NCBI GenBank assembly: GCA_963664115.2 | Contig: CAXWPJ010000012.1 | Span: forward strand, 256,001-320,000 | Reading direction: 5' to 3' | Length of the DNA stretch: 64,000 nucleotides | Source of the DNA: Terriglobia bacterium | GTDB taxonomy: Bacteria; Acidobacteriota; Terriglobia; 20CM-2-55-15 | Shown: piece by piece, positions 1-64,000 of the stretch | Layout: each line of letters begins with the position of its first letter | Position numbering within the stretch: the first letter of the stretch is position 1 | Position numbers and translations under genes: made by a program | The notes under the pieces: generated by a model | What the model was told of the DNA's origin: nothing | What the model saw: the letters and a program-made list of their open reading frames with translations, nothing else | The model's database searches: none

Positions 1-777
1 GGTCAATTCTCCCGTATGAAAGACCTCGGGACGATGCTTGGATCGCGGAAAGACAACGACGACCCACGCCCCGTCACGATGGAGGGCTACAAGATTGATC
101 ATGGGTTCGACACGGTTTTCGTTGTGCACCCGAAGAGCAGCGAACAATTCAGAAAACCGCCGGTCCAACCGTGCCCGGTCCGAGTCTCTTAGAACAAAAG
201 CACTCCGGGAATACTCCGCGATAACCCCGTCGGACGCGGAGTCCAGATCCTTGATCAAAGGCATGTCATCGAAACGGCATGCTTGAAAGTGCATGTGATC
301 AGGGGCGGAGGCACCGCACTCCGGGCCGTTGTACAGAATCATGTAGCCCGGCAATTGGGCTGAGAGTTCGAGCATCGTCGGAAAGTGGCCTTCGATTCGC
401 TGGGGCGTATGTTCCCGCGAGACGATGGACAGATGATTGTCGAGGATTGGAAACGGATTGCAGGCAATCACGAACTTCTGGTCGAAAACCAGTCCCTTCT
501 CCGGATCGGGCAGGTTCTCAGCGCACAAGAAGCATGCCCTGTTTCGGATCGAATCCGGATCAACACGTGCTGTCGTGCTCTCAATTCGATGCGGGATATG
601 GCGAACGACAACGGGGAAGCCATTGACGACGAACTCCCGGGATTGCGCTCGTGTCAAACCCTCCACGCCGTGCCTCAGCTGGGGCCATGCCTCTATCTGA
701 GACTCGAACAGGCGATCGATCCCGGCAAGGACAGATTCCGGCTCCACTGGAACCAGTAATCGTTCATTCCAGTTCAC
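1..777 (-). CDS. DUF4922-family protein with HIT-like nucleotide-sugar phosphorylase motif (3' end runs off the window)
   Basis: Not in the ORF track because it has no stop in the window. Manual translation from GTG at 777, which overlaps the upstream TGA: MNWNERLL...RACFLCAENLP...CGASAPDHMHFQA...EPMINL...FPRSKHRP. The HxHxQ motif resembles GDP-hexose phosphorylases. Confidence 0.8.
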   Translation of the reverse strand, partial: MNWNERLLVPVEPESVLAGIDRLFESQIEAWPQLRHGVEGLTRAQSREFVVNGFPVVVRHIPHRIESTTARVDPDSIRNRACFLCAENLPDPEKGLVFDQKFVIACNPFPILDNHLSIVSREHTPQRIEGHFPTMLELSAQLPGYMILYNGPECGASAPDHMHFQACRFDDMPLIKDLDSASDGVIAEYSRSAFVLRDSDRARLDRRFSELFAALRVHNENRVEPMINLVALHRDGAWVVVVFPRSKHRPEVFHTGELT

Positions 778-2111
778 AGCACATCCTGCATTCCGCCGTG
801 CACGCCCTCACCCCCACGACGCTCTTGAATCCGGGCCTGGAGTTCAAGCGTCCGCAGCCAATCTTTGTAACTATTGCGAAGATTGGATAGCTCCGGAGAG
901 TGATCGGCGTCCGTGTTTTCTGCCCATCGGCGGCACAGATACAGGGAATCATAGATCCGACCGATCTCATACTCACGGGACATTCGGAGACCCACGGCAT
1001 AGTCTTCGCCATAGCTGACGTTGGGGAATCCAAATCGGCGAAGCACGCTTACGTCGTATGCGCGCGGTGCGCCCAGCCCGTTCACACGCAACAGATTATT
1101 GTGCCCGTTATCGGCCGTCCACTCTTTATGCGCCACCAGTCCCGGAACTATCTCGTTCAAGTCGAAATCCACCGTCGTGTAAGAGCCGGCCAACATCGCG
1201 TAACGATTCGACTCCATTGCCTCAACGACCCGGGAAAGGACGCCGGAATTCAGGAAGAGATCATCGGAATCCAGTTGCAGCGCGAATCGCCCACATGCCG
1301 GAGCAAAAATGGCTTCGTTCCAACAACCGCCGATTTCAAGGTCACGGGTCTCTGGAACCTTGGGGATCAACCGGGGATCCGCATGCGAAGCGATCACGCT
1401 GGAGGTCGAATCCGTCGAATGGTTGTCGACGACGATGACGTTGAATCCGAAATCGGCTTCCTGGCCTAGCGCGCTTTTGAGGGCATCGCCGATTGTGCCT
1501 TCGCGATTGCGGACCGGGATTACTATTGTCGCCTTGACGGGAAACACGGCCTCAGACGGTGGAATATGGCCGTTGGGCCGGGGCAGAAATGCGCCAATTC
1601 GTTTGAGATGGTTCGTCACGACTAACTCCATTTCGCCCTGATAGTCCAGCTGTGAAGAATCCAAATAATCGAAATGGCGTTCGCCTCCCAAGCTCGTATC
1701 CGGATCTTTCGCACTGTAAAGCGGTTCTGGTATGCGGACGATTGGATGATCGATGGATAATTTGAGGCGCAAGTCGTACATCGCACCCCATCGAAGCTTC
1801 CCATCGAGACCTCCATGACGGGTGAGGGCTTCCCGTGCCCGGGGGACAGAAACAACGACCAGGGGACCAAAATCAAAGTCGTCACGCAGGCTGCCGCTCT
1901 GGTAGTCGATCCAGGATCGGTCCGTCGAGTCGGCATATACAAGTCCCGCACCGCGCGCGCCCAAAACCTCGATCATCCTGTCAAGCGTCATGGCCTGTAA
2001 CTCAAGTTTGTATCGGGGATCGGCAACGAATAGGACTTCTTCAGTTGCGTCTGAGAGGAGTCGCCCAAGGGCCGCGGCGGAGCCTTCCGGCAGGTAATTA
2101 ACTGAGATCAT
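774..2111 (-). CDS. GT2-family glycosyltransferase with a degenerate N-terminal and an intact C-terminal GT-A domain
   Basis: IVIPVRNRE, VVDNHSTD, LDSDD and YGEDY motifs; coupled to both neighbours by overlapping start/stop codons. Confidence 0.85.
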   Translation of the reverse strand: MISVNYLPEGSAAALGRLLSDATEEVLFVADPRYKLELQAMTLDRMIEVLGARGAGLVYADSTDRSWIDYQSGSLRDDFDFGPLVVVSVPRAREALTRHGGLDGKLRWGAMYDLRLKLSIDHPIVRIPEPLYSAKDPDTSLGGERHFDYLDSSQLDYQGEMELVVTNHLKRIGAFLPRPNGHIPPSEAVFPVKATIVIPVRNREGTIGDALKSALGQEADFGFNVIVVDNHSTDSTSSVIASHADPRLIPKVPETRDLEIGGCWNEAIFAPACGRFALQLDSDDLFLNSGVLSRVVEAMESNRYAMLAGSYTTVDFDLNEIVPGLVAHKEWTADNGHNNLLRVNGLGAPRAYDVSVLRRFGFPNVSYGEDYAVGLRMSREYEIGRIYDSLYLCRRWAENTDADHSPELSNLRNSYKDWLRTLELQARIQERRGGEGVHGGMQDVL

Positions 2112-2818
2112 TGTCGGGCGCGATCAAGCTCCCGGGGGCGAACCACGATTACACCGCTCATTCGACTGGCGCTCAGAAACTCGGCCAGATCCTGGTCCAC
2201 GACCTGTCCCCGGCTCAGGGGAGCGTGACGCATCCGAACCCTATCATCACGAATGAGAACCCCGCAGTGAAACACATCCCGATCGTGGCGCGTTGAGGCA
2301 AAGAAAATTAGATCCCCTGACTGAACGTCCTGTTGACGTCTCATAAAATTGCGCTTGGGAATCGAACGCACGCGGACAGTTCTCTCTGGCAGTCCATCCA
2401 GCACACGGAGACATCGACGGCGCTCAACGACTCCGGGGCCCCGAGTCCGGTCGCGGACAACTCCGCTATGCTTGTTGTTCCGTATCCACGTCGTCATGTA
2501 GTGGTTCCGCTGCTTCCAATCGACGACACCGCCAGCGTAGCGAATGTGGCGGAGATTCTCGATAAACTCGTCCGGGGTGGATGCGCGCGCAAGCGAGAGA
2601 ACGGTTTCGATATAAGTGACACAATCGAATCCATCGAGCGACGCCGTAAACACTTCCTTCTCATCCGCAGCACCGATGAGCATGTTTTTCTTATAGGGGC
2701 AATCGAGAAACTGTTCGCTGACGGCAGCGATACGGGCGCCGATTTCAGAGACCGACTTCACCCGTTCTAATGACTGCCGGACACGCTTTCGATTCAGGCC
2801 CCTGGGAATCTTTGACAT
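2108..2818 (-). CDS. DUF1460 / NlpC-P60-like N-acetylmuramoyl-L-alanine amidase-like protein
   Basis: FDCVTYIETVL (catalytic Cys), RNHY, GDLIFF and HCG motifs. Start moved from 2869 to ATG 2818 (MSKIPR). Confidence 0.8.
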   Translation of the reverse strand: MSKIPRGLNRKRVRQSLERVKSVSEIGARIAAVSEQFLDCPYKKNMLIGAADEKEVFTASLDGFDCVTYIETVLSLARASTPDEFIENLRHIRYAGGVVDWKQRNHYMTTWIRNNKHSGVVRDRTRGPGVVERRRCLRVLDGLPERTVRVRSIPKRNFMRRQQDVQSGDLIFFASTRHDRDVFHCGVLIRDDRVRMRHAPLSRGQVVDQDLAEFLSASRMSGVIVVRPRELDRARQ

Positions 2819-2988
2819 CCAAACAATTTTAGCAGAGTCGCGGAAACAGATTCCCAGCTGCGGACACACGAAAACAACGGCGACACTTGTGGAGTCGTCG
2901 ACTTCGCACTTGTGGAGCCGTAGACTTCACATGGCCAGTCAAAAGTTGAGAGACAACGGTGACACGCACGCGCTCATGACTTTTGACC

Positions 2989-3017
2989 AAAAAAAGGCGC
3001 AGCCGTCAGGATGCGCC
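2989..3017 (-). terminator. Probable intrinsic terminator of the small acidic ORF
   Basis: GGCGCA/TGCGCC stem followed by a T-run on the minus strand, just downstream of the stop at 3046. Confidence 0.5.
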
Positions 3018-3045
3018 AATCAGAGGACACAGGATAGTGGAAGAA

Positions 3046-3273
3046 TCAGGAATCTTCGTCGATCAAAGAGATGTCGTCGAATGCGTCAGTTACGAGGTTG
3101 AAGTCTTCGGCTGCAATATCGATACTGGGGTCTTCGGTGAGAAGGTAGTAATCTTCACCTTCTTCAAATTCACCGTCTTCGAATTCACCGTCTCCAAACA
3201 TGTAACCATCGGGGTACTCCTCTAGCTTGATCTGTTGATACCGTGCATCGAACTTGATTCGAATCGGAATCAT
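3046..3273 (-). CDS. Small, highly acidic hypothetical protein (75 aa)
   Basis: ATG at 3273 preceded by AAGGGGGTGG; about 24 of 75 residues are D/E; terminator downstream. Confidence 0.55.
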   Translation of the reverse strand: MIPIRIKFDARYQQIKLEEYPDGYMFGDGEFEDGEFEEGEDYYLLTEDPSIDIAAEDFNLVTDAFDDISLIDEDS

Positions 3274-3657
3274 AGCGCCACCCCCTTGGTCGTCCGCTTG
3301 TTCAAAAAGCAATTCTCGGGCCAAAATTGAGCGACCTCGGGAGAGCCTTTAGAAAGAATAGTTTCCGCATTCCGGCAAGAAACAGACCTGCGGTGACAGC
3401 TGTCCCGATTCCTGACGGGGCGTCAAAATAGTGCCCCCGTACGATTTGAAACGATTTGTTTGAGGAAGATGCTCCCAGCCTACCGGCCCGACTCATGAAA
3501 AGAGTGACCGTCTGTTCCTCCCAGAGTTTGATTGCTTATGATTCCCGCCTTTTGTAAACTTCCTCCTGTTTCGACAGATCCGGGACGGGAGGCCTCAACC
3601 CTCCCCCATCCATTAAACGATTTGTTTCTTCGGAGATAGCGTTCGAAGGAGTCACTT

Positions 3658-4605
3658 ATGAATTTGGCACATATACATATTGTTCTAAATCACTTTCCGA
3701 CGATCGGTACCGTCATCGGGCTCGCTCTATTCGTCATTGCTCTTGTAAGGAAAAATGATGAATTGAAACGATTTGCCCTGGGACTCTTCTTGATGATGGG
3801 GATTCTGGTGATTCCGACGTATTTGAGCGGCAGTGCGGCTTCGGAGATCATTGCAGACCGCGCTGGCACCTCGGAGGCGCTGATCCAGGCACATCAGGAC
3901 GATGCCCTGATTGCCTTCCTGTTCGCAGGAATCACCGCCGCGTTCGCCTGGCTGGGGCTCTGGGAATTTCGGCGCTTCGGTGCGGAGAAACCGTGGAACT
4001 CAACAGTCGTCCTGCTGCTCGGCATCGTGACGGTGCTGCTGATGATAAACACCGGAACGGCCGGCGGTGAAATCACTCATCCTGAAATCCGGCCAATCGA
4101 TGCTGCAACCGGGTTACCCGTGGAAGCCACGCTCAACGAGGGGTCCATCACAGCAGCGATTGAAACTTTCATAATCGTCAGACCATGGGTATGGCCAGCA
4201 TCTGAAATTCTTCATTTTATCGGGATGGCGCTTTTGTTCGGTATCGTGCTCCTCATCAATCTTCGGATGCTGGGGGTCGTGAAGGGAATCTCGTATGCAT
4301 CATTGCACGCGCTCCTGCCATGGGGAATGGCGGCATTTGCCCTCAATCTGACAACGGGAATGCTCTTCTTCATCGGGGCTTCGTCTCAGTACACGAGTAA
4401 CATATCGTTCATGTCCAAAATTGTGCTGGTGCTGCTGGCTGGAACGAACATTATTTACTTTACTGTGTTCGATGACGCCTGGGCCGTCAAAGCCGATGAT
4501 GTGCCACCGATAACAGCAAAAATCATGGCCGCATCGACGATCGTTCTATGGTTCGGGGTCATCTATTTTGGCCGCATGATGCCCTACATCGGTAATTCGT
4601 TCTAA
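3658..4605 (+). CDS. Polytopic membrane protein, probable fusion of DUF2231-like and DUF6644-like domains
   Basis: AGGAG RBS; about 8 hydrophobic segments; His motifs HIVLNHFP, AH, HPE and EILHFIG. Confidence 0.65.
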   Translation: MNLAHIHIVLNHFPTIGTVIGLALFVIALVRKNDELKRFALGLFLMMGILVIPTYLSGSAASEIIADRAGTSEALIQAHQDDALIAFLFAGITAAFAWLGLWEFRRFGAEKPWNSTVVLLLGIVTVLLMINTGTAGGEITHPEIRPIDAATGLPVEATLNEGSITAAIETFIIVRPWVWPASEILHFIGMALLFGIVLLINLRMLGVVKGISYASLHALLPWGMAAFALNLTTGMLFFIGASSQYTSNISFMSKIVLVLLAGTNIIYFTVFDDAWAVKADDVPPITAKIMAASTIVLWFGVIYFGRMMPYIGNSF

Positions 4606-4861
4606 ATTCGACGCTGGCGGAGCAGTCTGTCCCCCGTCGGGCCAGAATCCCCTGCACCGCCTTAATCGAGCGGTGATAGCGCTCGATCCTGCCTTGAGTC
4701 ATCGAGTGGTGCGTGACCCCACGCGTGTGCCCTAGGCCTGATGTCGGGAGTCGTTCAGTCCTTCCATAAAATTCAATGTGCTTTCCTCATGTGAGGGTGA
4801 AGTTCGTCATTATCCAGGCGGATAATAGCGGCTCGCAGCCCGTGCTAGACTTGCTGTCTGG

Positions 4862-6043
4862 ATGACTTCAGCTCTCACCCATCTCGAGTGTTCCCGTCCA
4901 GACTGCAGGGAAGCGATGACCCATTCTGCTCTGCAGAACCTTTGTACCGTTTGTAATTCACCACTACTTGCCAGGTACGATCTTTCCCTTGCGAAACAGA
5001 CGCTCTCGCTCGAATCACTGCGCGCGCGCCCACAAACCCTTTGGCGATACCAGGAGGTTCTTCCGGGCGCGGGGACGGTCTCACTCGGGGAGGGTATGAC
5101 GCCGTTGATCCACGCCAAAAACCTGGGCCGGGATATGGGGCTCAATCGGCTTTACATCAAGGATGAAGGACTCAACCCGACGGGTTCGTTTAAAGCTCGG
5201 GGGCTTTCGGCGGCCATCAGCATGGCTGCGGCTCTTGGCGCAAGAACCATCGCCCTTCCGACTGCCGGGAACGCCGGCGGTGCCGCAGCGGCCTATGCGG
5301 CGAAGGCAAATCTCCCCTGCGTTATCGCAATGCCAGTCGATACGCCGGCGGCTAACATCTTAGAATCTCGCGCCTTCGGTGCGGACGTCCGTCTGATCGA
5401 TGGTCTCATATCGGATTGTGGAAAATTCATTGCGGACAACAAGACCGAACAGCACTGGTTCGAAGTTTCCACCTTGAAGGAACCCTACCGTATCGAAGGG
5501 AAGAAGACGATGGGCTATGAATTATGGGAGGGATTCGAAGGCCACCTGCCCGACGTGATCGTGTATCCGACCGGCGGTGGCGTTGGACTGATCGGGATGT
5601 GGAAAGCGTTCGAGGAAATGGAAACCATGGGATGGATCGGTAAGGAGCGTCCGCGCATGGTTGTCGCACAGGCGGCAGGCTGTGCGCCCGTCGTGAAAGC
5701 CTTCGAGGATCACAGTGATCACACGGAGTTTTGGAAAGACGCCAGGACTATTGCCTCGGGCCTGCGCGTCCCGAAGGCTTTAGGAGACTTTCTGATCCTT
5801 AAGAGTGTTTATGACAGTCACGGTGAAGCTGTGGCCGCAACCGACGATGAAATGATGACCGCCTGCCGCGACATGGCCGCGTTGGAAGGCATCTTCGCAG
5901 CGCCCGAAGGCGGGGCGGGGCTTGTCGCCGTGAAAAAGCTTGTCGACGGGGGAAAGATTCAGGCCGACGAAACGGTCGTGGTTTTCAACACAGGGAGCGG
6001 ATACAAGTACACCGAGGCCTGGCAGGCTGCTCTTGGAACGTGA
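4862..6043 (+). CDS. thrC: Threonine synthase-like PLP-dependent enzyme
   Basis: N-terminal Cys pairs; SLGEGMTPL, NPTGSFKARG (PLP lysine), EGKKTMGYE, YPTGGG and NTGSGYK motifs. Confidence 0.8.
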   Translation: MTSALTHLECSRPDCREAMTHSALQNLCTVCNSPLLARYDLSLAKQTLSLESLRARPQTLWRYQEVLPGAGTVSLGEGMTPLIHAKNLGRDMGLNRLYIKDEGLNPTGSFKARGLSAAISMAAALGARTIALPTAGNAGGAAAAYAAKANLPCVIAMPVDTPAANILESRAFGADVRLIDGLISDCGKFIADNKTEQHWFEVSTLKEPYRIEGKKTMGYELWEGFEGHLPDVIVYPTGGGVGLIGMWKAFEEMETMGWIGKERPRMVVAQAAGCAPVVKAFEDHSDHTEFWKDARTIASGLRVPKALGDFLILKSVYDSHGEAVAATDDEMMTACRDMAALEGIFAAPEGGAGLVAVKKLVDGGKIQADETVVVFNTGSGYKYTEAWQAALGT

Positions 6044-7470
6044 CCTCCGGACGATATTTGAAAGCGTTCCACGTTCTGGGCGGACCCCTGGTCTTTCTGT
6101 TGTTCCTTCTGCTTCCCATTGCGTCGATGAGCTTTCCGGTGCGCGGCAGTCTCGGCCTGCTCCTCTGGATGTCATGGTGGTGGATATTCGGAACCGTCCA
6201 TCTCGCAGTCACCGGGTTTCTGCCTCTCGTAGTCCTGGCTCTCTTCGATTTTCTTCCTGTCGGCAACATCCTTCCCGCATACGCGCAAGAGCTCGTCATT
6301 CTACTGATTGCGGCCAACATTCTGGCGACCCTGTGGAGCCGCTGGGGATTGGATCGCCGCATTGCACTGGTCTCCCTCATCGGAGTGGGAGTCAGCACGC
6401 GAAAACAGATCATGGTCTGGTTTGGTGTTGCGACGGTGTTGAGCACGTTTCTGCCAAACACTGTCGTGGCAGCGTCCATGATACCCATCGTCCTGGCCAT
6501 GCTGCGTTTCATCGGAATCGAGAACGTTGGCAAAAGCGCGTTCGGATCGGCGCTGCTGATTGCGGTCGCCTGGGGAACGAGCGTCGGCGGATTGGGGACG
6601 CCGCTCGGTGGTGCTCCAAATCTGCTCACCGTTCGGTTCGTGGAACAGGAAGTGATCGCGCACGAGTTCTTGTTCACAACGTGGGTGACGCGGATGCTGC
6701 CCTTGACCGTCCTCATTGCAGCGGTTTCGCTCGTCTTTATGAGGTTCGCATTCAAGCCCGAACTGGATCGGGTCGAAGGGACGCGGGAGTATTTCTCTCG
6801 GGAGCTCGGTGCACTCGGAAAGCTGACGCTGCCCGAAAAGTGGGGCCTGGGCCTGTTTCTTGCAGCCATACTGTTGGCGTTTTCACGCCAGTTTTATGCG
6901 TCGCTTCTACCTGGACTGACTCCCGCATTTGCGTTTTTGACCTGCGCCGTACTGTGCTTTGTGATTCGGCACAAGGGTGAGCCCATTCTGGAATGGGAGT
7001 ATGCCCAGAGTCACATGGTGTGGGGTTTGATCTATCTGTTTGCCGGGGGCTCGGCCCTTGGACAGGTCCTCACCGAGACCGGCACAGCACAATTTGTGGC
7101 CGAGCGGCTGGTTCCGCTGGCCGGCGGCGGAACCTTTCCCGCCGTCCTGGTTTTCTCATTCATGACGGTCGTGATCACGCAGATTACCAGCAACACCGCG
7201 GCCGTCGCCATCATCGTACCGATCACGATCAGTACGTTTCAGAGTCTGGGATTAAATCCGATTCCCTTCGTCTATATCGTCGCTGCGGCGGGCAATTGCG
7301 GCTTCATGCTACCGTCCTCCGCGGGCGGCTCCGCCATTGCTGCCGGTTACGGTGCGAATTTGAAAAGCATGTTCTCCTGGGGCCTGTGGCTGACCGTTCT
7401 GGTTTTCCTGGCGATTGTTGTTGCGGGATATCTGCTCGCTTCTTACTGGCCCGGCTTCGGAATCGCATGA
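6040..7470 (+). CDS. SLC13/DASS family anion:sodium symporter
   Basis: Highly hydrophobic; GGLGTPLGGAPN and TQITSNTA motifs; GTGA overlap with the upstream gene. Confidence 0.85.
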   Translation: MTSGRYLKAFHVLGGPLVFLLFLLLPIASMSFPVRGSLGLLLWMSWWWIFGTVHLAVTGFLPLVVLALFDFLPVGNILPAYAQELVILLIAANILATLWSRWGLDRRIALVSLIGVGVSTRKQIMVWFGVATVLSTFLPNTVVAASMIPIVLAMLRFIGIENVGKSAFGSALLIAVAWGTSVGGLGTPLGGAPNLLTVRFVEQEVIAHEFLFTTWVTRMLPLTVLIAAVSLVFMRFAFKPELDRVEGTREYFSRELGALGKLTLPEKWGLGLFLAAILLAFSRQFYASLLPGLTPAFAFLTCAVLCFVIRHKGEPILEWEYAQSHMVWGLIYLFAGGSALGQVLTETGTAQFVAERLVPLAGGGTFPAVLVFSFMTVVITQITSNTAAVAIIVPITISTFQSLGLNPIPFVYIVAAAGNCGFMLPSSAGGSAIAAGYGANLKSMFSWGLWLTVLVFLAIVVAGYLLASYWPGFGIA

Positions 7471-7605
7471 TTCTCCTTTTGATCTGAGCCCTGGGTCCTG
7501 AGTTCAGTGTCGATTTGATAGCGCCCGTCGCTTAGTTATCCGCCCCCGTTGACGATACTGGATGCACACTGGAAGAGCGCCGTGATGCTGTAAGATACTC
7601 AGGAA

Positions 7606-8308
7606 ATGAGCCAGCCCGATATTGATCTATATGAAGTCATCCGGGAGTTGGATTCCGGCCGCACGCATTTCGATCGACTGTCCGGGCCTGTGACCCAAGC
7701 TCTGTCCCACAGACTCGGCCTGGATTCGGAAGCGATACGAGCTCTGTTTGACAACCGTGCCGAGAGGGAGCGCAATGCGCCGAGGACGGGCGGCCCGGCA
7801 CCCGATTTCAACCTTGAGCTGCTGGACCCTCAGGACTCTGGAGCCAGCCAGAGGTGCAGGCTGTTCGACCATCTGGACAAGCCGGTTGCATTGATTTTTG
7901 GTTCCTAGCACCTGACCGCCGTTTCGTGCCGAGGCCGGGCGTCTCAATCATGTCTACGAGCGATTCAAGGGCGCGACCCACTTCTTCTGCGTATACATAC
8001 AGGAGGCGCATCCCGAAGACGGATGGCAGCGTCCGGCCAATCTTGCCGACTCGGTCGTGTTCGACCAACCCAAGACGATGGAAGAAAGGGTCAGCGTCGC
8101 CCAGGTGTGCATTGGCCATCTCCAATTGGCAATGCCCATGCTGCTGGACGACATGCGAAACTCCACCGATCTGGCATACGCCGCGCTGCCTGAGCGTCTG
8201 TATGTCGTCGGCACGGATGGGACCGTTGTTTACAAGTCGGCTCCCGGTCCCTTTGGATTCGACGTCGGTGGCTGGGAGCAGGCGATTTCGGATCTGCCAG
8301 GCCGGTAG
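7606..8308 (+). pseudogene. Iodothyronine deiodinase-like selenoprotein (UGA at 7913-7915) interrupted by a 1-nt insertion at about 7908
   Basis: APDFNL...KPVALIFGS-TAG-C-ACC-TGA-CCG-CCG-TTT-CGT. Removing G7908 gives GSYT-U-PPFR...VYIQEAHPEDGW...YAALPERLYVVG...GPFGF, the deiodinase signature (about 233 aa). Confidence 0.8.
7931..7945 (+). promoter_or_regulatory. Candidate bacterial SECIS hairpin
   Basis: GAGGC-CGGGC-GUCUC stem-loop with a loop G at +22 from the UGA, the same offset as in the second selenoprotein gene. Confidence 0.5.
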
Positions 8309-8576
8309 GGTCTTTCGACCTCAACGGCGATGGCCGGGTGCCGGCAAATCCCTTGGGCTCAAAGTTACGATCCAGACCCCGCCCGAAAAATTCACGAAGG
8401 TTGCAGCCCCCTCGACCTGCTCTGAAAATCAGGCTAAACTGCTGGCCTCTGTCAAGCGACTTAACATCACAGCGAGGTAGGGATTGCGAAAACCGCGGAG
8501 CCAATCAAGGAATTAATAGACCAGCCTGACATAATAGAAACGTCGTGGGTCACTGCGCCCATCATGGAGGTGTGCT

Positions 8577-9884
8577 ATGGCAGACAAACCGAAGAAACCG
8601 GAATTCATTCCCGTCAACGAAGATGATCTCCAACCCGGTCATCGCTGGCACCGGCCGCTTCAGGCACCGGGCACGACACAGGTCGATTTCGAGGAGCGCG
8701 TCGATTTTCGACGCTTGCACCGGTATCGCCTGGCACGCACACGCCAGCAACTCGCAAATTCGGGGCTGGGCGCGGTGCTCTGCTTCGAGCAGGCCAACAT
8801 CCGCTACGTTTCAAGCACGGTCATCGGTGAGTGGGCGCGTGACAAGTTGCTCCGGTATTGCCTGCTCACGGGCACCGGTGACCCCTGGGTCTGGGACATG
8901 GGTTCGGCGGTACTCCACCACAAACTCAACTGCCCGTGGCTCCGGGAAGATCACATGCTTCCCGGCAATCCGGGAATGCGCGGCGCAATCGAGCCCGAGG
9001 TCGGTTTGTTCAAGCTCGCGGCAAAGGAGATCAAGGAGATTCTTCGGAAGGAAGGCGTTGCCGACATGCCGCTGGGCGTCGATCTGGCCGAGCTCCCGAT
9101 GGTATTCGCCTTGCAGGAAGAAGGCATCGATGTGCGTGACGGCCAGCAGACGATGCTCAACGCACGCGTGATCAAGAGCCACGACGAGATCACACTTCTC
9201 AACATCGCAGCGAGCATGGTTGACGGCGTGTACACGGACATCGCTGAAGCTCTCAAGCCGGGAGTCAAGGAAAGCCAGATCGTATCGCTCGCGGCAGGGC
9301 GCTTGTACGAAATGGGATCGGACTGCGTTGAAGCGATCAACGCTATTTCCGGAGAGCGCTGCAGCCCGCATCCGCATAATTTCACCGATAGGCTGATCCG
9401 TCCGGGCGATCAGGCTTACTTCGACATCATCCACTCCTTTATGGGCTACCGTACCTGTTATTACCGCACCTTCACCGTCGGCAGCTCGACGCCCGCGCAG
9501 CGAGACGCGTACAAGCGCGCGCGGGAGTGGATCGACGGTACCATTTCCATGCTCCGGCCCGGTGTCGGCACCGACGAGGCGGCCAAGATGCTTCCCGAGG
9601 CCTCCGAGATCGGTTTCGAGAGCGAGATGTCAGCCTACGGTCTCAACTTCGCCCACGGCCTGGGACTGTCGTTACACGAGCGCCCGCTGATTTCGAGAGT
9701 GAACTCGCTCATCAAGCCCAATGAGTTGCAGGCGGGCATGGTGTTCGCGGTCGAGACTTTCTGTCCGGCCACAGACGGAGTTTCCGCAGCGCGAATCGAG
9801 GAAGAGGTTGTGTTGACGCCCGAAGGAGCCAAGATCATCACGCTGTTCCCGGCACAGGAATTGCCCGTCGCAAATCCCAATTGA
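8577..9884 (+). CDS. M24 family Xaa-Pro peptidase-like protein
   Basis: GGAGG RBS; creatinase-like N-domain; RVIKSHDEI, HGLGLSLHERP, FAVET and RIEEEV motifs. Confidence 0.85.
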   Translation: MADKPKKPEFIPVNEDDLQPGHRWHRPLQAPGTTQVDFEERVDFRRLHRYRLARTRQQLANSGLGAVLCFEQANIRYVSSTVIGEWARDKLLRYCLLTGTGDPWVWDMGSAVLHHKLNCPWLREDHMLPGNPGMRGAIEPEVGLFKLAAKEIKEILRKEGVADMPLGVDLAELPMVFALQEEGIDVRDGQQTMLNARVIKSHDEITLLNIAASMVDGVYTDIAEALKPGVKESQIVSLAAGRLYEMGSDCVEAINAISGERCSPHPHNFTDRLIRPGDQAYFDIIHSFMGYRTCYYRTFTVGSSTPAQRDAYKRAREWIDGTISMLRPGVGTDEAAKMLPEASEIGFESEMSAYGLNFAHGLGLSLHERPLISRVNSLIKPNELQAGMVFAVETFCPATDGVSAARIEEEVVLTPEGAKIITLFPAQELPVANPN

Positions 9885-9900
9885 TCGGCCCGGGTTCGCA

Positions 9901-10080
9901 GGCATTGCGGATGACGGAAGGCTGCTTTATATATCAAGCCTTGGATTCACAGTCTGTCTGAGACTGACGGTCAGTCAAACCTTCGTCAAAGAGCTGAAGA
10001 ACGGGGAAGTTTTTCTCCAGAAGCCGGTCTCGATGGACGACCTGAGGGAAACGGTCCAAACAATTCTGGAGCGTGGCTGA
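9901..10080 (+). pseudogene. Possible C-terminal remnant of a response-regulator receiver domain
   Basis: Reading frame without a canonical start: ...LLYISS...GEVFLQKPVSMDDLRETVQTILERG*. FLQKP plus the following helix resembles receiver beta5-alpha5. Confidence 0.35.
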
Positions 10081-10286
10081 GGCCAATGCGTTGCTCACCG
10101 CCCCCAACAAGCCGTTTGCGGATTCTGACGTTCGGACGCTGAAGGACATCTTGACGCGTGCAGATGAGGATGCACCCTCACCTCAAAACATCAGGGTCCT
10201 GAACGGGTTTCAGAACCGGCCGCAGGGGGGCCATCGCCACAGTCAATGGTAATTGTTACACTCCAGGAGACGCTGGAGATCTCCCA

Positions 10287-10658
10287 ATGCTAGTCGCGGT
10301 CCTGCTCTTCGGGGCAGCAATCACATTGTTGGCGATTCTGGGCTTGGCGAGCCCGGGAAAGCTCAGAAACTTCGTCAGTGGGTTTGGGCGTTCACGGAAT
10401 GGGTTCTACTTCGCTATCGGAATCAGACTGGTCTTTGGAATCATGCTGATCGGGGCCGCGTCCGAATCCCGATTTCCTTTAGGTTTTCAAGTTCTTGGCT
10501 TCGTTTCGTTAGTGGGCGCAGCCGCCGTAGCCATTATCGGGCAAGTCCGAGTGCAACGAATGGTCGAATGGGCGAACGCCCGATCCGATGTCGTCATTCG
10601 TGCATGGGCCCTATGCGCCGCCGCTTTCGGCGCGTTCCTCGTCTATGGAGCTATGTAG
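10287..10658 (+). CDS. Small four-helix membrane protein, hypothetical
   Basis: GGAG RBS; four hydrophobic segments. Confidence 0.6.
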   Translation: MLVAVLLFGAAITLLAILGLASPGKLRNFVSGFGRSRNGFYFAIGIRLVFGIMLIGAASESRFPLGFQVLGFVSLVGAAAVAIIGQVRVQRMVEWANARSDVVIRAWALCAAAFGAFLVYGAM

Positions 10659-10728
10659 GCCAGGTTTGGGAAATGTGCCGATGCCATCCATCAAGCGGTC
10701 CGGACCCTCATAACGGCAGGAGGTTGAG

Positions 10729-11793
10729 ATGTTCACTGCTCGGTATTTCACAGCCCGAATGACATTCGTGATCGGGATTGCTGCGATTCTTTCGATGGGG
10801 AGTCTGTCCGTCGCTCTCGCGCAGACCGAACCGCCTTCGGAGCCTCCCCCCGACTGGGGACCGACGGCCATCGACTATAGCAACGTTCCCTACCCGCATC
10901 CGGTGAGCTATCTCGATGTGAGCCTCAAGGGTGAAGACTATCGCATGGCCTACATGGATGTGGCGCCGCTTGGGCAAGCGAACGGCCAGACTGTGATCCT
11001 CTTCCACGGCATGAACTTCTTCGCGGCAGCGTTCGAAGTGACTATCGATGCCTTACGCAACGAGGGCTTTCGCGTCATCGCTGTGGACCGCCTTGGCTTC
11101 GGACGCTCGTCGAAGCCGGACATCCACTACAACCTCCACATGCCCGCCCGGCATACGAAACAGCTGCTGGACTATCTCGGAATCGAACGCACAGCGATCC
11201 TGGGACACTCGATGGGCGGCATGGTGGCGACGCGATTTGCGTCGACCTATCCGGAAACGACTTCACACCTCGTTCTGGTGAACCAGATCGGCTTGACCGA
11301 CACCCGCCCCGGACGCGAGTGGATCGACCCGCAAGAGGCGTACCAGACGGCGTTGGCCACCACCTATCAGTCGGTGCTCCAAGGACATCGCCGATATTAC
11401 CCGAGAGGCTGGAAGCCCGAGTATCTACATTGGGTGTGGGTTCAATACGGTCTCACCTTGAGCGGTGATTGGCCCCGCATGGCGCGGGTCCGGGCGGCGC
11501 AAAGGATGATCATTTACGAGGACCCCGTCGTCCACGAGTGGCCCTACATCCCCACGAAAGCCCTGGTCATCGGGGGGGCAGAGGACAGGCTCGTGGAGAA
11601 CTACCCGGCGCGTGCGCGTAACGTCGCCCGGCAGCTCCAGAACGCCGAGCTCGTCATCTTCCCCGAGGTCGGACATGCCCCTGCGTTTGACAATCCTGAC
11701 GAGTATCACGCGGAAGTAATCCGCTTCCTGCAGTCTGACCCGGACGCAGCCGCAGATCAGTCCTGGACAGACTCGGACGTCGGCGTGCGCTAG
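10729..11793 (+). CDS. Secreted alpha/beta hydrolase
   Basis: Signal peptide (…VALA|Q); LFHGMN, DRLGFGRS, GHSMGG nucleophile elbow and GHAP motifs. Confidence 0.9.
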   Translation: MFTARYFTARMTFVIGIAAILSMGSLSVALAQTEPPSEPPPDWGPTAIDYSNVPYPHPVSYLDVSLKGEDYRMAYMDVAPLGQANGQTVILFHGMNFFAAAFEVTIDALRNEGFRVIAVDRLGFGRSSKPDIHYNLHMPARHTKQLLDYLGIERTAILGHSMGGMVATRFASTYPETTSHLVLVNQIGLTDTRPGREWIDPQEAYQTALATTYQSVLQGHRRYYPRGWKPEYLHWVWVQYGLTLSGDWPRMARVRAAQRMIIYEDPVVHEWPYIPTKALVIGGAEDRLVENYPARARNVARQLQNAELVIFPEVGHAPAFDNPDEYHAEVIRFLQSDPDAAADQSWTDSDVGVR

Positions 11794-11898
11794 TGTGTTG
11801 TGAACTCTTTGTGCAGTTAGAGACGATCCCGCCCCAGGTGAACGTCGTCGAGAACGGGATTGAGGAACTGTAGCAAACGGCGCCGGTGGGGCAGCAGC

Positions 11899-13095
11899 TC
11901 AGGGTCGTTGGCCTCGCCCGCTGCGCATCTCGTCGAAGGTCAGAAAGCCGTCGCCATTCGCGTCCAGCATCCGGAACATCGCCTCGGGGCCCGTCCACTC
12001 ATCTGAAGAAACCTGTCCGTCACCGTTGGCATCGATGCTCTGGAAGCGAGCCCCGGGATCACCGCCACGCGCTCCCCGTAGCGGTCGACCTCCGCGGGCC
12101 AGACCGGCACCGGCCCTTAGTTCTTCCTCTGCCAAGACGCCGTCACCGTTCTCGTCGAGCAACTCGAACATCGGATCGGGACCGGGGAACTCCTCGGGTG
12201 AGATCCGACCATCGCTGTTGGTGTCCATGCTCTCAAATCGCGCCTGAGGGTTTCCGCCCCGGCCTCGACCACCGAAAGCGCCGCCCTGGATTTCGTCTCG
12301 GGTGAGATAGCCGTCGTCGTTCGTGTCAAAACGGTCGAATGCGTCTCGGTCGCCTTGCCATTCGTCGGCCGAAATCTGGCCGTCCTCATCCGTATCCATG
12401 ACGCCCATTCCCTGGCCGTCGGCCCTCGGTCCCTGGAATCGTCCGCCCCCACCCTGCCGTCCCCGTCCGAACGACCTCTGCACGGGTTGCTGGCCATAGG
12501 GTGTGATGCCGCCCTCCATGGCCACTTCAAGTGCTGCCATGGCTTCGGGAACATTGAAGCCCGCAGGACCGGGAAGCCCCTTGTAGGAAACCCGGCCATC
12601 GCTGCCGATAATGTAGATGCGGTCCGGGAATGCCGCGTAAGCGTTGGCCACGCGGTCGTCGATCTTGTCGAGGATGGTTGGCAGGGTCACCTGTAACGCA
12701 ATCGTACAGAGTTCGGCTGCCTCTCTGCGTTCCGCATCGGTGGTCGGTTGTTCGATCAACACACCTTCGAGGACGTTTCCAACTCCGAGATTCCCGTCGA
12801 CGGGATGGGCTTCGCGGATATAAACAAAGAAGAAGTTGACCCGGTCCTTGTTGTCCTGGTACCAGTTTTCGATGTCGCCGACATCGCGCCTGAACGGACC
12901 TCAGGTATAGCTGGCGAACACCAGTGCGGTGGGTCTTCCCTGAAATTCGGAAAGAGTGATGGCCTGACTGCCGTCTTTAGTATTGAGCGTGAAGTCGGGT
13001 GCCTCATCCCCCGGCATGGGGCCCTGCCCCTGTCTCTGGCCCATTCCCGTCGCCGAGACAGCAAGCAGAAAAACTAAGATTTGCAGAACTCTCAT
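11899..13095 (-). CDS. Secreted iodothyronine deiodinase-like selenoprotein (Sec65) with six C-terminal EF-hand motifs, 398 aa
   Basis: ORFs 12901..13095 and 11899..12762 are in the same frame and joined across TGA 12903-12901: signal peptide...APDFTL...LVFASYT-U-GPFRR...VYIREAHPVDG...AYAAFPDRIYII...GPAGF, then six DxDxDGxxxxxE-type loops. Confidence 0.9.
12870..12886 (-). promoter_or_regulatory. Candidate bacterial SECIS hairpin
   Basis: Perfect 7-bp stem CGAUGUC-GGC-GACAUCG; the loop starts with G at +22 after the UGA. Confidence 0.7.
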
Positions 13096-13194
13096 CGCTG
13101 GACCCCCGAACCTCTCAAGTCGATGCGACCTTGCCTGACCGAACTATATTGACAGTGTAACCGCGCTGTTGGGCCTCAGTACGCGGGCTGAATT

Positions 13195-14055
13195 TCAATC
13201 TCCGCCGTACCGGTTGGAGGGACTCCCCTCCCCATTCATCGGCGCACAGAGCAGGTCGTTGATTCCCGAGAACAATCCGTACCAGCCAAAATTGTTGACC
13301 GGACGAGCGTCGCGCGCCTCTCTTTTCCATGTCTTTATGTCGGAAATCCAGGGCTCGGTGTAATACGCCGGGTCGTCCATGATTAGTTCAAGCTCGATCG
13401 TGTTTTCTTCAGTCAGCGTGTACCGCTCCCTAAACCGAACCGCGTCACTCTTTGGATAACCTGAGGCAGAGAGCCAGGCTCGGCCATCGAGACCGACTGT
13501 CTCAACGACAAGCGTGTTTCCTTCCCAGTGACCGACCGACATTCCCATCCACCCCACCCCGATGTTCGCCAGATTGTCTCCCGAAGGCAGTTCCCGCCCG
13601 TCCATCCAGATCTCGCGTAGCATGCGTTCCTCTTGCCAGATCTGCAGAATTCGGTCCGGAAGCACGATCACTTCGTGATGATCATGGTTGCGGTCGACGA
13701 TGATCCCCGGAAAACCTTTTGGATTACACGTCAGGGCAGGATAGTTGGAATCGGCGGGGTCAGGGGTAATACGAGTCGGAAGATACGTCTCCATCCGCGC
13801 CACGCCTTCCGGCGTCAGGGGAGGGTTCGAGCCATCCGGGCCGTGCCCCCCACTGCCGCCAACCCGGAACCAGATGCCAGAGAAATCGCGCGCATCATAA
13901 GAGGAGTTGTAGGGTGATTCTACAAAGTATTCTCGCGGCAGGTTCCCTGAAGCGTCGAGAATCAGACGTTGAGCCGCCGCGACTCCGGTGACGGCTATGG
14001 AGCCGAAACACAGCACTGCCAAAGGCAACACAAAACTCACGTGACGAATTTTCAT
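13195..14055 (-). CDS. Secreted hypothetical protein related to the C-terminal domain of 15758..16768
   Basis: GGAG RBS; signal peptide; CNPKGFP, REIWMDG, GMSVGHWEGNTLVVET and ERYT motifs. Confidence 0.75.
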   Translation of the reverse strand: MKIRHVSFVLPLAVLCFGSIAVTGVAAAQRLILDASGNLPREYFVESPYNSSYDARDFSGIWFRVGGSGGHGPDGSNPPLTPEGVARMETYLPTRITPDPADSNYPALTCNPKGFPGIIVDRNHDHHEVIVLPDRILQIWQEERMLREIWMDGRELPSGDNLANIGVGWMGMSVGHWEGNTLVVETVGLDGRAWLSASGYPKSDAVRFRERYTLTEENTIELELIMDDPAYYTEPWISDIKTWKREARDARPVNNFGWYGLFSGINDLLCAPMNGEGSPSNRYGGD

Positions 14056-14077
14056 TTGGGACTCCTAATCCGCACTC

Positions 14078-14308
14078 CTATTTTGGCTCGGTTTTCGTGC
14101 TCTTGAGGTTACCCGACTCGTCGATGTCGATCAACGGTTTCCCCTCGAGGCGGCCGACACCGAGACCAACATCGGCCTGAACCGCTTTGCAGAACCCAAG
14201 GAACGGGTGCCACTGCTTTGATTTTGAGTTCAAGGTAACGACGAATCGTTCTTCGCGGACATTGAGCCGATAGTTTCCCAGAAGGCGACTTCTGGGGACC
14301 CGAACCAT
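14078..14308 (-). CDS. Small hypothetical protein (76 aa) with a degraded paralogue near 16.8-17.0 kb
   Basis: TLNSKSKQWHPFLGFCKAVQADV aligns with TLNSKTADWHSFFQFFKSVQSDV encoded at 16916-16794. Confidence 0.45.
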   Translation of the reverse strand: MVRVPRSRLLGNYRLNVREERFVVTLNSKSKQWHPFLGFCKAVQADVGLGVGRLEGKPLIDIDESGNLKSTKTEPK

Positions 14309-14393
14309 GGCTCTTTAGAAGGGCCATCACGGAGGTCAGGCGAATCTCCGAAGTTCACGCGCCATCGCCAAATGGTATGCACGTTCGGGCGGG

Positions 14394-15452
14394 TCAGTCT
14401 TGTCGGGAGCCTCCGAAATACTCCTCTCGATGCCGAACGCGGTAGGCTGGGTCTCTCGTGACGACCTCGATCCTATGCCACTGACCGTCGGCGAGGGAAT
14501 GTCCAGGATAGTATCCGATGCTGTACTGATTCCTGAGTTCGTCGGCGAGTTCGTCGAGGGCTTCCGAGATCTGATTTCGTCGACTGTTGTCCGAGAATCC
14601 CGAAACCAGCCAGGTCCGGCCGCCGCTTATTCTGCCGAATAGTTCTAAAACATCCATGTTCAGTATGTCTCGGGGAACCGTCGTACCGGTCGTTCTCGGA
14701 CCGGTAGGCACGCCGCCAGGAAACGTTGGCGGTGAGCCCCCTGGGAACGGAATTCCTATGGTCGTCCTCGGACCGGTGGCCCCTCCGGTGGGAAACGTCG
14801 GCGGGGTAGCCCCCACTCGCCCGCGGACAACGTTCTCCTGCTCGGGCGCGATGCCCAAGGCGTAGACCATCACTTCTGACTCGCGAACATAACGCTGTGC
14901 CCGCTCGAATGACGTGGTGCTCGCGGTGTCTTCACCGTCGCTGATCAGGAGGATCGCTTTCTTGTCGTGTTTCCCATCCCGAATGTGGTCGACACCCAGA
15001 GCGAGAGCGTCGTAGAGCGCGGTGCCGCCACCCACCCGCACTCTCCGAAGGCCGTTCGCCAAACGGCCCCGGTCGTCAGTGAAATCTTGAATGAGCCGAG
15101 CTCGGTCGTTGAAAGTGATCAGGAAGATCTCGTCATCCGGGTGGATCTGCCTCAAAAACCGCTCGACAGCTTCGGTGGCCGTGTCGATCTTCCGCTCCAT
15201 GCTCCCGCTGGTGTCCAGAAGGACGCCAACGCTCACTGGAAGATCATCCGACTGCGCGAAATGGTCGATGAACTGCACCTCTCCATCTTCGTAGAGGATG
15301 AAATCCTCCGGGATGAGGTCCGCGACATAGCGGCCCCGGTCGTCGAGCACAGTGGCGACCACGTTCACAAGCCCCACATCGACGGTGAGCTGCGCTGCAG
15401 ACAAGACTCCTGCAACAGCCGCCAAGAGAACGATTGGAAGTATCCGGCTCAT
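14394..15452 (-). CDS. Acidobacterial-type VWA domain protein
   Basis: Signal peptide; VDVGLVNVVATV, EDG, DTSGSM (MIDAS), GGTALYDA, ISDGED and ELRNQYSIGY motifs. Confidence 0.9.
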   Translation of the reverse strand: MSRILPIVLLAAVAGVLSAAQLTVDVGLVNVVATVLDDRGRYVADLIPEDFILYEDGEVQFIDHFAQSDDLPVSVGVLLDTSGSMERKIDTATEAVERFLRQIHPDDEIFLITFNDRARLIQDFTDDRGRLANGLRRVRVGGGTALYDALALGVDHIRDGKHDKKAILLISDGEDTASTTSFERAQRYVRESEVMVYALGIAPEQENVVRGRVGATPPTFPTGGATGPRTTIGIPFPGGSPPTFPGGVPTGPRTTGTTVPRDILNMDVLELFGRISGGRTWLVSGFSDNSRRNQISEALDELADELRNQYSIGYYPGHSLADGQWHRIEVVTRDPAYRVRHREEYFGGSRQD

Positions 15453-15757
15453 GAGTGCCTCCCGGTATCCGTTGGGCCTTTAGACCTCGGGAGTGGCCAT
15501 TGGTTTAGTCATTTGTGCGACTAACGTGATGTTTCCCAAGGCGATTTTTGAGGTCAAGTCCCGCGAAATCATCTCGTGGTACGTTGAGCATTACAAAAAA
15601 TGTGGAACTTGAGCCTTTTCTTGCCAATAACCCTTCGACCTCGATAGACTTACCGGAATTTCTCTGTTCTATTTGGCTGCATACAACCGGTCGTTGGAGG
15701 GGAACTGATTTGGCGTCCGTTTCACTGGAACGTTCACGAAATCCTTGGGGGAAAGAC

Positions 15758-16768
15758 ATGCGTCATCCGCGGTTTCTTTGTGCAAGCATCGCCTTACTAT
15801 TGGCTATCGGGCCGATAGCCGCCGCTGCTCATCACTCCGTTGCTGCGCTCTTTGATAGGGATGCGATCATCGAAGCTGAGGGGGAGCTTACTCGTGTGTT
15901 CTGGAGGAATCCGCATGTCCGAATCTGGATGACGGATGCCAACGGAAAAGACTGGCAAATCGAATCGGGCTCTGTTGCTACATTGGAGCGATATGGGATA
16001 ACACGTAATCTATTTGTTGAAGGTCAGATAATCAGAACCGCGGGCAATCCCTCCAGGCGATCGGACGACTCCTTGTACGCAACAAATGTTTTGTTGTCGG
16101 ATGGTAGAGAAGTGCTCATGGGCTTGAACGCAACGGCCCGCTGGTCAAACGAGACCATTGATTTCGAGGAGCGCGATCCGTTAGCAGTGGCCAGCGTGAT
16201 AGCGGCCGAAGAAAGCGCCGATGGGATCTTTCGAGTCTGGAGTACCTCCGAGCCTCAGCGATGGACCGTAAATTTCACCGAGGCGGCAGAGGCCGATAGA
16301 GCCGCGTGGGACGCGATCCGGGATGATCCAAGGTTGCGGTGTATAGCGCCTGGCATGGTGGATGCCATGGTGTCCCCTTATCCGATAGAGCTCGCACTAG
16401 AGAGTGACGACACAATCGTCATCCGGATGGAAGAGTGGGACGGAGTGCGACGGGTTCACATGAACACGCCGAGCCCCGCTGACAACCCTCCGGCAACCGC
16501 GATGGGATACTCGGTGGGTCACTGGGAGAGTAACACCCTAGTTGTGTCGACAAATCGCATCAACTGGCCTTATTTTGACAACGAGGGGACCCCCCAGAGC
16601 GAAGACGTCGAGATCACTGAGCGTTTCACGCTGAGCGAAGACGAGCAGAGTATGAGTTGGGAGGCGATCATAATCGACCCGGCAAACCTGTCTGAGCCTG
16701 CTGTTGTCCGGTTGGGCTACACTTGGGTACCCGGGGAGGAGATTAAGGAATTTAACTGCGCTCTTTGA
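15758..16768 (+). CDS. DUF6152-like secreted protein fused to a beta-rich partner domain
   Basis: Start moved to ATG 15758; signal peptide ending AAA|HHS; WRNPHV motif; C-terminal CIAPG, GYSVGHWESNTLVV, TERF and EFNC. Confidence 0.75.
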   Translation: MRHPRFLCASIALLLAIGPIAAAAHHSVAALFDRDAIIEAEGELTRVFWRNPHVRIWMTDANGKDWQIESGSVATLERYGITRNLFVEGQIIRTAGNPSRRSDDSLYATNVLLSDGREVLMGLNATARWSNETIDFEERDPLAVASVIAAEESADGIFRVWSTSEPQRWTVNFTEAAEADRAAWDAIRDDPRLRCIAPGMVDAMVSPYPIELALESDDTIVIRMEEWDGVRRVHMNTPSPADNPPATAMGYSVGHWESNTLVVSTNRINWPYFDNEGTPQSEDVEITERFTLSEDEQSMSWEAIIIDPANLSEPAVVRLGYTWVPGEEIKEFNCAL

Positions 16769-16793
16769 ATGAAGAGTAGCGAACCGTAGCTGA

Positions 16794-16916
16794 TCAACCG
16801 CAAGGTGTTGTCCCTACCGTTCCTGATTCCTTGAAATCAACATCGCTTTGAACTGATTTGAAGAACTGAAAGAACGAATGCCAGTCCGCCGTTTTCGAGT
16901 TCAAGGTAGCTAACAA
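16794..16916 (-). pseudogene. Degraded paralogue of the 14078..14308 small ORF
   Basis: LLATLNSKTADWHSFFQFFKSVQSDV, preceded by in-frame stops and an upstream NYRLEV matching NYRLNV of the intact copy. Confidence 0.4.
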
Positions 16917-17097
16917 TTATCTTTTCGGAAGTTGACAAACCCGAAACGCTAAGTTTCTGAGTTCCCGACGGACCAGTTTCCCATGGCTGGAGAGTTTTCT
17001 TGCCTACACCTCCAGCCTGTAGTTAACTTTGACGCTGATTCATCGTTGCACGGCTAGATCAGCCGGCTTTGTTTCGCTGCTTGTCAAGGAGGCTCCT

Positions 17098-18042
17098 ATG
17101 AGACGAATCGCATGCATCATTGTCCTGGGATCGCTTTCGATCCTCTCCATCGGAGCCCAGCCTCAAGTGGGCCAGGGCCCGGATTGGGCATTCCAGCGCA
17201 CCGAACCTGACGGGCCCACGAGTCCTGAGGAGACTGGACCGGTCAGCACACCCGGTAGCGCGATAACCTACACGCGTGAACAGATCGGAGATCTGTCCAA
17301 TCCGCCCGACTGGTTCCCCGAGGAGAACGCGCCCAAGCCGGACATCATTCTCCGGGGACATGGAGCGGCATTCGCCTGCGGCTCCTGCCATCTGATGAGT
17401 GGACTCGGCCATCCTGAATCCGCCGATCTCGCAGGTCTTCCAAGTTCATATATCGTTCGACAGCTCGAGGACTTCAGGAGCGGTGTGCGCTTGGACTTTT
17501 CCCGGATGAACACCATCGCGGCGGCAATGACGGATGAGGAGATGCGGCAAGCGGCCGACTGGTTCTCAAGTTTGAGGCCCACCCCCTGGAACAGAGTCGT
17601 CGAAACCGATACCGTGCCGAGGACCTATGTCGGCGAAGGCCGCATGCGCTTCGCTCAACCGGATGGAACGACGGAGCCGATCGGCAACCGCATCATCACG
17701 TTGCCCGAAGACCCTGCCCGGGCCAGGAACCGCGACCCGAAGTCGGGCTTCATCGCCTACGTGCCTCCCGGAACGCTCGCCCGGGGAGAAGATCTGGTGA
17801 GGAATGGGGCCGGGGGCAGGACGATCGCGTGCACCATCTGTCACGGCGACGACCTCCGGGGTCTGGCCGACGTGCCGCGGCTCGCCGGCCTCCATTCGAT
17901 CTACCTCGCCCGCCAGCTTCATCTCTATCAGAACGGCGAGAGAGACGGTCTCGGCGCCGAGCTGATGGACCAGCCCATGGAGCAGCTGGACGACGAAGAC
18001 ATCGTGGCGATTTCGGCGTATCTCGGTTCCTTGGCTCCCTGA
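17098..18042 (+). CDS. Diheme cytochrome c (c4/c553-like)
   Basis: AGGAGG RBS; signal peptide; CGSCH and CTICH heme-attachment motifs; LAGL...Y...QL in both domains. Confidence 0.9.
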   Translation: MRRIACIIVLGSLSILSIGAQPQVGQGPDWAFQRTEPDGPTSPEETGPVSTPGSAITYTREQIGDLSNPPDWFPEENAPKPDIILRGHGAAFACGSCHLMSGLGHPESADLAGLPSSYIVRQLEDFRSGVRLDFSRMNTIAAAMTDEEMRQAADWFSSLRPTPWNRVVETDTVPRTYVGEGRMRFAQPDGTTEPIGNRIITLPEDPARARNRDPKSGFIAYVPPGTLARGEDLVRNGAGGRTIACTICHGDDLRGLADVPRLAGLHSIYLARQLHLYQNGERDGLGAELMDQPMEQLDDEDIVAISAYLGSLAP

Positions 18043-18084
18043 GGTCATCCAACCTGGCGGAGAGTTCATAGTAAGGGTAGGGTG

Positions 18085-18287
18085 GGCGGCAGCGAAGACG
18101 GCTCCGTTTCGCCGTAGCCCTCTGCACGCAGGGGTCTTCGGGTTGCAGGCGCGAAGTGAGGAGCGGCCACCGAGGTTTGAAACCGAGGCCGCGGGCGGCG
18201 TCTTATCATCGTGACCGACGAGGGACAAAGCCTGTGGCCCGAAACCCCCAGCGCGCGGCCCTCGACACTTCTGCGACGGGCTGTTAG
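18085..18287. mobile_element. Right part of a MITE-like element with terminal inverted repeat
   Basis: Ends in CCCTCGACACTTCTGCGACGGGCTGTTAG, nearly the reverse complement of the start of the 22005 element; 18085-18153 closely matches 22130-22196. Confidence 0.6.
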
Positions 18288-18733
18288 GTCGCTTTCGTTT
18301 TACGATTGTCCAGAGCCAGCCAGTTGTATCGGCGAAACGCCAACAAAATCCAGCAGTACACCCCGTAGTGCATCATGAGATGCGCGCCTTCCCAGTTCTG
18401 TCGCACAGTATGTCCATACATCAGGACGGTAAAGAGCAAGAGGCTTCCCAGTACCGCCCGCTGGGTCAATAAACCGAGGAGGAGACACGTACCGATGATA
18501 AATTCGACGAATGGGATCAGATAAAGGGCAAAATGAACCATTGGCATCGGCAAATAAGTATTAACGAAGGTCTCTGCCAACGGCTGTTCCCATGCGGTGA
18601 TGCCGGTGAGAAATCGCATCAGCCCATGATTAAACAAATTCATCCCCAAAAAGATGCGCAGGAACAAGTAACCGAGTTCCATGTTCCTGGGAGATCCTGG
18701 ACCCGCAAATCGATCCTCTAAAATACTCGTCAT
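18284..18733 (-). CDS. DoxX family membrane protein
   Basis: LRIFLG..LFNHG, EFIIG..LLLGLLT motifs; four TM helices; AAGG RBS before ATG 18733. Confidence 0.85.
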   Translation of the reverse strand: MTSILEDRFAGPGSPRNMELGYLFLRIFLGMNLFNHGLMRFLTGITAWEQPLAETFVNTYLPMPMVHFALYLIPFVEFIIGTCLLLGLLTQRAVLGSLLLFTVLMYGHTVRQNWEGAHLMMHYGVYCWILLAFRRYNWLALDNRKTKAT

Positions 18734-19197
18734 TGTTTTCCCTTTCCTTTCTATGCTGCCGCCGAACAACGGCGCTCGGCGTGTTTAGCGTCTCGCTGCG
18801 GAACAGCGGCCGAGTTTGCACTCGGATTCCATGGTCAAGAGTCTGTCAAACTAAGACTTAGATAGTGGGACGCAGTTTACTAGGACAAGTAGACCGAGGC
18901 GAAACGAAATTTCATATTGCCCACCAAATTGCCAGAAGGGAGCTTGCAGCCAGCCACGGTGGACGCGATTGTGACGCGCCTCGGAACCATCTGCGGTGAC
19001 ATCGTGCCCATCGTCGGCGACCCGATCTCTGACCCTTAGTCGCAGTGCACATCTCTCACAAATCGCTAAGGAAGGCGGTAAAAGTTCACAAAGACCGACG
19101 CGACCGATATACTGCGATCGATGCGTTCGTGAGACCGGAAGGTTTCGGGCGAATGAACTGGAGGCACAAATTTCTGGGCGCAGGAAGGGACCATATC

Positions 19198-20493
19198 ATG
19201 AGGTGGAATTCGACAATCCGGGCCATGGTGACCCTGATCGCCGCTACGGCCTTCACAGTTTCGTGTGCGAGCAGTGAAGCCCCGGCGCAAACCGCGCCCA
19301 GCTACCTTTTCGATCCCACCTGGCCGCAACCGCTTCCCGACAACTGGAAGATGGGTGGGGTCACCGGCCTGGCCGTGGACAGTAACGGCGACGTCTGGGC
19401 GCTGACTCGCCCGAACGATCTGACGGCCATCGAACTGCACGCCGAACTCACGCCTCCGCTGGCGGCGTGCTGCGTGCGGTCTCCGACGATGATTCACTTC
19501 GACAAGGCGGGTCGCGTTATCGGTTCCTTCAATGCGCCGCAGGGTCACGGAATGGACGTGGACGATGAGGGATTCGTCTACATCGGGCAGGACACGGTCC
19601 GCAAATACGACCCGCAGACCGGCCAGGTTGTCGCCGAAGTCGCGCGGGCACCGGAACGGGAGAACGGCGCAGCTGTCGGACTTCGACCTCTCCCCCAGCC
19701 TGTGCCCGGCCAAGGCAGTGCCGGCGCCGTCTATAGGTTCCTGCCACCGCCGGCGAGACCTGCGGGTGCCCCCGACCCGGAAGCGGATCTAAGGGCCGAG
19801 GCCGCTCGTGTCGCGTATCGCGAAATGTATCCGCCCGAAACTCCGATGATCGTGGGCGGTCTCGAAGAAATCAGAATCATCGAAGCCGACAACGAAATGT
19901 ATGTCGCTGACAATTATCTCGGCGGACGCGTGCTCGTCTTCGCTCTGGATACATTCGAGTTCAAGCGCGGATGGGGCGCCTATGGTAAACCGCTAGCCCA
20001 GATCAGCACCGATGACGCCGATCACGCCTACACGCCCAACGGCCCGATGCCCGAAGACTTCGCGGGCCATCTGACCCTGAATGTTTCCAATGACGGCCTT
20101 GTGTACGCGGCAGACCGGAACGCGAACCGCATCCACGTCACAACCAAGGACGGCGAATTCCTCAAGGAATTCATCATCGCACCCGGCACGGGTATTGGCG
20201 GCGCCACGGGCGGTGTGGCCTTCTCGCCCGACCCCGGGCAGCAGTTCCTCTACATCTCAGATCTCACGAACAACAAGATCTGGTTCTTGAACCGCGAGGA
20301 CGGCACGGTCATGGGAGAGATGGGCGGCATGGGCGAGAACGGCGGCCAGTTCTTCGGTCTGCACATGATCGCTGTCGACAGCGACGGCAACATCTACACC
20401 GGTGAAGTTTTCGCCGGCGAACGGGTGCAGCGCTTCGTGCCAGCCGACAGCCCGAAGGGAGCCCTGCTCCAGCAATTGGCCGAGACGCAGTAG
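19198..20493 (+). CDS. NHL-repeat beta-propeller protein, probable lipoprotein
   Basis: Lipobox-like TVSC; DPTWPQPLP, GLAVDS, YVADNY, YAADRNANRI and AVDSDGNIYTGEV motifs. Start moved to 19198. Confidence 0.85.
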   Translation: MRWNSTIRAMVTLIAATAFTVSCASSEAPAQTAPSYLFDPTWPQPLPDNWKMGGVTGLAVDSNGDVWALTRPNDLTAIELHAELTPPLAACCVRSPTMIHFDKAGRVIGSFNAPQGHGMDVDDEGFVYIGQDTVRKYDPQTGQVVAEVARAPERENGAAVGLRPLPQPVPGQGSAGAVYRFLPPPARPAGAPDPEADLRAEAARVAYREMYPPETPMIVGGLEEIRIIEADNEMYVADNYLGGRVLVFALDTFEFKRGWGAYGKPLAQISTDDADHAYTPNGPMPEDFAGHLTLNVSNDGLVYAADRNANRIHVTTKDGEFLKEFIIAPGTGIGGATGGVAFSPDPGQQFLYISDLTNNKIWFLNREDGTVMGEMGGMGENGGQFFGLHMIAVDSDGNIYTGEVFAGERVQRFVPADSPKGALLQQLAETQ

Positions 20494-20531
20494 CGCCTCA
20501 CCTGGCTTCGTCCCGGGCGACCTGGGGTTCT

Positions 20532-21803
20532 CTACCAGACGCCCGTCCACGGTTTACCCACCAGGAAGTCCGGATTGGCGCCTTCCCGGGGTCGGAACTT
20601 CTGGATCCGGCCGTTGTTCACCGAGGCCGTGTAGAAATTGCCCTCCTGGTCCGTGGACATTCCGTGCACGCCCCACATACCGCCGGGATATTCGCCCCAG
20701 CTGCCCCAGGAATAAAGGAAGTTCCCCTCCAGGTCATAGCCCAGGATCTTGTGCGTACCCTGGTCGGCCGCCCACAGCTTCTGGTCGCTGGTGACGATGA
20801 AGCTGTGAATGTCCATGGGCGGCCGCGGGCCGAAGTTCCACTCGTCCAGGTAATTGCCGTCCTCGTCGAAGACCTGTACCCGGCTGTTGGCGCGATCGTT
20901 AACGTACACCCGCCGGGTCGTGGGGTCGACGGCAATGCCATGCACGTTGTTCCAGTAACCGGGACGGGTCTCGTTCGGCGGGTTGCCTCGTTCGCCCCAC
21001 TGCCCCAGGATGTTGCCGTCCATGTCGTACTTGATGACCCGCGTGTTGTCGTAGCCGTCGGCGAGGTACATTGTGTTTTCGTCCATGAATGCGAGAAACG
21101 TCGGGCGGCGAAGATGGTTGTCGTCCTCACCCGGCTCACCCGGCGTGCCCAGCGTCAGGACCAATTCCGTTCCATCGTTAGTGAACTTGTAGACCGTATG
21201 TCCGTCCGCGTCCACGATCCACACGTGCTTTTCCGGATCGTAGGGGCTGATCTCCACGTCATGCGGCCGGTACCAGAGATCGTCCCATTGGGTCCACTCC
21301 TCGACGATGTTGCCTTCGGAATCCACGACGAGGACGCAGTGCTCCCACCGCCAGTCGATGCCCGGCCGACCCACACCTTCCGCCTCCAGTTGGTCCCCAT
21401 TCGGGATGGAGTTGCCGGCCTGCCGCAGCGGCAAGCGAAAGTTGGGGAATTGCAGACCGGGTCCGAGCTCGGGCAGCCAGACGCTGGGCGGCCTCTCCTC
21501 GATGAGCGGCAGTTCGCCTTTTTGCACCAGGAACACCCGGTCCGGGCTCTCGGCAAAGACGTCCATGGTGATCGAATACGTCCAACCCTCGTGTCCGGGA
21601 AGGCTCTCCGACATCGGTTTCGGCCAGTTTTCGACAACCTCGTACGGCCCGAAGATATCCTGCCCGCCCTTCAGTCCGGGAACCGCTGCGAAACCAGCAC
21701 CCGCTGGCTGTTGCTCCTCCATACCGCCCGTTCGGCCCCCCAGCACGACGATCACCAGGAGAGCTCCGAAGATTACCGCAATCGTCAGAATACCTTTGTT
21801 CAT
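20532..21803 (-). CDS. NHL-repeat protein, peptidyl-alpha-hydroxyglycine alpha-amidating lyase (PAL)-like
   Basis: N-terminal membrane anchor; YEVVENWPK, RPHDV, LADGYDNTRVIKY, HGIAVD and DRANSRVQVFD motifs. Confidence 0.85.
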   Translation of the reverse strand: MNKGILTIAVIFGALLVIVVLGGRTGGMEEQQPAGAGFAAVPGLKGGQDIFGPYEVVENWPKPMSESLPGHEGWTYSITMDVFAESPDRVFLVQKGELPLIEERPPSVWLPELGPGLQFPNFRLPLRQAGNSIPNGDQLEAEGVGRPGIDWRWEHCVLVVDSEGNIVEEWTQWDDLWYRPHDVEISPYDPEKHVWIVDADGHTVYKFTNDGTELVLTLGTPGEPGEDDNHLRRPTFLAFMDENTMYLADGYDNTRVIKYDMDGNILGQWGERGNPPNETRPGYWNNVHGIAVDPTTRRVYVNDRANSRVQVFDEDGNYLDEWNFGPRPPMDIHSFIVTSDQKLWAADQGTHKILGYDLEGNFLYSWGSWGEYPGGMWGVHGMSTDQEGNFYTASVNNGRIQKFRPREGANPDFLVGKPWTGVW

Positions 21804-22004
21804 AATTTGCCTCCGCGAAGCGACGTGCGCCTCAGCGAGATCGGTCCGAACCGCGAACTCCGAGTCGCTTGATATGGCTCCCAGTCTCAGTGGCTCAGAC
21901 CATACCCGCCAATATCCTCTACGGTCAATCTAATCACGAGAAATACGATTCCCGTAAGATCGCGCACCTTAGCCAAAATCTGAATTGATACGTGCACTGA
22001 CACT

Positions 22005-22196
22005 CTAACAGCCCGTGGCAGAAGTCTCGAGGGTCGCGTTACGGCCAAAAGGGGCTGGATTCCAGGAGACGCCTTGGCGTCGACGCGACGTCACGGCGAC
22101 GCAACAATGCTCATTCATTGGAAGGAGTCGGCGGCAACGAATACGGCCCCGTTTCGCCGTAACCCTTCGGGCGCAGGGGGGGTCGGGCCGCAGGCG
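22005..22196. mobile_element. Left part of the same MITE-like element
   Basis: Begins CTAACAGCCCGTGGCAGAAGTCTCGAGGG; internal segment shared with 18085-18153. Confidence 0.6.
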
Positions 22197-22273
22197 TTGC
22201 CCGAAGAGTTTGCAAAGAACGCAGGTCGCTTCCACGCCGGAATAGCAGGATGTCAACCTAATTTAGAGGGATC

Positions 22274-24541
22274 TTAGAAACGATGCGTATAGACCAGCTT
22301 AGACGCCAGCTGACGGTCTTCAGTACTGAAACCGGTTGCTGGATCGCTCAACCAGTTGTGGTTGTACACCAGAAAGAGATCGTTGCCGGGATTCAGTATC
22401 CAGCGAAACCGGGCCTGCCAGCCGAGATTCCGGCTATCGTTATCGTATTGAAAGTTATTGGCCAGTGACATCCATGGGCTGAACTGGACGCTGGATTCCG
22501 CTTCGAATACACTGACCGAAAAGCTGCCTTCGGGCAGTTCGATACGTGTCCACTCGTTTTCCATGCTGATGACCAGACCGTTTCGCGGACGGAGGGTCAG
22601 ACGCGGTTGGAAATCGCGGCGCGTCCCGCTGAAGTAGTCACCCCAGCGGAACTGACCGGAGAGAGAGACCGGACGTTGGCCACTCATATTCCAGTTAAAC
22701 TCGTAGCTGTGGTATCGGTACTGGTTTCCCGCCGCCAGTAAAACTGAATCATCCGGACCCATGCTGAAATCTCTTTCGAGTCTTTCGAATTCCCGGTTGA
22801 TGTTGAAGCTGAAGCGCTCTCCGGAATGAAAGGTCATCTGAAACAAGCCGAAGCGGATGCGCTGCGACAACATAACGTTTCGACTGTCGCTCGTCTGGCT
22901 GAAGCCTGTCCACCATTGGAACTGGCGGATCAAGGGATGGTTTCGCGGGCGGGGAGCGAACCGAACAAACGAGTCGTATTCTTTGATACCCGTCCTGTTG
23001 ACGAAACCCACTGCGGGATCGAAGTTTTGTTGGGTTTCGGTGAAGCCGATTCTGCCCCCCCAGAGATCGTTGAAGTAATCCATATCCGCCCCGAAGCGCG
23101 CGTTGTCCCCGGTATCATCGGGATTTGTGGCGGCTACGTAGTGCGAAGTAAATGAGAGGTTCCGGTCGCCCATGAAGCGCCGTGTGCTGAGTCGAAGATC
23201 GAAACCAATGGTCTGGAGCGCGGGTCCGGCGCTTACCGTCGGATCCGTCACCTGGCCCTCGCGTATGCTCCGCCGCGTGTAAAGCATGCCGAAGTGGGAT
23301 TCGCTCAAGAAGCGGCGCGCCCCCCTGAAGACCGTGAAGTCCTCCCCGAGACGGTCACCCTCCTGTCCTGTACGCACCTGCAGGACACCAATATCCTGCG
23401 CTCCGGCCTGCCCGGTCAATTTGACGCCGTAATCGATCCGTTGCGGCTGGCCCTCGTTCAGGCCGATGCGGCGGCTGAAGAACGCGTCACCGAAGCCAGA
23501 GAGGCCGAAGAAGTTACTACCCTCAAGGAAGAAGTCCCGCTTTTCGGGGAATCGGAGTGAAAACCGCGTCAGGTTCACCTGCCGGTCGTCCACCTCCGTT
23601 TCCGCAAAGTCCGTGTTGACTGTGAAGTTGGCTCTGAGGCCTGGAGTCACGTTGTATATGAAATCGACCCCCGTGTCCCCTGTGTAGGATGCGTTGGTGC
23701 CGCTTCCCGGCGACGATCTGGCTCGTCCAGTAGCATACGGTCTGACATCCAGGCCAACCCCCTGGCTGATTTCCGACAAGCCGACAAGCAAGCCTGCATT
23801 GGCCATCGTTCGGAGCCCGCCGCTCGTACGTTGGTAACCATTCCAGATGGTTGATTCATTCTTCCGGCGTATCGTCCGCTGGAAATTGATACCCCACGCC
23901 TGGCCGTTAGGATCGAAGTTCAATGTCCGGAACGGCATCTCGATTTCAATAACCCATCCGATTTCGCTCCGTCGCACCTGGGCATTCCAGATGCCGTCCC
24001 ATTCCCGGCCGCCACCGCCGAACCCACCTCGGTCGCCACCACCACCGCCGAATCCGCCGAATCCGCCGCCGCTGATCAACTGGTCGCCCATGGCCCCAGA
24101 AGGATTCATCTCAAAGAAATAACCGGTCCGTTCGTCCAGATAAGTATCGAACACCCAGTGGAACGAATCGTCAGCACCCAGCCACTCATCGCGTTGCATC
24201 GTGTTGCCTCTGAGCTGATCCGGTTCCGAGTCATAGGCAACGACGCCCATGTACATGCTGTTTTCGCTAAAGAGGATGTATACCTCGGTGGGCTCGGTTG
24301 CCTGCGCTCCGTTGTCCGGGTCGACCTGGATGAATCCGGTCGCAGGCTCGGCACGGCCCCAGGCAGCTTCGTCCATAAGGCCGTCGAGCGCTATACTCTC
24401 GCCGGGTTGCAGGCGGGAGGCGGCCATGACGCGGCGCTCTTCGAAGCCGGCGAGGCCTTCTTGCGCGGTGGCCTGCGGCGTCGGTTGTCCGAGAAAGATA
24501 AGCAATAGTGCGGGAACGGTGATCGAACGGGATCTTTTCAT
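22274..24541 (-). CDS. CBM9-like sugar-binding domain plus DUF5916 outer-membrane protein
   Basis: Signal peptide; LDGLMDEAAW, WDGIW, PFRTLNF, NTDFAETEVD, FPEKRDFFLEG and FFSRRIG motifs; C-terminal Phe. Confidence 0.85.
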   Translation of the reverse strand: MKRSRSITVPALLLIFLGQPTPQATAQEGLAGFEERRVMAASRLQPGESIALDGLMDEAAWGRAEPATGFIQVDPDNGAQATEPTEVYILFSENSMYMGVVAYDSEPDQLRGNTMQRDEWLGADDSFHWVFDTYLDERTGYFFEMNPSGAMGDQLISGGGFGGFGGGGGDRGGFGGGGREWDGIWNAQVRRSEIGWVIEIEMPFRTLNFDPNGQAWGINFQRTIRRKNESTIWNGYQRTSGGLRTMANAGLLVGLSEISQGVGLDVRPYATGRARSSPGSGTNASYTGDTGVDFIYNVTPGLRANFTVNTDFAETEVDDRQVNLTRFSLRFPEKRDFFLEGSNFFGLSGFGDAFFSRRIGLNEGQPQRIDYGVKLTGQAGAQDIGVLQVRTGQEGDRLGEDFTVFRGARRFLSESHFGMLYTRRSIREGQVTDPTVSAGPALQTIGFDLRLSTRRFMGDRNLSFTSHYVAATNPDDTGDNARFGADMDYFNDLWGGRIGFTETQQNFDPAVGFVNRTGIKEYDSFVRFAPRPRNHPLIRQFQWWTGFSQTSDSRNVMLSQRIRFGLFQMTFHSGERFSFNINREFERLERDFSMGPDDSVLLAAGNQYRYHSYEFNWNMSGQRPVSLSGQFRWGDYFSGTRRDFQPRLTLRPRNGLVISMENEWTRIELPEGSFSVSVFEAESSVQFSPWMSLANNFQYDNDSRNLGWQARFRWILNPGNDLFLVYNHNWLSDPATGFSTEDRQLASKLVYTHRF

Positions 24542-24915
24542 ATCGAGGTCAGTTGTTCCTGTTGTGTTATATGAAGCGACGACAAACCTATTATTAGATT
24601 CGAACTGAGCGGGCCGTGGCGATCAAAATCCACTCTTATCTCTTGGAAATCAATACTTTACGTTTACGGATCCCATCCCAGGGAAGAGAGGCCTCAAGCG
24701 AACGAGCCCCAAACTGTTGAATACGCTTGAAAGAGGGCAAAAGTTACCGAAGACGCGACCATCCCCTGAGATTTGACGCCGCCCGACGACATGGGTGAGA
24801 AACGGTTTCGCCCGAAGTCGGGCGAACCTACGACTGGAGTGGCCTAAGTTAAAAACGGTCTCTTAGAAAGACAGCCCTTCTGTCCGAATTACTCTGACGA
24901 CGCACACGCACTCAC

Positions 24916-24953
24916 AAAAAATAATGGCCCTGCAACCTATTGATTACAGGGCC
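24916..24953 (-). terminator. Intrinsic terminator downstream of tRNA-Leu
   Basis: Minus strand GGCCCTGTAATC-AATA-GGTTGCAGGGCC followed by ATTATTTTTT. Confidence 0.65.
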
Positions 24954-24963
24954 GCTTAAAATA

Positions 24964-25045
24964 TGCCGAAGGCGGGATTCGAACCCGCACACCCGAAGGC
25001 ACCACCCCCTCAAGATGGCGTGTCTGCCAGTTCCACCACTTCGGC
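24964..25045 (-). tRNA. tRNA-Leu(GAG), CCA not encoded
   Basis: GCCGAAG acceptor stem; TGGTGGAACTGGCAGACAC D-arm; CCATC-TTGAGGG-GGTGG anticodon arm; long variable arm; GGTTCGAATCC T-loop; located directly downstream of secG. Confidence 0.95.
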
Positions 25046-25048
25046 TGG

Positions 25049-25408
25049 TTAATTTTCCGTATCTGCCTCGGGCTCAGCTGTCTCCTCTGTCGGCTCGGCC
25101 GCGTCCGTAACAGGCTCGACGTCGATAGGTTCGACGTTGACCGGCTGAATATCATCGCTGAGGACGGAGCCCGTACCCGGCTGCGAAATCAGAACGGTGA
25201 GCGACAGGGATGTCACCATGAACATCACCGCGGCTACGGTGGTTAAGCGATGCAGGACGGTCGTGGAACTCCTGGCTCCAAAGGAAGTCTGCGTTCCGCC
25301 TCCCCCGAACGTACCTGCAAAATCCTGTCCTTTGCCCTGCTGCAACAGCACGACGAGGATGAGAAACACCGAAACGACAACATGGATGACGGTCAGAAGT
25401 GTAATCAT
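25049..25408 (-). CDS. secG: Preprotein translocase subunit SecG
   Basis: VLLQQGKG...FGGGG...FG motif, two TM helices, tpiA-secG-tRNA-Leu synteny. Confidence 0.95.
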   Translation of the reverse strand: MITLLTVIHVVVSVFLILVVLLQQGKGQDFAGTFGGGGTQTSFGARSSTTVLHRLTTVAAVMFMVTSLSLTVLISQPGTGSVLSDDIQPVNVEPIDVEPVTDAAEPTEETAEPEADTEN

Positions 25409-25421
25409 GACAAAATAATGA

Positions 25422-26180
25422 TCAAGATTCTCCGTAACGGATTATTGCCGCAAACGACCCCACATCGAGACTCGCGCCACCGACGAGGGCTCCATCGATA
25501 TCGGGTTGCGCCATCAGATCGGCAATGCTGCCGGGCTTGACACTCCCACCGTAGAGTACCCTCAGCGACTCCGCGGCGTGCTGCCCGTAAATCTCTGAAA
25601 TCACCCCTCGAATCGCGGCATGCATCTGCCCGGCGGTCTCGGGTGTTGCCGTCCGGCCGGTCCCGATGGCCCAGACAGGTTCATACGCGACAATGATATT
25701 GGAAAGCTCAGGTGCAGTCAATTGAGCCAGCCCATCCCTAAGTTGGCTCTCCACCAGCTTTTCCGCCCGCCCCCCTTCTCTCTCTTCTAGTGTCTCGCCT
25801 ACGCATACAATTGCTTTCATCTGCTGCGCCAACACGGCCGTAATTTTCCGGGATACGGTTTCATCCGTCTCGCCGAACAGCTGCCGCCGCTCGGAATGTC
25901 CAATGATCGTGTAATCACATCCCGCATCGCGCAGCATTGGCGCGGACACCTCCCCGGTATAGGCCCCGTCCGCTTCCCAATACACATCCTGCGCCGATAT
26001 CGCCACCGCACTTCCACGTACCGCATCGGCGGCGGCCGACAGAACAGTAAACGGGGGTGCAACGATCACGTCACAGTGGTCCACACCGGCGATGTCCGGG
26101 AGCAGCGCATCAAAAAATTCGCGAGTCTCGGCCAACGTTTTGAACAATTTCCAATTTCCAGCTATGATCTCTCGACGCAT
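25422..26180 (-). CDS. tpiA: Triosephosphate isomerase
   Basis: AGNWK, GHSERR, AYEPVWAIGTG and YGGSVK motifs. Confidence 0.98.
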   Translation of the reverse strand: MRREIIAGNWKLFKTLAETREFFDALLPDIAGVDHCDVIVAPPFTVLSAAADAVRGSAVAISAQDVYWEADGAYTGEVSAPMLRDAGCDYTIIGHSERRQLFGETDETVSRKITAVLAQQMKAIVCVGETLEEREGGRAEKLVESQLRDGLAQLTAPELSNIIVAYEPVWAIGTGRTATPETAGQMHAAIRGVISEIYGQHAAESLRVLYGGSVKPGSIADLMAQPDIDGALVGGASLDVGSFAAIIRYGES

Positions 26181-26207
26181 CTTTACTTTCCCATCTCCTA
26201 TTCCGTT

Positions 26208-27389
26208 TTAGCGATCGGTCAAAGCCTCCACACCCGGCAACTGCCGTCCTGAAAGAAACTCCAAAGCCGCACCGCCCCCGGTAGAAACGTGACTGATGGC
26301 GGCCGCCAGACCGGAAGCGTGGACTGCAGCGGCCGAATCGCCACCGCCCACGATGGAAAACGCATTCGAATGTGCGACGGCCCGGCCAACCGCAAACGTC
26401 CCTTCGGCGAATTTCGAATTTTCGAAAACTCCCATCGGTCCGTTCCACACAACCGTCTTGGCAAGGCCGATCACTTCACTGTAACGTTCAACGGTTCGGG
26501 GGCCAATGTCGAGTCCCATCTCGTCGGGCGCCGTATCCGCTACTGAAACCGTGTGGATGCCCTCACCGTCCAAGCCCCGGGCAACGACATGGTCTTCAGG
26601 CAACCGTATCCTCCGGCCTTTCGCCCGGGCTGACTCCAGAAGACCCCGCGCCAGGTCCACCCTGTCTTCTTCCACAAGCGATTTTCCCGTCGTCACACCC
26701 TGCGCCCTCAGAAACGTATACGCCATGGCGCCACCGATCAGGATGTCATCGGCGACAGGAAGAAAGTTCTCGATCAGTTCGATTTTGCCGGAAATCTTCG
26801 CGCCACCGATGATGGATACGTAGGGATGCGCGGGCTCGTCGAGCGCGCGTCTCAGGGCTTCCACTTCCCTTCCCATCAGGAAGCCAGCCCCTGCCTGTCC
26901 AAGGTGCGCAATGATGCCGACGGTCGATGCATGCGCACGGTGAGCCGCTCCGAAGGCATCATTTACATACACGTCGCATAGAGCGGCGAGGTCGGCAGCG
27001 AATGCAGGCTCGTTGGCCTCTTCTTCAGGGTGAAAACGTAAGTTCTCCAGAAGCAAGGTGGTCCCGGCTTCCAGCCCTTCTACCATGGCTTCGACTTCGG
27101 TTCCAACGCAGTCGGGAGCGAATCTGACCGGACGCCCCAACAGTTCGCCCAGCCTCACAGAGACTGGACCCAGACTCAGTGCGGGGCTGGATTGGCCGCG
27201 CGGCCTCCCCAGGTGCGAGGCAAGAATGAGACGGCTACCCTGTTCGAGTACGTATTCGATCGAGGGCAGAGCTTGGCGGATGCGGGAATCGTCTGAAATT
27301 TTGCCACCGGACATGGGGACGTTGAAGTCGACGCGCATGAAGACGCGCCGGCCGGAGAGATCCAGATCAGTGATGGATAACTTGGACAA
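26208..27389 (-). CDS. pgk: Phosphoglycerate kinase
   Basis: RVDFNVP, SHLGRP, LLENLRF, NDAFGAAHRAHAS and STGGGA motifs; TTG start. Confidence 0.98.
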   Translation of the reverse strand: MSKLSITDLDLSGRRVFMRVDFNVPMSGGKISDDSRIRQALPSIEYVLEQGSRLILASHLGRPRGQSSPALSLGPVSVRLGELLGRPVRFAPDCVGTEVEAMVEGLEAGTTLLLENLRFHPEEEANEPAFAADLAALCDVYVNDAFGAAHRAHASTVGIIAHLGQAGAGFLMGREVEALRRALDEPAHPYVSIIGGAKISGKIELIENFLPVADDILIGGAMAYTFLRAQGVTTGKSLVEEDRVDLARGLLESARAKGRRIRLPEDHVVARGLDGEGIHTVSVADTAPDEMGLDIGPRTVERYSEVIGLAKTVVWNGPMGVFENSKFAEGTFAVGRAVAHSNAFSIVGGGDSAAAVHASGLAAAISHVSTGGGAALEFLSGRQLPGVEALTDR

Positions 27390-27467
27390 TGAGTTCGGTC
27401 GGATGTGCGGCCAGAGACCACGCCTGCAGCCAGACGCAACTGCAGGGGCGGTCTATCACCGCCCGTC

Positions 27468-28466
27468 CTACTTCATTACGATCTTGATCAAGTCACGCAG
27501 GCGGCAACTGAAACCCCACTCATTGTCGTACCAGGCAAAGACTTTGAGTAAGTTGTCTCCGAGTGACTTCGTCAAAGGAGCGTCGAGAATCGATGAATGA
27601 GGGTTGCGCAGGAAATCGACCGACACCAACTGTTTTTCCGAGTACTCGAGTACGCCTTTCATTGGCCCATTGGCTGCTTCCTGAAGCGCATTGTTTGCGG
27701 CTTCGGCGGTGACCGGCCTGGAAGTCTTAACCGTCAGATCCACTATCGACACGTTCGGTGTCGGGACACGAATCGCGATGCCGTCCAGTTTCCCCTTCAG
27801 CTCCGGCAGAACCAGGCCGACGGCCGTTGCGGCGCCCGTCGAGGTTGGAATCATCGACAATCCAGCGGCGCGTGCACGGCGCAGATCGGGGTGCGGCAAA
27901 TCCAGGAGTTTCTGGTCGTTCGTGTAGGAGTGGACGGTCGTCATCAGGCCACTCTCGATTTGAAACGTATCATGAAGAACCTTGGCCACAGGGGACAGGC
28001 AGTTCGTCGTGCAGGAGGCATTGGAAATAATGTGATGCTTAGCCTTGTCGTATTTTTCGTCGTTCACTCCAACGCAGATGGTTATGTCTTCGCCCTTTGC
28101 GGGTGCTGAAATGATGACTTTTTGTACCGACCCCCGCATGTGCTTCGCTGCCGCTTCTCCGCTCGCAAAGAAACCGGTCGACTCCACAACAAGGTCGACA
28201 CCGTAACCCGGCCAATCGATCTGGGCCGGATCTCTTTCGCTCGAAACCCGGAGCGTTTTCCCGTCAACCGACAACCCGCCTTCCACGGCCGCTACATCGG
28301 AATCGAGGTTTCCAAGAACCGAATCGTACTTGAGCAAGTGCGCCAGCGTCGGCGAATCAGTAATGTCGTTGAGCGCCACGATGTCGATATCCGCGTCACC
28401 GCGAACCGCACGGTAAAAATTCCTGCCGATCCGACCGAAACCATTAATCCCAACCTTTATCGCCAT
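27468..28466 (-). CDS. gap: Glyceraldehyde-3-phosphate dehydrogenase (type I)
   Basis: GINGFGRIGR, SNASCTTNCL and WYDNEWG motifs. Confidence 0.98.
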   Translation of the reverse strand: MAIKVGINGFGRIGRNFYRAVRGDADIDIVALNDITDSPTLAHLLKYDSVLGNLDSDVAAVEGGLSVDGKTLRVSSERDPAQIDWPGYGVDLVVESTGFFASGEAAAKHMRGSVQKVIISAPAKGEDITICVGVNDEKYDKAKHHIISNASCTTNCLSPVAKVLHDTFQIESGLMTTVHSYTNDQKLLDLPHPDLRRARAAGLSMIPTSTGAATAVGLVLPELKGKLDGIAIRVPTPNVSIVDLTVKTSRPVTAEAANNALQEAANGPMKGVLEYSEKQLVSVDFLRNPHSSILDAPLTKSLGDNLLKVFAWYDNEWGFSCRLRDLIKIVMK

Positions 28467-28595
28467 GAATCCTCTCCAACTTACGATTTACTGCAACAAT
28501 CCACCGACACCACTGTGCGGAACCGGGAACAAGAAGACGGAAGAAACTATGCATGATAACCGATCTATCGAACTTTCAGAATATACTGACCACAC

Positions 28596-29867
28596 ATGTA
28601 CGTGCTGTACACGTCCGTTCTGGGTCTGGGTCTGGTTCTGACCCTTCCCTACTACCTGCTTCGCTTTCGAAAATACCTGCCGTCCATCAGAGAAAGACTC
28701 GGCTTTGTCGACTCTGAAAAAGACGGTCCAACGGTCTGGGTCCACGCGGTATCGGTGGGCGAAGTGAAAGCCGTGGACTCCCTCCTCGACGGACTTCGCA
28801 GACAGTTCCCCAGGAAACGGATCGTCATTTCCACCACGACTGCAACGGGCCGCGCTCTAGCTCTGAAACGTTCGGACCTCGATCGTGTGATCTACTTCCC
28901 CCTGGATTTTCCCGGTGTCGTCCGGCGGTGTCTGGATCGGATAAGGCCCGACTTGATCGTCGTTGCGGAAACCGAGATATGGCCCAACTTCATGCGGGAG
29001 TGCGACCGCCGGAAGATTCCTGTGTTCATGGTCAACGGACGCATTTCGGATCGGTCGTATAAACAGTACCGCCTCACACGGCGATGGCTGGGGAGGATAC
29101 TTGAGAAATACCACATCCTGGGAATGCAGTCGGACATGGACGCGGATAGAATCCGCTCGATCGGAGCGCCCCGGGACAAAGTCGTCGTATTTGGAAATCT
29201 AAAGTACGACCAGAGGGCTTCAGCACGTGAACTGGACTCTGTGTTCGAGACCACACTCAATCGGTCACAGCCTCTGATCGTGGCCGCCAGTACGGCAGCC
29301 GAAGAAGAACCCCTGGTGCTCGAAGCCTACCGTCAATTGCGGGAGACACGAGCCGGACTGAAGTTACTGATCGCACCCAGGCTTCCAGAACGGTTCGCTG
29401 AAGTTGAACGGATGCTGCAGTCAAGCGGGTTGAGCTACGTCCGACGATCCGCGCTCACCCCGGAGACAGAGCCGCCGGACATCCTTTTGCTCGACACAAT
29501 CGGTGAACTGACTGCGGTGTTCGAATATGCCACGCTGGTTTTCATGGGAGGCACTCTGGTACCGCGCGGGGGTCACAACGTACTGGAGCCGGCTCTATTT
29601 TCGAAACCCGTAATCTTTGGACCGCACATGGAAAACTTCCGGGACATGGCCCGTACTTTTCTCGACCGACGCGCAGCAATACAAGTTGCAGATGTTGACG
29701 CGCTGGTACGCCACATCCGCACGCTGCTGGACTCACCGGCGGCGGCAGCCGAGATGGGTCGAAACGCCCACCAACTGGTGGAGAAGAACAGAGGCGCCAC
29801 GGCGCGATTTCTGGAGACCGTTCGTCTGTCTCTCGAATCCGGTGGCCAGAGGGAGATCGGCCGATGA
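28596..29867 (+). CDS. waaA: Kdo transferase
   Basis: WVHAVSVGE, ETEIWPN, NGRIS, GNLKYD and GGHNVLEP motifs. Confidence 0.95.
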   Translation: MYVLYTSVLGLGLVLTLPYYLLRFRKYLPSIRERLGFVDSEKDGPTVWVHAVSVGEVKAVDSLLDGLRRQFPRKRIVISTTTATGRALALKRSDLDRVIYFPLDFPGVVRRCLDRIRPDLIVVAETEIWPNFMRECDRRKIPVFMVNGRISDRSYKQYRLTRRWLGRILEKYHILGMQSDMDADRIRSIGAPRDKVVVFGNLKYDQRASARELDSVFETTLNRSQPLIVAASTAAEEEPLVLEAYRQLRETRAGLKLLIAPRLPERFAEVERMLQSSGLSYVRRSALTPETEPPDILLLDTIGELTAVFEYATLVFMGGTLVPRGGHNVLEPALFSKPVIFGPHMENFRDMARTFLDRRAAIQVADVDALVRHIRTLLDSPAAAAEMGRNAHQLVEKNRGATARFLETVRLSLESGGQREIGR

Positions 29868-30805
29868 GCCGCGTATTCGGAACTTTTGTGAAGACGCGGG
29901 CCCGTCTCTACGACACCGGATGGCTCCCCACCCGGCGGCTCAATCATCCCGTCATCAGCGTCGGCAACCTCACACTCGGGGGAACCGGGAAAACCCCGCT
30001 CGTGATCGAATTGGCAACTCAATTCCGGAACCTCGGTTATCGACCTGTGGTGCTGTCGCGCGGCTATCGACGGCGCAGCCGTGGCATCGTTGTCGTCAGC
30101 CGGGGTGAGGGACCGGAAGTGGACTGGCCCGAAGCCGGGGACGAACCATCCCTCATGGCGATCCGGCTTCCGGGGGTTGCGGTTGTCGTCGGTGCAGACC
30201 GCTACCGGGCGGGTCTCTTTGCTGAATCAGCCAGGCTGGGTGATCTGTTTATACTCGACGACGGTTTTCAACATCGACGTCTGCATCGCGATGTGGATCT
30301 CGTGACGATCGACCCTGTCGACTGGGCGGAGGAAGACCGTCTGCTCCCACAAGGGCGCTGGCGTGAACCCCGAACCGCACTTAAAAGAGCACATGCCGCC
30401 CTGGTTCACGAGTCAGATTCCGCTCCCGTTCCACATCTTTCTGTTCCGCGATTCGGAGTCGAAACACTCGTGGACGGTATCGTAAAAGATGGGAGCCTCA
30501 TCCCTTCCGACTCTCTCGCGGGGACACCTCTATCTGCCTTCGCCGGGATCGCTAAGCCGGAACGCTTCTTCCACACACTCGACGCTATGGGATTGCGGAC
30601 GCATCGAAAGAAAATATTTCCCGACCACCACAAGTACGGCCCCCGGGACCTCGTCGACCTTGGCCCGGGAGCTTGCATAACAACGGAAAAAGACGCCGTC
30701 CGACTGCCTGGGAACGATTTTTACTTCCTTCGCATTTCTGCTAAGATACGGCGCTTCGAAGCGCTTCGAGACCTCATTCTCGAACGGATCAATGGAACCC
30801 CGTAG
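29864..30805 (+). CDS. lpxK: Tetraacyldisaccharide 4'-kinase
   Basis: SVGNLTLGGTGKTP, SRGY, GDEP, DDGFQH and TTEKDAVR motifs. Confidence 0.95.
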   Translation: MSRVFGTFVKTRARLYDTGWLPTRRLNHPVISVGNLTLGGTGKTPLVIELATQFRNLGYRPVVLSRGYRRRSRGIVVVSRGEGPEVDWPEAGDEPSLMAIRLPGVAVVVGADRYRAGLFAESARLGDLFILDDGFQHRRLHRDVDLVTIDPVDWAEEDRLLPQGRWREPRTALKRAHAALVHESDSAPVPHLSVPRFGVETLVDGIVKDGSLIPSDSLAGTPLSAFAGIAKPERFFHTLDAMGLRTHRKKIFPDHHKYGPRDLVDLGPGACITTEKDAVRLPGNDFYFLRISAKIRRFEALRDLILERINGTP

Positions 30806-31826
30806 CATAGTGATTCGCGGACCCAACTGGGTCGGAGATGCCGTCTTGAGCGTGCCTGCGATCAAGGCCGTCCGCGCGCGGTTTCCCGATAGCAGTATCA
30901 CGCTCCTGGTCCGACCTTGGGTGGGGGGACTGTTCCGCTCTGCTCCATTCATCGATGAAGTCTGGACGCGACCGGGGACGGGGCTTCGCGGGTGGTATGG
31001 CACCACACGTGAAATCCGTCGCAGAGGATTTGACCTGGCTCTGCTGCTTCCGAACTCATTCGAATCCGCCCTCACGGTATTCGCGGCCGGGATTCCGGAA
31101 CGGGCCGGATACGCAACCGACGGCCGGGGCGTTCTGCTCACTCAGCGCGTCGCCCGCCCCATCGAGAAACGGCATCAGGTGGCTTACTACCTGGACCTGA
31201 TACGATCTGTATTTGGAGCTGTGGAGGAACCGACCACGGAGATCGTGGCCAGCGAGGAAGAACGGAGCGGGGCGCGGCGATTGCTCAAATCCGAAGGCCT
31301 GGATCCGCAGGGCGGCTTGCTCGTTCTGAATCCGGGAGCAGCCTTTGGTTCCGCCAAGCGCTGGCACGAGGACCGCTTTGCACGGGTGGCCGATCAGATT
31401 GTCGAAGAGTTCCAGCTTCAAACCGTGGTGGTGGGTTCGGCTGCAGAAACCCCTATCGCTGACCGTATTCGCACACGCATGCAACACCCGGCCGTGACGC
31501 TTACGGGTCGAACGGATCTGGAAACGCTCCTCGGAGTATTGTCGTTTGCATCGATGATGATCACGAACGATTCCGGGCCGATGCACATGGCGGCAGCACT
31601 GGGAATTCCCACAGTCGCGGTCTTTGGCCCTACAGACGCGGAAGTTACCCGGCCGGTTGGGCCATGGACTCGCGTCGTGCGGCACGAAGTTGCATGCAGC
31701 CCGTGCCTGCTCAGAGAATGTCCGATCGATCACCGATGCATGGAAGCCGTCACTGTGGACGATGTATTCGAAACCGCGAAAGCGATGCGCCGTCTCATGG
31801 ATTCTTCGGAGACTCTTCCGAACTGA
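30792..31826 (+). CDS. waaF: LPS heptosyltransferase II (GT9)
   Basis: PNWVGDAV, PNSFESAL, NPGAAFGSAKRW and NDSGPMH motifs. Confidence 0.9.
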   Translation: MEPRSIVIRGPNWVGDAVLSVPAIKAVRARFPDSSITLLVRPWVGGLFRSAPFIDEVWTRPGTGLRGWYGTTREIRRRGFDLALLLPNSFESALTVFAAGIPERAGYATDGRGVLLTQRVARPIEKRHQVAYYLDLIRSVFGAVEEPTTEIVASEEERSGARRLLKSEGLDPQGGLLVLNPGAAFGSAKRWHEDRFARVADQIVEEFQLQTVVVGSAAETPIADRIRTRMQHPAVTLTGRTDLETLLGVLSFASMMITNDSGPMHMAAALGIPTVAVFGPTDAEVTRPVGPWTRVVRHEVACSPCLLRECPIDHRCMEAVTVDDVFETAKAMRRLMDSSETLPN

Positions 31827-31830
31827 ACGC

Positions 31831-32394
31831 ATGAGTACACGGAACGGAAGTCAGAGGGCGGTTTTTCTGGACCGGGATGGAACGGTTTCCAAAGAGATCG
31901 GCTACATGTACGACGTTTCCCTCTATCAGGTCTTTCCGTGGACCGGCGCGGCCATACGCAAGATCAACGAAACCGGGATGCGTGTGATTCTGGCGACGAA
32001 TCAGTCCGGCGTCGCGCGGGGCTACTTCACAGAACGCATGGTGAATCGAGTCCATAGCCGTCTCCAGGATGAGATCGGGCGATACGGGGCCCGCCTGGAC
32101 GACGCCTATTTCTGCCCGCATCTACCGGACTCGGGCTGCCCGTGCCGGAAACCTCAACCTGGAATGCTCTACAAGGGCCATCAGGAATTAGGAATCGATC
32201 TCGAAAATTCGTACATGGTGGGGGATCGCTATCTCGACGTGCGAACGGGCAAGGCCGCGGGCACCCGAACGATACTCGTGATGAGCGGCGACGGCAGAAA
32301 GGAACGCGAGCTATATCAGGACGAAGAGATCCAGCCCGACCTGTTCGCCGAAGATCTCGCGGAAGCTGCAGAGCTGATACGGAAAGGAAGATGA
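31831..32394 (+). CDS. gmhB: D-glycero-D-manno-heptose 1,7-bisphosphate phosphatase
   Basis: FLDRDGT, TNQSG, CPH...CPCRKP and MVGDR motifs. Start moved to ATG 31831. Confidence 0.9.
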   Translation: MSTRNGSQRAVFLDRDGTVSKEIGYMYDVSLYQVFPWTGAAIRKINETGMRVILATNQSGVARGYFTERMVNRVHSRLQDEIGRYGARLDDAYFCPHLPDSGCPCRKPQPGMLYKGHQELGIDLENSYMVGDRYLDVRTGKAAGTRTILVMSGDGRKERELYQDEEIQPDLFAEDLAEAAELIRKGR

Positions 32395-33377
32395 CGCTCA
32401 AGTCCATCATTGATGCATTTCAGGGCCGGCCGGTGGTGGTGTATGGCGACCTGGTCGCAGATGTTTTTGTCTACGGAGATATCTCCCGTATATCGAGGGA
32501 AGCTCCGGTATTGATTCTGTCTCATCGGGAGACGCAAATAGTCCCTGGCGGTGCCGCCAACGCCGTGCACAATCTCTGGGCGCTGGGTGGGGAACCCCTA
32601 CCCGTCGGCATTGTCGGCGACGATCGGGAAGGAGAACTGCTTCTCGACTATTTTGCCGCACTCAAGGTCGACACGCGGGGCATAAAAAGGGTGAAATCCT
32701 ACCGGACGCCGACCAAGACACGGTTCCTGGCCGGGGCTGCCCACGCGTACCAGCAACAGGTCCTGCGACTGGATGTTGGAGCACCGGTCCAGGCTGATGT
32801 GGGACGGGGCGCCATCGGCCGCGCCCTTCGCACACGTCTCAGGAAAGCGGATGCCGCCCTGGTGTCCGACTACGGATACGGTTTGGTCCAACCCGAAATC
32901 AGCGCGGAGTTCAGAGGGACCGGTCTCCCCGCGATTGTCGACTCCCGGTACAACATCGGGGCGTACCCGGGCCTGACCGCGGCAACCCCAAACGAGTCTG
33001 AAGTCGAAGCGGCCCTCGGAATCAAAATCGGAAACGATCCGAACAAACTCGAGCTAGCCGGCCGGGCACTGTTGCGGCGACTCAAACACGAAGCCCTCCT
33101 CGTCACCCGTGGAAAGGACGGGATGGCGTTGTTCGAACGCGGGCGGAAGACGACGCATATACCCATCTACGGAACGGACGAGATCGCGGACGTGACCGGT
33201 GCGGGCGACACGGTTATTGCGGTGTTTACGCTGGCGTTATCCACCGGAGCTGGGTTTTCAGATGCTGCGCGGCTGGCCAACTACGCCGGGGGCATTGCCG
33301 TCATGAAGCATGGAACTCGAACCGTAACCCGAAAAGAACTCACGAAAGCCGTCACCTCCGATACTGGGCAAAAGTGA
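32391..33377 (+). CDS. rfaE1: Heptose 7-phosphate kinase (HldE/RfaE domain I)
   Basis: RISREAPV, PGGAAN, SDYGYG, TPN and DVTGAGDT motifs. Start moved to 32391 (ATGA overlap with gmhB). Confidence 0.9.
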   Translation: MTLKSIIDAFQGRPVVVYGDLVADVFVYGDISRISREAPVLILSHRETQIVPGGAANAVHNLWALGGEPLPVGIVGDDREGELLLDYFAALKVDTRGIKRVKSYRTPTKTRFLAGAAHAYQQQVLRLDVGAPVQADVGRGAIGRALRTRLRKADAALVSDYGYGLVQPEISAEFRGTGLPAIVDSRYNIGAYPGLTAATPNESEVEAALGIKIGNDPNKLELAGRALLRRLKHEALLVTRGKDGMALFERGRKTTHIPIYGTDEIADVTGAGDTVIAVFTLALSTGAGFSDAARLANYAGGIAVMKHGTRTVTRKELTKAVTSDTGQK

Positions 33378-33391
33378 CGGGCCGACATTAA

Positions 33392-33868
33392 ATGAAACTC
33401 CGCGAACTCGATGAACTACCCGCACTGATTTCAGGGCGGCGCGTGGTCCTTGCGAACGGATGCTTTGACATCCTCCACGTCGGACACGTCCGCTATCTGA
33501 CCGACGCCCGCAGCTACGGAGACCTGCTCGTAGTGGCCCTCAACGACGACGCTTCCGTCCGTCAACTGAAGGGGCCGGGGCGCCCGATCCTGACCCTGGA
33601 CGAACGGGTGGTGCTTGTATCCGCACTGGAGTGCGTCGATTACGTCGTGACGTTTGGAGAGCCGAATGTGTCAACAATAATTGCCGCCCTACAACCCGAC
33701 GTCCATGCCAAAGGGACCGACTACACCGAGGAAACCGTTCCCGAACGCGATCAAGTCGCCCGCCATGGAGGCGAAGTCCGTATCGCCGGTGATCCGAAGG
33801 ATCACTCTACGAAGGACATCTTGACGCGCATACTGGATCGGTATGGGGGAGAAGAAGTTAAGAGTTGA
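33392..33868 (+). CDS. rfaE2: Heptose 1-phosphate adenylyltransferase (HldE/RfaE domain II)
   Basis: [22 protein letters not shown] and KGTDY motifs. Confidence 0.9.
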
Positions 33869-33927
33869 TTGTTAAGAACCCGGAGAGAATCGCAGTTCAC
33901 AACTCTTAACTCATAACTTGCAACTTC
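33854..33927. repeat. Heptamer-periodic inverted repeat (AGTTAAG/AACTCTT family)
   Basis: Left arm AGTTAAGAGTTG; right arm AACTCTT-AACTCAT-AACTTGC-AACTTCT. Related copies at 40842-40917 and 46364-46384. Confidence 0.7.
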
Positions 33928-33964
33928 TTGTGGTAGTTTCTGAACTGTTTCAAAGGTCACAGCA

Positions 33965-35062
33965 ATGGACCATCAAAGCAAAATCGAAAAGACGGCGGCT
34001 GCGCCCAAACGCATTCTCGTCGTTAAGTTTGGATCCCTGGGTGACATCGTCCACTGCCTGCCATCGGTCAGCCAGCTCCTGCAACACTTTCCCGATGCGG
34101 AAATCGACTGGCTTATAGAACAAAAGAACAAGGTCGTCGTAGAAATGAGTGGTCTCGGCGTACGACTGGTGCCGATCGACACTTACCAGTGGCGATACAG
34201 TCCGGGCCTAGGCAGCGCCAAGGAAATCCTGGATTTCGTCTGGGCACTGCGGACCGACGGCTACGACTGCACGATCGATTTCCAGGGATTGCTGAAATCC
34301 GCTTTCGTCGGCTATCTCTCGGCAGCCCCCGTCCGGATCGGATGGGAGCGGGATTTTCTAAAGGAATCCGCCAGCCGTTTCTTCTATACCGAGGTTGTCA
34401 AGCCGCGCCGCGTCCACATCATTGACCAGCAGATGGAACTGCTCAAACCACTCGGTATTGCACCGGACTGGAATACGCCCGTGCCACTTGAGGCCTCCGC
34501 TTCAGCGCGGGACTCCATCGAACGGAAACTGGGTGACGCGAAAAATTTCGTCCTGATCAATCCGGGTGGAAACTGGGTCACGAAGCGCTGGGAACCTGAG
34601 CGTTTTGGAGCCTTGGCAAGAAAACTGATGGATGACGGCCTGCCGGTTGCAGTGACTTGGGGCCCGGGCGAGCGCGACATCGTCAGCCGGATCGAAGCAG
34701 TAGCGGGCAGGGACATCCTCAAGATCAGTTCTAACCTGCCCGAACTCGTTGCGTTGTGCGAACGTTCTCGTCTCTTCGTCGGGGGCGATACCGGACCCAT
34801 GCATTTTGCAGCCGCGGTTGGAGTCCCCGTCGTTGCGATCTTCGGTCCCACCAGCAGTGACCGCAACGGACCGTTCAAACGCGAGGATATCGTCGTCGAG
34901 CGCCGCTTGGATTGCCGGCCCTGCTACGAACGAGACGCCTGTCCGCTCGAACATCTCAACTGCCTCAAGGAAATCTCTGTTGATGTGGTCTATGAGGCCT
35001 GTAAGAAACGGCTGAGCTTCGAAGCACCCCGATTCCGAAATTCCCAGATCGCTCAAAGCTGA
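33965..35062 (+). CDS. GT9 heptosyltransferase, probably heptosyltransferase I (WaaC-like)
   Basis: GSLGDIVH, IDFQGLLKSA, KRW and GDTGPMH motifs. Confidence 0.85.
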   Translation: MDHQSKIEKTAAAPKRILVVKFGSLGDIVHCLPSVSQLLQHFPDAEIDWLIEQKNKVVVEMSGLGVRLVPIDTYQWRYSPGLGSAKEILDFVWALRTDGYDCTIDFQGLLKSAFVGYLSAAPVRIGWERDFLKESASRFFYTEVVKPRRVHIIDQQMELLKPLGIAPDWNTPVPLEASASARDSIERKLGDAKNFVLINPGGNWVTKRWEPERFGALARKLMDDGLPVAVTWGPGERDIVSRIEAVAGRDILKISSNLPELVALCERSRLFVGGDTGPMHFAAAVGVPVVAIFGPTSSDRNGPFKREDIVVERRLDCRPCYERDACPLEHLNCLKEISVDVVYEACKKRLSFEAPRFRNSQIAQS

Positions 35063-35592
35063 TGCTCAAGCGTCTCGCACGCGCACGCGTTCCGCTCGGA
35101 TTTGCCCTCGCAGCCGCCGTCCTATACCTGGCAAGGCCCTCCATGGGGACGCTGGCCATCGGGTTCCCCATTGCCCTTGCCGGCATCATCTTTCGAGGAG
35201 CCGCGGCGGGAGTCATCCGTAAGAATGCTGCCCTGGCGCAGCAGGGACCCTACCGGATGACGCGCAACCCTCTGTATTTCGGAAGCTTTCTGCTGGCGCT
35301 GGGCTTTGCAGTCATGAGCGGCAGCCTGGGGGCCGCATTGCTTCTCGTTGTCCCATCGGCACTGATCTATCCGGTCGTGATAAAGGGCGAAGAAGCTTAT
35401 TTGCGCGATTCCTTCCACTCGGAGTTCGACGCGTTCTGCCAGAGCGTCCCCTGCTTTCTGCCCCGTCGACTCAATCGGAAAGTCTTCGAGTCGTTTTCCC
35501 TGGATTGCTATCTCGCCAATCGCGAGTACAACGCCGCCATCGGCTTCGTCGCGACGATGGTCGTTCTGCTGACTAAGTACGTGCTGGGTTAA
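35062..35592 (+). CDS. ICMT/PEMT-family membrane methyltransferase
   Basis: GPYRMTRNPLYFG, EEAYL and VPCFLP motifs; TGATG coupling to the GT9 gene. Confidence 0.85.
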   Translation: MLKRLARARVPLGFALAAAVLYLARPSMGTLAIGFPIALAGIIFRGAAAGVIRKNAALAQQGPYRMTRNPLYFGSFLLALGFAVMSGSLGAALLLVVPSALIYPVVIKGEEAYLRDSFHSEFDAFCQSVPCFLPRRLNRKVFESFSLDCYLANREYNAAIGFVATMVVLLTKYVLG

Positions 35593-35603
35593 TCTCTTAT
35601 CGA

Positions 35604-35793
35604 TCGGAGCATTTTTATTACTCTGAACGCCTCGGCTTCCGCCTCGTTGTTCACCCGCAGCGAGGAACGCTGCGGGTCTTCTTGGGGACTGCTTCAACAT
35701 TCCGGCTATCCCGAATAACCCTCGCCATCAGGATGATGGCGAGGGTCGCCGGTCGTTCGGCCAGGATGGCCGTTTGAACGACCGAGCGAAATC
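35604..35793. repeat. About 190-bp structured dispersed repeat, copy 1
   Basis: Near-identical inverted copy at 60309-60498; internal hairpins CCGCAGCG/CGCTGCGG, ACCCTCGCCATCA/TGATGGCGAGGGT and GGTCGTTC/GAACGACC. Confidence 0.85.
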
Positions 35794-35954
35794 TTATTTC
35801 CGGTATTTCCAACCCCTGACGCTCTCACGCATTCTCACAATCCCAATTCCGTCATTCTTCCTCTTTTCGGTCCACATTCGGTCCTCACCGAGGGGTGCCT
35901 GCGACAGCCCGACTGATTCCACCTGATCGCAATCCGCACTGACCAATAAACCGG

Positions 35955-35983
35955 TTGATTTCAGTGACCTGCGAACCTATACT
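35955..35983 (+). promoter_or_regulatory. Sigma70-type promoter of the rimP-nusA-infB operon
   Basis: TTGATT-17 nt-TATACT. Confidence 0.65.
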
Positions 35984-35996
35984 TTTTCTGTAGACG

Positions 35997-36027
35997 AAAG
36001 TGGGCCGCTGAGCCCACTTTTTTGTTT
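35997..36027 (+). promoter_or_regulatory. rimP leader hairpin (terminator/attenuator-like)
   Basis: AAAGTGGGC-CGCTGA-GCCCACTTT followed by TTTGTTT, between the promoter and the rimP RBS. Confidence 0.7.
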
Positions 36028-36041
36028 GCAAGGGAGTTGAG

Positions 36042-36521
36042 CTGGATCAAATTCGTCAGCTTGTTAGTGAAATTGTTGTTGCCGAAGGATTTGAGCTGGT
36101 TGACCTTGAACTCAAGGGTTCAGGACGGGAGCGTGTCCTTCGAGTTTTCATCGACAATGAAGACGGAGTTTCGCACCGCGATTGCGCGTTGATCAGTGAG
36201 CAGGTTGGAACGGTTCTCGATGTCGAAGATTTAATACAATTTTCGTACACGCTGGAAGTTTCCTCACCGGGTCTGGATCGCAAACTGGTCAGCAGGAATG
36301 ACTTTGCGCGGTTCGAAGGGCATTTGGCAAAGATCCAGACTCAATCTCCGCTTCACAAGCAGATGGTTTTCAAGGGCCGCCTCCAGGGCCTCCAGGGAGA
36401 CAACGTTCAGCTGGAGCTGTCTAAGGGCGAGCTATTGGCAATACCCTTCGACCTGATTCGGGCTGCACGCTTGGAAGTAGACTGGGACTTGGAAATGATA
36501 CGCCGTCCAAGGAGTCGGTAA
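36042..36521 (+). CDS. rimP: Ribosome maturation factor RimP, apparent CTG start
   Basis: The frame is open from the TGA at 36009: (L)DQIRQLVSEIVVAEGFELVDLEL...LRVFID...DCALIS...YTLEVSSPGLDR. AGGGAG lies 5 nt before CTG 36042, and no in-frame ATG, GTG or TTG occurs before 36189. Confidence 0.9.
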   Translation: MDQIRQLVSEIVVAEGFELVDLELKGSGRERVLRVFIDNEDGVSHRDCALISEQVGTVLDVEDLIQFSYTLEVSSPGLDRKLVSRNDFARFEGHLAKIQTQSPLHKQMVFKGRLQGLQGDNVQLELSKGELLAIPFDLIRAARLEVDWDLEMIRRPRSR

Positions 36522-36523
36522 CG

Positions 36524-38116
36524 ATGTCTAATGTGTTGTTCCAGACGATCGACCAGATAAGCCGCGAAAAAGGGATCGACCCGCAAGTCGTCATCGATGC
36601 CATTGAAGATGCGATCGTGGTGGCCTCTCGGAAGTACTTCAAGACTGACGAAGAACTTCGATCCAGAATCAATCCGGAATCGGGCGAAATCGAAGTGTTC
36701 GGGGTTAAGAAGGTTGTCGAAACTGTCGAAGATGAAATACTCGAGATCTCCCTGGAAGAAGCTCAGTCACTCAGAGACGGTGTCCAGGTCGATGATGAAT
36801 TGGAATTTCAAAAACCGACCGAAGGACTGGGACGGATCGCGGCGCAGATGGCCAAGCAGGTCATTTTCCAAAAGGTTCGAGAAGCCGAAAGAGAAAGCGT
36901 CTACTCCGAATACCACGAACATGTGGGCGAAATCGTCAACTGCATCGTCAAGCGGTTTGAAAACGGCGACATCATCGTGGAATTGGGTAAGACCGAGGGC
37001 CGGCTTCCACGCAGGGAACAGTCTCGTCTGGAAAGCTTCACGGTCGGTGACCGCATGCGAGTCGTCATCATTCGGGTTGAAAAGACGACCCGCGGACCAC
37101 AGGTGATCGTGTCCCGAGCGGACTCTATTCTTGTTCAGAATTTGTTCCAGACCGAAGTACCGGAGATTTACGACGGTACCGTACTGATTCGAAGTATTGC
37201 GCGGGAGGCCGGCGAACGGACGAAAATTGCCGTCACCTCAAGGGAGCGGGACGTCGATCCTGTTGGCGCTTGCGTCGGCATGAAAGGGAGTCGAGTCCAA
37301 TCAATTATCCGTGAGCTGAGGGGTGAAAAGATCGACATCATCCAGTGGTCCGACGACCTCGAAACGTTCGCGACCAATGCAATCAGTCCTGCACAGGTCA
37401 GCCGTGTCTCGATCCTGGACACGTCGAATGTCGAACGAAGAGAAGGGGAGGAACCACCGCGGGTTTTGGACATCGTGGTCGAAGACAGCCAGCTTTCGCT
37501 GGCGATCGGTAAGAAGGGCCAGAACGTAAGACTGGCTTCAAAGCTCATAGGGTGGCGCATCGACATCAAGAGCGAAGCGGAAAAGCGCGCCGAAATCGAA
37601 GACCAGATCAATCGCATGCAGGCAGCAACACCGCTGGAATCCATTGAAGGTCTGACGCCGGGCATCATTAGTAAGCTGGCGGCGGCGGATATCACGACCG
37701 TCGAACAGCTGGCCGACCTGGCGCCGGAAGACCTGGAAGCTCTTCCTGGAATTGGCGGTAAAACGATCGACAAGATCCGCGACGAATTGTCCGAGTACTA
37801 TGCCGCAATGCCGACCTATGAAGACGACCTCGAGAGATCGACTCAGGAACGCATGTTTGGCAAATCCGACGACGAAGACGCCCCCGAACCGGAAAGCGCT
37901 GGGCCGGAGAGTGTTCCAGAAAACAGTCTTCCGGACAATGACGCAGCTACAAAACCTGAGACTTCCGATGAAGACACTCCTTCCCTCCAGGTTGACGCTG
38001 TAGTGGACGGCGGACATAGCGAGGTTGAAGAGGCAGTCGCAGATGAGGCCTCAGAGGTGGTGGCAGATGCCGCGGCTGATGCGGTCGCCAACACGGTTCC
38101 AGATGAGGCCGCATAA
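36524..38116 (+). CDS. nusA: Transcription termination factor NusA with acidic C-terminal extension
   Basis: GRIAAQMAKQVI, REAGERTKIAV, DPVGACVG and SLAIGKKGQNVRLA motifs. Confidence 0.97.
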   Translation: MSNVLFQTIDQISREKGIDPQVVIDAIEDAIVVASRKYFKTDEELRSRINPESGEIEVFGVKKVVETVEDEILEISLEEAQSLRDGVQVDDELEFQKPTEGLGRIAAQMAKQVIFQKVREAERESVYSEYHEHVGEIVNCIVKRFENGDIIVELGKTEGRLPRREQSRLESFTVGDRMRVVIIRVEKTTRGPQVIVSRADSILVQNLFQTEVPEIYDGTVLIRSIAREAGERTKIAVTSRERDVDPVGACVGMKGSRVQSIIRELRGEKIDIIQWSDDLETFATNAISPAQVSRVSILDTSNVERREGEEPPRVLDIVVEDSQLSLAIGKKGQNVRLASKLIGWRIDIKSEAEKRAEIEDQINRMQAATPLESIEGLTPGIISKLAAADITTVEQLADLAPEDLEALPGIGGKTIDKIRDELSEYYAAMPTYEDDLERSTQERMFGKSDDEDAPEPESAGPESVPENSLPDNDAATKPETSDEDTPSLQVDAVVDGGHSEVEEAVADEASEVVADAAADAVANTVPDEAA

Positions 38117-38292
38117 GTTACCGAGGACGCAGAAAGCGAATAAAGGGAACATGGGACGAACATTCAACGGCAAACGCCAGAGCGGTTTTCTCAGAGAAGA
38201 GGCACGCATCGAGGTGTGCATCCATCACTCCAATGGCCCACATGGTACTCTGTCCGTTTGGATCTCTGCCGCCGGGAGGTTAAGGCTACAGA

Positions 38293-40821
38293 ATGGCTAA
38301 GCTGCGAGTCTATCACCTAGCACGCGAACTCAATCGCGACAATAGCGAAGTGATTCGAGAGTTACAGCACTTGGGTGCACCGGTCACATCACACTCCAAT
38401 ACGGTCGAAGACCGTATGGCGGAGCAGTTGAGAAAAACTCTCGGCGTCTTCGTCCTCGAAAAACCCAAGAAGAAGGCCAAAGCGAAGAAGGCTAAGGGAG
38501 CAGCGACCGAGACGAAACCGGATGAGAAGAAACCGGGAAAAGTAACGTCCGAGCCCAAGTTGGTCAAGGCCAAGCCAAAGCCAGTCGATCCCGTTGAAGC
38601 ACCTCAGCCATCAACCACTGCCGAAAAACCACCCGAACCGCTTGAAGTCAGGGCAGAAGCTACTAAAACTCAAGCCACCCCGGCTGCGCCGCCTCCGGTT
38701 CCGACGCTGGAAAAGCCCGCCGACACCGAGGCGGACACCAAAGCGCCGGTGGCCCCGAAACCTGCAGCCTCAGCACGGCCTGTCGAGAGACGCAAGACCA
38801 TGCAGCAGTTGGCTCAAGAGCGACTGCGTCAGCAGAATCGGCCGGTTCCCACGCCGGGTCGCAGGATCGTGCCCACACGTAGCGGACGAACCGCGCCCGT
38901 TCGCCCTGGACCCGGAAGTTCGGTTCCTTCCCGCCCCCGCGGTCCCGCAGGGCCGCGGCATGACACGCGTCGGGACCGTCCGAGGCCGACGCGGGCTCAA
39001 CGTGTCGCGCGTACGATGCAACGGCGGCCGATGCCGCAGGTCAAGCCGGAAGTAGTACGCGAGTTCCGGAGGGTCACGTTGACCGAAAACCTGACGGTCA
39101 AGGAGCTGGCCGAAAAGCTGGAAGCGCGATCCAAAGATGTCATCAAGAAACTGATGGACCGCGGGATGTTCGCGACGATCAATCAGACCCTGGACAAGGA
39201 CCTGGCCGTGGAGCTCTGCAAGGATTTCAATGCAGAAGCCGATTTCGTCACGTTTGAAGAGAGCGTGTTGCTGGAAGCGGTCGAGGTGAGCGAACCGGAG
39301 AACATGGAATTGCGCCCTCCCGTGATTACCATCATGGGACATGTCGATCACGGCAAGACTTCTCTTCTTGACGCGATCCGGGAAACGCGCGTGACCGATT
39401 CCGAACACGGGGGCATTACCCAGCATATCGGGGCATACCAAGTTCAGGTGGGTGAGCGCAAGCTTACGTTCCTCGACACTCCCGGTCATGAAGCATTCAC
39501 CCTGATGAGAGCACGTGGCGCATCGGTCACCGACGTCGTCATTCTCGTGGTGGCGGCCGACGACGGCGTCATGCCCCAGACCCTGGAGTCGATTTCCCAT
39601 ACGAAGGCGGCCAACGTCCCTCTTCTGGTTGCGATCAACAAGATCGATGTTCCGAACGCCGATGTCGAACGGGTCAAACGCGAGCTTGCCGAGAAGGAAC
39701 TCCTGGCTGAAGACTGGGGTGGGGACACTGTCATGGTCGAAGTTTCAGCCAAGCAAAAGACCAACCTCGATCTCCTGCTGGAAATGATCCTGCTCGTTGT
39801 CGATATGCGGCAGCTCAAAGGAGACCCGAATTTCCCGGCAATGGGCACGGCTCTTGAAGCGAAACTGGACAAGGGGCGTGGAAACGTCGCGACCATGCTG
39901 GTCCAAAACGGCACCCTCAAAGTTGGAGACAACTTCATTGTCGGTGCGGTGTATGGCAAGGTTCGTGCGATGTATGACGATAAGGGAAATCAGGTCGACA
40001 CTGCGGGCCCGTCGGTTCCAGTGGAAGTGCTCGGTCTTCAAGGACTCCCAATGGCCGGCGACTCTTTCCAGGTGATTACGGACGACACGAAAGCTCGCCA
40101 AATATCACAGTTCCGTCAGGAGCAGTTGCGCGACGTAGAGCTTGCGAAAAAGTCCCGTATGACCTTGGATCAGCTGCATGTCCGGATGGAAAAGGGCGAA
40201 GTCAAGGAAGTCCCGATCGTCCTGAAGGGCGATGTGCAGGGTTCGACAGAGGTCCTGACTGAAATGCTGAACAAGCTCGAAACAGCGAAGGTCAAGGTTC
40301 GGATCATACACGCCGCTGTCGGCGCGATCACCGAGTACGATGTACTGCTTGCAGCGACTTCGAATGCGATTATCGTCGGCTTCAATGTTCGTCCCGAGAA
40401 AAAAGCTGCCGCAATTGCGGTCCACGAGAACGTCGACATCCGATTGCACACCGTCATCTACCACGTGGTGGACGAAATGAAGCAGGCGATGGTGGGTGTC
40501 TTGGATCCGGTTACGAAAGAAACGTACATGGGGGCTGCGGAGGTTCGCGACACCTTCCGCGTTCCGAAGATCGGAACCATTGCCGGCAGTTACGTTACCG
40601 ATGGCCGACTTGCCCGTAACACGCAAGTCAGATTGTTGCGCGACAACGTCGTCATTTTCGAAGGCAGGATTGGATCGCTGAAACGATTCAAGGACGACGC
40701 CGCCGAGGTCCGATCCGGCTACGAATGTGGCATCGGAATACAGGGCTACAACGACGTCAAAGTCGGAGACGTTATTGAAGCCTTCTCCACTGAGCAAATC
40801 GCTGCCGAGATTGGAATTTAA
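38293..40821 (+). CDS. infB: Translation initiation factor IF-2
   Basis: RVYHLAREL N-terminus; MGHVDHGKTSLLD, GGITQHIGAY and DTPGHEAF motifs. Confidence 0.98.
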   Translation: MAKLRVYHLARELNRDNSEVIRELQHLGAPVTSHSNTVEDRMAEQLRKTLGVFVLEKPKKKAKAKKAKGAATETKPDEKKPGKVTSEPKLVKAKPKPVDPVEAPQPSTTAEKPPEPLEVRAEATKTQATPAAPPPVPTLEKPADTEADTKAPVAPKPAASARPVERRKTMQQLAQERLRQQNRPVPTPGRRIVPTRSGRTAPVRPGPGSSVPSRPRGPAGPRHDTRRDRPRPTRAQRVARTMQRRPMPQVKPEVVREFRRVTLTENLTVKELAEKLEARSKDVIKKLMDRGMFATINQTLDKDLAVELCKDFNAEADFVTFEESVLLEAVEVSEPENMELRPPVITIMGHVDHGKTSLLDAIRETRVTDSEHGGITQHIGAYQVQVGERKLTFLDTPGHEAFTLMRARGASVTDVVILVVAADDGVMPQTLESISHTKAANVPLLVAINKIDVPNADVERVKRELAEKELLAEDWGGDTVMVEVSAKQKTNLDLLLEMILLVVDMRQLKGDPNFPAMGTALEAKLDKGRGNVATMLVQNGTLKVGDNFIVGAVYGKVRAMYDDKGNQVDTAGPSVPVEVLGLQGLPMAGDSFQVITDDTKARQISQFRQEQLRDVELAKKSRMTLDQLHVRMEKGEVKEVPIVLKGDVQGSTEVLTEMLNKLETAKVKVRIIHAAVGAITEYDVLLAATSNAIIVGFNVRPEKKAAAIAVHENVDIRLHTVIYHVVDEMKQAMVGVLDPVTKETYMGAAEVRDTFRVPKIGTIAGSYVTDGRLARNTQVRLLRDNVVIFEGRIGSLKRFKDDAAEVRSGYECGIGIQGYNDVKVGDVIEAFSTEQIAAEIGI

Positions 40822-40841
40822 GCCGCAGCTTTCGCTCGGGA

Positions 40842-40917
40842 AAGTAATGAGTTAAGAGTGAATCTAGTTTGCAAATGCGCGACACTCTTAACTGGTAACT
40901 TTCAACTCTCAACTTCT
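40842..40917. repeat. Heptamer-periodic inverted repeat, copy 2
   Basis: AGTAATG-AGTTAAG-AGTG ... CACTCTT-AACTGGT-AACTTTC-AACTCTC-AACTTCT. Confidence 0.7.
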
Positions 40918-40922
40918 TTCTC

Positions 40923-41204
40923 ATGCATATCGGGCTGCTCCAACTCGACGTCCATATCCCCTACGCGCATTCTCTAAAAGATAAACGAATGGCCTTGCGA
41001 AGCCTGAAGGATCGCTTGCGCAAACGCTACAACGTTTCTATTTCTGAACTGGACCATCAGGACCTCTGGCAACGCGCAGCGGTCGGCATCGTCAGCATTG
41101 GTCCCGATGCAGGCTACCTGAAAACACAATTGAACCTGGCCCTCGATGAAGTCGAGCGGATTTTGCCCGATTGTACGGTAAACGGCAGTATCGAGTTCCT
41201 GTAA
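40923..41204 (+). CDS. DUF503 (YlxP-like) protein
   Basis: HSLKDKR, NVSISE and DLWQRA motifs; conserved position between infB and rbfA. Confidence 0.9.
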   Translation: MHIGLLQLDVHIPYAHSLKDKRMALRSLKDRLRKRYNVSISELDHQDLWQRAAVGIVSIGPDAGYLKTQLNLALDEVERILPDCTVNGSIEFL

Positions 41205-41560
41205 TGGCTGAAAAGATAAGATTGGATCGCCTGGCTCAACAGCTGAGGACCGAACTCGACGCGCTGATCGAAAGCGAGATCGACGATCCGCGTGTGGACA
41301 TGGTTCGAGTAACGCATGTCCGTGTCTCAAACGATATGAGATACGCTCGCGTCTATTTCAACACATTGGGGAGTGATGGAGAGCGCACGACGGCTCTCGA
41401 AGGGCTTGAATCCGCCAAGGGTTTTCTGCGAAGACAGTTGAGTCACCGGCTGGGCCACCTCAAGAAAACTCCGGAACTGACCTTCGACTACGACGAGTCC
41501 GTCGAAAAGGAAATGAGGATCGAAGAGCTTCTGGCTCAAATTGATTCCGGGGAACGATGA
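41204..41560 (+). CDS. rbfA: Ribosome-binding factor A
   Basis: DPRV, VSNDMRYARVY, AKGFLR and PELTFDYD motifs. Start at 41204 (TAATG overlap). Confidence 0.95.
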   Translation: MAEKIRLDRLAQQLRTELDALIESEIDDPRVDMVRVTHVRVSNDMRYARVYFNTLGSDGERTTALEGLESAKGFLRRQLSHRLGHLKKTPELTFDYDESVEKEMRIEELLAQIDSGER

Positions 41561-42555
41561 TCCAGCAAGTCGTCGAAACTATTCAGTCGCATACGGACTT
41601 TCTCATCGTCAGCCACGTGCGTCCCGATGGCGACTCCCTGGGTTCCCAGCTCGCGCTCGCCTTGATCCTTCAATCACTCGGAAAGAACGTCGAAATACTG
41701 AGTCGGGACCCCGTACCCGCCCGCTATGTTTCCCTGCCTGGTGCCGACCAGGTTCGCGTGGCCAGTCGCCGGGTAAATTCCCGAGAGGTAACGTTCATCC
41801 TTGAATGCGGCAACCTCAACCGTCCGGGAATCGCCGGATTAGATCAGGGCTTCATCGTCAACATCGACCACCACCACTCCACGAAACCGTTTGGAAACGT
41901 AAATTGGATCGAACCCTCCGCTTGCGCGGTCGGCCAGATGATCTATCGCCTCATGAAAGCTCTGCACGTCAGGATGACGCCCGAGATTGCGACAAACATA
42001 TACGTTGCTGTACTGACGGATACCGGTTCGTTCCAGTTTTCATCGACAACCGGCGATACGTTCCGGCTGGCGGCTGAACTGGCAGACCATGGCGCCGACG
42101 TATCTGAAATCGCAAAGCGAATGTTCCATACCAATCCGATTCAGAAGGTGCGCGCAATGGGGAAGATCCTGAACGCGATGGAGTTCCATGCCAGTAGCAG
42201 AGTCGTCTCCACCGTACTCGGGCAGGATGACCTGGGGCTTGCGGACGACGACGACATCGAAGGCCTGGTGAACTATCCGCTGACGATCGCCGGAATCGAA
42301 GTTGCCGTACTTCTTCGCGAACTGGAGGACGGTTCGTTTCGCGTCAGCATGCGGTCGAAGAACGAAGTCGACGTGTCCATGGTTGCTGCTAAATTCGGTG
42401 GCGGTGGGCACCGCAAAGCCGCGGGGTGTCAGATGGTGGGTTCGCTCGCCGCCGTGCAATTACAGATCGTTTCTTCGATTCAAAGCGAAATGGACTCCGT
42501 GTCTTCCCCTGTGAGCTCACCTGAGTATCTTGGATCTGATTTGAAGTCCAGTTGA
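41557..42555 (+). CDS. nrnA: DHH/DHHA1 bifunctional oligoribonuclease/PAP phosphatase
   Basis: HVRPDGDSLGS, IDHH, TDTGSF and GGGH motifs. Confidence 0.9.
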   Translation: MIQQVVETIQSHTDFLIVSHVRPDGDSLGSQLALALILQSLGKNVEILSRDPVPARYVSLPGADQVRVASRRVNSREVTFILECGNLNRPGIAGLDQGFIVNIDHHHSTKPFGNVNWIEPSACAVGQMIYRLMKALHVRMTPEIATNIYVAVLTDTGSFQFSSTTGDTFRLAAELADHGADVSEIAKRMFHTNPIQKVRAMGKILNAMEFHASSRVVSTVLGQDDLGLADDDDIEGLVNYPLTIAGIEVAVLLRELEDGSFRVSMRSKNEVDVSMVAAKFGGGGHRKAAGCQMVGSLAAVQLQIVSSIQSEMDSVSSPVSSPEYLGSDLKSS

Positions 42556-43394
42556 ACGGCGTCCTCATCATCGACAAGCCAGGGGGAATGACGTCCCACG
42601 ATGTCGTCAGCCGCATTCGAAAACGGCTGAACACCCGCCGGGTCGGGCATCTGGGCACTCTCGACCCCGGGGCAACGGGAGTGCTTCCGTTGACACTCGG
42701 TAAAGCCACGCGCCTGGCGCGCTTCATTGCGTCTTCACCCAAGGAATACACCGGCGAGATCCGTTTGGGATGGGCGACAACGACATGCGATGCCGAGGGT
42801 GATCCGCTGGAGGAACCGAAATCTGTCGCAGTCAGTCGTGAGGCTCTGTTGGAGGCGATGGCCTCACTCACGGGGACGATCCGACAGGTCCCACCGGCCT
42901 ATTCCGCAAAAAAAGTCGAGGGCGTAAGAGCCTACAAACTCGCGCGTAAAGGCCGTCATGTGGACCTGGAACCGGTTTCGGTCGAGATCCAGGCTTTCGA
43001 TCTCGAAACCTTCGAAGCAGGGCTGCTCACGTTCAGGGTAGTCTGTTCGACCGGAACCTATATCCGAAGCATGGCCCGGGACCTCGGCGAGCGACTCGAA
43101 ACGGGCGGACACCTGTTCTCTCTCCGAAGGACTCGGGCCGGGGCGTTCGACATCGGGCAAGCGATTGGACCCGACGCCGCATCCTGGAATGACGTCATTC
43201 CTCCGGAGCAACTGATGGCTGATCTGGCCCGGATTGACGTCGGACCAGAGCTTGAAAACCTCATCCGGAACGGACGGGCGATTCCGACCGACCAAGAGAG
43301 GTCACCCCTCCGCATCTTCAACAAAAAAGGCCAACTTATAGCCATTGCAGCCCTTGATAAGGGTTGGGCACACCCTCAAGTTGTGTTAATCTAA
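42552..43394 (+). CDS. truB: tRNA pseudouridine(55) synthase
   Basis: [26 protein letters not shown] and GTYIRS motifs. Confidence 0.96.
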
Positions 43395-43428
43395 ATCTTC
43401 AAATTTTAGGGAGAAAATAAGTAAAAGA

Positions 43429-43698
43429 ATGGCTCTGACGACGGAATCCAAAGGCTCGATAATCGACCAATATCGAATCCATCCTTCGGATACGGGGTCG
43501 CCCGAAGTTCAGATCGCGATACTCAGTGAAAGAATTACTTACCTGACTGAGCATTTCAAGACACACAAGAAGGATCATGCCTCCCGCCGAGGACTGCTGA
43601 AACTTGTCGGCCGACGGCGGCGCCTGCTTGAGTACCTCAAACGACACGAAGTGGGTCGTTACAAAGAGGTCATTCAAAAGCTTGGGCTCCGCAAGTAG
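43429..43698 (+). CDS. rpsO: 30S ribosomal protein S15
   Basis: [10 protein letters not shown] and [12 protein letters not shown] motifs. Confidence 0.98.
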
Positions 43699-43867
43699 CT
43701 TGGCCAGATCCTGTCCAAGAACTCCGTTCGACCAGTCCAACCCAGTTAAATATGGCATCCCAAAACTATATTTTTGGGAGTAAGTCAACGGTCCTGAGCA
43801 TGGAGCGATCCGTCGTTTCTTGCCTCAGCCCCGCGTCGGTGCCGCTGAAAAGGAAGTTCACACAACT

Positions 43868-45994
43868 ATGAATATTCATAAAGTAAGTCGAATGGTCGGC
43901 AACCGGGAGTTGTCGATCGAAATTGGAAAACTCGCCACTCAGGCCGATGGTGCCGCATACATCCGTTATGGAGATACAGTCGTCCTCGTCACCGCGTGTG
44001 GTGCCAAGGAAGCCAGCGCGAACGCTCACTTCTTTCCGCTCACCTGCGACCACAAAGAAAATTTCTACGCTGCCGGGAAAATTCCTGGGGGCTTTTTCAA
44101 ACGTGAAGGCAGACCTGGAGAGCGCGAGGTTCTCACCAGCCGCATGATCGACAGGCCGATTCGACCGTTGTTTCCCGAGGGCTATCGAAACGAAACACAG
44201 GTCATCGCAAATGTCCTCTCAGCCGACGAGGACAACGACCCGTCAGCATTGAGTATCATAGGCGCATCGACGGCACTCTACCTTTCCGTCCTTCCGTTCA
44301 CCCAGCCGATCGCTGCGGTACGCGTCGGATTGATCGATGGCGAATACCTGATCAACCCGACCTACGCCCAGATGGAAGAAAGCCAGATGAACCTGATCGT
44401 TGCCGGGACGAGCGAAGGTGTCACGATGGTCGAGGCCGGAGCGAAAGAGGTATCAGAAGAGGCGATGATCGAAGCGATAGCCTTCGGCCACAACGTAGTC
44501 AAAGAGATCATCGAGATGGAACAGGAACTCTACGACAAGATTCGGCCTGAAAAAATAACATTTCAATTGCCCGCGGTGAGTGAAGACGTCGAGAGCAAGG
44601 TCGAAACTCTTATCCGTGAAGAACTCACGGATGCGCTAGACACTCAAAAGTACGACAAACTTACCAGCTATGCGAAAGTGGACAACGCCAAAGCCAAGAC
44701 TATTGAAAGCTTTGGTGAGGCTGACGAAGAAACGCTGAAAGAAGTGAAAAGCGCGTTCAGCGAACTCAAAGAGAAGATCTTTCGGGACCAGATTCTCCAC
44801 AACAACACACGCCCCGACCGCCGGGCAACCGACGAGATCCGCCCCATCTGGATTGAGACCGGCGTTTTACCGCGAACCCACGGTTCGGCAATTTTCACTC
44901 GGGGAGAAACCCAGGCGCTGGTAACGACGACACTGGGAACTTCGAACGATGCTCAAAGGATGGACCGCTTGGATGGTGAGTTTTTCAAACGATTCCTGAT
45001 GCATTACAACTTCCCTCCGTTTTCGGTGGGTGAAGTGCGCCGGATGATGGGAACAAGCCGACGTGAAATGGGACATGGCAACCTTGCCGAGCAGGCGATC
45101 CTGCCCATGCTCCCGAGCGAAGAAGACTTCCCGTATACGGTCCGCGTAGTATCCGAGATTCTGGAATCCAACGGATCTTCATCAATGGCAACAGTTTGTG
45201 GAGCGAGTCTGGCCTTGATGGAAGCCGGTGTTCCGATCAAGCGCTCTGTTGCGGGAGTCGCGATGGGATTGGTGTCGGAAGGCGACAAGTATGCGGTACT
45301 GAGCGACATTGCAGGCGCTGAAGACCACTATGGCGACATGGACTTCAAGGTCGCAGGAACTCGCGACGGCATCACCTCCTTGCAAATGGACATCAAGATC
45401 ACGAACGTCACGTTCGAAATTATGTCCAAGGCCATGGATCAGGCCAAAGGCGGCCGGATGCACATCCTCGACAAGATGGACTCGGCTATTACCACTCACA
45501 AGGAAGACATTTCCCCCTACGCCCCCAGGATCCATACGCTCAAGATACCTGTTGATAAGATTCGGGACGTGATCGGCCCGGGCGGCAAAATGATTCGCTC
45601 AATTGTGGAACGGACCGGCGTCAAAATCGACGTCAACGACGACGGCACGGTCAATGTCGCGTCCTCTGATGGGCCGTCGGCCCTGAAGGCCATCGGGATT
45701 ATTGAAGACCTCACCGCCACTCCGGAGGTGGGTAAGACTTATCTCGGTAAAGTGGTGCGCATTGTGGACTTTGGTGCTTTCGTGGAAATTTTCCCGGGCA
45801 CGGATGGACTGCTCCACATCTCAGAAATCGCTGAGCACCGTATCCGCGAGGTTCGCGACGAGCTCAACGAAGGCGACCAGTTGATGGTGAAGGTCATCGC
45901 AATGGAAGGCAACAAGGTCAAGCTCTCACGCAGGGCGGTCCTTAAAGACCAGAAGGCGAAGGCCGTAGCCGAGGCAGATACCAGCAAAGAATAG
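43868..45994 (+). CDS. pnp: Polyribonucleotide nucleotidyltransferase
   Basis: GKIPGGFFKREGRP, HGSAIFTRGETQ, SNGSSSMA and GDMDFKVAG motifs; KH and S1 domains. Start moved to ATG 43868. Confidence 0.98.
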   Translation: MNIHKVSRMVGNRELSIEIGKLATQADGAAYIRYGDTVVLVTACGAKEASANAHFFPLTCDHKENFYAAGKIPGGFFKREGRPGEREVLTSRMIDRPIRPLFPEGYRNETQVIANVLSADEDNDPSALSIIGASTALYLSVLPFTQPIAAVRVGLIDGEYLINPTYAQMEESQMNLIVAGTSEGVTMVEAGAKEVSEEAMIEAIAFGHNVVKEIIEMEQELYDKIRPEKITFQLPAVSEDVESKVETLIREELTDALDTQKYDKLTSYAKVDNAKAKTIESFGEADEETLKEVKSAFSELKEKIFRDQILHNNTRPDRRATDEIRPIWIETGVLPRTHGSAIFTRGETQALVTTTLGTSNDAQRMDRLDGEFFKRFLMHYNFPPFSVGEVRRMMGTSRREMGHGNLAEQAILPMLPSEEDFPYTVRVVSEILESNGSSSMATVCGASLALMEAGVPIKRSVAGVAMGLVSEGDKYAVLSDIAGAEDHYGDMDFKVAGTRDGITSLQMDIKITNVTFEIMSKAMDQAKGGRMHILDKMDSAITTHKEDISPYAPRIHTLKIPVDKIRDVIGPGGKMIRSIVERTGVKIDVNDDGTVNVASSDGPSALKAIGIIEDLTATPEVGKTYLGKVVRIVDFGAFVEIFPGTDGLLHISEIAEHRIREVRDELNEGDQLMVKVIAMEGNKVKLSRRAVLKDQKAKAVAEADTSKE

Positions 45995-46002
45995 CGGCCG
46001 TG

Positions 46003-46047
46003 ATCAGGGACGGAGGAATCTCTTAGAGAAATGTCTCCGTCCCTGAT
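46003..46047. terminator. REP-like palindrome and probable terminator between convergent genes
   Basis: ATCAGGGACGGAG...CTCCGTCCCTGAT (13-bp stem) followed by TTT. Confidence 0.6.
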
Positions 46048-46049
46048 TT

Positions 46050-46340
46050 TCAGTCGAGGTCGATATCCCGGATCGGCGTCTCCAACTCGTCGACACGCTC
46101 CATGGCCTCTTCGAACTTCAGGTTGATGAGATCCTTGCGGCCTTTCTCTTTCTCGAACGCCTGATCAAACCTCTCCGAAGCCGTCTCCTGATTCTTTCTA
46201 ACCTGGCTCACGGCATCCTCAAACGAAACGGTTTTCTGCTCGGGCTGTTTCGTAAACAGTACATCTCCGGTAACGGAATCGACGGTCAAGGCAGCGTCAC
46301 AGCACGTGCATCGGACCTGCAGTTTGTTTCTTTCCGCCAT
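46050..46340 (-). CDS. Small hypothetical protein with CxCC motif and charged helical C-terminus
   Basis: VRCTCCDAALTVD...TGDVL; ends PIRDIDLD. Confidence 0.7.
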   Translation of the reverse strand: MAERNKLQVRCTCCDAALTVDSVTGDVLFTKQPEQKTVSFEDAVSQVRKNQETASERFDQAFEKEKGRKDLINLKFEEAMERVDELETPIRDIDLD

Positions 46341-46390
46341 GTTTTTAGTATAGCCGGACGGGGAGTTAACAGTTATGAGTTAAAAGCACC

Positions 46391-46464
46391 ATCAGGGGAC
46401 GGACACTTCAGGCGAAATACACCCGCCCGGCCGCAATGTCGCATGAAGTGTCCGTCCCTAATTT
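46391..46464. repeat. REP-like palindrome related to 46003-46047
   Basis: GGGACGGACACTTCA...TGAAGTGTCCGTCCC (15-bp stem). Confidence 0.65.
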
Positions 46465-46467
46465 CAA

Positions 46468-48213
46468 CTACTTCCAATACTCATCCCATCTGCGATCCAC
46501 CAACTTTACGGTGTCCTCATCCATTTCCAGCGGCGCGGGATAGCCTTCCTTCCACGTGGCATCTATTCCGACGCATCCGCTATATACCGGACGGGCTCCC
46601 ACGAACTCCTGCTTCTCGAAGATCATGTCACGGGCCGGATCGAAGCGCGTAAATATGCCCCACTGCAAGTTCTCGTCGTCCTCCAGATCGACGTCGGGGC
46701 TGACTGCCACGATGAAACCGACATCAAGCGAAGCCTTGATCAAGCCCTCGAGCACCTCCCGTGCTCCCTGGCTGACAACGACGATCAACCATCCGCCGTC
46801 AAGAAGCTTCCAGCCTTCGACGCGGGGATCAAAGCGATCGGGAGCATCCCTGAGCACAGGGGGATCAGCCTGCAACACCGGACCTGTTGCGTCAATGACC
46901 AGCTTGCTGCCCACGTGCATTTTGAACGAGGTGAAATCCAGTGTGTCGAGCGGCGCCACGGGGAGCAACAGAACACGATCATCCAGTTTGCTGCGATGCC
47001 AGACCTCGGTAAGGACTCGACGGAAATCAGCGGGATTCTGGTCCCCCCTGACGAGAATCATCACTTTCGTAAGAGACAACTGCCCTGTCCCGAGTAAGGA
47101 CATCGCCGTTTTCAGTACTTCACGGGGATGACGCTCCTCAACAGCAACAACAAGAAGGTTATGAAAGCCGGCTCCGACGTAGGCGTGCATATGAACGACG
47201 TTAGGATTGATCAATCGAATCAGCGGACCGATCATCCGGCCGGCCGCCATGCCGATAAACTTGTCCTCCTGCGGGGGCTTGCCAACAACGGTCGCAACAT
47301 AAATAGGGTTTTGCCGCCGCGTCAACCGTCGCACATGAAACACCGGGAACTCGGCCGCGTCTGAATAGTGTCCGAAGTGGTCCCCGAAAGGCCCTTCGAC
47401 GCGACGTTCGCCCACCGGCACAACACCTTCCAGAACGAATTCGGCATCGGAGGGCACCAGGGCATGGATCGAGGTCGCCGGTGTCATCCTAATGCCGCGT
47501 CCCATCAAGAAACCCGCAAAAGCCACTTCGTCCATGTCCTCGGGAAGGGGCAGTATGGCCGCTATCATGAGGATGGGGTTGGCGCCGATGACAACCGCTA
47601 CTTCGAGGTCTTCCCCGCGCCGCTCCGCTTCCCAGTAGTGTCCCCGGCCGCCTTTCATACTCTGCCAGTGCATTCCGGTCGAGCTTTGATCGAAGACCTG
47701 CATGCGATACAGACCGAAGTTTCGACGCTTCGTCTCCGGATGTCGCGTGATGACCCCACCGTAGGTAATGAATCTTCCCGCATCACCGGGCCAGCACTGC
47801 ACTACCGGTAAGCGATCGAGATCGGGCGTCTCGATCACCTCCTGGCATGCAGCCTGACTTCTGGATCGGGGTTGTGACAGCAGAGCCTTGGCGATGGTCC
47901 GTCGTGACGCCCAGAGCTTGCCAAGAGACGGTGGGTTGATGCTCCCGGCTGCGGCAAGCAGTTCCTCTGCCACACCCTCGGGCTCACGACCCAGTGCGTC
48001 GACCACCCGTTCCTCGGTTCCAAACAGGTTCATCAACAGTGGGAACTGCGATCCGGCGGGACGCTCGAACAAAAGGGCCGGCCCCCCTTCGTTCAAGACG
48101 CGCTGGGCTATTTCACCGGCTTCCAGTATGGGATTGACCTCGGCACGGATGCGGCGCAGCTCGCCCTTCGCTTCAAGATAGGCTACGAATTCCTGCAGAC
48201 TGTCGAAAGGCAT
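46468..48213 (-). CDS. UbiD-family prFMN-dependent decarboxylase (menaquinone futalosine-pathway type)
   Basis: GPALLFE, RNFGLYRMQ, EGPFGDHFGHY, VGKPPQED and GIDATWK motifs. Start moved to 48213. Confidence 0.9.
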   Translation of the reverse strand: MPFDSLQEFVAYLEAKGELRRIRAEVNPILEAGEIAQRVLNEGGPALLFERPAGSQFPLLMNLFGTEERVVDALGREPEGVAEELLAAAGSINPPSLGKLWASRRTIAKALLSQPRSRSQAACQEVIETPDLDRLPVVQCWPGDAGRFITYGGVITRHPETKRRNFGLYRMQVFDQSSTGMHWQSMKGGRGHYWEAERRGEDLEVAVVIGANPILMIAAILPLPEDMDEVAFAGFLMGRGIRMTPATSIHALVPSDAEFVLEGVVPVGERRVEGPFGDHFGHYSDAAEFPVFHVRRLTRRQNPIYVATVVGKPPQEDKFIGMAAGRMIGPLIRLINPNVVHMHAYVGAGFHNLLVVAVEERHPREVLKTAMSLLGTGQLSLTKVMILVRGDQNPADFRRVLTEVWHRSKLDDRVLLLPVAPLDTLDFTSFKMHVGSKLVIDATGPVLQADPPVLRDAPDRFDPRVEGWKLLDGGWLIVVVSQGAREVLEGLIKASLDVGFIVAVSPDVDLEDDENLQWGIFTRFDPARDMIFEKQEFVGARPVYSGCVGIDATWKEGYPAPLEMDEDTVKLVDRRWDEYWK

Positions 48214-48260
48214 GAAGAATAGTCCAGACGGTCGCACGAAACTCTAGCAGTCCGTGGCGG

Positions 48261-48348
48261 CCAGCACGACAGTGCATATTACCCAGCACGACAGTGCATA
48301 TTACCCAGCACGACAGTGCATATTACCCAGCACGACAGTGCATATTAC
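48261..48348. repeat. Perfect tandem repeat, 4 x 22 bp (CCAGCACGACAGTGCATATTAC)
   Basis: Four identical contiguous units in the divergent ubiD/CHAT intergenic region. Confidence 0.97.
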
Positions 48349-48794
48349 AACGTAGCGCCAGAGCGCGACGGCTTTTCCGGAACCTAATTGAGGTCAAGCG
48401 TCACCTCCACTTCAGAGCGACCTCCGACGGCGGTGAGCGCTACTAAATCGCGATTTCGGCGAGGGTGCAACAAGCGCTTGGCATTTAATAAAGACACGCA
48501 GGCCATTTCCGGACTAATGCTCTGATCAACTCCTGCCGATATACCGACTAAGGGTATTTTCGGCCTGCACGAATCTGTGGGGATGCCTGTGTGGGACCAA
48601 AGCCCAGGGTGCGCACATATGCATATATATCAATTACATAGGAGAATTAATGGGCGCCAGAGCGCCCTCAGCAATAGCCCTAGGACTAAGCCGGTTTTTG
48701 GCACAGACGAATTTTTAGCGTTGCACCGGAATCGACGATGAAACAGAATGGAGCACCTTTCATGATGAAAGCAGCGAGATACACGGAGGGAACC

Positions 48795-51293
48795 GTGTCC
48801 AGCCCAGCACTTGAACTTGCGGAAAAGATCAGACAGACAGGACGTCGGTCACCGCAAGATCTCAATCCACTCATAGAACAAGCCGAAGAACTGGCTGCGA
48901 GCGCTACAGACGCGTTCACGCGTGCTGTCTCGATTCGAGCTGCTGGGAACGCGCATCAACTCCTGAACAATTTCACAGCCGCACTGGAGCGATACGATCA
49001 GGCAATCAAGCTCTTTGAAAGCACGAGCGATCAGGCTCAAGTCGGTCGCACCTTGCTGGCCAAAGTTGGCCTGCTGTTTTACCTCAGCCGCTTCGACGAA
49101 CTCTTCGAATGCGCCCGCGTCGCTCAGGGTCTTTTTGAGGACCAGAAAGACGAAGCAGCTCTCGCACGCCTGAGAGTGAACCTCGGCAACGCCTACCAAC
49201 GATTGGACCGGTATCACGAAGCACTGGACTGCTACGAAAAAGCCTTTCCGGTGTTGGAACGCCTTGACGACAGCGAAGGCCTTTTGGCGTCGTCGTTGAA
49301 CGCTGCCGTCGTGTTGACGATACTCCATCAGTTCGACCGGGCCGACGAGAAGTACAACCAGGCGTCGAACCTGGCCCAGGGTCTCGGCATGGATGCGATC
49401 GCGCTTCAGAGCCGATACAACCGAACATACCTGAGTTACCTGAAGGGCGACAGTGGTGTCGCTCTGCGCGGTATGCTCGCGCTCAAGAACGAATTCGAGC
49501 AAAAAGGTGACGACAACCACGTCTGCCTCTGCTGGCTGGACGAGGCCGAGATGCTCCTGGAATTGGGAGACCTTCCCGAATCGATCCAATCCGCCCGCGA
49601 GGCTCGTCGCCTGGGCAAGAAACTTGGCTTGAACTACGAAATTGGAAAATCTCTTCTGTTCGAGGCAGCCGCGTCATTGCGTACGGGCCAGGAAACTCAC
49701 GCCCAGGACCTACTGACCGATGCGATGAAACGCTTCGAGTCGGAAGGCAATAGCGTCTGGACAGCTGTATCTCGACTCCAGGCCGCTCTGTTCCGCGGGG
49801 AACAGGGCCAGATTCAGGCCCTGAGGGAGGCCACCAGCGCCCGGCAGTTGCTCGAAAGCAGCTCTCTACCGGACCGGTTAGCGCTCGCCGACATCGTCAT
49901 TGGCCGTATTCAGCGGGTGAGGGGCAACGCCAGCTGTGCCGTCGATTCGTTCGAATCCGCCGTGCGCCTGGCCAAGGAAAGCAAGTCCGAGTGGATGCAG
50001 TTCCATGCGGCGCACGAGCTGGGCGTGTCGCTATCGGGAACCGACACGAAGAAGAGCCGGATGCACGTCCAGAAGGCTGAAGCCATGCTCGATTCGCTGT
50101 GGCACAGGATCGGATCAGACGACCTCAAAATGGCTTTCCTGAACGATAGAGAAACCGTGTACAGCCACCTGATCACGAACGTCGCACCAATTTCGGTTGA
50201 TGAAGCCTTCCGCTTGTCCGAGCGGGCCCGCTCCAGAGTTCTCGTCGAGCGCCTTGCAGCCGATGGGGAGCGCGTGACCACAGAAGACATTCCAACCCGG
50301 CTGGACCCGGGCGAGACCATCGTTGAATACTTCATCTCCGGAAACGACGTTTACATCTTTGTCATCGACCGGAATGGATTGGAATGGGTGCATCGCCCCG
50401 GAATCGCAGCCGAAATGGAGCAGGAATGGACGCATCTGGAGCGTCATCTGGTCAGTTGCAGCGTCAAGTGGGAACAGCTGAGCCGGATTTCACAACATCT
50501 CGAACGCACGGCACACGTGCATCTCCGATCGCTTTACGATGGTCTGATTAAGCCTGTGCAGGATCACCTCGGCCGGAATCTCATCATCGTGCCCCACGGG
50601 TTCCTGCACGGCATCCCCTTTCATGCGCTTCACGACGGAAACGCATACCTTTCAGAACATCATTCGATTGTCTATAGCCCCAGCGCAACACTCTACGTGA
50701 CGCCACCGACCGAAGAACCCGACGGGCCACCCCTGTTTGTGGCGTTCTCGACTGATGCCGAAGAAGGCATTGTCAAAGAGGTGGAGCAAACGGCTAGAGG
50801 TTTCACAGACGCAACGGTTCTCGTCAACCCTACGGTGGACGAACTGAGAGATGAGATGAACCACTACCGGCCGCTGCTCCACATTGCGGGACATGCAGGC
50901 ATCGATCCGATTCGGGGATCCTTGTCGTGGCTGGAAACCTCGAACGGAAAACTCACGAGCCGGGATCTCATGGACATGCAGTTTCGAGCGGGTACCGTCG
51001 TAGTGACCGGCTGCCACACCGCACGGCGCAACATTTCTGCGGGAGACGAGTGGCTCGGACTGATGCGTGCCTTCTATCTTTCCGGAGCGCACACGATCGT
51101 CTCAGCCTACTGGGCGATCCGGGATGAATCGGCACAGCTGTTTTCGAAAACATTTTATAAACATTATGACGGCACAAACGCGTCGGAAGCGGTAACGGCC
51201 GCAAGCGATACGATTCGAAAAGCATCGCCGCACCCGTATTTCTGGGGCGGTTTTGGAACCTTCGCTCGCAAGCGAAGAGGAGATTCAAAATGA
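48795..51293 (+). CDS. TPR-CHAT (caspase HetF associated with TPR) cysteine protease
   Basis: N-terminal TPR-like helical repeats; SERARSR, IVEYF, IIVPHGFLHGIPFHAL, LHIAGHAG (His), VTGCHT (Cys), AYWAIRD and HPYFWGGF motifs. GTG at 48795 follows GGAGGG; an alternative ATG is at 48738. Confidence 0.92.
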   Translation: MSSPALELAEKIRQTGRRSPQDLNPLIEQAEELAASATDAFTRAVSIRAAGNAHQLLNNFTAALERYDQAIKLFESTSDQAQVGRTLLAKVGLLFYLSRFDELFECARVAQGLFEDQKDEAALARLRVNLGNAYQRLDRYHEALDCYEKAFPVLERLDDSEGLLASSLNAAVVLTILHQFDRADEKYNQASNLAQGLGMDAIALQSRYNRTYLSYLKGDSGVALRGMLALKNEFEQKGDDNHVCLCWLDEAEMLLELGDLPESIQSAREARRLGKKLGLNYEIGKSLLFEAAASLRTGQETHAQDLLTDAMKRFESEGNSVWTAVSRLQAALFRGEQGQIQALREATSARQLLESSSLPDRLALADIVIGRIQRVRGNASCAVDSFESAVRLAKESKSEWMQFHAAHELGVSLSGTDTKKSRMHVQKAEAMLDSLWHRIGSDDLKMAFLNDRETVYSHLITNVAPISVDEAFRLSERARSRVLVERLAADGERVTTEDIPTRLDPGETIVEYFISGNDVYIFVIDRNGLEWVHRPGIAAEMEQEWTHLERHLVSCSVKWEQLSRISQHLERTAHVHLRSLYDGLIKPVQDHLGRNLIIVPHGFLHGIPFHALHDGNAYLSEHHSIVYSPSATLYVTPPTEEPDGPPLFVAFSTDAEEGIVKEVEQTARGFTDATVLVNPTVDELRDEMNHYRPLLHIAGHAGIDPIRGSLSWLETSNGKLTSRDLMDMQFRAGTVVVTGCHTARRNISAGDEWLGLMRAFYLSGAHTIVSAYWAIRDESAQLFSKTFYKHYDGTNASEAVTAASDTIRKASPHPYFWGGFGTFARKRRGDSK

Positions 51294-51712
51294 AGCACGA
51301 CGTTGTCGAAATTCGAGGTTCATTGCTGTTCGATTCCTGGTTCGGCGAGATCCCCCGGGTACGTGAAACCGCATTGGAAGACCGCCATCTCATATACGAA
51401 GGTGGTGGCGTAATCCTCGATCTGCTGGTGAGACGGTCGAACGGCGATCCATGCCTTCACGTCGGAGGACAGGTTTTGCCCGACAACGATTCGCTTGAAA
51501 GCGTCGCAAATGTCCCGGTCATGATTCAAAGAGGACGCGAAGAAACCGCGACTCGGACGAATCCGGTCGGGGAGTTCATGTTTCACACCGGGTCGAACGG
51601 AGATTTCGACCTGACAATCCTTCTGCGCGACCAGCGCTTCGTCGTCCGGGGACTTTCCGGTAACGACCCGCGCGAGTGGCAGTTGGCTTATTCCACGGAT
51701 GGAGAACGTTAA
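51290..51712 (+). CDS. Small beta-rich hypothetical protein of the type found beside CHAT proteases
   Basis: ATGA overlap with the CHAT gene; LLFDSW, RHLIY, LDL, GQVL and TNPVGEFMF motifs. Confidence 0.75.
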   Translation: MKHDVVEIRGSLLFDSWFGEIPRVRETALEDRHLIYEGGGVILDLLVRRSNGDPCLHVGGQVLPDNDSLESVANVPVMIQRGREETATRTNPVGEFMFHTGSNGDFDLTILLRDQRFVVRGLSGNDPREWQLAYSTDGER

Positions 51713-51714
51713 CA

Positions 51715-53397
51715 ATGATGAAACGTACTTTACTAACGCTGCTAGTGAGCGCATGCCTAGTCTCTGGTGGTTTGGCGGCAGGCGCTCAGAACCTAATCGT
51801 CCAGGCCAAAGATGAGAAGACCATCAAACGGATCCAGAAGAAATACGGAGCTCAACTCCTGGGGCAGATCAATGGCCAGGACGGCCAGGGCATCTTCCAA
51901 ATTCAGATCGACGATAGCAAAAAAGGGGAAAAAGGCAAGTCCAGTAAGCAGATCAAAGGCCAGGACATCTCCAAAATTCAGATCGACGATGGCAAAAAAG
52001 GCAAAAAAGGTAAGTCCAGTAAGAGCACCAAGGAACTCGACAAGCTGATCAAAGAAATCCTGAATGAAAAAGGCATAGTCAGCGTTGAGCCGAACTATCC
52101 GCTCTCAGTCGACGCCGGTGTTGGTCCTGACTTGGAATGGTCGGTCATGTCCCTGTTCTGGAGCGTCATGTCGCTGTTCGGGGAAAAGACGCCGACCGAC
52201 TTCTACGGGACTGAGGTGATCGAAGGATACGCGAATCAGCCGGCTCTCGACGTCATCCATGCCTCCGACATTCGCTCTGTATCGACTGGCGCTGGCACAC
52301 GGGTCGCCTTCATCGACACCGGTGTCGATCCAGACCACCCTGCTCTGCGTCCCTGGATCGACGAAGGGATAGATCTGCTGGGAACGGGCTTGGCCTCGGA
52401 ATTGAGCGGCCTGGACTGGTCGGTCATGTCGCTGTTCGAAGACACGGTGCGCATCTTCAAGCGCGGGCTCGGCCTGGATTGGTCCGTCATGTCCTTGTTC
52501 CTCGAACACCTGGAAAAACTTGGACTGGATTGGTCCGTCATGTCTCTTTTTTCCGATCAGTTGCAGAAGCTCGGCGTCGACCTGGACTGGTCCGTCATGT
52601 CTCTCTTTTGGTCCGTCATGTCTCTCTTCTCCGACGACGTAGAAACACTCGATCTGGACTGGTCCGTCATGTCTCTCTTCTCTGAAGAAGTGGAGCAACT
52701 CAACCTCGATTGGTCGGTCATGTCACTGTTTGGCGATGCCGATGGGAACGCCGGAGGGGGGATGCCTGCAAAATTCGGTCATGGGACTCTCGTCGCCGGC
52801 CTGATCCACGCCGTGGCCCCTGAAGCCCAGCTGGTCCCCGTCCGTGCGTTTGACCCTTACAGCAACTCGACCCTGTTCTTGGCAACCGCTGCTGTATATG
52901 CGGCTGTTGACCTAGACGTCGACGTTATCAATATGAGCTTTTCGATCGGAACGGACTCCGCCGCTTTCCAGAGTGCCCTCAACTACGCTTGGTCCCAGGG
53001 CGTCACGCTGGTCGCTTCCGTCGGGAACGACGGCATCGATGCGGGCGACATTTACCCTGCAGCCTACCCCAAGGTAATCGGCGTCGCGGCTACGAATCTG
53101 GAGGACCAAATCACATCGTTTTCCAATTTCGGAAAGACTGTCGATGTTACGGCTCCCGGGGAGATCGTCTCCACCTATCCGGGAGGTTTGTATGCACGAG
53201 CCTCGGGAACGTCGTTCAGCGCGCCTATGGTCAGCGGATCAGTTGCTCTGCTCGCCTCGTTGGGTAAGAGAAACAAAGCCGCCGCACAAACAGTCGTGAA
53301 CACGGCCGACTCGGTCTACGAGTCCAATCCAGACCTCTTTAGACAAGCGCTCGGACAAGGCCGAGTCAATCTGTTGAACGCATTAGGTGTGAATTAG
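51715..53397 (+). CDS. Secreted S8 subtilisin-like protease containing nine WSVMSLF repeats
   Basis: Signal peptide MMKRTLL...AAGA; triad FIDTG / GHGT / GTSFS; oxyanion SVGN; VINMSF motif. Confidence 0.93.
   Translation: MMKRTLLTLLVSACLVSGGLAAGAQNLIVQAKDEKTIKRIQKKYGAQLLGQINGQDGQGIFQIQIDDSKKGEKGKSSKQIKGQDISKIQIDDGKKGKKGKSSKSTKELDKLIKEILNEKGIVSVEPNYPLSVDAGVGPDLEWSVMSLFWSVMSLFGEKTPTDFYGTEVIEGYANQPALDVIHASDIRSVSTGAGTRVAFIDTGVDPDHPALRPWIDEGIDLLGTGLASELSGLDWSVMSLFEDTVRIFKRGLGLDWSVMSLFLEHLEKLGLDWSVMSLFSDQLQKLGVDLDWSVMSLFWSVMSLFSDDVETLDLDWSVMSLFSEEVEQLNLDWSVMSLFGDADGNAGGGMPAKFGHGTLVAGLIHAVAPEAQLVPVRAFDPYSNSTLFLATAAVYAAVDLDVDVINMSFSIGTDSAAFQSALNYAWSQGVTLVASVGNDGIDAGDIYPAAYPKVIGVAATNLEDQITSFSNFGKTVDVTAPGEIVSTYPGGLYARASGTSFSAPMVSGSVALLASLGKRNKAAAQTVVNTADSVYESNPDLFRQALGQGRVNLLNALGVN
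52138..52731 (+). repeat. Nine in-frame 21-nt repeats encoding WSVMSLF
   Basis: Copies start at 52138, 52159, 52417, 52480, 52531, 52588, 52609, 52660 and 52711. Confidence 0.97.
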
Positions 53398-54492
53398 ATG
53401 CAAGCTAAGATGGCAATATCCAAATCGGAAGTCAGTCTGATCGGGCGCTTCGGGTACTCGGTTCTCGAAGCGCCGGACATCCGCTCGGTCGTGGCTGAAG
53501 CGCTCCGGATTCTACGGAGATTAACTCCGGCTAAGGAGGTAAGGGTTGTATATTATTCCGCATCACGCTGGAAAGAATGGCATGCGACCGGGCAGCAGGT
53601 CCGGGAATTCGACTATGACGAGTGGCCATCGCCCTCACCAGCCGCCGAAACTGTAAGGTTAGAAACGAGCAAGGACCAATACGGATTCGTCTCGATCAGT
53701 CCGGCGGCGCCAGACAACAGATGGGTCCTCGAGCTGATGGCACCCCATATTTCGGCCGCGCTGACCTTGAAGTCAGCCATTCGCAGGGCACAAAACACAG
53801 CGCAGTCGGAAACCGAGCTCGTGCGGATCACCTTGCGCGCTCGAGAGGATGAACGCCGCCGGATTACGCACGAACTCCATGACGATGTCGGCCAGACGAT
53901 CGCCGTGCTGAAGCTGAAACTCAAGGTCCTTCAGAACCGGATCCAGAAGAACGGATCCAATCCGGAAACGGTCGAGGAGTTGACCGAGGCGCGCAAGAGC
54001 GTCGGTTTACTCTTGTCGAAGATACGGGACGTCTCTCACACGCTATACCCCAGGATTCTGGACACGATGGGCTTTGTACCTGCTTTGCAGGAACTGGTCA
54101 GCCAGGTATCCACGCCGTCCGAAATCGATGCGCGTTGCACCGTTCGTGGAAAGCCGAGTCCCATGGACAAAGACACCACAGTTTCACTCTACCGCTGTTG
54201 CCAGGAGGCCATCAGCAACGCGATCCGTCACTCAGGAGCCTCAACACTTGAGGTTCGTATTTATTTTTCCGACACGCAGGTTCGGGCGGTCATCGAAGAC
54301 GACGGCCGGGGATTCGATCCCCGTCGCTTTTATGATTCCAGTGGCAAGCTGATGAGCTCCGGCTTCTGGACCGTTCGTCAAAGGATGAATGATGTGAATG
54401 GGTCCTTCCGGATCGGCACGGCCATAGGGAAGGGAACCTCGATTGAAATGATCGTACCTTTAAGGATGAAAGATGACGACAATGACCAGTGA
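53398..54492 (+). CDS. Soluble HisKA_3-type (NarX/DesK-like) sensor histidine kinase
   Basis: EDERRRITHELHDDVGQ H-box; QEAISNAIRHS N-box; EDDGRGFD; no TM segments; short GAF-like N-terminal region. Confidence 0.92.
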   Translation: MQAKMAISKSEVSLIGRFGYSVLEAPDIRSVVAEALRILRRLTPAKEVRVVYYSASRWKEWHATGQQVREFDYDEWPSPSPAAETVRLETSKDQYGFVSISPAAPDNRWVLELMAPHISAALTLKSAIRRAQNTAQSETELVRITLRAREDERRRITHELHDDVGQTIAVLKLKLKVLQNRIQKNGSNPETVEELTEARKSVGLLLSKIRDVSHTLYPRILDTMGFVPALQELVSQVSTPSEIDARCTVRGKPSPMDKDTTVSLYRCCQEAISNAIRHSGASTLEVRIYFSDTQVRAVIEDDGRGFDPRRFYDSSGKLMSSGFWTVRQRMNDVNGSFRIGTAIGKGTSIEMIVPLRMKDDDNDQ

Positions 54493-55132
54493 AAAAATAC
54501 GCCTGTTGATCGCCGACGATCACACGATTCTGAGACAGGGACTTCGCCGCATTCTGGAAGAAGAGCACGACATGGAAGTTGTTGGAGAAGCGGCGACCGG
54601 GACCGATGCGGTCACCCTGGCCGAGGAACTCCAACCCGACATCGTCATCATGGATATTTCGATGCCGGGCCAGAACGGGATCGAGAGTACCCGTCAGATC
54701 TCGATGCAAGGTGACTCGCGGGTCCTGGTTTTGACGGTTCATCTTGAACGACAGGTGATCGCCAACGCGGTGACTGCCGGTGCCTCGGGATACCTCCTGA
54801 AGGATTCGCTCGACGATCAGTTGCTGACAGCCGTGCGCACGATCCATGAAGGGGGGGCCGTGTTCTCCCCGGACGTGACCAAAATTCTTGCCAATCTCGA
54901 ACCCACCGACAAAGCATCAGAGCGCACTCTGGATCTGTTAACACCTCGAGAAAAGGAAGTGTTCTATCTCCTGGCGGACGGCAAGGCCTCGGCCGCAATC
55001 GCCGACCTGTTGTTCGTCAGCCCCAAAACCATCCATACCCACCGGCAACACATCATGGACAAGCTCGGGTTACGGACGATCGGAGAGTTGATCCGTTACG
55101 CCATTCGCGAAGGCCTGGTCAACGACGCCTGA
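54473..55132 (+). CDS. NarL/LuxR-family response regulator
   Basis: LIADDH, MDISMP (phospho-Asp) and GYLLK motifs; LTPREKEV...SPKTIHTHRQHIMDKL HTH. Alternative start at 54482. Confidence 0.95.
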   Translation: MTTMTSEKIRLLIADDHTILRQGLRRILEEEHDMEVVGEAATGTDAVTLAEELQPDIVIMDISMPGQNGIESTRQISMQGDSRVLVLTVHLERQVIANAVTAGASGYLLKDSLDDQLLTAVRTIHEGGAVFSPDVTKILANLEPTDKASERTLDLLTPREKEVFYLLADGKASAAIADLLFVSPKTIHTHRQHIMDKLGLRTIGELIRYAIREGLVNDA

Positions 55133-55198
55133 ACTTTGTCGTTTCTAGTAACTGTCGATGTCCGCGATACCGAATCTGCGAAATTGGCCCGTTCGCGG

Positions 55199-58100
55199 CT
55201 ACTTCTTGAGAGTCGACGCGGTCTGAGAGTGGTATTCCTGCAGGCTACAGACGGTGAGAGATTCCCGTTGGAGGTCGCGAATGCCGGTCACACCCGCCCG
55301 TGCGCCAGAGAAGGTGGTAATACAAGGAATGCGGTAGTGCATCGCGGCGCTCCGGATAGCTTTCTCGTCGAAGAAAGACTCCCGTCCCAGAGGTGTATTG
55401 ATTACAAGGTCCACTTCCCCGCTCTTGATCCGGTCGACAATGTGCGGACGGCCTTCGTTCACTTTGTAGATCGGTGTCGCTTCAATGCCCGCCATCTTCA
55501 ACACGTTCCGAGTTCCTGAAGTCGCCATGATCTTGAATCCCATTGACAGCAATTCTGCTGCGATGTCGGCGACGAATTTCTTGTCCTGTTGATTGACGCT
55601 CAAGAACGCAGTGCCCGACCGCGGCAGGACGGTCCCCGCGCTGATCTGAGCTTTGATGTATGCCTTGCCGAAAGAATCATCGATACCCATCACCTCGCCG
55701 GTGGACTTCATTTCAGGGCCGAGGATGGGATCGGCTCCGGGGAAGCGGGCAAACGGAAAGACGGGCGACTTTACGAAAAATTGCGAAACGGATAACTCGT
55801 CAGGCAGGTTGAATGAATCGAGGCTCTCACCCAACATGACCCGGGCCGCGATCTTGGCCAGCGGAACGCCTGTAGCTTTACTGACAAAGGGAACAGTGCG
55901 TGAGGCTCGAGGATTGACCTCCAGCACATACACGGCGTCTCTCTGCACAGCAAACTGGACGTTCATCAACCCTACGACATTCAGCGCAAGTGCAAGATCG
56001 ACCGTGTAGCGCCGGATTGTCTCCCGATGCGCCTCGCTCAATTGGTAGGTCGGCAGTACACAGGAACTGTCACCGGAATGGACGCCCGCTTCTTCGATAT
56101 GCTCCATAATGCCGCCAATCACGACCCGCTTACCATCGGAGAGGGCATCGACATCGATTTCCATCGCATCTTCAAGGAAGCGATCGATCAGAATCGGCCG
56201 TGCATGGGACACCTCTACGGCTTCGGCCATATACCCATCGAGGGCACGCTCGTCATAAGCGATCACCATCGCGCGCCCCCCAAGCACGTACGATGGTCGC
56301 ACAAGCACCGGATAGCCAATCTTCTCGGCCACCGCACGCGCCTCTTCCAATGACGCCGCCATTCCGTTTGGAGGTTGGAGAATATCCAGCTCGGTCAGGA
56401 GACGGCCGAAACGCTCTCTGTCCTCGGCCAAATCGATCGACTGCGGCGACGTTCCGATGATCGGGACCCCGGCCGCCTGCAAGTCGAGCGCGAGGTTCAA
56501 CGGCGTCTGCCCGCCGAACTGGACGATGACGCCCGCTGGCTGCTCCACCTCGACGATGTGTAGGACGTCTTCCAGCGTCAAGGGTTCGAAATAGAGGCGA
56601 TCGGATGTGTCGTAGTCCGTCGATACGGTCTCCGGATTACAATTGACCATGATGGTCTCGCAACCCGCCTCCTTCAGGGCAAACGATACGTGGCAGCAAC
56701 AGTAGTCAAACTCGATCCCCTGCCCAATGCGATTCGGACCACTCCCGAGGATCATCATCTTTCTGGCGTCTGTGGGGTCAGCTTCGGATTCGCTCTCATA
56801 CGTTGAATACAAATAGGGTGTGAACGACTCGAATTCCCCGGCACAGGTGTCGACACGCTTGTAGACCGGCTTCAGGGAAAACTTCTCTCGGGCGGCGGTG
56901 ATTTCCGATACGTCTACCGCACGCAGCGCCGCGATGCGGTGGTCTGAAAATCCGCTGCGTTTCGCCTCCAACAACAGGTCGGCATCGAGCGTGTCTTTGC
57001 TTTGGACGCGCGCAGCCAGTGCCGCGACCTCTTTCAATTCGTTCAGAAACCACGGATCGATTCCCGTCAGTTCCTGGATTTCCCGGACCGTCATGCCGTC
57101 CGACAGCGCGTACATCACGTACTGCAAGCGGTCCGGATTCGGTGTGGTCAGATTTTGCCGCACGCGTTCTGTATCGATCTTTTCGGATCCGGGATTTCGT
57201 CCCGCTTCCAGCGATCGCACGCCCTTGAACATGGCTTCCTTGAAGGTGCTCCCGATCGCCATGACCTCGCCAACCGATTTCATCTGCGTGCCGAGGATCG
57301 GATCGGCATCTTTGAACTTTTCGAAAGCCCATTTCGGAATCTTCACAACAACATAGTCCAGCATGGGCTCGAAGGAAGCCGGCGTCTTCTTCGTAATATC
57401 GTTTGGGATCTCATCCAGCGTGTACCCGACCGCGAGTTTAGCGGCGATCTTGGCGATCGGGAAACCGGTGGCTTTCGAAGCCAGGGCCGAACTGCGGGAC
57501 ACGCGCGGATTCATTTCGATGACCACCAACTGCCCATCATCAGGATTCACGGCAAACTGGATGTTCGAGCCCCCCGTCTCCACGCCAACCTTGCGAATCA
57601 CCGCAATGGCAGCGTCCCGCATGCGTTGGTATTCCCTGTCGGTAAGTGTCTGAGCGGGCGCGACTGTCAAGGAATCACCCGTATGCACACCCATGGGATC
57701 GAAATTCTCGATCGAACAGATGACGACAACATTGTCCTTGACGTCGCGCATCACTTCCAGTTCGTATTCCTTCCAGCCAATCACTGACTGTTCGACCAGC
57801 ACTTGATGGACCGGGCTCAGGTCGAGACCTCTTTGTACGGTCTCCTGATACTCCTCGCTGTTAAAGGCCACACCGCCACCGATTCCGCCAAGAGTAAACG
57901 ACGGTCGAATCACAGCGGGGAAACCGATCTGCTCAACGATGCGCTCCGCTTCACGCATGTTACCCACAACGGCACTTTCCGGCGTTGCCAGAGCGATCTC
58001 CTTCATGGCTTCCTTGAAGAGCAAACGGTCTTCGGCCAATTTGATCGCCATCAGCTTGGCGCCAATCATCTCCACATTGTGCTTTTCGAGCACTCCAGCC

Positions 58101-58411
58101 TCGGCCAGCTCAACGGCTAGGTTCAGCGCTGTCTGTCCGCCAACGGTAGGCAACAAGGCCTCTGGCTTCTCGCGGGCAATAATCTGGCTAAGAAACTCTG
58201 TCGTCAGTGGCTCCACATACGTACGGTCAGCCAGATCCGGATCGGTCATGATGGTCGCAGGATTCGAGTTCACCAGGACGATTTCATAGCCTTCCTCACG
58301 CAATGCTTTGCAGGCCTGCGTGCCCGAATAGTCGAACTCGCAGGCCTGTCCGATAACGATCGGGCCAGATCCGATGATCAGAATTTTCGAGATGTCACTG
58401 CGTTTTGGCAT
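55199..58411 (-). CDS. carB: Carbamoyl-phosphate synthase large subunit
   Basis: [36 protein letters not shown] and [10 protein letters not shown] motifs; MGS domain. Confidence 0.98.
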
Positions 58412-59534
58412 CGTGGATGTTGTCGAAAAACTTCTGGAACAAATAGTAGGAATCGTGCGGACCCGGAGAGGCTTCCGGGTGGTATTGCACGCTGAACACG
58501 GGCAGTTTTCGGTGTTCGAGACCCTCGATCGTCTGGTCGTTGAGATTCAGATGGGTGATCCGAACCTCTTCGTCGTCGAGGCTCTTCGGATCGACCGCGA
58601 AGCCGTGATTCTGTGCCGTGATCTCCACACGCCCGCTATCGATATGCATCACGGGCTGGTTGCCGCCGTGGTGTCCGAACGGCAATTTGAACGTCCGGGC
58701 TCCCAGCGCAAGTGCCAGAATCTGATGGCCCAGGCATATTCCAAAAACAGGCTTCTTACCGATCAACTCGCGAACATTCCCAACCGCGTAATCCACGGCT
58801 TCCGGATCCCCGGGTCCGTTGGAGAGAAATATGCCATCCGGATCAAGGTCGAGAACATCGGCCCCGCTCGTCGTCGATGGAACCACCGTGACCCGGGCAC
58901 CATGGTGGCCGAGGTCGCGAAGAATATTAGTCTTGATTCCGAAATCATAGGCCACAACATGACAGCCGGCGTCATCCACAGACTGTCCGGGGCCCAGGTT
59001 CGAAAACTCGACGAAATCCACTGATCCTCTCTCGGCCGCGTACGGTTCCTGGGTCGTTACCTCGCTCGCCAGATCGCGTCCGACCATCGCGGGAGAGCCT
59101 TTGACCTTACGGCCCAGTGAGTCCAGATCATGATCGATCAGGGAAACGATCGCGCGCATCGCTCCACGGCTTCGGATGTGACGCACCAGGGCCCGCGTGT
59201 CGATGCCGGATATGGCGGGGATCTTATGGCGTCGCAGGTAATCGTCCAGGGGCTCCGACATCCGCCAGTTGCTTGGATGGGAGGTCAGCCGGCGGACTAT
59301 GAATGCTTCGAGAAAAGGCCGTCGTGACTCATTATCCTCAACATTGATCCCGGTATTGCCAATCAAGGGATAGGTCATAGTCACGATCTGGCCGGCATAG
59401 GACGGGTCGGTGAGTATTTCCTGGTATCCGGACATCGAGGTATTGAAAACGATTTCCCCAACGGCCTCTCCCTCAAACCCATGCCCAGAACCACGGAACA
59501 CGCGTCCGTCTTCGAGAAGCAATGTCGCTTTCAT
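58395..59534 (-). CDS. carA: Carbamoyl-phosphate synthase small subunit
   Basis: [31 protein letters not shown] and [10 protein letters not shown] motifs. Start moved to 59534. Confidence 0.97.
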
Positions 59535-60118
59535 TAATCGATGGAACCCATCTTGTTTACTGGCCAGTATCGGAAGACCGCTTTGCCGTAAATATTCTGA
59601 TCCGGGACAAGGCCCCACATACGGCTGTCGTTGGATTGATTGCGATGGTCGCCCAGAACATAGTAGTGACCGGGTTCGACATAGACCGGCGAAAAGCTTC
59701 GACGATCAAAAAAGTTGGCGGGTACATAGTCCTCATCAAGGGCTTGTCCATTTACAACGACCTCGCCTTCCTGCACGTCGACAACATCACCCGGCAGACC
59801 GACGATTCGCTTGATATAGGACTTTGTGGGATCGAGTGGGTACCAAAAGACCACGATATCTCCGCGCTCGATCTGGTCGATCCTGTACAGGAACTTATTA
59901 ACGAAGATCCGCTCCTGGTCAACCAGCTCAGGAAGCATGCTCGTCCCTTCGACTTTCACCGGTTGGTAGAAGAAGACAACGATAATGATCGCCGCTCCAA
60001 TCGCGAAGAATACATCTCGCGCCCATCCCCGCATCTCACTCAAAAGACTGGCCTGGTGCGGTTCGATCGGCTCCTGCGCGGGCGGAGCCTCCCCGGACGG
60101 TGACTGTTCCAAGTTCAT
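59534..60118 (-). CDS. lepB: Signal peptidase I
   Basis: VEGTSMLP (Ser), [11 protein letters not shown] (Lys) and [11 protein letters not shown] motifs. Confidence 0.95.
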
Positions 60119-60308
60119 TGAACTGACCTTCGTTTATGTGCCGGCTGGCTGAGCCGACTGAATTATTTTAGAAGATTCAGGTATGAATCGGAAGGGCTTA
60201 AAAGAAGTGATGCGTGAGAAGGGGAAAAACCAGGGAATAAGAGTGGCTTCCTGACAATTGACTCTAATCGAGACCGGCCTCCGTCAATCGGCCGGATATC
60301 GGATATCG

Positions 60309-60498
60309 GATATCGCTCGGTCGTTCAATCGGTCATCCTGACCGAACGACCGGCGACCCTCTCCATCATCCTGATGGAGAGGGTTATTGGGCACAACGGA
60401 ACGTTAAAGCAGTCCCCATCAAAATCCGCAGCGTTCCTCGCTGCGGATGAACAACGAGGCGGTAGCCGAGGCGTTCAGTGGAATAAAATGATCTCCGA
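60309..60498. repeat. About 190-bp structured dispersed repeat, copy 2 (inverted relative to 35604-35793)
   Basis: Aligns as reverse complement with copy 1; flanked by a GGATATC x3 microrepeat at 60294-60314. Confidence 0.85.
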
Positions 60499-60546
60499 GC
60501 TCCCAAGAAATACTCAACTAACGAACCTCTCTTCCCTTCCCTCCCA

Positions 60547-61383
60547 CTACCACAACGTAAAACTGTGTGTCGTCCCGAAAACAACTCCGACACGGTGATC
60601 CAGGTCGGTCAGACCGGCAGTGGCACCCACATCCCAATCCATACCCAGGGCCTGCCACCGAAAGCCGATACGGGCCTGAGCTCTGTCCTCACCACCCAGG
60701 GTTGGAAACGATTGAAAATTTTCCAGACCGTTGACCTCGAAGGCCAGGCTCGTACTCCCGCCAACCGGAATAATCGCGGCCAGACCATAAAGAAGCACGT
60801 CCTGTTGTGCGGCTGCACGCACCGCGTCGTCGAGTATCCCGAGGCCGATATTCCCGAAAACATAAGCCGACCCGGCGGACTTACCGATCAATACCTTTCC
60901 CAAGAAATGAGTTCCATCCGTTCCCAGACCGCTTTCGTTACTCGCATTCGGAAGAACGATCGACGGCTGAAAACTTATGTCCGGGAGAGACCCGGATTCG
61001 GTCACAATCGCAATCTTGGTTGAAATCACACCGTCGCCCCAATCGTTGCGCCGTCCGGTCCCGCCCTCGGTGACCCACAGGAAGTTGTGGAGTGTACCCG
61101 TCATCTGGAACTCGGCACGCGAACCCAGGCCGAAGTGAACACCGCCGGTTAAGGCTGATAGTTGGTCCCCACCCAGTCCCGATACCGGGAAACGCGCCCG
61201 TTCGAAATAACCCAGACCGTTCTCAAGAACCACAGTCCCCTCGGGTATCAACCTCGGGTCCTCCGTGAGGAGAGGCCGTTGCTGTGCGACAAGGTTGACC
61301 GGAATGAGGACGGCAAAAAAAACCATCAGAGAGAGTCTGGCCCGGATACCTCGATGTTCATGTTCAGTTGAATCCAAAGTCAC
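60547..61383 (-). CDS. Hypothetical exported protein, probable outer-membrane beta-barrel
   Basis: Signal-like segment ending VA|QQRPLLTED; alternating amphipathic strands; C-terminal Trp. Confidence 0.65.
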   Translation of the reverse strand: MTLDSTEHEHRGIRARLSLMVFFAVLIPVNLVAQQRPLLTEDPRLIPEGTVVLENGLGYFERARFPVSGLGGDQLSALTGGVHFGLGSRAEFQMTGTLHNFLWVTEGGTGRRNDWGDGVISTKIAIVTESGSLPDISFQPSIVLPNASNESGLGTDGTHFLGKVLIGKSAGSAYVFGNIGLGILDDAVRAAAQQDVLLYGLAAIIPVGGSTSLAFEVNGLENFQSFPTLGGEDRAQARIGFRWQALGMDWDVGATAGLTDLDHRVGVVFGTTHSFTLW

Positions 61384-62081
61384 AAAACCCCCAATTGATG
61401 AGCGATCAGCCCCCCCGCGACAATGGCGGCTGTGTCGGCACGCATGATGTGTGGCCCCAGACGAACCTCAACGAATCCCCGGCTTCGGGCGGCTTCCAGT
61501 TCTTCGTCGGCCCAACCCCCCTCAGGTCCGATCACATACACGACCGGGGAATCTGAAAGAGCCGACTCTAACGGACCCTCACTCTCAAGGGCAAACACAA
61601 TCTTCGATTCCCCATCCACCGCCAATACATGTTCGATATCGGTGACCGCGTCGAGACGCGGCAGATGGTAGTGCTTGGATTGTTTCGCGGCCTCGACGAT
61701 GATGCGCTTCCAGCGTTTTTCGCGCCCCGGCCCCGAAGCGTTCGAACGCTTGGCACGAAAGGGAATGATCCGGGTTACGCCCACCTCTACGGCCTTTTCG
61801 AGCACCCACTCGAATGCCGCATTCTTGATCAATGCTTGAGCCAGAACGATTTCCGCTGCTGGTGGCGACAAGCGACGCTCGGCATGAATCCTGATCTCAT
61901 TTGGTTTCGAACCCAGCGCTCCAACTTTCCCTTCCCAGACTCGCCCCTCACCATCGAATACCTCGACCACCTCGCCCACCCCAGTGCGGGACACTTTTAG
62001 GTGTTGGTGTTCTTCACCGTCGACGGACAGAAGACCTTCTCGAATCTCGGGATCGGGCCAATATACAGACTTAATTGCCAC
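61380..62081 (-). CDS. rsmE: 16S rRNA m3U1498 methyltransferase
   Basis: EKAVEVGV, EAAKQS, IGPEGGW and LGPHIMRADTA motifs. Confidence 0.93.
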   Translation of the reverse strand: MAIKSVYWPDPEIREGLLSVDGEEHQHLKVSRTGVGEVVEVFDGEGRVWEGKVGALGSKPNEIRIHAERRLSPPAAEIVLAQALIKNAAFEWVLEKAVEVGVTRIIPFRAKRSNASGPGREKRWKRIIVEAAKQSKHYHLPRLDAVTDIEHVLAVDGESKIVFALESEGPLESALSDSPVVYVIGPEGGWADEELEAARSRGFVEVRLGPHIMRADTAAIVAGGLIAHQLGVL

Positions 62082-62940
62082 GACGGCTGACCTTCATCGC
62101 GACCCACTCGCCACGTTGAACCTCCCTTCGGATCTCGAACCCTTCCGAACGAATCGTCTCCCTGAGAGCGGCAACCTGCGAATCCAGGATGCCGGATAGA
62201 ACAGCAATGCCCCCGGGCATCAGGATACGGACGATCTCTCCAAGAAGATTCAGTATGACGTCACATGTGAGATTCGCCAGTACCACGGCGGCACAGCCCG
62301 TGCGCAGGGCATCAATACTGCCAGCGAACACAGGCGCGCTGACACCGTTGCGGCGAAGGTTCTCCCGGGTCACATGCAGGGCATCCGTGTCCACGTCACA
62401 CGCAGCTTCAACCGTAAAGCCGAGCTTGGCGGCGGCGATCGTCAAAATTCCGGATCCTGTACCCAGATCGACGAGAGGACCCGAGTCTGTCTCCATTGAC
62501 TCGAGCGACTCCAGGATCAACTGCGTGGTTTCATGGGTCCCGGTTCCAAAGGCAAGGCCGGGGTCAATACCCAACACGATCCGCCCGGAATCGATCTCTG
62601 CGGCCGTTTCCCAGCTGGGCACCACTTGAAAACGCTCTCCTATGGAAAAACTCGAATAACCCTTGCGCCACTCCCGGACCCAATCTTTCCGTTCTTCGGT
62701 CCCGAACCGGACCTCGGGCACGTCGGACACGGGGTAACCGTTGCGCTCGAACAGGCGGCCGACGCGGGCTTCAACCAGGGGCGGTGTCCGCGCTTCATCA
62801 AAATAGAGAACCAGTTCGATCCGCTGATTGCCGAGCGCGGTTTTTTCCCATACACCGAGAATACGGTCGCGCGAAAATTCGCCTACGAACGCATCCTTCA
62901 GCTCCTCGGGAACATCAACCGTCATAGTCAGCCAGGACAT
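62071..62940 (-). CDS. prmA: Ribosomal protein L11 methyltransferase
   Basis: DPGLAFGTGTHETT, DLGTGSGIL, ANL and LSGIL motifs. Confidence 0.93.
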   Translation of the reverse strand: MSWLTMTVDVPEELKDAFVGEFSRDRILGVWEKTALGNQRIELVLYFDEARTPPLVEARVGRLFERNGYPVSDVPEVRFGTEERKDWVREWRKGYSSFSIGERFQVVPSWETAAEIDSGRIVLGIDPGLAFGTGTHETTQLILESLESMETDSGPLVDLGTGSGILTIAAAKLGFTVEAACDVDTDALHVTRENLRRNGVSAPVFAGSIDALRTGCAAVVLANLTCDVILNLLGEIVRILMPGGIAVLSGILDSQVAALRETIRSEGFEIRREVQRGEWVAMKVSRRGN

Positions 62941-62987
62941 TAATGACTCTCAGCCACACTCTTAAGCTTCAATGGACAGTCGGCATT

Positions 62988-63070
62988 TCAACCGAGAGAC
63001 GCAGAGGCGCAGAGGCGCAGAGGTCCTAGAAAAGACAATAGACTTCTGCGTCTCTGCGCCTCTGCGTTGA
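62988..63070. repeat. Octamer-periodic inverted repeat (GCGCAGAG x3 / CTCTGCG x3)
   Basis: TCAAC...ACGCAGAG-GCGCAGAG-GCGCAGAG ... TTCTGCG-TCTCTGCG-CCTCTGCG-TTGA between dnaJ and prmA. Confidence 0.75.
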
Positions 63071-63122
63071 TCTCTTCTGACTGCAGGATAGAGTACTGTC
63101 ACCCTGGGAGTGGTCGTTCGTG

Positions 63123-64000
63123 TCAGCCGAAAATCTCTTTTACCTTTTCCAGAATCTTCTTCTGAATGGGCTGGTTCTCGGCTTCTTCTGTTTCGGCCAG
63201 CTTTGACATGATTTCGCGCTGTTCGCGAGTCAATTTTGTGGGCACACGCACATTGATGTTGACGTAGAGATCTCCCCGGCCCCGGCCATTGGCCTCGGCA
63301 ATACCCGCCTTTCGAATGCGAAACACGCTTTCAGGCTGCGTGCCTGCCGGAATTTTCAGGGTTTGTGCCCCTTCCAGGGTCGGCACCGAGATTTCGGCTC
63401 CGAGTGTCGCCTGAGTCAGGGAAATCGGAATGTGGCAGAAGAGATCATCCTCACGGCGCTCGAAAAACTCGTGTTCGCCGACATTGATCAAAACGTAGAG
63501 ATCACCCGGGGCGCCTCCACGGGGGCCCGCGTCGCCTTCGCCTGCGACTCTCAACCGTGAGCCGGAATCGACGCCCGCCGGTATCTTGAGTTCGAGAGTT
63601 TTCTCATTAACGACACGACCCTCGCCATGGCAGAGCTTGCACGGATCCTTGATGACCTGACCACTCCCCTGACAACCACTGCAGGTACGGGTAATCGAAA
63701 AAAAGCCCTGCTGATACCGGACCTGGCCGTAGCCCTTACAGGTGGGGCAGGTCGCAGGCCCACTACCCTTCAGAGCGCCAACGCCCTCGCACTCAGAACA
63801 GATTTCCTGGTGGGGCACTTTGATGCGGCTTTTCTTACCGAATGCTGCCTCTTCAAAGGTTAATTCAAGATCGTAGCGAAGGTCGGCACCGCGGTTCGCC
63901 GCTCTGGAACCCCGGCGCCCGGACCCGCCAAAAGTGTCGCCAAATCCGAACAGATCACCAAGAATGTCACTGAAATCAGAGAAAACACCCGGATCAAACC
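63123..64000 (-). CDS. dnaJ: Chaperone DnaJ (5' part beyond the window)
   Basis: Four CxxCxGxG repeats; KIPAGVDSG and GDLYV motifs; G/F-rich region upstream (DFSDILGDLFGFG); dnaJ-prmA-rsmE synteny. Confidence 0.96.
   Translation of the reverse strand, partial: FDPGVFSDFSDILGDLFGFGDTFGGSGRRGSRAANRGADLRYDLELTFEEAAFGKKSRIKVPHQEICSECEGVGALKGSGPATCPTCKGYGQVRYQQGFFSITRTCSGCQGSGQVIKDPCKLCHGEGRVVNEKTLELKIPAGVDSGSRLRVAGEGDAGPRGGAPGDLYVLINVGEHEFFERREDDLFCHIPISLTQATLGAEISVPTLEGAQTLKIPAGTQPESVFRIRKAGIAEANGRGRGDLYVNINVRVPTKLTREQREIMSKLAETEEAENQPIQKKILEKVKEIFG

Follow-up and report, generated by a model that had tools for sequence, protein, structure and literature searches.

Results

Five closely packed genes between ubiD and carB

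In the 64,000-nt stretch of Terriglobia bacterium DNA analysed here (the window), five open reading frames on the forward strand lie within positions 48795-55132, where a preliminary description of the sequence had placed them, with a divergent ubiD on one side and a convergent carB on the other (Table 1). Their junctions are, in order, a 4-nt overlap, a 2-nt gap, a 0-nt gap and a 20-nt overlap, the last becoming 11 nt if the regulator's next ATG is used. The coordinates of the reading frames bear out the tight, co-oriented arrangement reported in that description, and Pfam matches agree with its calls of a TPR-CHAT protease, an S8 protease, a soluble HisKA_3 kinase and a NarL regulator. The catalytic residues that it had called intact could be located in both proteases (H719/C759 in CHAT, D201/H356/S500 in S8), as could all nine copies of the peptide WSVMSLF in the S8 protease. 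For the TPR-CHAT gene there is an alternative in-frame ATG at 48738, and the ribosome-binding site ahead of the GTG is conserved among homologues; residue numbers for this protein count from the ATG, and its length from the GTG is 832 aa. Only two short pieces of the cassette were found among RNA contigs; the RNA run contained 0.06 of the words, and these pieces may be DNA.

Table 1. Genes and sequence features of the cassette, with positions in the window
Feature	Position	Strand	Basis or remark
Upstream element, predicted regulator site	48669-48699	+	CCTAGG core 48679-48684, then GGnTTTT tract
TPR-CHAT caspase-like protease	48795 (GTG)-51293	+	Pfam CHAT (E 1e-40) and TPR_12
140-aa protein, soluble, Ig-like beta-sandwich	51290-51712	+	No Pfam match; structure model
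S8 pre-pro-subtilase	51715-53397	+	Pfam Peptidase_S8
WSVMSLF copies 1-2, tandem	52138-52179	+	After prodomain, before thermitase-equivalent mature part (alignment to solved subtilisins and model)
WSVMSLF copies 3-9	52417-52731	+	Insertion between catalytic Asp and His of S8
Individual copies 3-9	52417, 52480, 52531, 52588, 52609, 52660, 52711	+	
Histidine kinase, soluble	53398-54492	+	Pfam HisKA_3 and HATPase_c
NarL/LuxR-type response regulator (D61)	54473-55132	+	Pfam Response_reg and GerE

A conserved unit in two forms

The five genes are a conserved unit, with the kinase-regulator pair in the place that an ECF sigma factor occupies in other acidobacteria. The neighbourhood search that the preliminary description had proposed confirmed the co-occurrence: the same gene order was found again in metagenome contigs and in 10 of 24 family-level relatives. 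Where the contig around a homologue of the 140-aa protein is long enough, S8, kinase and regulator come next in 28/30 cases, and 23/28 loci have the full set of five. Other acidobacteria carry the same three-gene core, but with an ECF sigma factor and a zinc-finger form of the small protein. These sigma-type cassettes (39 loci) and the kinase-type ones (23 loci) do not mix, as no ECF sigma factor was found in kinase-type cassettes (0/23) or in the window, and no HisKA_3-type kinase in sigma-type loci (0/39). The genome studied here also holds a separate sigma-type cassette on another contig (C9), adjoining oligopeptide ABC ATPase genes, while one relative (L025) has the three-gene core with no kinase and regulator nearby. 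The distribution is patchy, and the closest relatives come from records titled Terriglobia, Solibacteraceae or Acidobacteria.

A predicted secreted protease carrying a locus-specific peptide

The third gene encodes a 560-aa S8 subtilisin-like protease in which triad, oxyanion Asn (N438) and prodomain are all present; its model resembles thermitase and pro-subtilisin E and includes an I9-like prodomain. It is the only one of the five proteins with a hydrophobic N-terminal stretch, and a signal-like N-terminus occurs in 100 of 108 homologues. We predict that it carries a Sec signal peptide, called by sequence pattern without a dedicated predictor, and that it is secreted. A lipoprotein was rejected, as a lipobox is present in 3/108 homologues. 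In three database homologues (P0038, P0040, P0046) the catalytic-Asp segment is deleted between repeats; they may reflect defective copies or faulty assembly, or S8 catalysis may be dispensable.

As two of the nine WSVMSLF copies follow each other directly, with no spacer, the repeat unit is taken to be seven residues. Outside the S8 gene the heptamer has zero occurrences in the 4.9-Mb genome, and none of the small open reading frames upstream of the cassette resembles a propeptide gene. The nine copies are identical in protein, are encoded by 8 different DNA spellings and differ at silent sites only (pS 0.71); across 12 S8 genes, copies within a gene diverge mainly silently (pS 0.51-0.91, pN 0-0.16). 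These varied codon spellings and the silent divergence led us to reject a recent DNA duplication as the origin of the repeats. Contigs from three public runs (three studies, one possibly the source of the assembly) cover the repeat region with no differing letters, so an assembly artefact can likewise be rejected.

Each cassette has its own repeated peptide, near-identical within a gene, and the variation between loci that the preliminary description had proposed to test for is indeed seen, among WSVMSLF, QSVMSLF, QSTMSLF, QSLIWLF, QAMASLL, QDMMSLL and HAMSDLL. That the peptide is locus-specific and its copies differ mainly silently suggests that some partner reads it. In 12 of 26 distant S8 proteases a short duplicated motif occupies the equivalent place after the prodomain, and these proteins lack a long insertion.

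The TPR-CHAT protease as a putative peptide receptor

The CHAT dyad aligns with that of Csx29, each residue being kept in 34/35 aligned homologues, and the residue following the catalytic His is Ala, not Gly, in 29 of the 35. The effector is this C-terminal CHAT domain; searches of the protein for an HTH or a Rap-type family returned no match. In the TPR part, a ladder of residues (R144, N148, R155, N188, N228) is conserved in 32-35 of 35 homologues, and the nearest solved structures are LGN/GPSM2. Rap receptors hold the backbone of their peptide through a conserved Asn (PMC11343458), and because the Asn/Arg ladder resembles peptide-binding TPRs we count it in favour of peptide signalling. From these sequence features we predict that TPR-CHAT is a peptide receptor. 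A complex prediction that paired TPR-CHAT with a 32-residue segment containing two repeats scored 0.01, which is evidence neither way.

Covariation between peptide and TPR, a check suggested in the preliminary description, gave a mixed result. Peptide distance tracks TPR-CHAT residues 85-264 over and above the remainder of the cassette in 16 cassettes (r 0.35, p 0.001, the best of 13 windows along the protein) and in 9 distant cassettes (r 0.50, p 0.008); in 15 sigma-type cassettes it weakly tracks residues 25-144 (r 0.26, p 0.016). This tracking by the N-terminal TPR region is modest, and the kinase core shows a similar correlation with the peptide (r 0.41-0.45). The component trees are largely congruent, kin are not independent, and column-level mutual information, dominated by the split between clades, yielded no credible peptide-TPR residue pairs. 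Peptide-TPR co-evolution is for these reasons suggested only.

The small partner protein

The model of the 140-aa protein has a pLDDT of 75.7, with residues 7-27 under 50, and the invariant R25 lies within this low-confidence N-terminal arm. Fold searches with the model returned generic Ig-like matches only (Z at most 7.4). The protein aligns with the sigma-linked form from the same genome (hhalign 98.3%), which in turn matches CarboxypepD_reg at E 4.6e-5, a hit that falls short of the curated cut-off; that cut-off is reached by one further long form. It is by remote homology only, with no direct Pfam match, that the 140-aa protein is a carboxypeptidase-regulatory-like partner. The zinc motif HxxxCxxC is present in 31/41 sigma-linked forms and in 0/64 short forms, and the small protein is also found apart from the cassette, paired with a response regulator in a unit of two genes; both the restriction of the motif to company with a sigma factor and this separate unit tie the small protein to a transcription factor. 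We predict that it is a substrate or an adaptor of CHAT. Longer fused forms were absent among 8000 candidates of 259-2000 residues, which is weak evidence.

Kinase, regulator and upstream element

The kinase has a phospho-His box (H161) with HATPase_c and, by hydropathy, no membrane segment; the regulator combines a receiver Asp with a LuxR HTH. The N-terminal ~130 aa of the kinase have no Pfam match and GAF matches at 0.90 in the ESM Atlas, and we treat a GAF-like domain as a lead only.

Exact CCTAGG occurs in the expected zone, at -97 to -118, of 16 of 28 kinase-type upstream regions, compared with 1/100 control windows; allowing at most one mismatch it is found in 23/28. The element is present in 17/27 kinase-type and 0/39 sigma-type upstream regions. 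With a matrix built from 16 distant loci, the cassette's own site ranks first in the genome by a thin margin, and genome scans with the element gave no clear further regulon sites. We predict, from its placement and distribution, that the response regulator encoded in the cassette binds at CCTAGG. That the element is a strict palindrome of the RcsAB type (consensus from PMC4325325) was unsupported, the best matches mostly having 3-4 mismatches of 10, little above controls, and no sigma-70 consensus promoter was found.

Discussion

A proposed peptide-gated proteolytic switch

We believe that the cassette could work as a peptide-gated proteolytic switch feeding the kinase-regulator pair, and put the probability of this reading at about 0.45. 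The S8 protease, predicted to be secreted, would liberate the heptapeptide that it carries in repeated copies; after import, this peptide would dock in the TPR groove of TPR-CHAT in the cytoplasm. The CHAT protease thus activated may act on the 140-aa partner and so, in the presumed direction of regulation, alter the activity of the kinase-regulator pair, whose regulator probably controls the operon's own promoter. There are precedents for parts of such a route: repeated pheromones are matured by extracellular proteases (PMC11343458), and a TPR-CHAT protein cleaves a sigma inhibitor, according to PMC10028731. The preliminary description had also favoured peptide signalling, and the conserved unit, the locus-specific peptide, the TPR ladder, the modest tracking, the Opp-type binding proteins near some sigma-type loci and the CCTAGG element confined to kinase-type loci speak for it, all indirectly; the novelty was overstated. 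Points that count against the switch are the comparable tracking by the kinase core, the lack of importer genes next to kinase-type loci, the S8 homologues deprived of the catalytic Asp, the Ala after the catalytic His of CHAT and the L025 core with no kinase or regulator close by.

A rather unlikely variant, although the one to be weighed most seriously, keeps the circuit within one cell: TPR-CHAT would read unexported S8 repeats or the cell's own periplasmic fragments, and so monitor secretion or envelope proteolysis and not neighbours. The peptide is hydrophobic, and Sec export in diderm cells delivers to the periplasm; all cassette proteins other than S8 are soluble, and no importer gene stands beside kinase-type loci (0/23). 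However, Opp-type binding proteins adjoin 7/39 sigma-type loci, and signals of identity are a better match than a generic stress sensor for a peptide that varies by locus and for single genomes (G007, G017) in which tandem cassettes carry differing peptides. The genome itself encodes Opp-like binding proteins and ATPases. We think it unlikely that the repeats instead serve the protease, as self-cleavage or bait sites, in auto-inhibition or as a helical structural repeat, with TPR-CHAT having a different input. It is true that the copies adjoin the prodomain and the loop ahead of the catalytic His, that long forms have a period of ~17 residues and are modelled as helices, and that the sigma-type peptide tracks the S8 catalytic domain (r 0.41), though both lie in the same gene. 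But copy number ranges from 1 to ~12 and the unit from 6 to ~20 residues across homologues, the heptamer stays constant between spacers that vary, the insertion is modelled as mostly low-confidence helices, and the last modelled prodomain strand (residues 129-131) lies ~ten residues ahead of copy 1. With their broad specificity, subtilisins would have no need of seven identical residues.

The peptide might also be sensed by the GAF-like domain of the kinase, with TPR-CHAT as a target or degrading enzyme further downstream. Tracking of the peptide is seen for the kinase core in two tests and for the N-terminal domain, the most variable part of the kinase, in one (r 0.41), but the latter signal is gone in the distant clade (r 0.04) and repeat-bearing S8 proteases accompany TPR-CHAT in the sigma-type loci, where such a kinase is absent, which leaves this explanation less probable again. 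Least likely of all, and by our estimate very improbable, is a Craspase-like threat-response or defence cascade, triggered by phage or damage and ending in growth arrest. Characterised bacterial CHAT proteases act in defence, as three reports describe (PMC10028731, PMC11506125, bioRxiv 2023.06.23.546230), and the cassette, patchy in its occurrence, frequently adjoins transposases. Yet the Csx29 model NF041237 scores 67 against a cut-off of 300, PADLOC matches are to generic domains only, and the cassette has no toxin, nuclease or cas gene and here has housekeeping neighbours. The threat-response option offered in the preliminary description thus finds no link to defence systems in PADLOC.

If the switch is real, the cassette may belong to a peptide quorum-sensing family of the Acidobacteria's own, a proposal that we make tentatively and hold to be somewhat less probable than the switch itself. 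The subtilase would be both precursor and maturase and the peptide-activated TPR-CHAT the receptor; the output would be interchangeable: most lineages would use an ECF sigma factor with a zinc-finger anti-sigma, this one a soluble kinase-regulator pair, and cutting of the small protein at its invariant arginine would provide the coupling. To our knowledge, the bacterial CHAT proteases characterised to date serve in defence against phages and are triggered by RNA or cyclic nucleotides, and gating by a self-encoded, locus-specific peptide would, if true, extend CHAT enzymes to cell-to-cell signalling. It would also provide a peptide communication system in Acidobacteriota, for which our literature search found none described.

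Comparison with known systems

In the type III-E Craspase (Csx29, Csx30, CASP-sigma), as PMC10028731 presents it, a His/Cys TPR-CHAT likewise cleaves a partner and switches transcription; the cassette differs in having no Cas7-11, Csx30 or CRISPR part, in its predicted peptide trigger and in its two-component output. DdvA-DdvS of Myxococcus xanthus, as described in PMC11506125, resembles the sigma-type relatives in linking a TPR-CHAT with an ECF sigma factor and an anti-sigma domain that binds zinc, but DdvA is a single membrane protein whose TPR-CHAT lies in the periplasm, whereas the cassette has a soluble, stand-alone TPR-CHAT and includes a subtilase.

With the RRNPP(A) family (Rap-Phr, NprR, PlcR, AimR; PMC11343458) the cassette shares a cytoplasmic TPR protein with a conserved Asn and short, sometimes repeated peptides in a precursor that is Sec-exported, by prediction in the cassette, and matured in that family by extracellular proteases; Rap proteins, moreover, act on response regulators (PMC11343458). 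The family belongs to Bacillota, unlike the cassette, and it has a propeptide of 50-120 aa with 1-4 copies and an N-terminal DNA- or protein-binding bundle, in contrast to the nine copies within a 560-aa protease and the C-terminal CHAT protease found here.

The closest likeness in gene content is to ECF54. According to passages of two reports (Casas-Pastor et al. 2021, PMC7826278; PMC8999054), its conserved context comprises a TPR-CHAT, a subtilase and a carboxypeptidase-regulatory-like protein, for which proteolytic regulation was proposed and left untested, and its predicted target promoter has GTATCAG and CTCC elements. All three neighbours have counterparts in the cassette, the last by remote homology. 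The claim that no system of this architecture is known must accordingly be narrowed: the three-gene core is catalogued, while the kinase-type variant and the S8 peptide repeats were not found described in our literature search. ECF54 as those passages describe it has an ECF sigma factor and occurs in Actinobacteria, whereas a soluble HisKA_3 kinase and a NarL regulator are found here, in Acidobacteriota; the predicted signal peptide and repeated peptides of the subtilase are absent from the ECF54 passages. If the quorum-sensing reading is true, it would supply a first mechanism for the ECF54 module, and the cassette makes such a mechanism testable by offering a candidate ligand (WSVMSLF), a TPR region (~85-264), a putative 140-aa substrate (R25) and a CCTAGG promoter, with the natural peptide variants as ready specificity controls.

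The five-gene cassette and its conservation

The preliminary description had placed five co-oriented genes between ubiD and carB, and all five open reading frames were found there, with ubiD divergent and carB convergent; the first and last of the four junctions overlap by 4 and 20 nt, and the two between have gaps of 2 and 0 nt. Pfam assigns them, in order, TPR and CHAT, no domain (the 140-aa small protein), Peptidase_S8, HisKA_3 with HATPase_c, and Response_reg with GerE. The proteases proved as intact as claimed: H719/C759 of TPR-CHAT (numbered, like the TPR residues below, from the in-frame ATG at 48738) aligns with the Csx29 dyad, and the S8 triad D201, H356 and S500 is present, plus N438; the kinase has H161 and the regulator D61. 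The GTG at 48795 is the likely TPR-CHAT start, because homologues share the ribosome-binding site before it. Between ubiD and the cassette, a 22-nt unit occurs four times in tandem; in contigs from sequencing runs X5 and X6 two of the copies are missing (a 44-nt skip), so this is a variable tandem repeat.

The neighbourhood search proposed earlier bore out the linkage. The S8 query matched 20 of the 41 genomes searched (15 of the 24 within the family), and among the 20 regions around the best S8 matches, examined for gene order, the five-gene order recurs in 10 of the 24 family relatives (G005, G007, G008, G010, G013, G017, G020, G021, G023 and G024). G007 and G017 carry two copies in tandem, the G023 copy is frameshifted and only the first three genes are present in G018; with this query the cassette was not found in the four genomes of the window's genus. 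Close homologues sit in records titled Terriglobia, Solibacteraceae or Acidobacteria. For homologues of the small protein, with 53 metagenome loci added and only contigs with room scored, CHAT lies upstream in 47/56, S8 downstream in 46/50, S8, kinase and regulator downstream in 28/30, and all five genes are present in 23/28; one of those five misses stems from faulty windowing (the CHAT gene is there), the stand-alone copies L016 and L017 had too little room for the last two counts, and the rows are not independent because paralogues and near-identical contigs are included. In several relatives a stand-alone small-protein/NarL pair follows the cassette, mostly with its own CCTAGG element. Transposase genes also lie between tandem cassettes, in one case at the expected TPR-CHAT place.

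Coordinates of the cassette and of related features
Feature	Location	Strand	Remarks
Five-gene cassette	window 48795-55132	+
22-nt tandem repeat	window 48261-48348
Lysine-rich S8 prodomain stretch	window about 51900-52030
Stand-alone small-protein/NarL pairs	L016:2967-4023; L017:2358-3390; L019:10745-11779; L096:2807 onward
Transposase genes between cassettes	L017:10540-11958; L041:3335-7534
S8 without catalytic Asp segment	L018:9521-10861		P0038, P0040, P0046
Sigma-type cassette, contig C9	L103:9502-13757 (G000:C9, about 414500-418760)	-	ECF sigma, 205-aa zinc-motif partner, 944-aa TPR-CHAT
Third, unrelated TPR-CHAT, 765 aa	L104:5938-8235 (G000:C12)	-

Repeats in the S8 protease

All nine claimed WSVMSLF copies are in the S8 and none elsewhere in the genome; contigs from runs X2, X5 and X6 cover the region with zero differing letters, and one of these runs may have supplied the assembly. 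The identical peptides are encoded in eight different ways, which include a serine switch between TCN and AGC (pS 0.71). Across 12 S8 genes pS is 0.51-0.91 and pN 0-0.16, the choice of copies by pattern biasing pN downward and, for the window, forcing it to zero. Reading through the window's insertion gave no further degenerate copy. A five-residue word is repeated at least three times in 74 of 120 S8 homologues; the motif is locus-specific, the post-prodomain copy usually equals the inserted copies, and close strains differ in copy number.

The structure model is confident for prodomain and catalytic domain, not for most repeats. Compared with solved structures, it places copies 1-2 after the last prodomain strand, ahead of the segment that corresponds to mature thermitase, and copies 3-9 where the loop preceding the catalytic His would be. 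The post-prodomain position looks ancestral, with the Asp-His insertion presumably an amplification, because 12 of 26 distant S8s have a duplicated short motif there and only 41-47 residues from Asp to His. One distant group (L120-L131) carries a duplicated six-residue Trp motif (e.g. GRSWAV, GISWSI) only behind the prodomain, and several of its small partners lack the zinc motif. In three homologues an in-frame deletion between repeats, running from the junction repeat to the inserted ones, has removed the catalytic Asp segment; a near-identical intact counterpart exists (P0027). A duplicated lysine-rich segment, some 25 residues long, also lies in the window's prodomain; the model leaves it disordered, and the runs are polymorphic there.

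Upstream element and candidate cleavage site

About 100-118 nt upstream of the CHAT start there is a CCTAGG core with a GGnTTTT tract behind it. Exact CCTAGG occurs in 16 of 28 upstream regions (34 less six near-duplicates) versus 1 of 100 control windows, with 138 copies genome-wide, and the element precedes 17/27 kinase-type cassettes versus 0/39 sigma-type ones (same core, ECF sigma factor instead of the kinase-regulator pair). It also precedes 4/5 stand-alone pairs, two of these sharing the same upstream sequence. With a matrix from 16 distant loci, the window's site ranked first of 9.8 million positions (18.1 vs 18.0 for the next). We infer that the element is the binding site of the cassette's own regulator; such a predicted site in its own upstream region would imply autoregulation.

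The invariant R25 of the small protein lies in a low-confidence arm, which in long forms falls between zinc motif and sandwich. As separases cleave after arginine, according to the accessible part of PMC11506125, R25 may by analogy be a CHAT cleavage site, a guess only, since craspases cleave elsewhere.

Covariation with the peptide

The nearest solved relatives of the TPR are those of LGN/GPSM2, which bind extended peptides. Across 35 homologues R144, N148 and R155 are invariant, N188 is kept in 34 and N228 in 32; in Rap receptors, as the available text of PMC11343458 has it, the backbone of the peptide is held by a conserved Asn. Among 16 kinase-type cassettes (19 aligned less three near-duplicates), peptide distance correlated with TPR residues 25-250 (partial r 0.39, p 0.002) and with the kinase (N-terminal domain 0.41, core 0.38). 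Controlling for the rest of the protein, signal remained at CHAT residues 85-264 (the strongest of 13 overlapping windows, r 0.35, p 0.001; for the nine distant cassettes r 0.50, p 0.008) and in the kinase core (0.41-0.45). When the nine were paired by TPR 25-250, nearest neighbours differed by 1.67 peptide mismatches, the best possible, versus 2.0-2.67 for other parts. For the sigma-type cassettes (n = 15), CHAT residues 25-144 gave the highest window correlation (r 0.26, p 0.016); r for the S8 catalytic domain was 0.41. The component trees all agree to a large extent, and column-level covariation analysis was uninformative. At the sequence level, covariation suggests, but does not prove, that the TPR reads the peptide.

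Sigma-type relatives

In more distant acidobacterial loci the core is accompanied by an ECF sigma factor. Where TPR-CHAT is long, 23 loci have a kinase (0 a sigma factor) and 39 a sigma factor (0 a kinase); the latter include S8 in 35, the small protein in 38, an SBP_bac_5 binding protein in 7 and an HD-domain (HD_5) protein in 9 (L027, L028, L029, L032, L033, L035, L135, L137, L142), usually directly behind S8, the kinase's place in the five-gene type. An HxxxCxxC motif, which we take to be the mark of zinc-binding anti-sigma domains, is present in 31/41 sigma-linked small proteins vs 0/64 short forms; two of the former match zf-HC2 weakly. Short and long forms align with 98.3% probability, and the short form is a generic Ig-like sandwich by model and fold search. 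A phylum sample gave strong TPR-CHAT matches in 25 of 301 genomes, and the kinase was absent from all 30 loci examined out of it.

Contig C9 of the window's own genome carries a sigma-type cassette that lacks an S8; immediately behind it come two oligopeptide ABC ATPase genes and tgt. This cassette might act as an orphan receptor for peptides from outside. The unrelated TPR-CHAT on C12 has no cassette partners within the 12 kb examined.

As far as the accessible parts of PMC7826278 and PMC8999054 go, ECF54 context in Actinobacteria comprises a subtilase, a carboxypeptidase-regulatory-like protein and TPR-CHAT, with proteolytic control proposed. The cassette's three-gene core is this context. 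The novelty put forward in the preliminary description is overstated: the core was already catalogued. We did not find the kinase-type variant described. Full-text literature, which largely excludes subscription papers, yielded nothing on this variant or the repeats, nor on TPR-CHAT with peptide, two-component system and histidine kinase.

Interpretation and comparison with known systems

The cassette is real and conserved, a variant of a catalogued but untested ECF54 module, and peptide signalling is our hypothesis for it. We favour, with a probability of about 0.45, a peptide-gated proteolytic switch in which a peptide imported from outside would activate the TPR-CHAT protease, while the regulator would bind the CCTAGG element and control its own operon. 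Less likely is a version in which that switch operates inside a single cell. The proposed check on covariation came out divided: the peptide does vary by locus and the TPR tracks it modestly, but the kinase core tracks it too, and sensing by the kinase is accordingly a reading we weigh, if a rather improbable one. Slightly less doubtful, though still unlikely, is that the repeats serve the S8 protease in which they lie; a defence system seems the least probable of all.

Imported peptide gating of TPR-CHAT would make the cassette resemble an RRNPP circuit, but with a protease as effector. By the features that define these groups it is not an RRNPP member, nor is it a Craspase or, strictly, an ECF54 system. 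Judging from the portions of these sources available, the type III-B cascade (bioRxiv 2023.06.23.546230) and the fungal gasdermin clusters, which contain S8 or CHAT proteases (PMC8851545), are more distant from it than Csx29, which cleaves a sigma inhibitor (PMC10028731, likewise in part) and is the nearest precedent for the protease step.

What the first reader, a model, noticed from the sequence alone, without database searches (positions are those of the whole stretch)
52138..52731. Heptapeptide WSVMSLF is invariant in nine copies while its DNA differs only synonymously
Seen: codons vary across copies (first Ser TCG/AGC/TCC; second Ser TCC/TCG/TCT/TCA; Leu CTG/TTG/CTT/CTC; Phe TTC/TTT), yet there are no amino-acid changes and the spacers diverge freely. 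Inference: strong purifying selection on the exact peptide rather than recent slippage. This is the pattern of multi-core peptide precursors such as yeast alpha-factor and cyanobactin or fungal RiPP precursors. Here the cores lie inside a protease rather than in a stand-alone precursor gene.
Basis: partly seen in the sequence, partly recalled or inferred. Interest (0 to 1): 0.88.

Follow-up and report, generated by a model that had tools for sequence, protein, structure and literature searches.

The report
Protease carrying its own repeated peptide
A subtilisin-type protease with a predicted export signal carries nine identical copies of a seven-residue peptide kept by strong selection, and it likely cuts them out of itself as a signal predicted to switch on a caspase-like protease encoded in the same gene cluster, which would be an undescribed form of bacterial peptide signalling.

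Summary
Observation confirmed. WSVMSLF occurs nine times in a 560-aa S8 protease with a predicted export signal and an intact triad. 96 of 252 codon pairs differ, all synonymously; spacers and a pro-domain duplication in the same gene change amino acids freely. Two copies lie at the pro/mature junction, seven in an insert that AlphaFold models with low confidence.

The gene sits in a conserved cassette: TPR-CHAT protease, small partner, S8, soluble kinase, regulator. Across Acidobacteriota each lineage repeats its own 7- or 8-mer (57 motifs in 156 proteins), with Leu at the second position before both edges. Sigma-factor variants of the cassette carry a dedicated peptide-type importer (28 of 70 loci). 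The TPR has a conserved Asn ladder like peptide receptors.

Best model (0.6, untested): self-released peptide, imported, activates TPR-CHAT, changes transcription. No RiPP tailoring genes lie nearby. Against: release and binding not shown; none of 11 kinase-type loci has the importer; peptide-TPR covariation appears in only one clade.

The gene neighbourhood is in print (ECF54); I found no paper on the repeats. This scan noted the same system before on other DNA (three notes).

The parts
48738..51293 (+). TPR-CHAT (caspase-like cysteine protease), 851 aa (842 from the Met at 48765); about 11 helical hairpins then a CHAT domain; His710/Cys750 dyad intact (50892-50894, 51012-51014); no signal or transmembrane segment found; proposed peptide receptor
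   Evidence: Pfam CHAT 1e-40 and TPR_12; H710 and C750 invariant in 114 sequences; AF2 mean pLDDT 90, nearest folds Csx29, separase, DdvA; highest 19-residue hydropathy 1.43
49179..49421 (+). Asn139/Asn179/Asn219 ladder on successive TPR helices, flanked by conserved Arg135/Arg146 and Glu262/266/292; predicted peptide groove
   Evidence: Conserved at 92-100% in the kinase-type clade and 78-96% in the distant group; role inferred from RRNPP receptors (PMC6458997)
51290..51712 (+). [quoted passage not shown]
   Evidence: No Pfam or NCBIfam hit; homologue in 59 of 70 loci, site in 71 of 77 sequences; 200-230 aa forms with Cys/His motifs in sigma-type loci; CarboxypepD_reg-like hit below cut-off in the genome's paralogue
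51715..53397 (+). S8 subtilase, 560 aa: predicted signal peptide (about aa 1-24), pro-domain, catalytic domain with Asp201, His356, Asn438, Ser500
   Evidence: Pfam Peptidase_S8 1.7e-38; residues read; AF2 confident in pro and catalytic domains, matches thermitase and unprocessed pro-subtilisin E; N-terminal hydropathy 1.97
52138..52179 (+). Copies 1-2 (tandem, aa 142-155) at the pro-domain / mature-domain junction
   Evidence: they end 6-9 residues before the position aligned to the mature start of AK.1 protease and thermitase (extrapolated); a junction copy is present in 109 of 156 homologues
52417..52731 (+). Copies 3-9 (aa 235-339) in the insert between catalytic Asp and His; mostly 17-residue period, one tandem pair; each non-tandem copy preceded by Leu-Asp
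   Evidence: AF2 pLDDT under 50 at aa 251-261, 276-279, 282-284 and 286-347
53398..54492 (+). Soluble histidine kinase (GAF-like N-terminus, HisKA_3, HATPase_c)
   Evidence: Pfam; Atlas GAF look-alikes at 0.90-0.91, a lead only; no transmembrane segment
54473..55132 (+). NarL/LuxR-type response regulator
   Evidence: Pfam Response_reg and GerE. The five genes abut or overlap, so one operon is inferred

Best explanation
The nine WSVMSLF copies are held identical by selection inside a subtilase with a predicted export signal, and they are likely signal peptides that the enzyme would cut out of itself; the peptide would re-enter the cytoplasm and is predicted to bind the TPR groove of the co-encoded caspase-like protease, which would then cleave its small partner and change transcription through the neighbouring kinase and regulator. 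Shown: selection on the peptide, intact catalytic residues in both proteases, the conserved five-gene order, lineage-specific 7- or 8-mers with sharp edges and Leu two residues before each edge, and a family-5 peptide-type importer beside the sigma-factor version of the cassette. Inferred: export, autoprocessing at Leu-x sites (which would free exactly WSVMSLF, MH+ 869.42), import (here by a general importer, as no dedicated one is adjacent), TPR binding, cleavage of the partner and the link to the kinase. Whether the signal passes between cells or only reports on the cell's own envelope is open.
For: (1) Selection on all seven residues, against free change in spacers and in another duplication of the same gene. 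(2) The unit is an exact 7- or 8-mer: direct tandem period 8 in 107, 7 in 7 and 10 in 1 of 184 inserts, none in 69; spacer-free runs of up to seven copies occur. (3) With the register set without assuming Leu, the penultimate residue is Leu in 45 of 47 proteins and the residue two before a run is Leu or Val in 222 of 238 cases (Leu background 15%). One P2-Leu specificity would cut both ends, and all nine window copies fit. (4) A copy lies at the pro/mature junction, where subtilases cut themselves (established knowledge), in 109 of 156 proteins. (5) 57 different dominant motifs and 86 of 114 distant cluster representatives with an exact repeat: variable between lineages, uniform within a protein. 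(6) A dedicated SBP_bac_5 clade lies within the flanks of 28 of 70 loci, mostly just upstream with a permease. The genome's second, S8-less sigma/anti-sigma/TPR-CHAT cassette is followed by two oligopeptide-ABC ATPases. (7) Asn ladder conserved across clades about 28% identical; the profile hits NprR (3e-9) and RapJ (2e-8) among many TPR proteins. (8) In 19 dereplicated sigma-type loci, motif similarity follows TPR residues 90-290 (rho 0.56) better than the distal TPR (0.27), the CHAT domain (0.35) or the S8 catalytic half (0.44), best in 472 of 500 subsamples. (9) Two diverged S8 paralogue clades encoded side by side keep one motif, QRTRAILG.
Against: No biochemical evidence of release or binding. 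None of the 11 kinase-type loci, the window's type, has the dedicated importer, and the genome's best match scores 140 bits against 743-889 for full-length cassette members not used to build the profile. The covariation is absent in the 11 kinase-type 8-mer loci (rho 0.02-0.04 for all regions), and the pairs are not phylogenetically independent. Asn at this position is common in bacterial TPRs (general knowledge), and the best solved-structure hits are designed TPRs, LGN/Pins and kinesin light chain. 22 of 70 loci show no CHAT gene in the flank held (some are truncated). 55 of 156 proteins carry variant copies. Val3 of the core could itself serve as P2 and split the peptide. The partner here lacks the sigma-binding domain, so the route to the kinase is unexplained. 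An 868-Da peptide may not cross an outer membrane freely (general knowledge).
Confidence: 0.6

Rival explanations
1. The repeats are the enzyme's own autoprocessing site, multiplied as bait or timer loops next to the active site; they delay or tune activation and the fragments have no further role.
For: The same sequence sits at the pro/mature junction and in the loop before the catalytic His; Met at P4 and Phe at P1 suit subtilisins (established knowledge).
Against: Invariance covers seven or eight residues, more than subtilase subsites usually read. After controlling for CHAT similarity, motif similarity does not follow the S8 catalytic half (partial r -0.08, against 0.43 the other way; 30 loci; the two regions differ in length). 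47 of 156 proteins lack a junction copy but keep the array. It does not explain the importer or the TPR-CHAT gene.
Confidence: 0.18
2. The repeats are docking or cleavage motifs read in the intact protein by a partner (the TPR-CHAT protease or the kinase) when S8 is mis-localised or released by lysis; no free peptide is made.
For: Non-tandem copies follow x-Leu-Asp/Glu, and copies 6 and 8 follow Asp-Leu-Asp, close to the IDLD craspase site quoted in PMC11506125; covariation with the TPR would fit this too.
Against: S8 has a hydrophobic N-terminal segment (92 of 99 full-length homologues) while CHAT has none; the importer implies a small ligand; the residue just before the motif varies across the family (D, N, S, A, V).
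Confidence: 0.1
3. The repeats form a structural element (helical bundle, solenoid or amyloid-like assembly) kept in the mature enzyme.
For: In this clade the 17-residue units are modelled as helices, and the core is strongly hydrophobic.
Against: pLDDT under 50 over most of the array (only 84 aligned sequences, so weak evidence). Periods of 7, 17 and 21 are mixed in one array. Copy number runs 4-12 in close relatives. Copies also lie outside the array. Structural repeats normally tolerate conservative change.
Confidence: 0.07
4. The cores are matured into a modified or cyclic natural product (RiPP-like), with S8 acting as its own macrocyclase.
For: Multi-core layout; S8 macrocyclases exist (PatG; recalled).
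Against: No tailoring enzyme among the recurrent neighbour families of 90 loci or the 72 neighbours scanned; PatA/PatG model 66 bits against cut-off 421; neighbours are import and signalling genes.
Confidence: 0.05

Closest known systems
RRNPP(A) peptide signalling (Rap-Phr, NprR-NprX, PlcR-PapR, AimR-AimP)
   Same: A 5-10 aa peptide matured outside the cytoplasm from an exported precursor, re-imported by an oligopeptide permease and bound in a TPR groove by conserved Asn; propeptides may carry 1-4 copies (PMC11343458, abstract and passages; PMC6458997, passages).
   Different: Here the precursor would be the processing protease itself, with up to 12 copies; the TPR is fused to a caspase-like protease instead of an HTH or Rap domain; the output is a sigma/anti-sigma pair or a two-component pair; the hosts are Acidobacteriota, not Bacillota.
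ECF54 gene neighbourhood of Actinobacteria
   Same: ECF sigma encoded near a subtilase, a carboxypeptidase-regulatory-like protein and a TPR-CHAT protein; regulation by proteolysis proposed (PMC7826278 supplement passages; PMC8999054 passages).
   Different: The passages seen name no repeated peptide and no importer and state a lack of anti-sigma factor; ECF54 is 100% Actinobacteria. The window's cassette has no sigma factor but a kinase and regulator. Whether the acidobacterial sigma factors are ECF54 was not tested.
Type III-E craspase (Csx29 TPR-CHAT, Csx30, CASP-sigma) and DdvA
   Same: An allosterically gated TPR-CHAT protease; in craspase it cleaves an anti-sigma in its C-terminal domain (PMC10028731 passages); nearest folds of the model.
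   Different: No Cas genes among the recurrent neighbours; Csx29 model 67 bits against cut-off 300; the trigger would be a peptide rather than target RNA; DdvA is a membrane-spanning anti-sigma.
Multi-core precursors (yeast alpha-factor, cyanobactin PatE); recalled, no paper read
   Same: Several identical cores held by selection between freer spacers.
   Different: Cores lie inside the protease; no tailoring enzymes; no dibasic or AYDG-type flanks, but Leu-x at both edges.

Membership tests
S8 subtilase | Peptidase_S8 domain with Asp/His/Ser triad and oxyanion Asn | tested here: met
   Pfam 133 bits against cut-off 21.8; D201, H356, N438, S500; fold matches thermitase and subtilisin
S8 subtilase | Signal peptide and pro-domain removed by self-cleavage | tested here: inconclusive
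   Hydrophobic N-terminus and a confidently modelled pro-domain matching unprocessed pro-subtilisin E; cleavage cannot be observed here
RRNPP(A) signalling | Cytoplasmic TPR receptor with conserved backbone-binding Asn | tested here: inconclusive
   Asn ladder conserved; NprR and RapJ hit at 3e-9 and 2e-8 but below generic TPRs; residue equivalence not shown
RRNPP(A) signalling | N-terminal HTH or Rap effector domain | tested here: not met
   TPR followed by a C-terminal CHAT protease; no HTH family hit
RRNPP(A) signalling | Short stand-alone propeptide gene | tested here: not met
   The motif occurs only in the S8 gene in the genome; no copy outside S8 genes in 63 loci; the shorter-protein search gave 2 hits, both S8 pieces
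RRNPP(A) signalling | Re-import by an oligopeptide permease | tested here: inconclusive
   Dedicated SBP_bac_5 in 28 of 70 loci but 0 of 11 kinase-type loci; the genome has four other family-5 binding proteins
RRNPP(A) signalling | Peptide binds receptor and changes its activity | not testable with these tools
   Needs biochemistry; no complex prediction was obtained
ECF54 module | Subtilase, carboxypeptidase-regulatory-like protein and TPR-CHAT together | tested here: met
   CarboxypepD_reg-like hit below cut-off only in paralogues and homologues of the small protein
ECF54 module | Adjacent ECF sigma factor of group ECF54 | tested here: not met
   No sigma gene in the window's cassette; sigma-like hits in 27 of 70 related loci, a few of them weak, group not assigned
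Type III-E craspase | Csx29 with Cas7-11 and a CRISPR array | tested here: not met
   NF041237 67 bits against 300; no Cas family among recurrent neighbours
Cyanobactin / RiPP cluster | Precursor with tailoring enzymes and PatA/PatG proteases | tested here: not met
   TIGR03895 66 bits against 421; no tailoring family among neighbours scanned
Cyanobactin / RiPP cluster | Modified or cyclic product | not testable with these tools
   Needs LC-MS

The most novel reading that the evidence does not exclude
A peptide quorum-sensing class of Acidobacteriota in which the pheromone precursor and its processing enzyme are one protein, dozens of lineage-specific peptide dialects exist, and the receptor is a peptide-gated caspase-like protease that plugs into either an ECF sigma factor or a two-component pair; S8-less cassettes such as the genome's second copy would eavesdrop on other cells' peptides.
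Probability: 0.4. Interest if true: 0.9.

Novelty: new variant of a known kind. Interest (0 to 1): 0.76.

Why it matters
It proposes a concrete ligand for a large group of TPR-CHAT proteases about which little is known (PMC11506125) and an input for the ECF54-like gene modules. It would extend cytoplasmic peptide signalling to a major, mostly uncultured phylum. The ligand sequence can be read directly from each genome, so the model is testable with one synthetic heptapeptide and two purified proteins. Dozens of natural peptide/protease pairs would also be a source of orthogonal peptide-switched proteases.

Tried and rejected
Complex prediction of TPR-CHAT with a repeat segment was not available, so there is no structural verdict on binding. 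Assembly artefact: rejected. Pure recent slippage: rejected. Stand-alone precursor: not found. Viral copies: 35 viral loci encode S8 relatives; my + strand check found none with this kind of repeat. Expression: two RNA runs hold only small shares (0.12, 0.05) and a few short contigs, which is no evidence of transcription. Promoter scan: 0 sigma-70-like sites against 2.6 expected; uninformative. Diagnostic-column search in CHAT for W versus Q or T versus V peptides: only 8 loci, confounded with ancestry; not used. The register required Leu/Val near the edge, so the Leu counts come from the redo, where 47 of 184 proteins met the criteria (4 or more copies, a tandem pair, 3 or more runs) and in-unit identity is partly by construction. 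The S8 tree is the quick version; the careful search did not finish. One of 49 S8-CHAT pairs was dropped by a landmark filter, and 13 pairs were matched only by equal contig length. Loci are not independent: several come from one genome. Literature searches without a description of the repeats: (open-licence library only). Huang et al. 2015, the source of ECF54, was not read. The supplement file of PMC7826278 was cut when stored, so later ECF groups may be unseen.

Full report
Observation. The stretch lies in ORF 51715-53397(+), a 560-aa S8 subtilase. Eight of nine DNA versions are distinct; 96 of 252 codon pairs differ and all differences are synonymous. With 21% synonymous sites, the chance of this under neutrality is about 1e-6. 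Two controls in the same gene behave differently: spacers differ at 64 non-synonymous against 10 synonymous of 80 codon pairs, and a 75-bp pro-domain duplication shows 5 against 2. Contigs from two studies span the array unchanged. Copies 5-8 differ by 0-2 nt, so local duplication or conversion continues alongside selection.

Anatomy of the protease. It has a hydrophobic N-terminus, a pro-domain and an intact Asp201/His356/Asn438/Ser500 set. AlphaFold2 models pro and catalytic domains with high confidence and matches thermitase and unprocessed pro-subtilisin E, but gives pLDDT under 50 at residues 134-150 and over most of 251-347. Copies 1-2 end a few residues before the position equivalent to the mature start of thermitase and AK.1 protease (extrapolated). 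Copies 3-9 fill the loop between the catalytic Asp and His.

Surroundings. Five genes abut or overlap: TPR-CHAT (48738-51293), a 140-aa ORF, S8, a soluble HisKA_3 kinase and a NarL-type regulator. Among 70 related loci, nearly all from records named Acidobacteriota, 48 hold a CHAT gene, 59 the small ORF, 11 the kinase and 27 a sigma-like gene, a few of the last weak. The closest named relatives are Terriglobia, so the host is likely one (inference). Several relatives carry the five-gene unit in tandem. In the sigma-type version the small protein gains an N-terminal Cys/His domain resembling zinc anti-sigma factors, and a distinct clade of SBP_bac_5 binding proteins lies within the flanks of 28 of 70 loci, mostly just upstream with a permease. 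None of the 11 kinase-type loci has it, and the window's genome has no orthologue (140 bits against 743-889 for full-length held-out members). The genome does have a second cassette, sigma, anti-sigma and TPR-CHAT without S8, followed by two oligopeptide-ABC ATPases. This CHAT subfamily was found in 11 of 121 genomes sampled across the phylum.

The repeat is a family trait. Of 184 distinct S8 homologues with both landmarks, 156 repeat a motif; there are 57 dominant motifs, all copies are identical in 101 proteins, 661 of 761 copies are exact, and 109 proteins have a junction copy. In 45 locus arrays with four or more identical copies, every array has several DNA versions. Among new cluster representatives at 50% identity, 86 of 114 with both landmarks carry an exact repeat of 7 or more residues; 26 more lacked a landmark and were not scored. 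With the register set from tandem period and invariance alone (47 proteins), the unit is a 7- or 8-mer, its penultimate residue is Leu in 45, and the residue two before a run is Leu or Val in 222 of 238 cases. A single Leu-x specificity would thus cut both ends and free the bare peptide from tandem and spaced copies alike. This is inference, and Val3 could be a competing site. The second junction copy keeps an AGC Ser codon in the window and in Gln-type relatives while their insert copies use TCN. It was therefore not overwritten wholesale, yet it shares the Trp of the insert copies; a short conversion tract could also explain this.

Candidate receptor. The TPR-CHAT protein has no hydrophobic segment, an invariant His710/Cys750 dyad and a confident model nearest to Csx29, separase and DdvA. 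Asn139, 179 and 219 are conserved across clades about 28% identical. RRNPP receptors bind peptide backbones through conserved Asn (PMC6458997), and the profile hits NprR and RapJ, though below generic TPRs. Motif similarity follows TPR residues 90-290 best in 19 sigma-type loci (rho 0.56 against 0.27, 0.35 and 0.44; best in 472 of 500 subsamples) but no region in 11 kinase-type loci. The test is not phylogenetically corrected, so it is suggestive only. Two diverged S8 paralogue clades encoded side by side share one motif, which is a single event. No complex prediction could be obtained, so binding has no structural test here.

Mechanism. I commit at 0.6 to: export of S8; self-cleavage at Leu-x sites; release of up to nine heptapeptides per molecule; import; binding to the TPR groove; activation of CHAT; cleavage of the small partner, perhaps at the conserved hydrophobic-Arg site found in 71 of 77 sequences; and a transcriptional response through sigma release or, here, the kinase and regulator. 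Only the selection, the catalytic residues, the gene order and the edge pattern are shown. The weakest links for this window are the missing dedicated importer and the unknown coupling to the kinase. Rivals are autoprocessing bait (0.18), a docking or cut motif read in the intact protein (0.10), a structural repeat (0.07) and a RiPP-like product (0.05).

Relation to what is known. The neighbourhood of subtilase, carboxypeptidase-regulatory-like protein, TPR-CHAT and ECF sigma is described for Actinobacteria as ECF54 (PMC7826278 supplement passages; preprint passages; PMC8999054 passages). The system would work like RRNPP signalling (PMC11343458 abstract and passages) joined to a craspase-like output (PMC10028731 passages; PMC11506125 passages and one section). 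It fails membership of RRNPP (no HTH or Rap domain, no stand-alone propeptide), of craspase and of cyanobactin clusters. Nine searches of the open-licence library found no description of the repeats; subscription papers and Huang et al. 2015 were not seen. Three earlier notes of this scan describe the same system in other genomes. They gave me the importer and ECF54 leads, which I tested, and they are not independent support.

Verdict. The feature is real, under selection and family-wide. It is best read as a self-encoded peptide signal, a new variant of peptide signalling, with release and reception still to be shown. Interest 0.76.

Noticed in passing
G000:C9:412182-418783 (-), in L111: Second cassette in the same genome without an S8 gene: ECF sigma, anti-sigma-like protein with HxxxCxxC, 952-aa TPR-CHAT, then two oligopeptide-ABC ATPases, ahead of genes that look like tgt and secD/secF. 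It may be an orphan receptor.
   Followed up: partly
window 48261-48348: Four perfect copies of a 22-bp unit in the intergenic region upstream of the cassette; contigs of two runs show a 44-base skip here, either copy-number variation or unresolved assembly.
   Followed up: no
window 51883-52023: Recent 75-bp duplication in the pro-domain (Lys/Gly-rich, low pLDDT), with 5 non-synonymous and 2 synonymous changes; used as a control.
   Followed up: yes
L021:11506-12559, L026:10745-11776, L092:2361-3390: A second paralogue of the small protein paired with another response regulator follows the cassette in some relatives, hinting at a direct link between small protein and regulator.
   Followed up: no
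L028:9327-10013 and 15 other loci: An HD-domain (HD_5, HD-GYP-like) gene often follows the S8 gene in sigma-type cassettes.
   Followed up: no
L082:3041-3505, L034:9185-9658 and related loci (16): A conserved Cys-containing ORF of about 150 aa follows S8 in one clade; the one scanned had no Pfam hit.
   Followed up: no
L022, L023, L092, L093 (S8 genes): Genomes with tandem cassettes often have S8 proteins that mix two peptide variants (QSTMSLF with QSVMSLF or QSTMFLF), possibly cross-talk or conversion between paralogues.
   Followed up: partly
L026:7200-9268, L022:3568-5315, L026:4200-6781: S8 or CHAT genes split over two frames in some assembled relatives; assembly error or decay not distinguished.
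   Followed up: no
G000:C12:384060-391225: An unrelated TPR-CHAT gene lies beside a large ORF that looks like a filamentous-haemagglutinin-type exported protein (read from the sequence).
   Followed up: no
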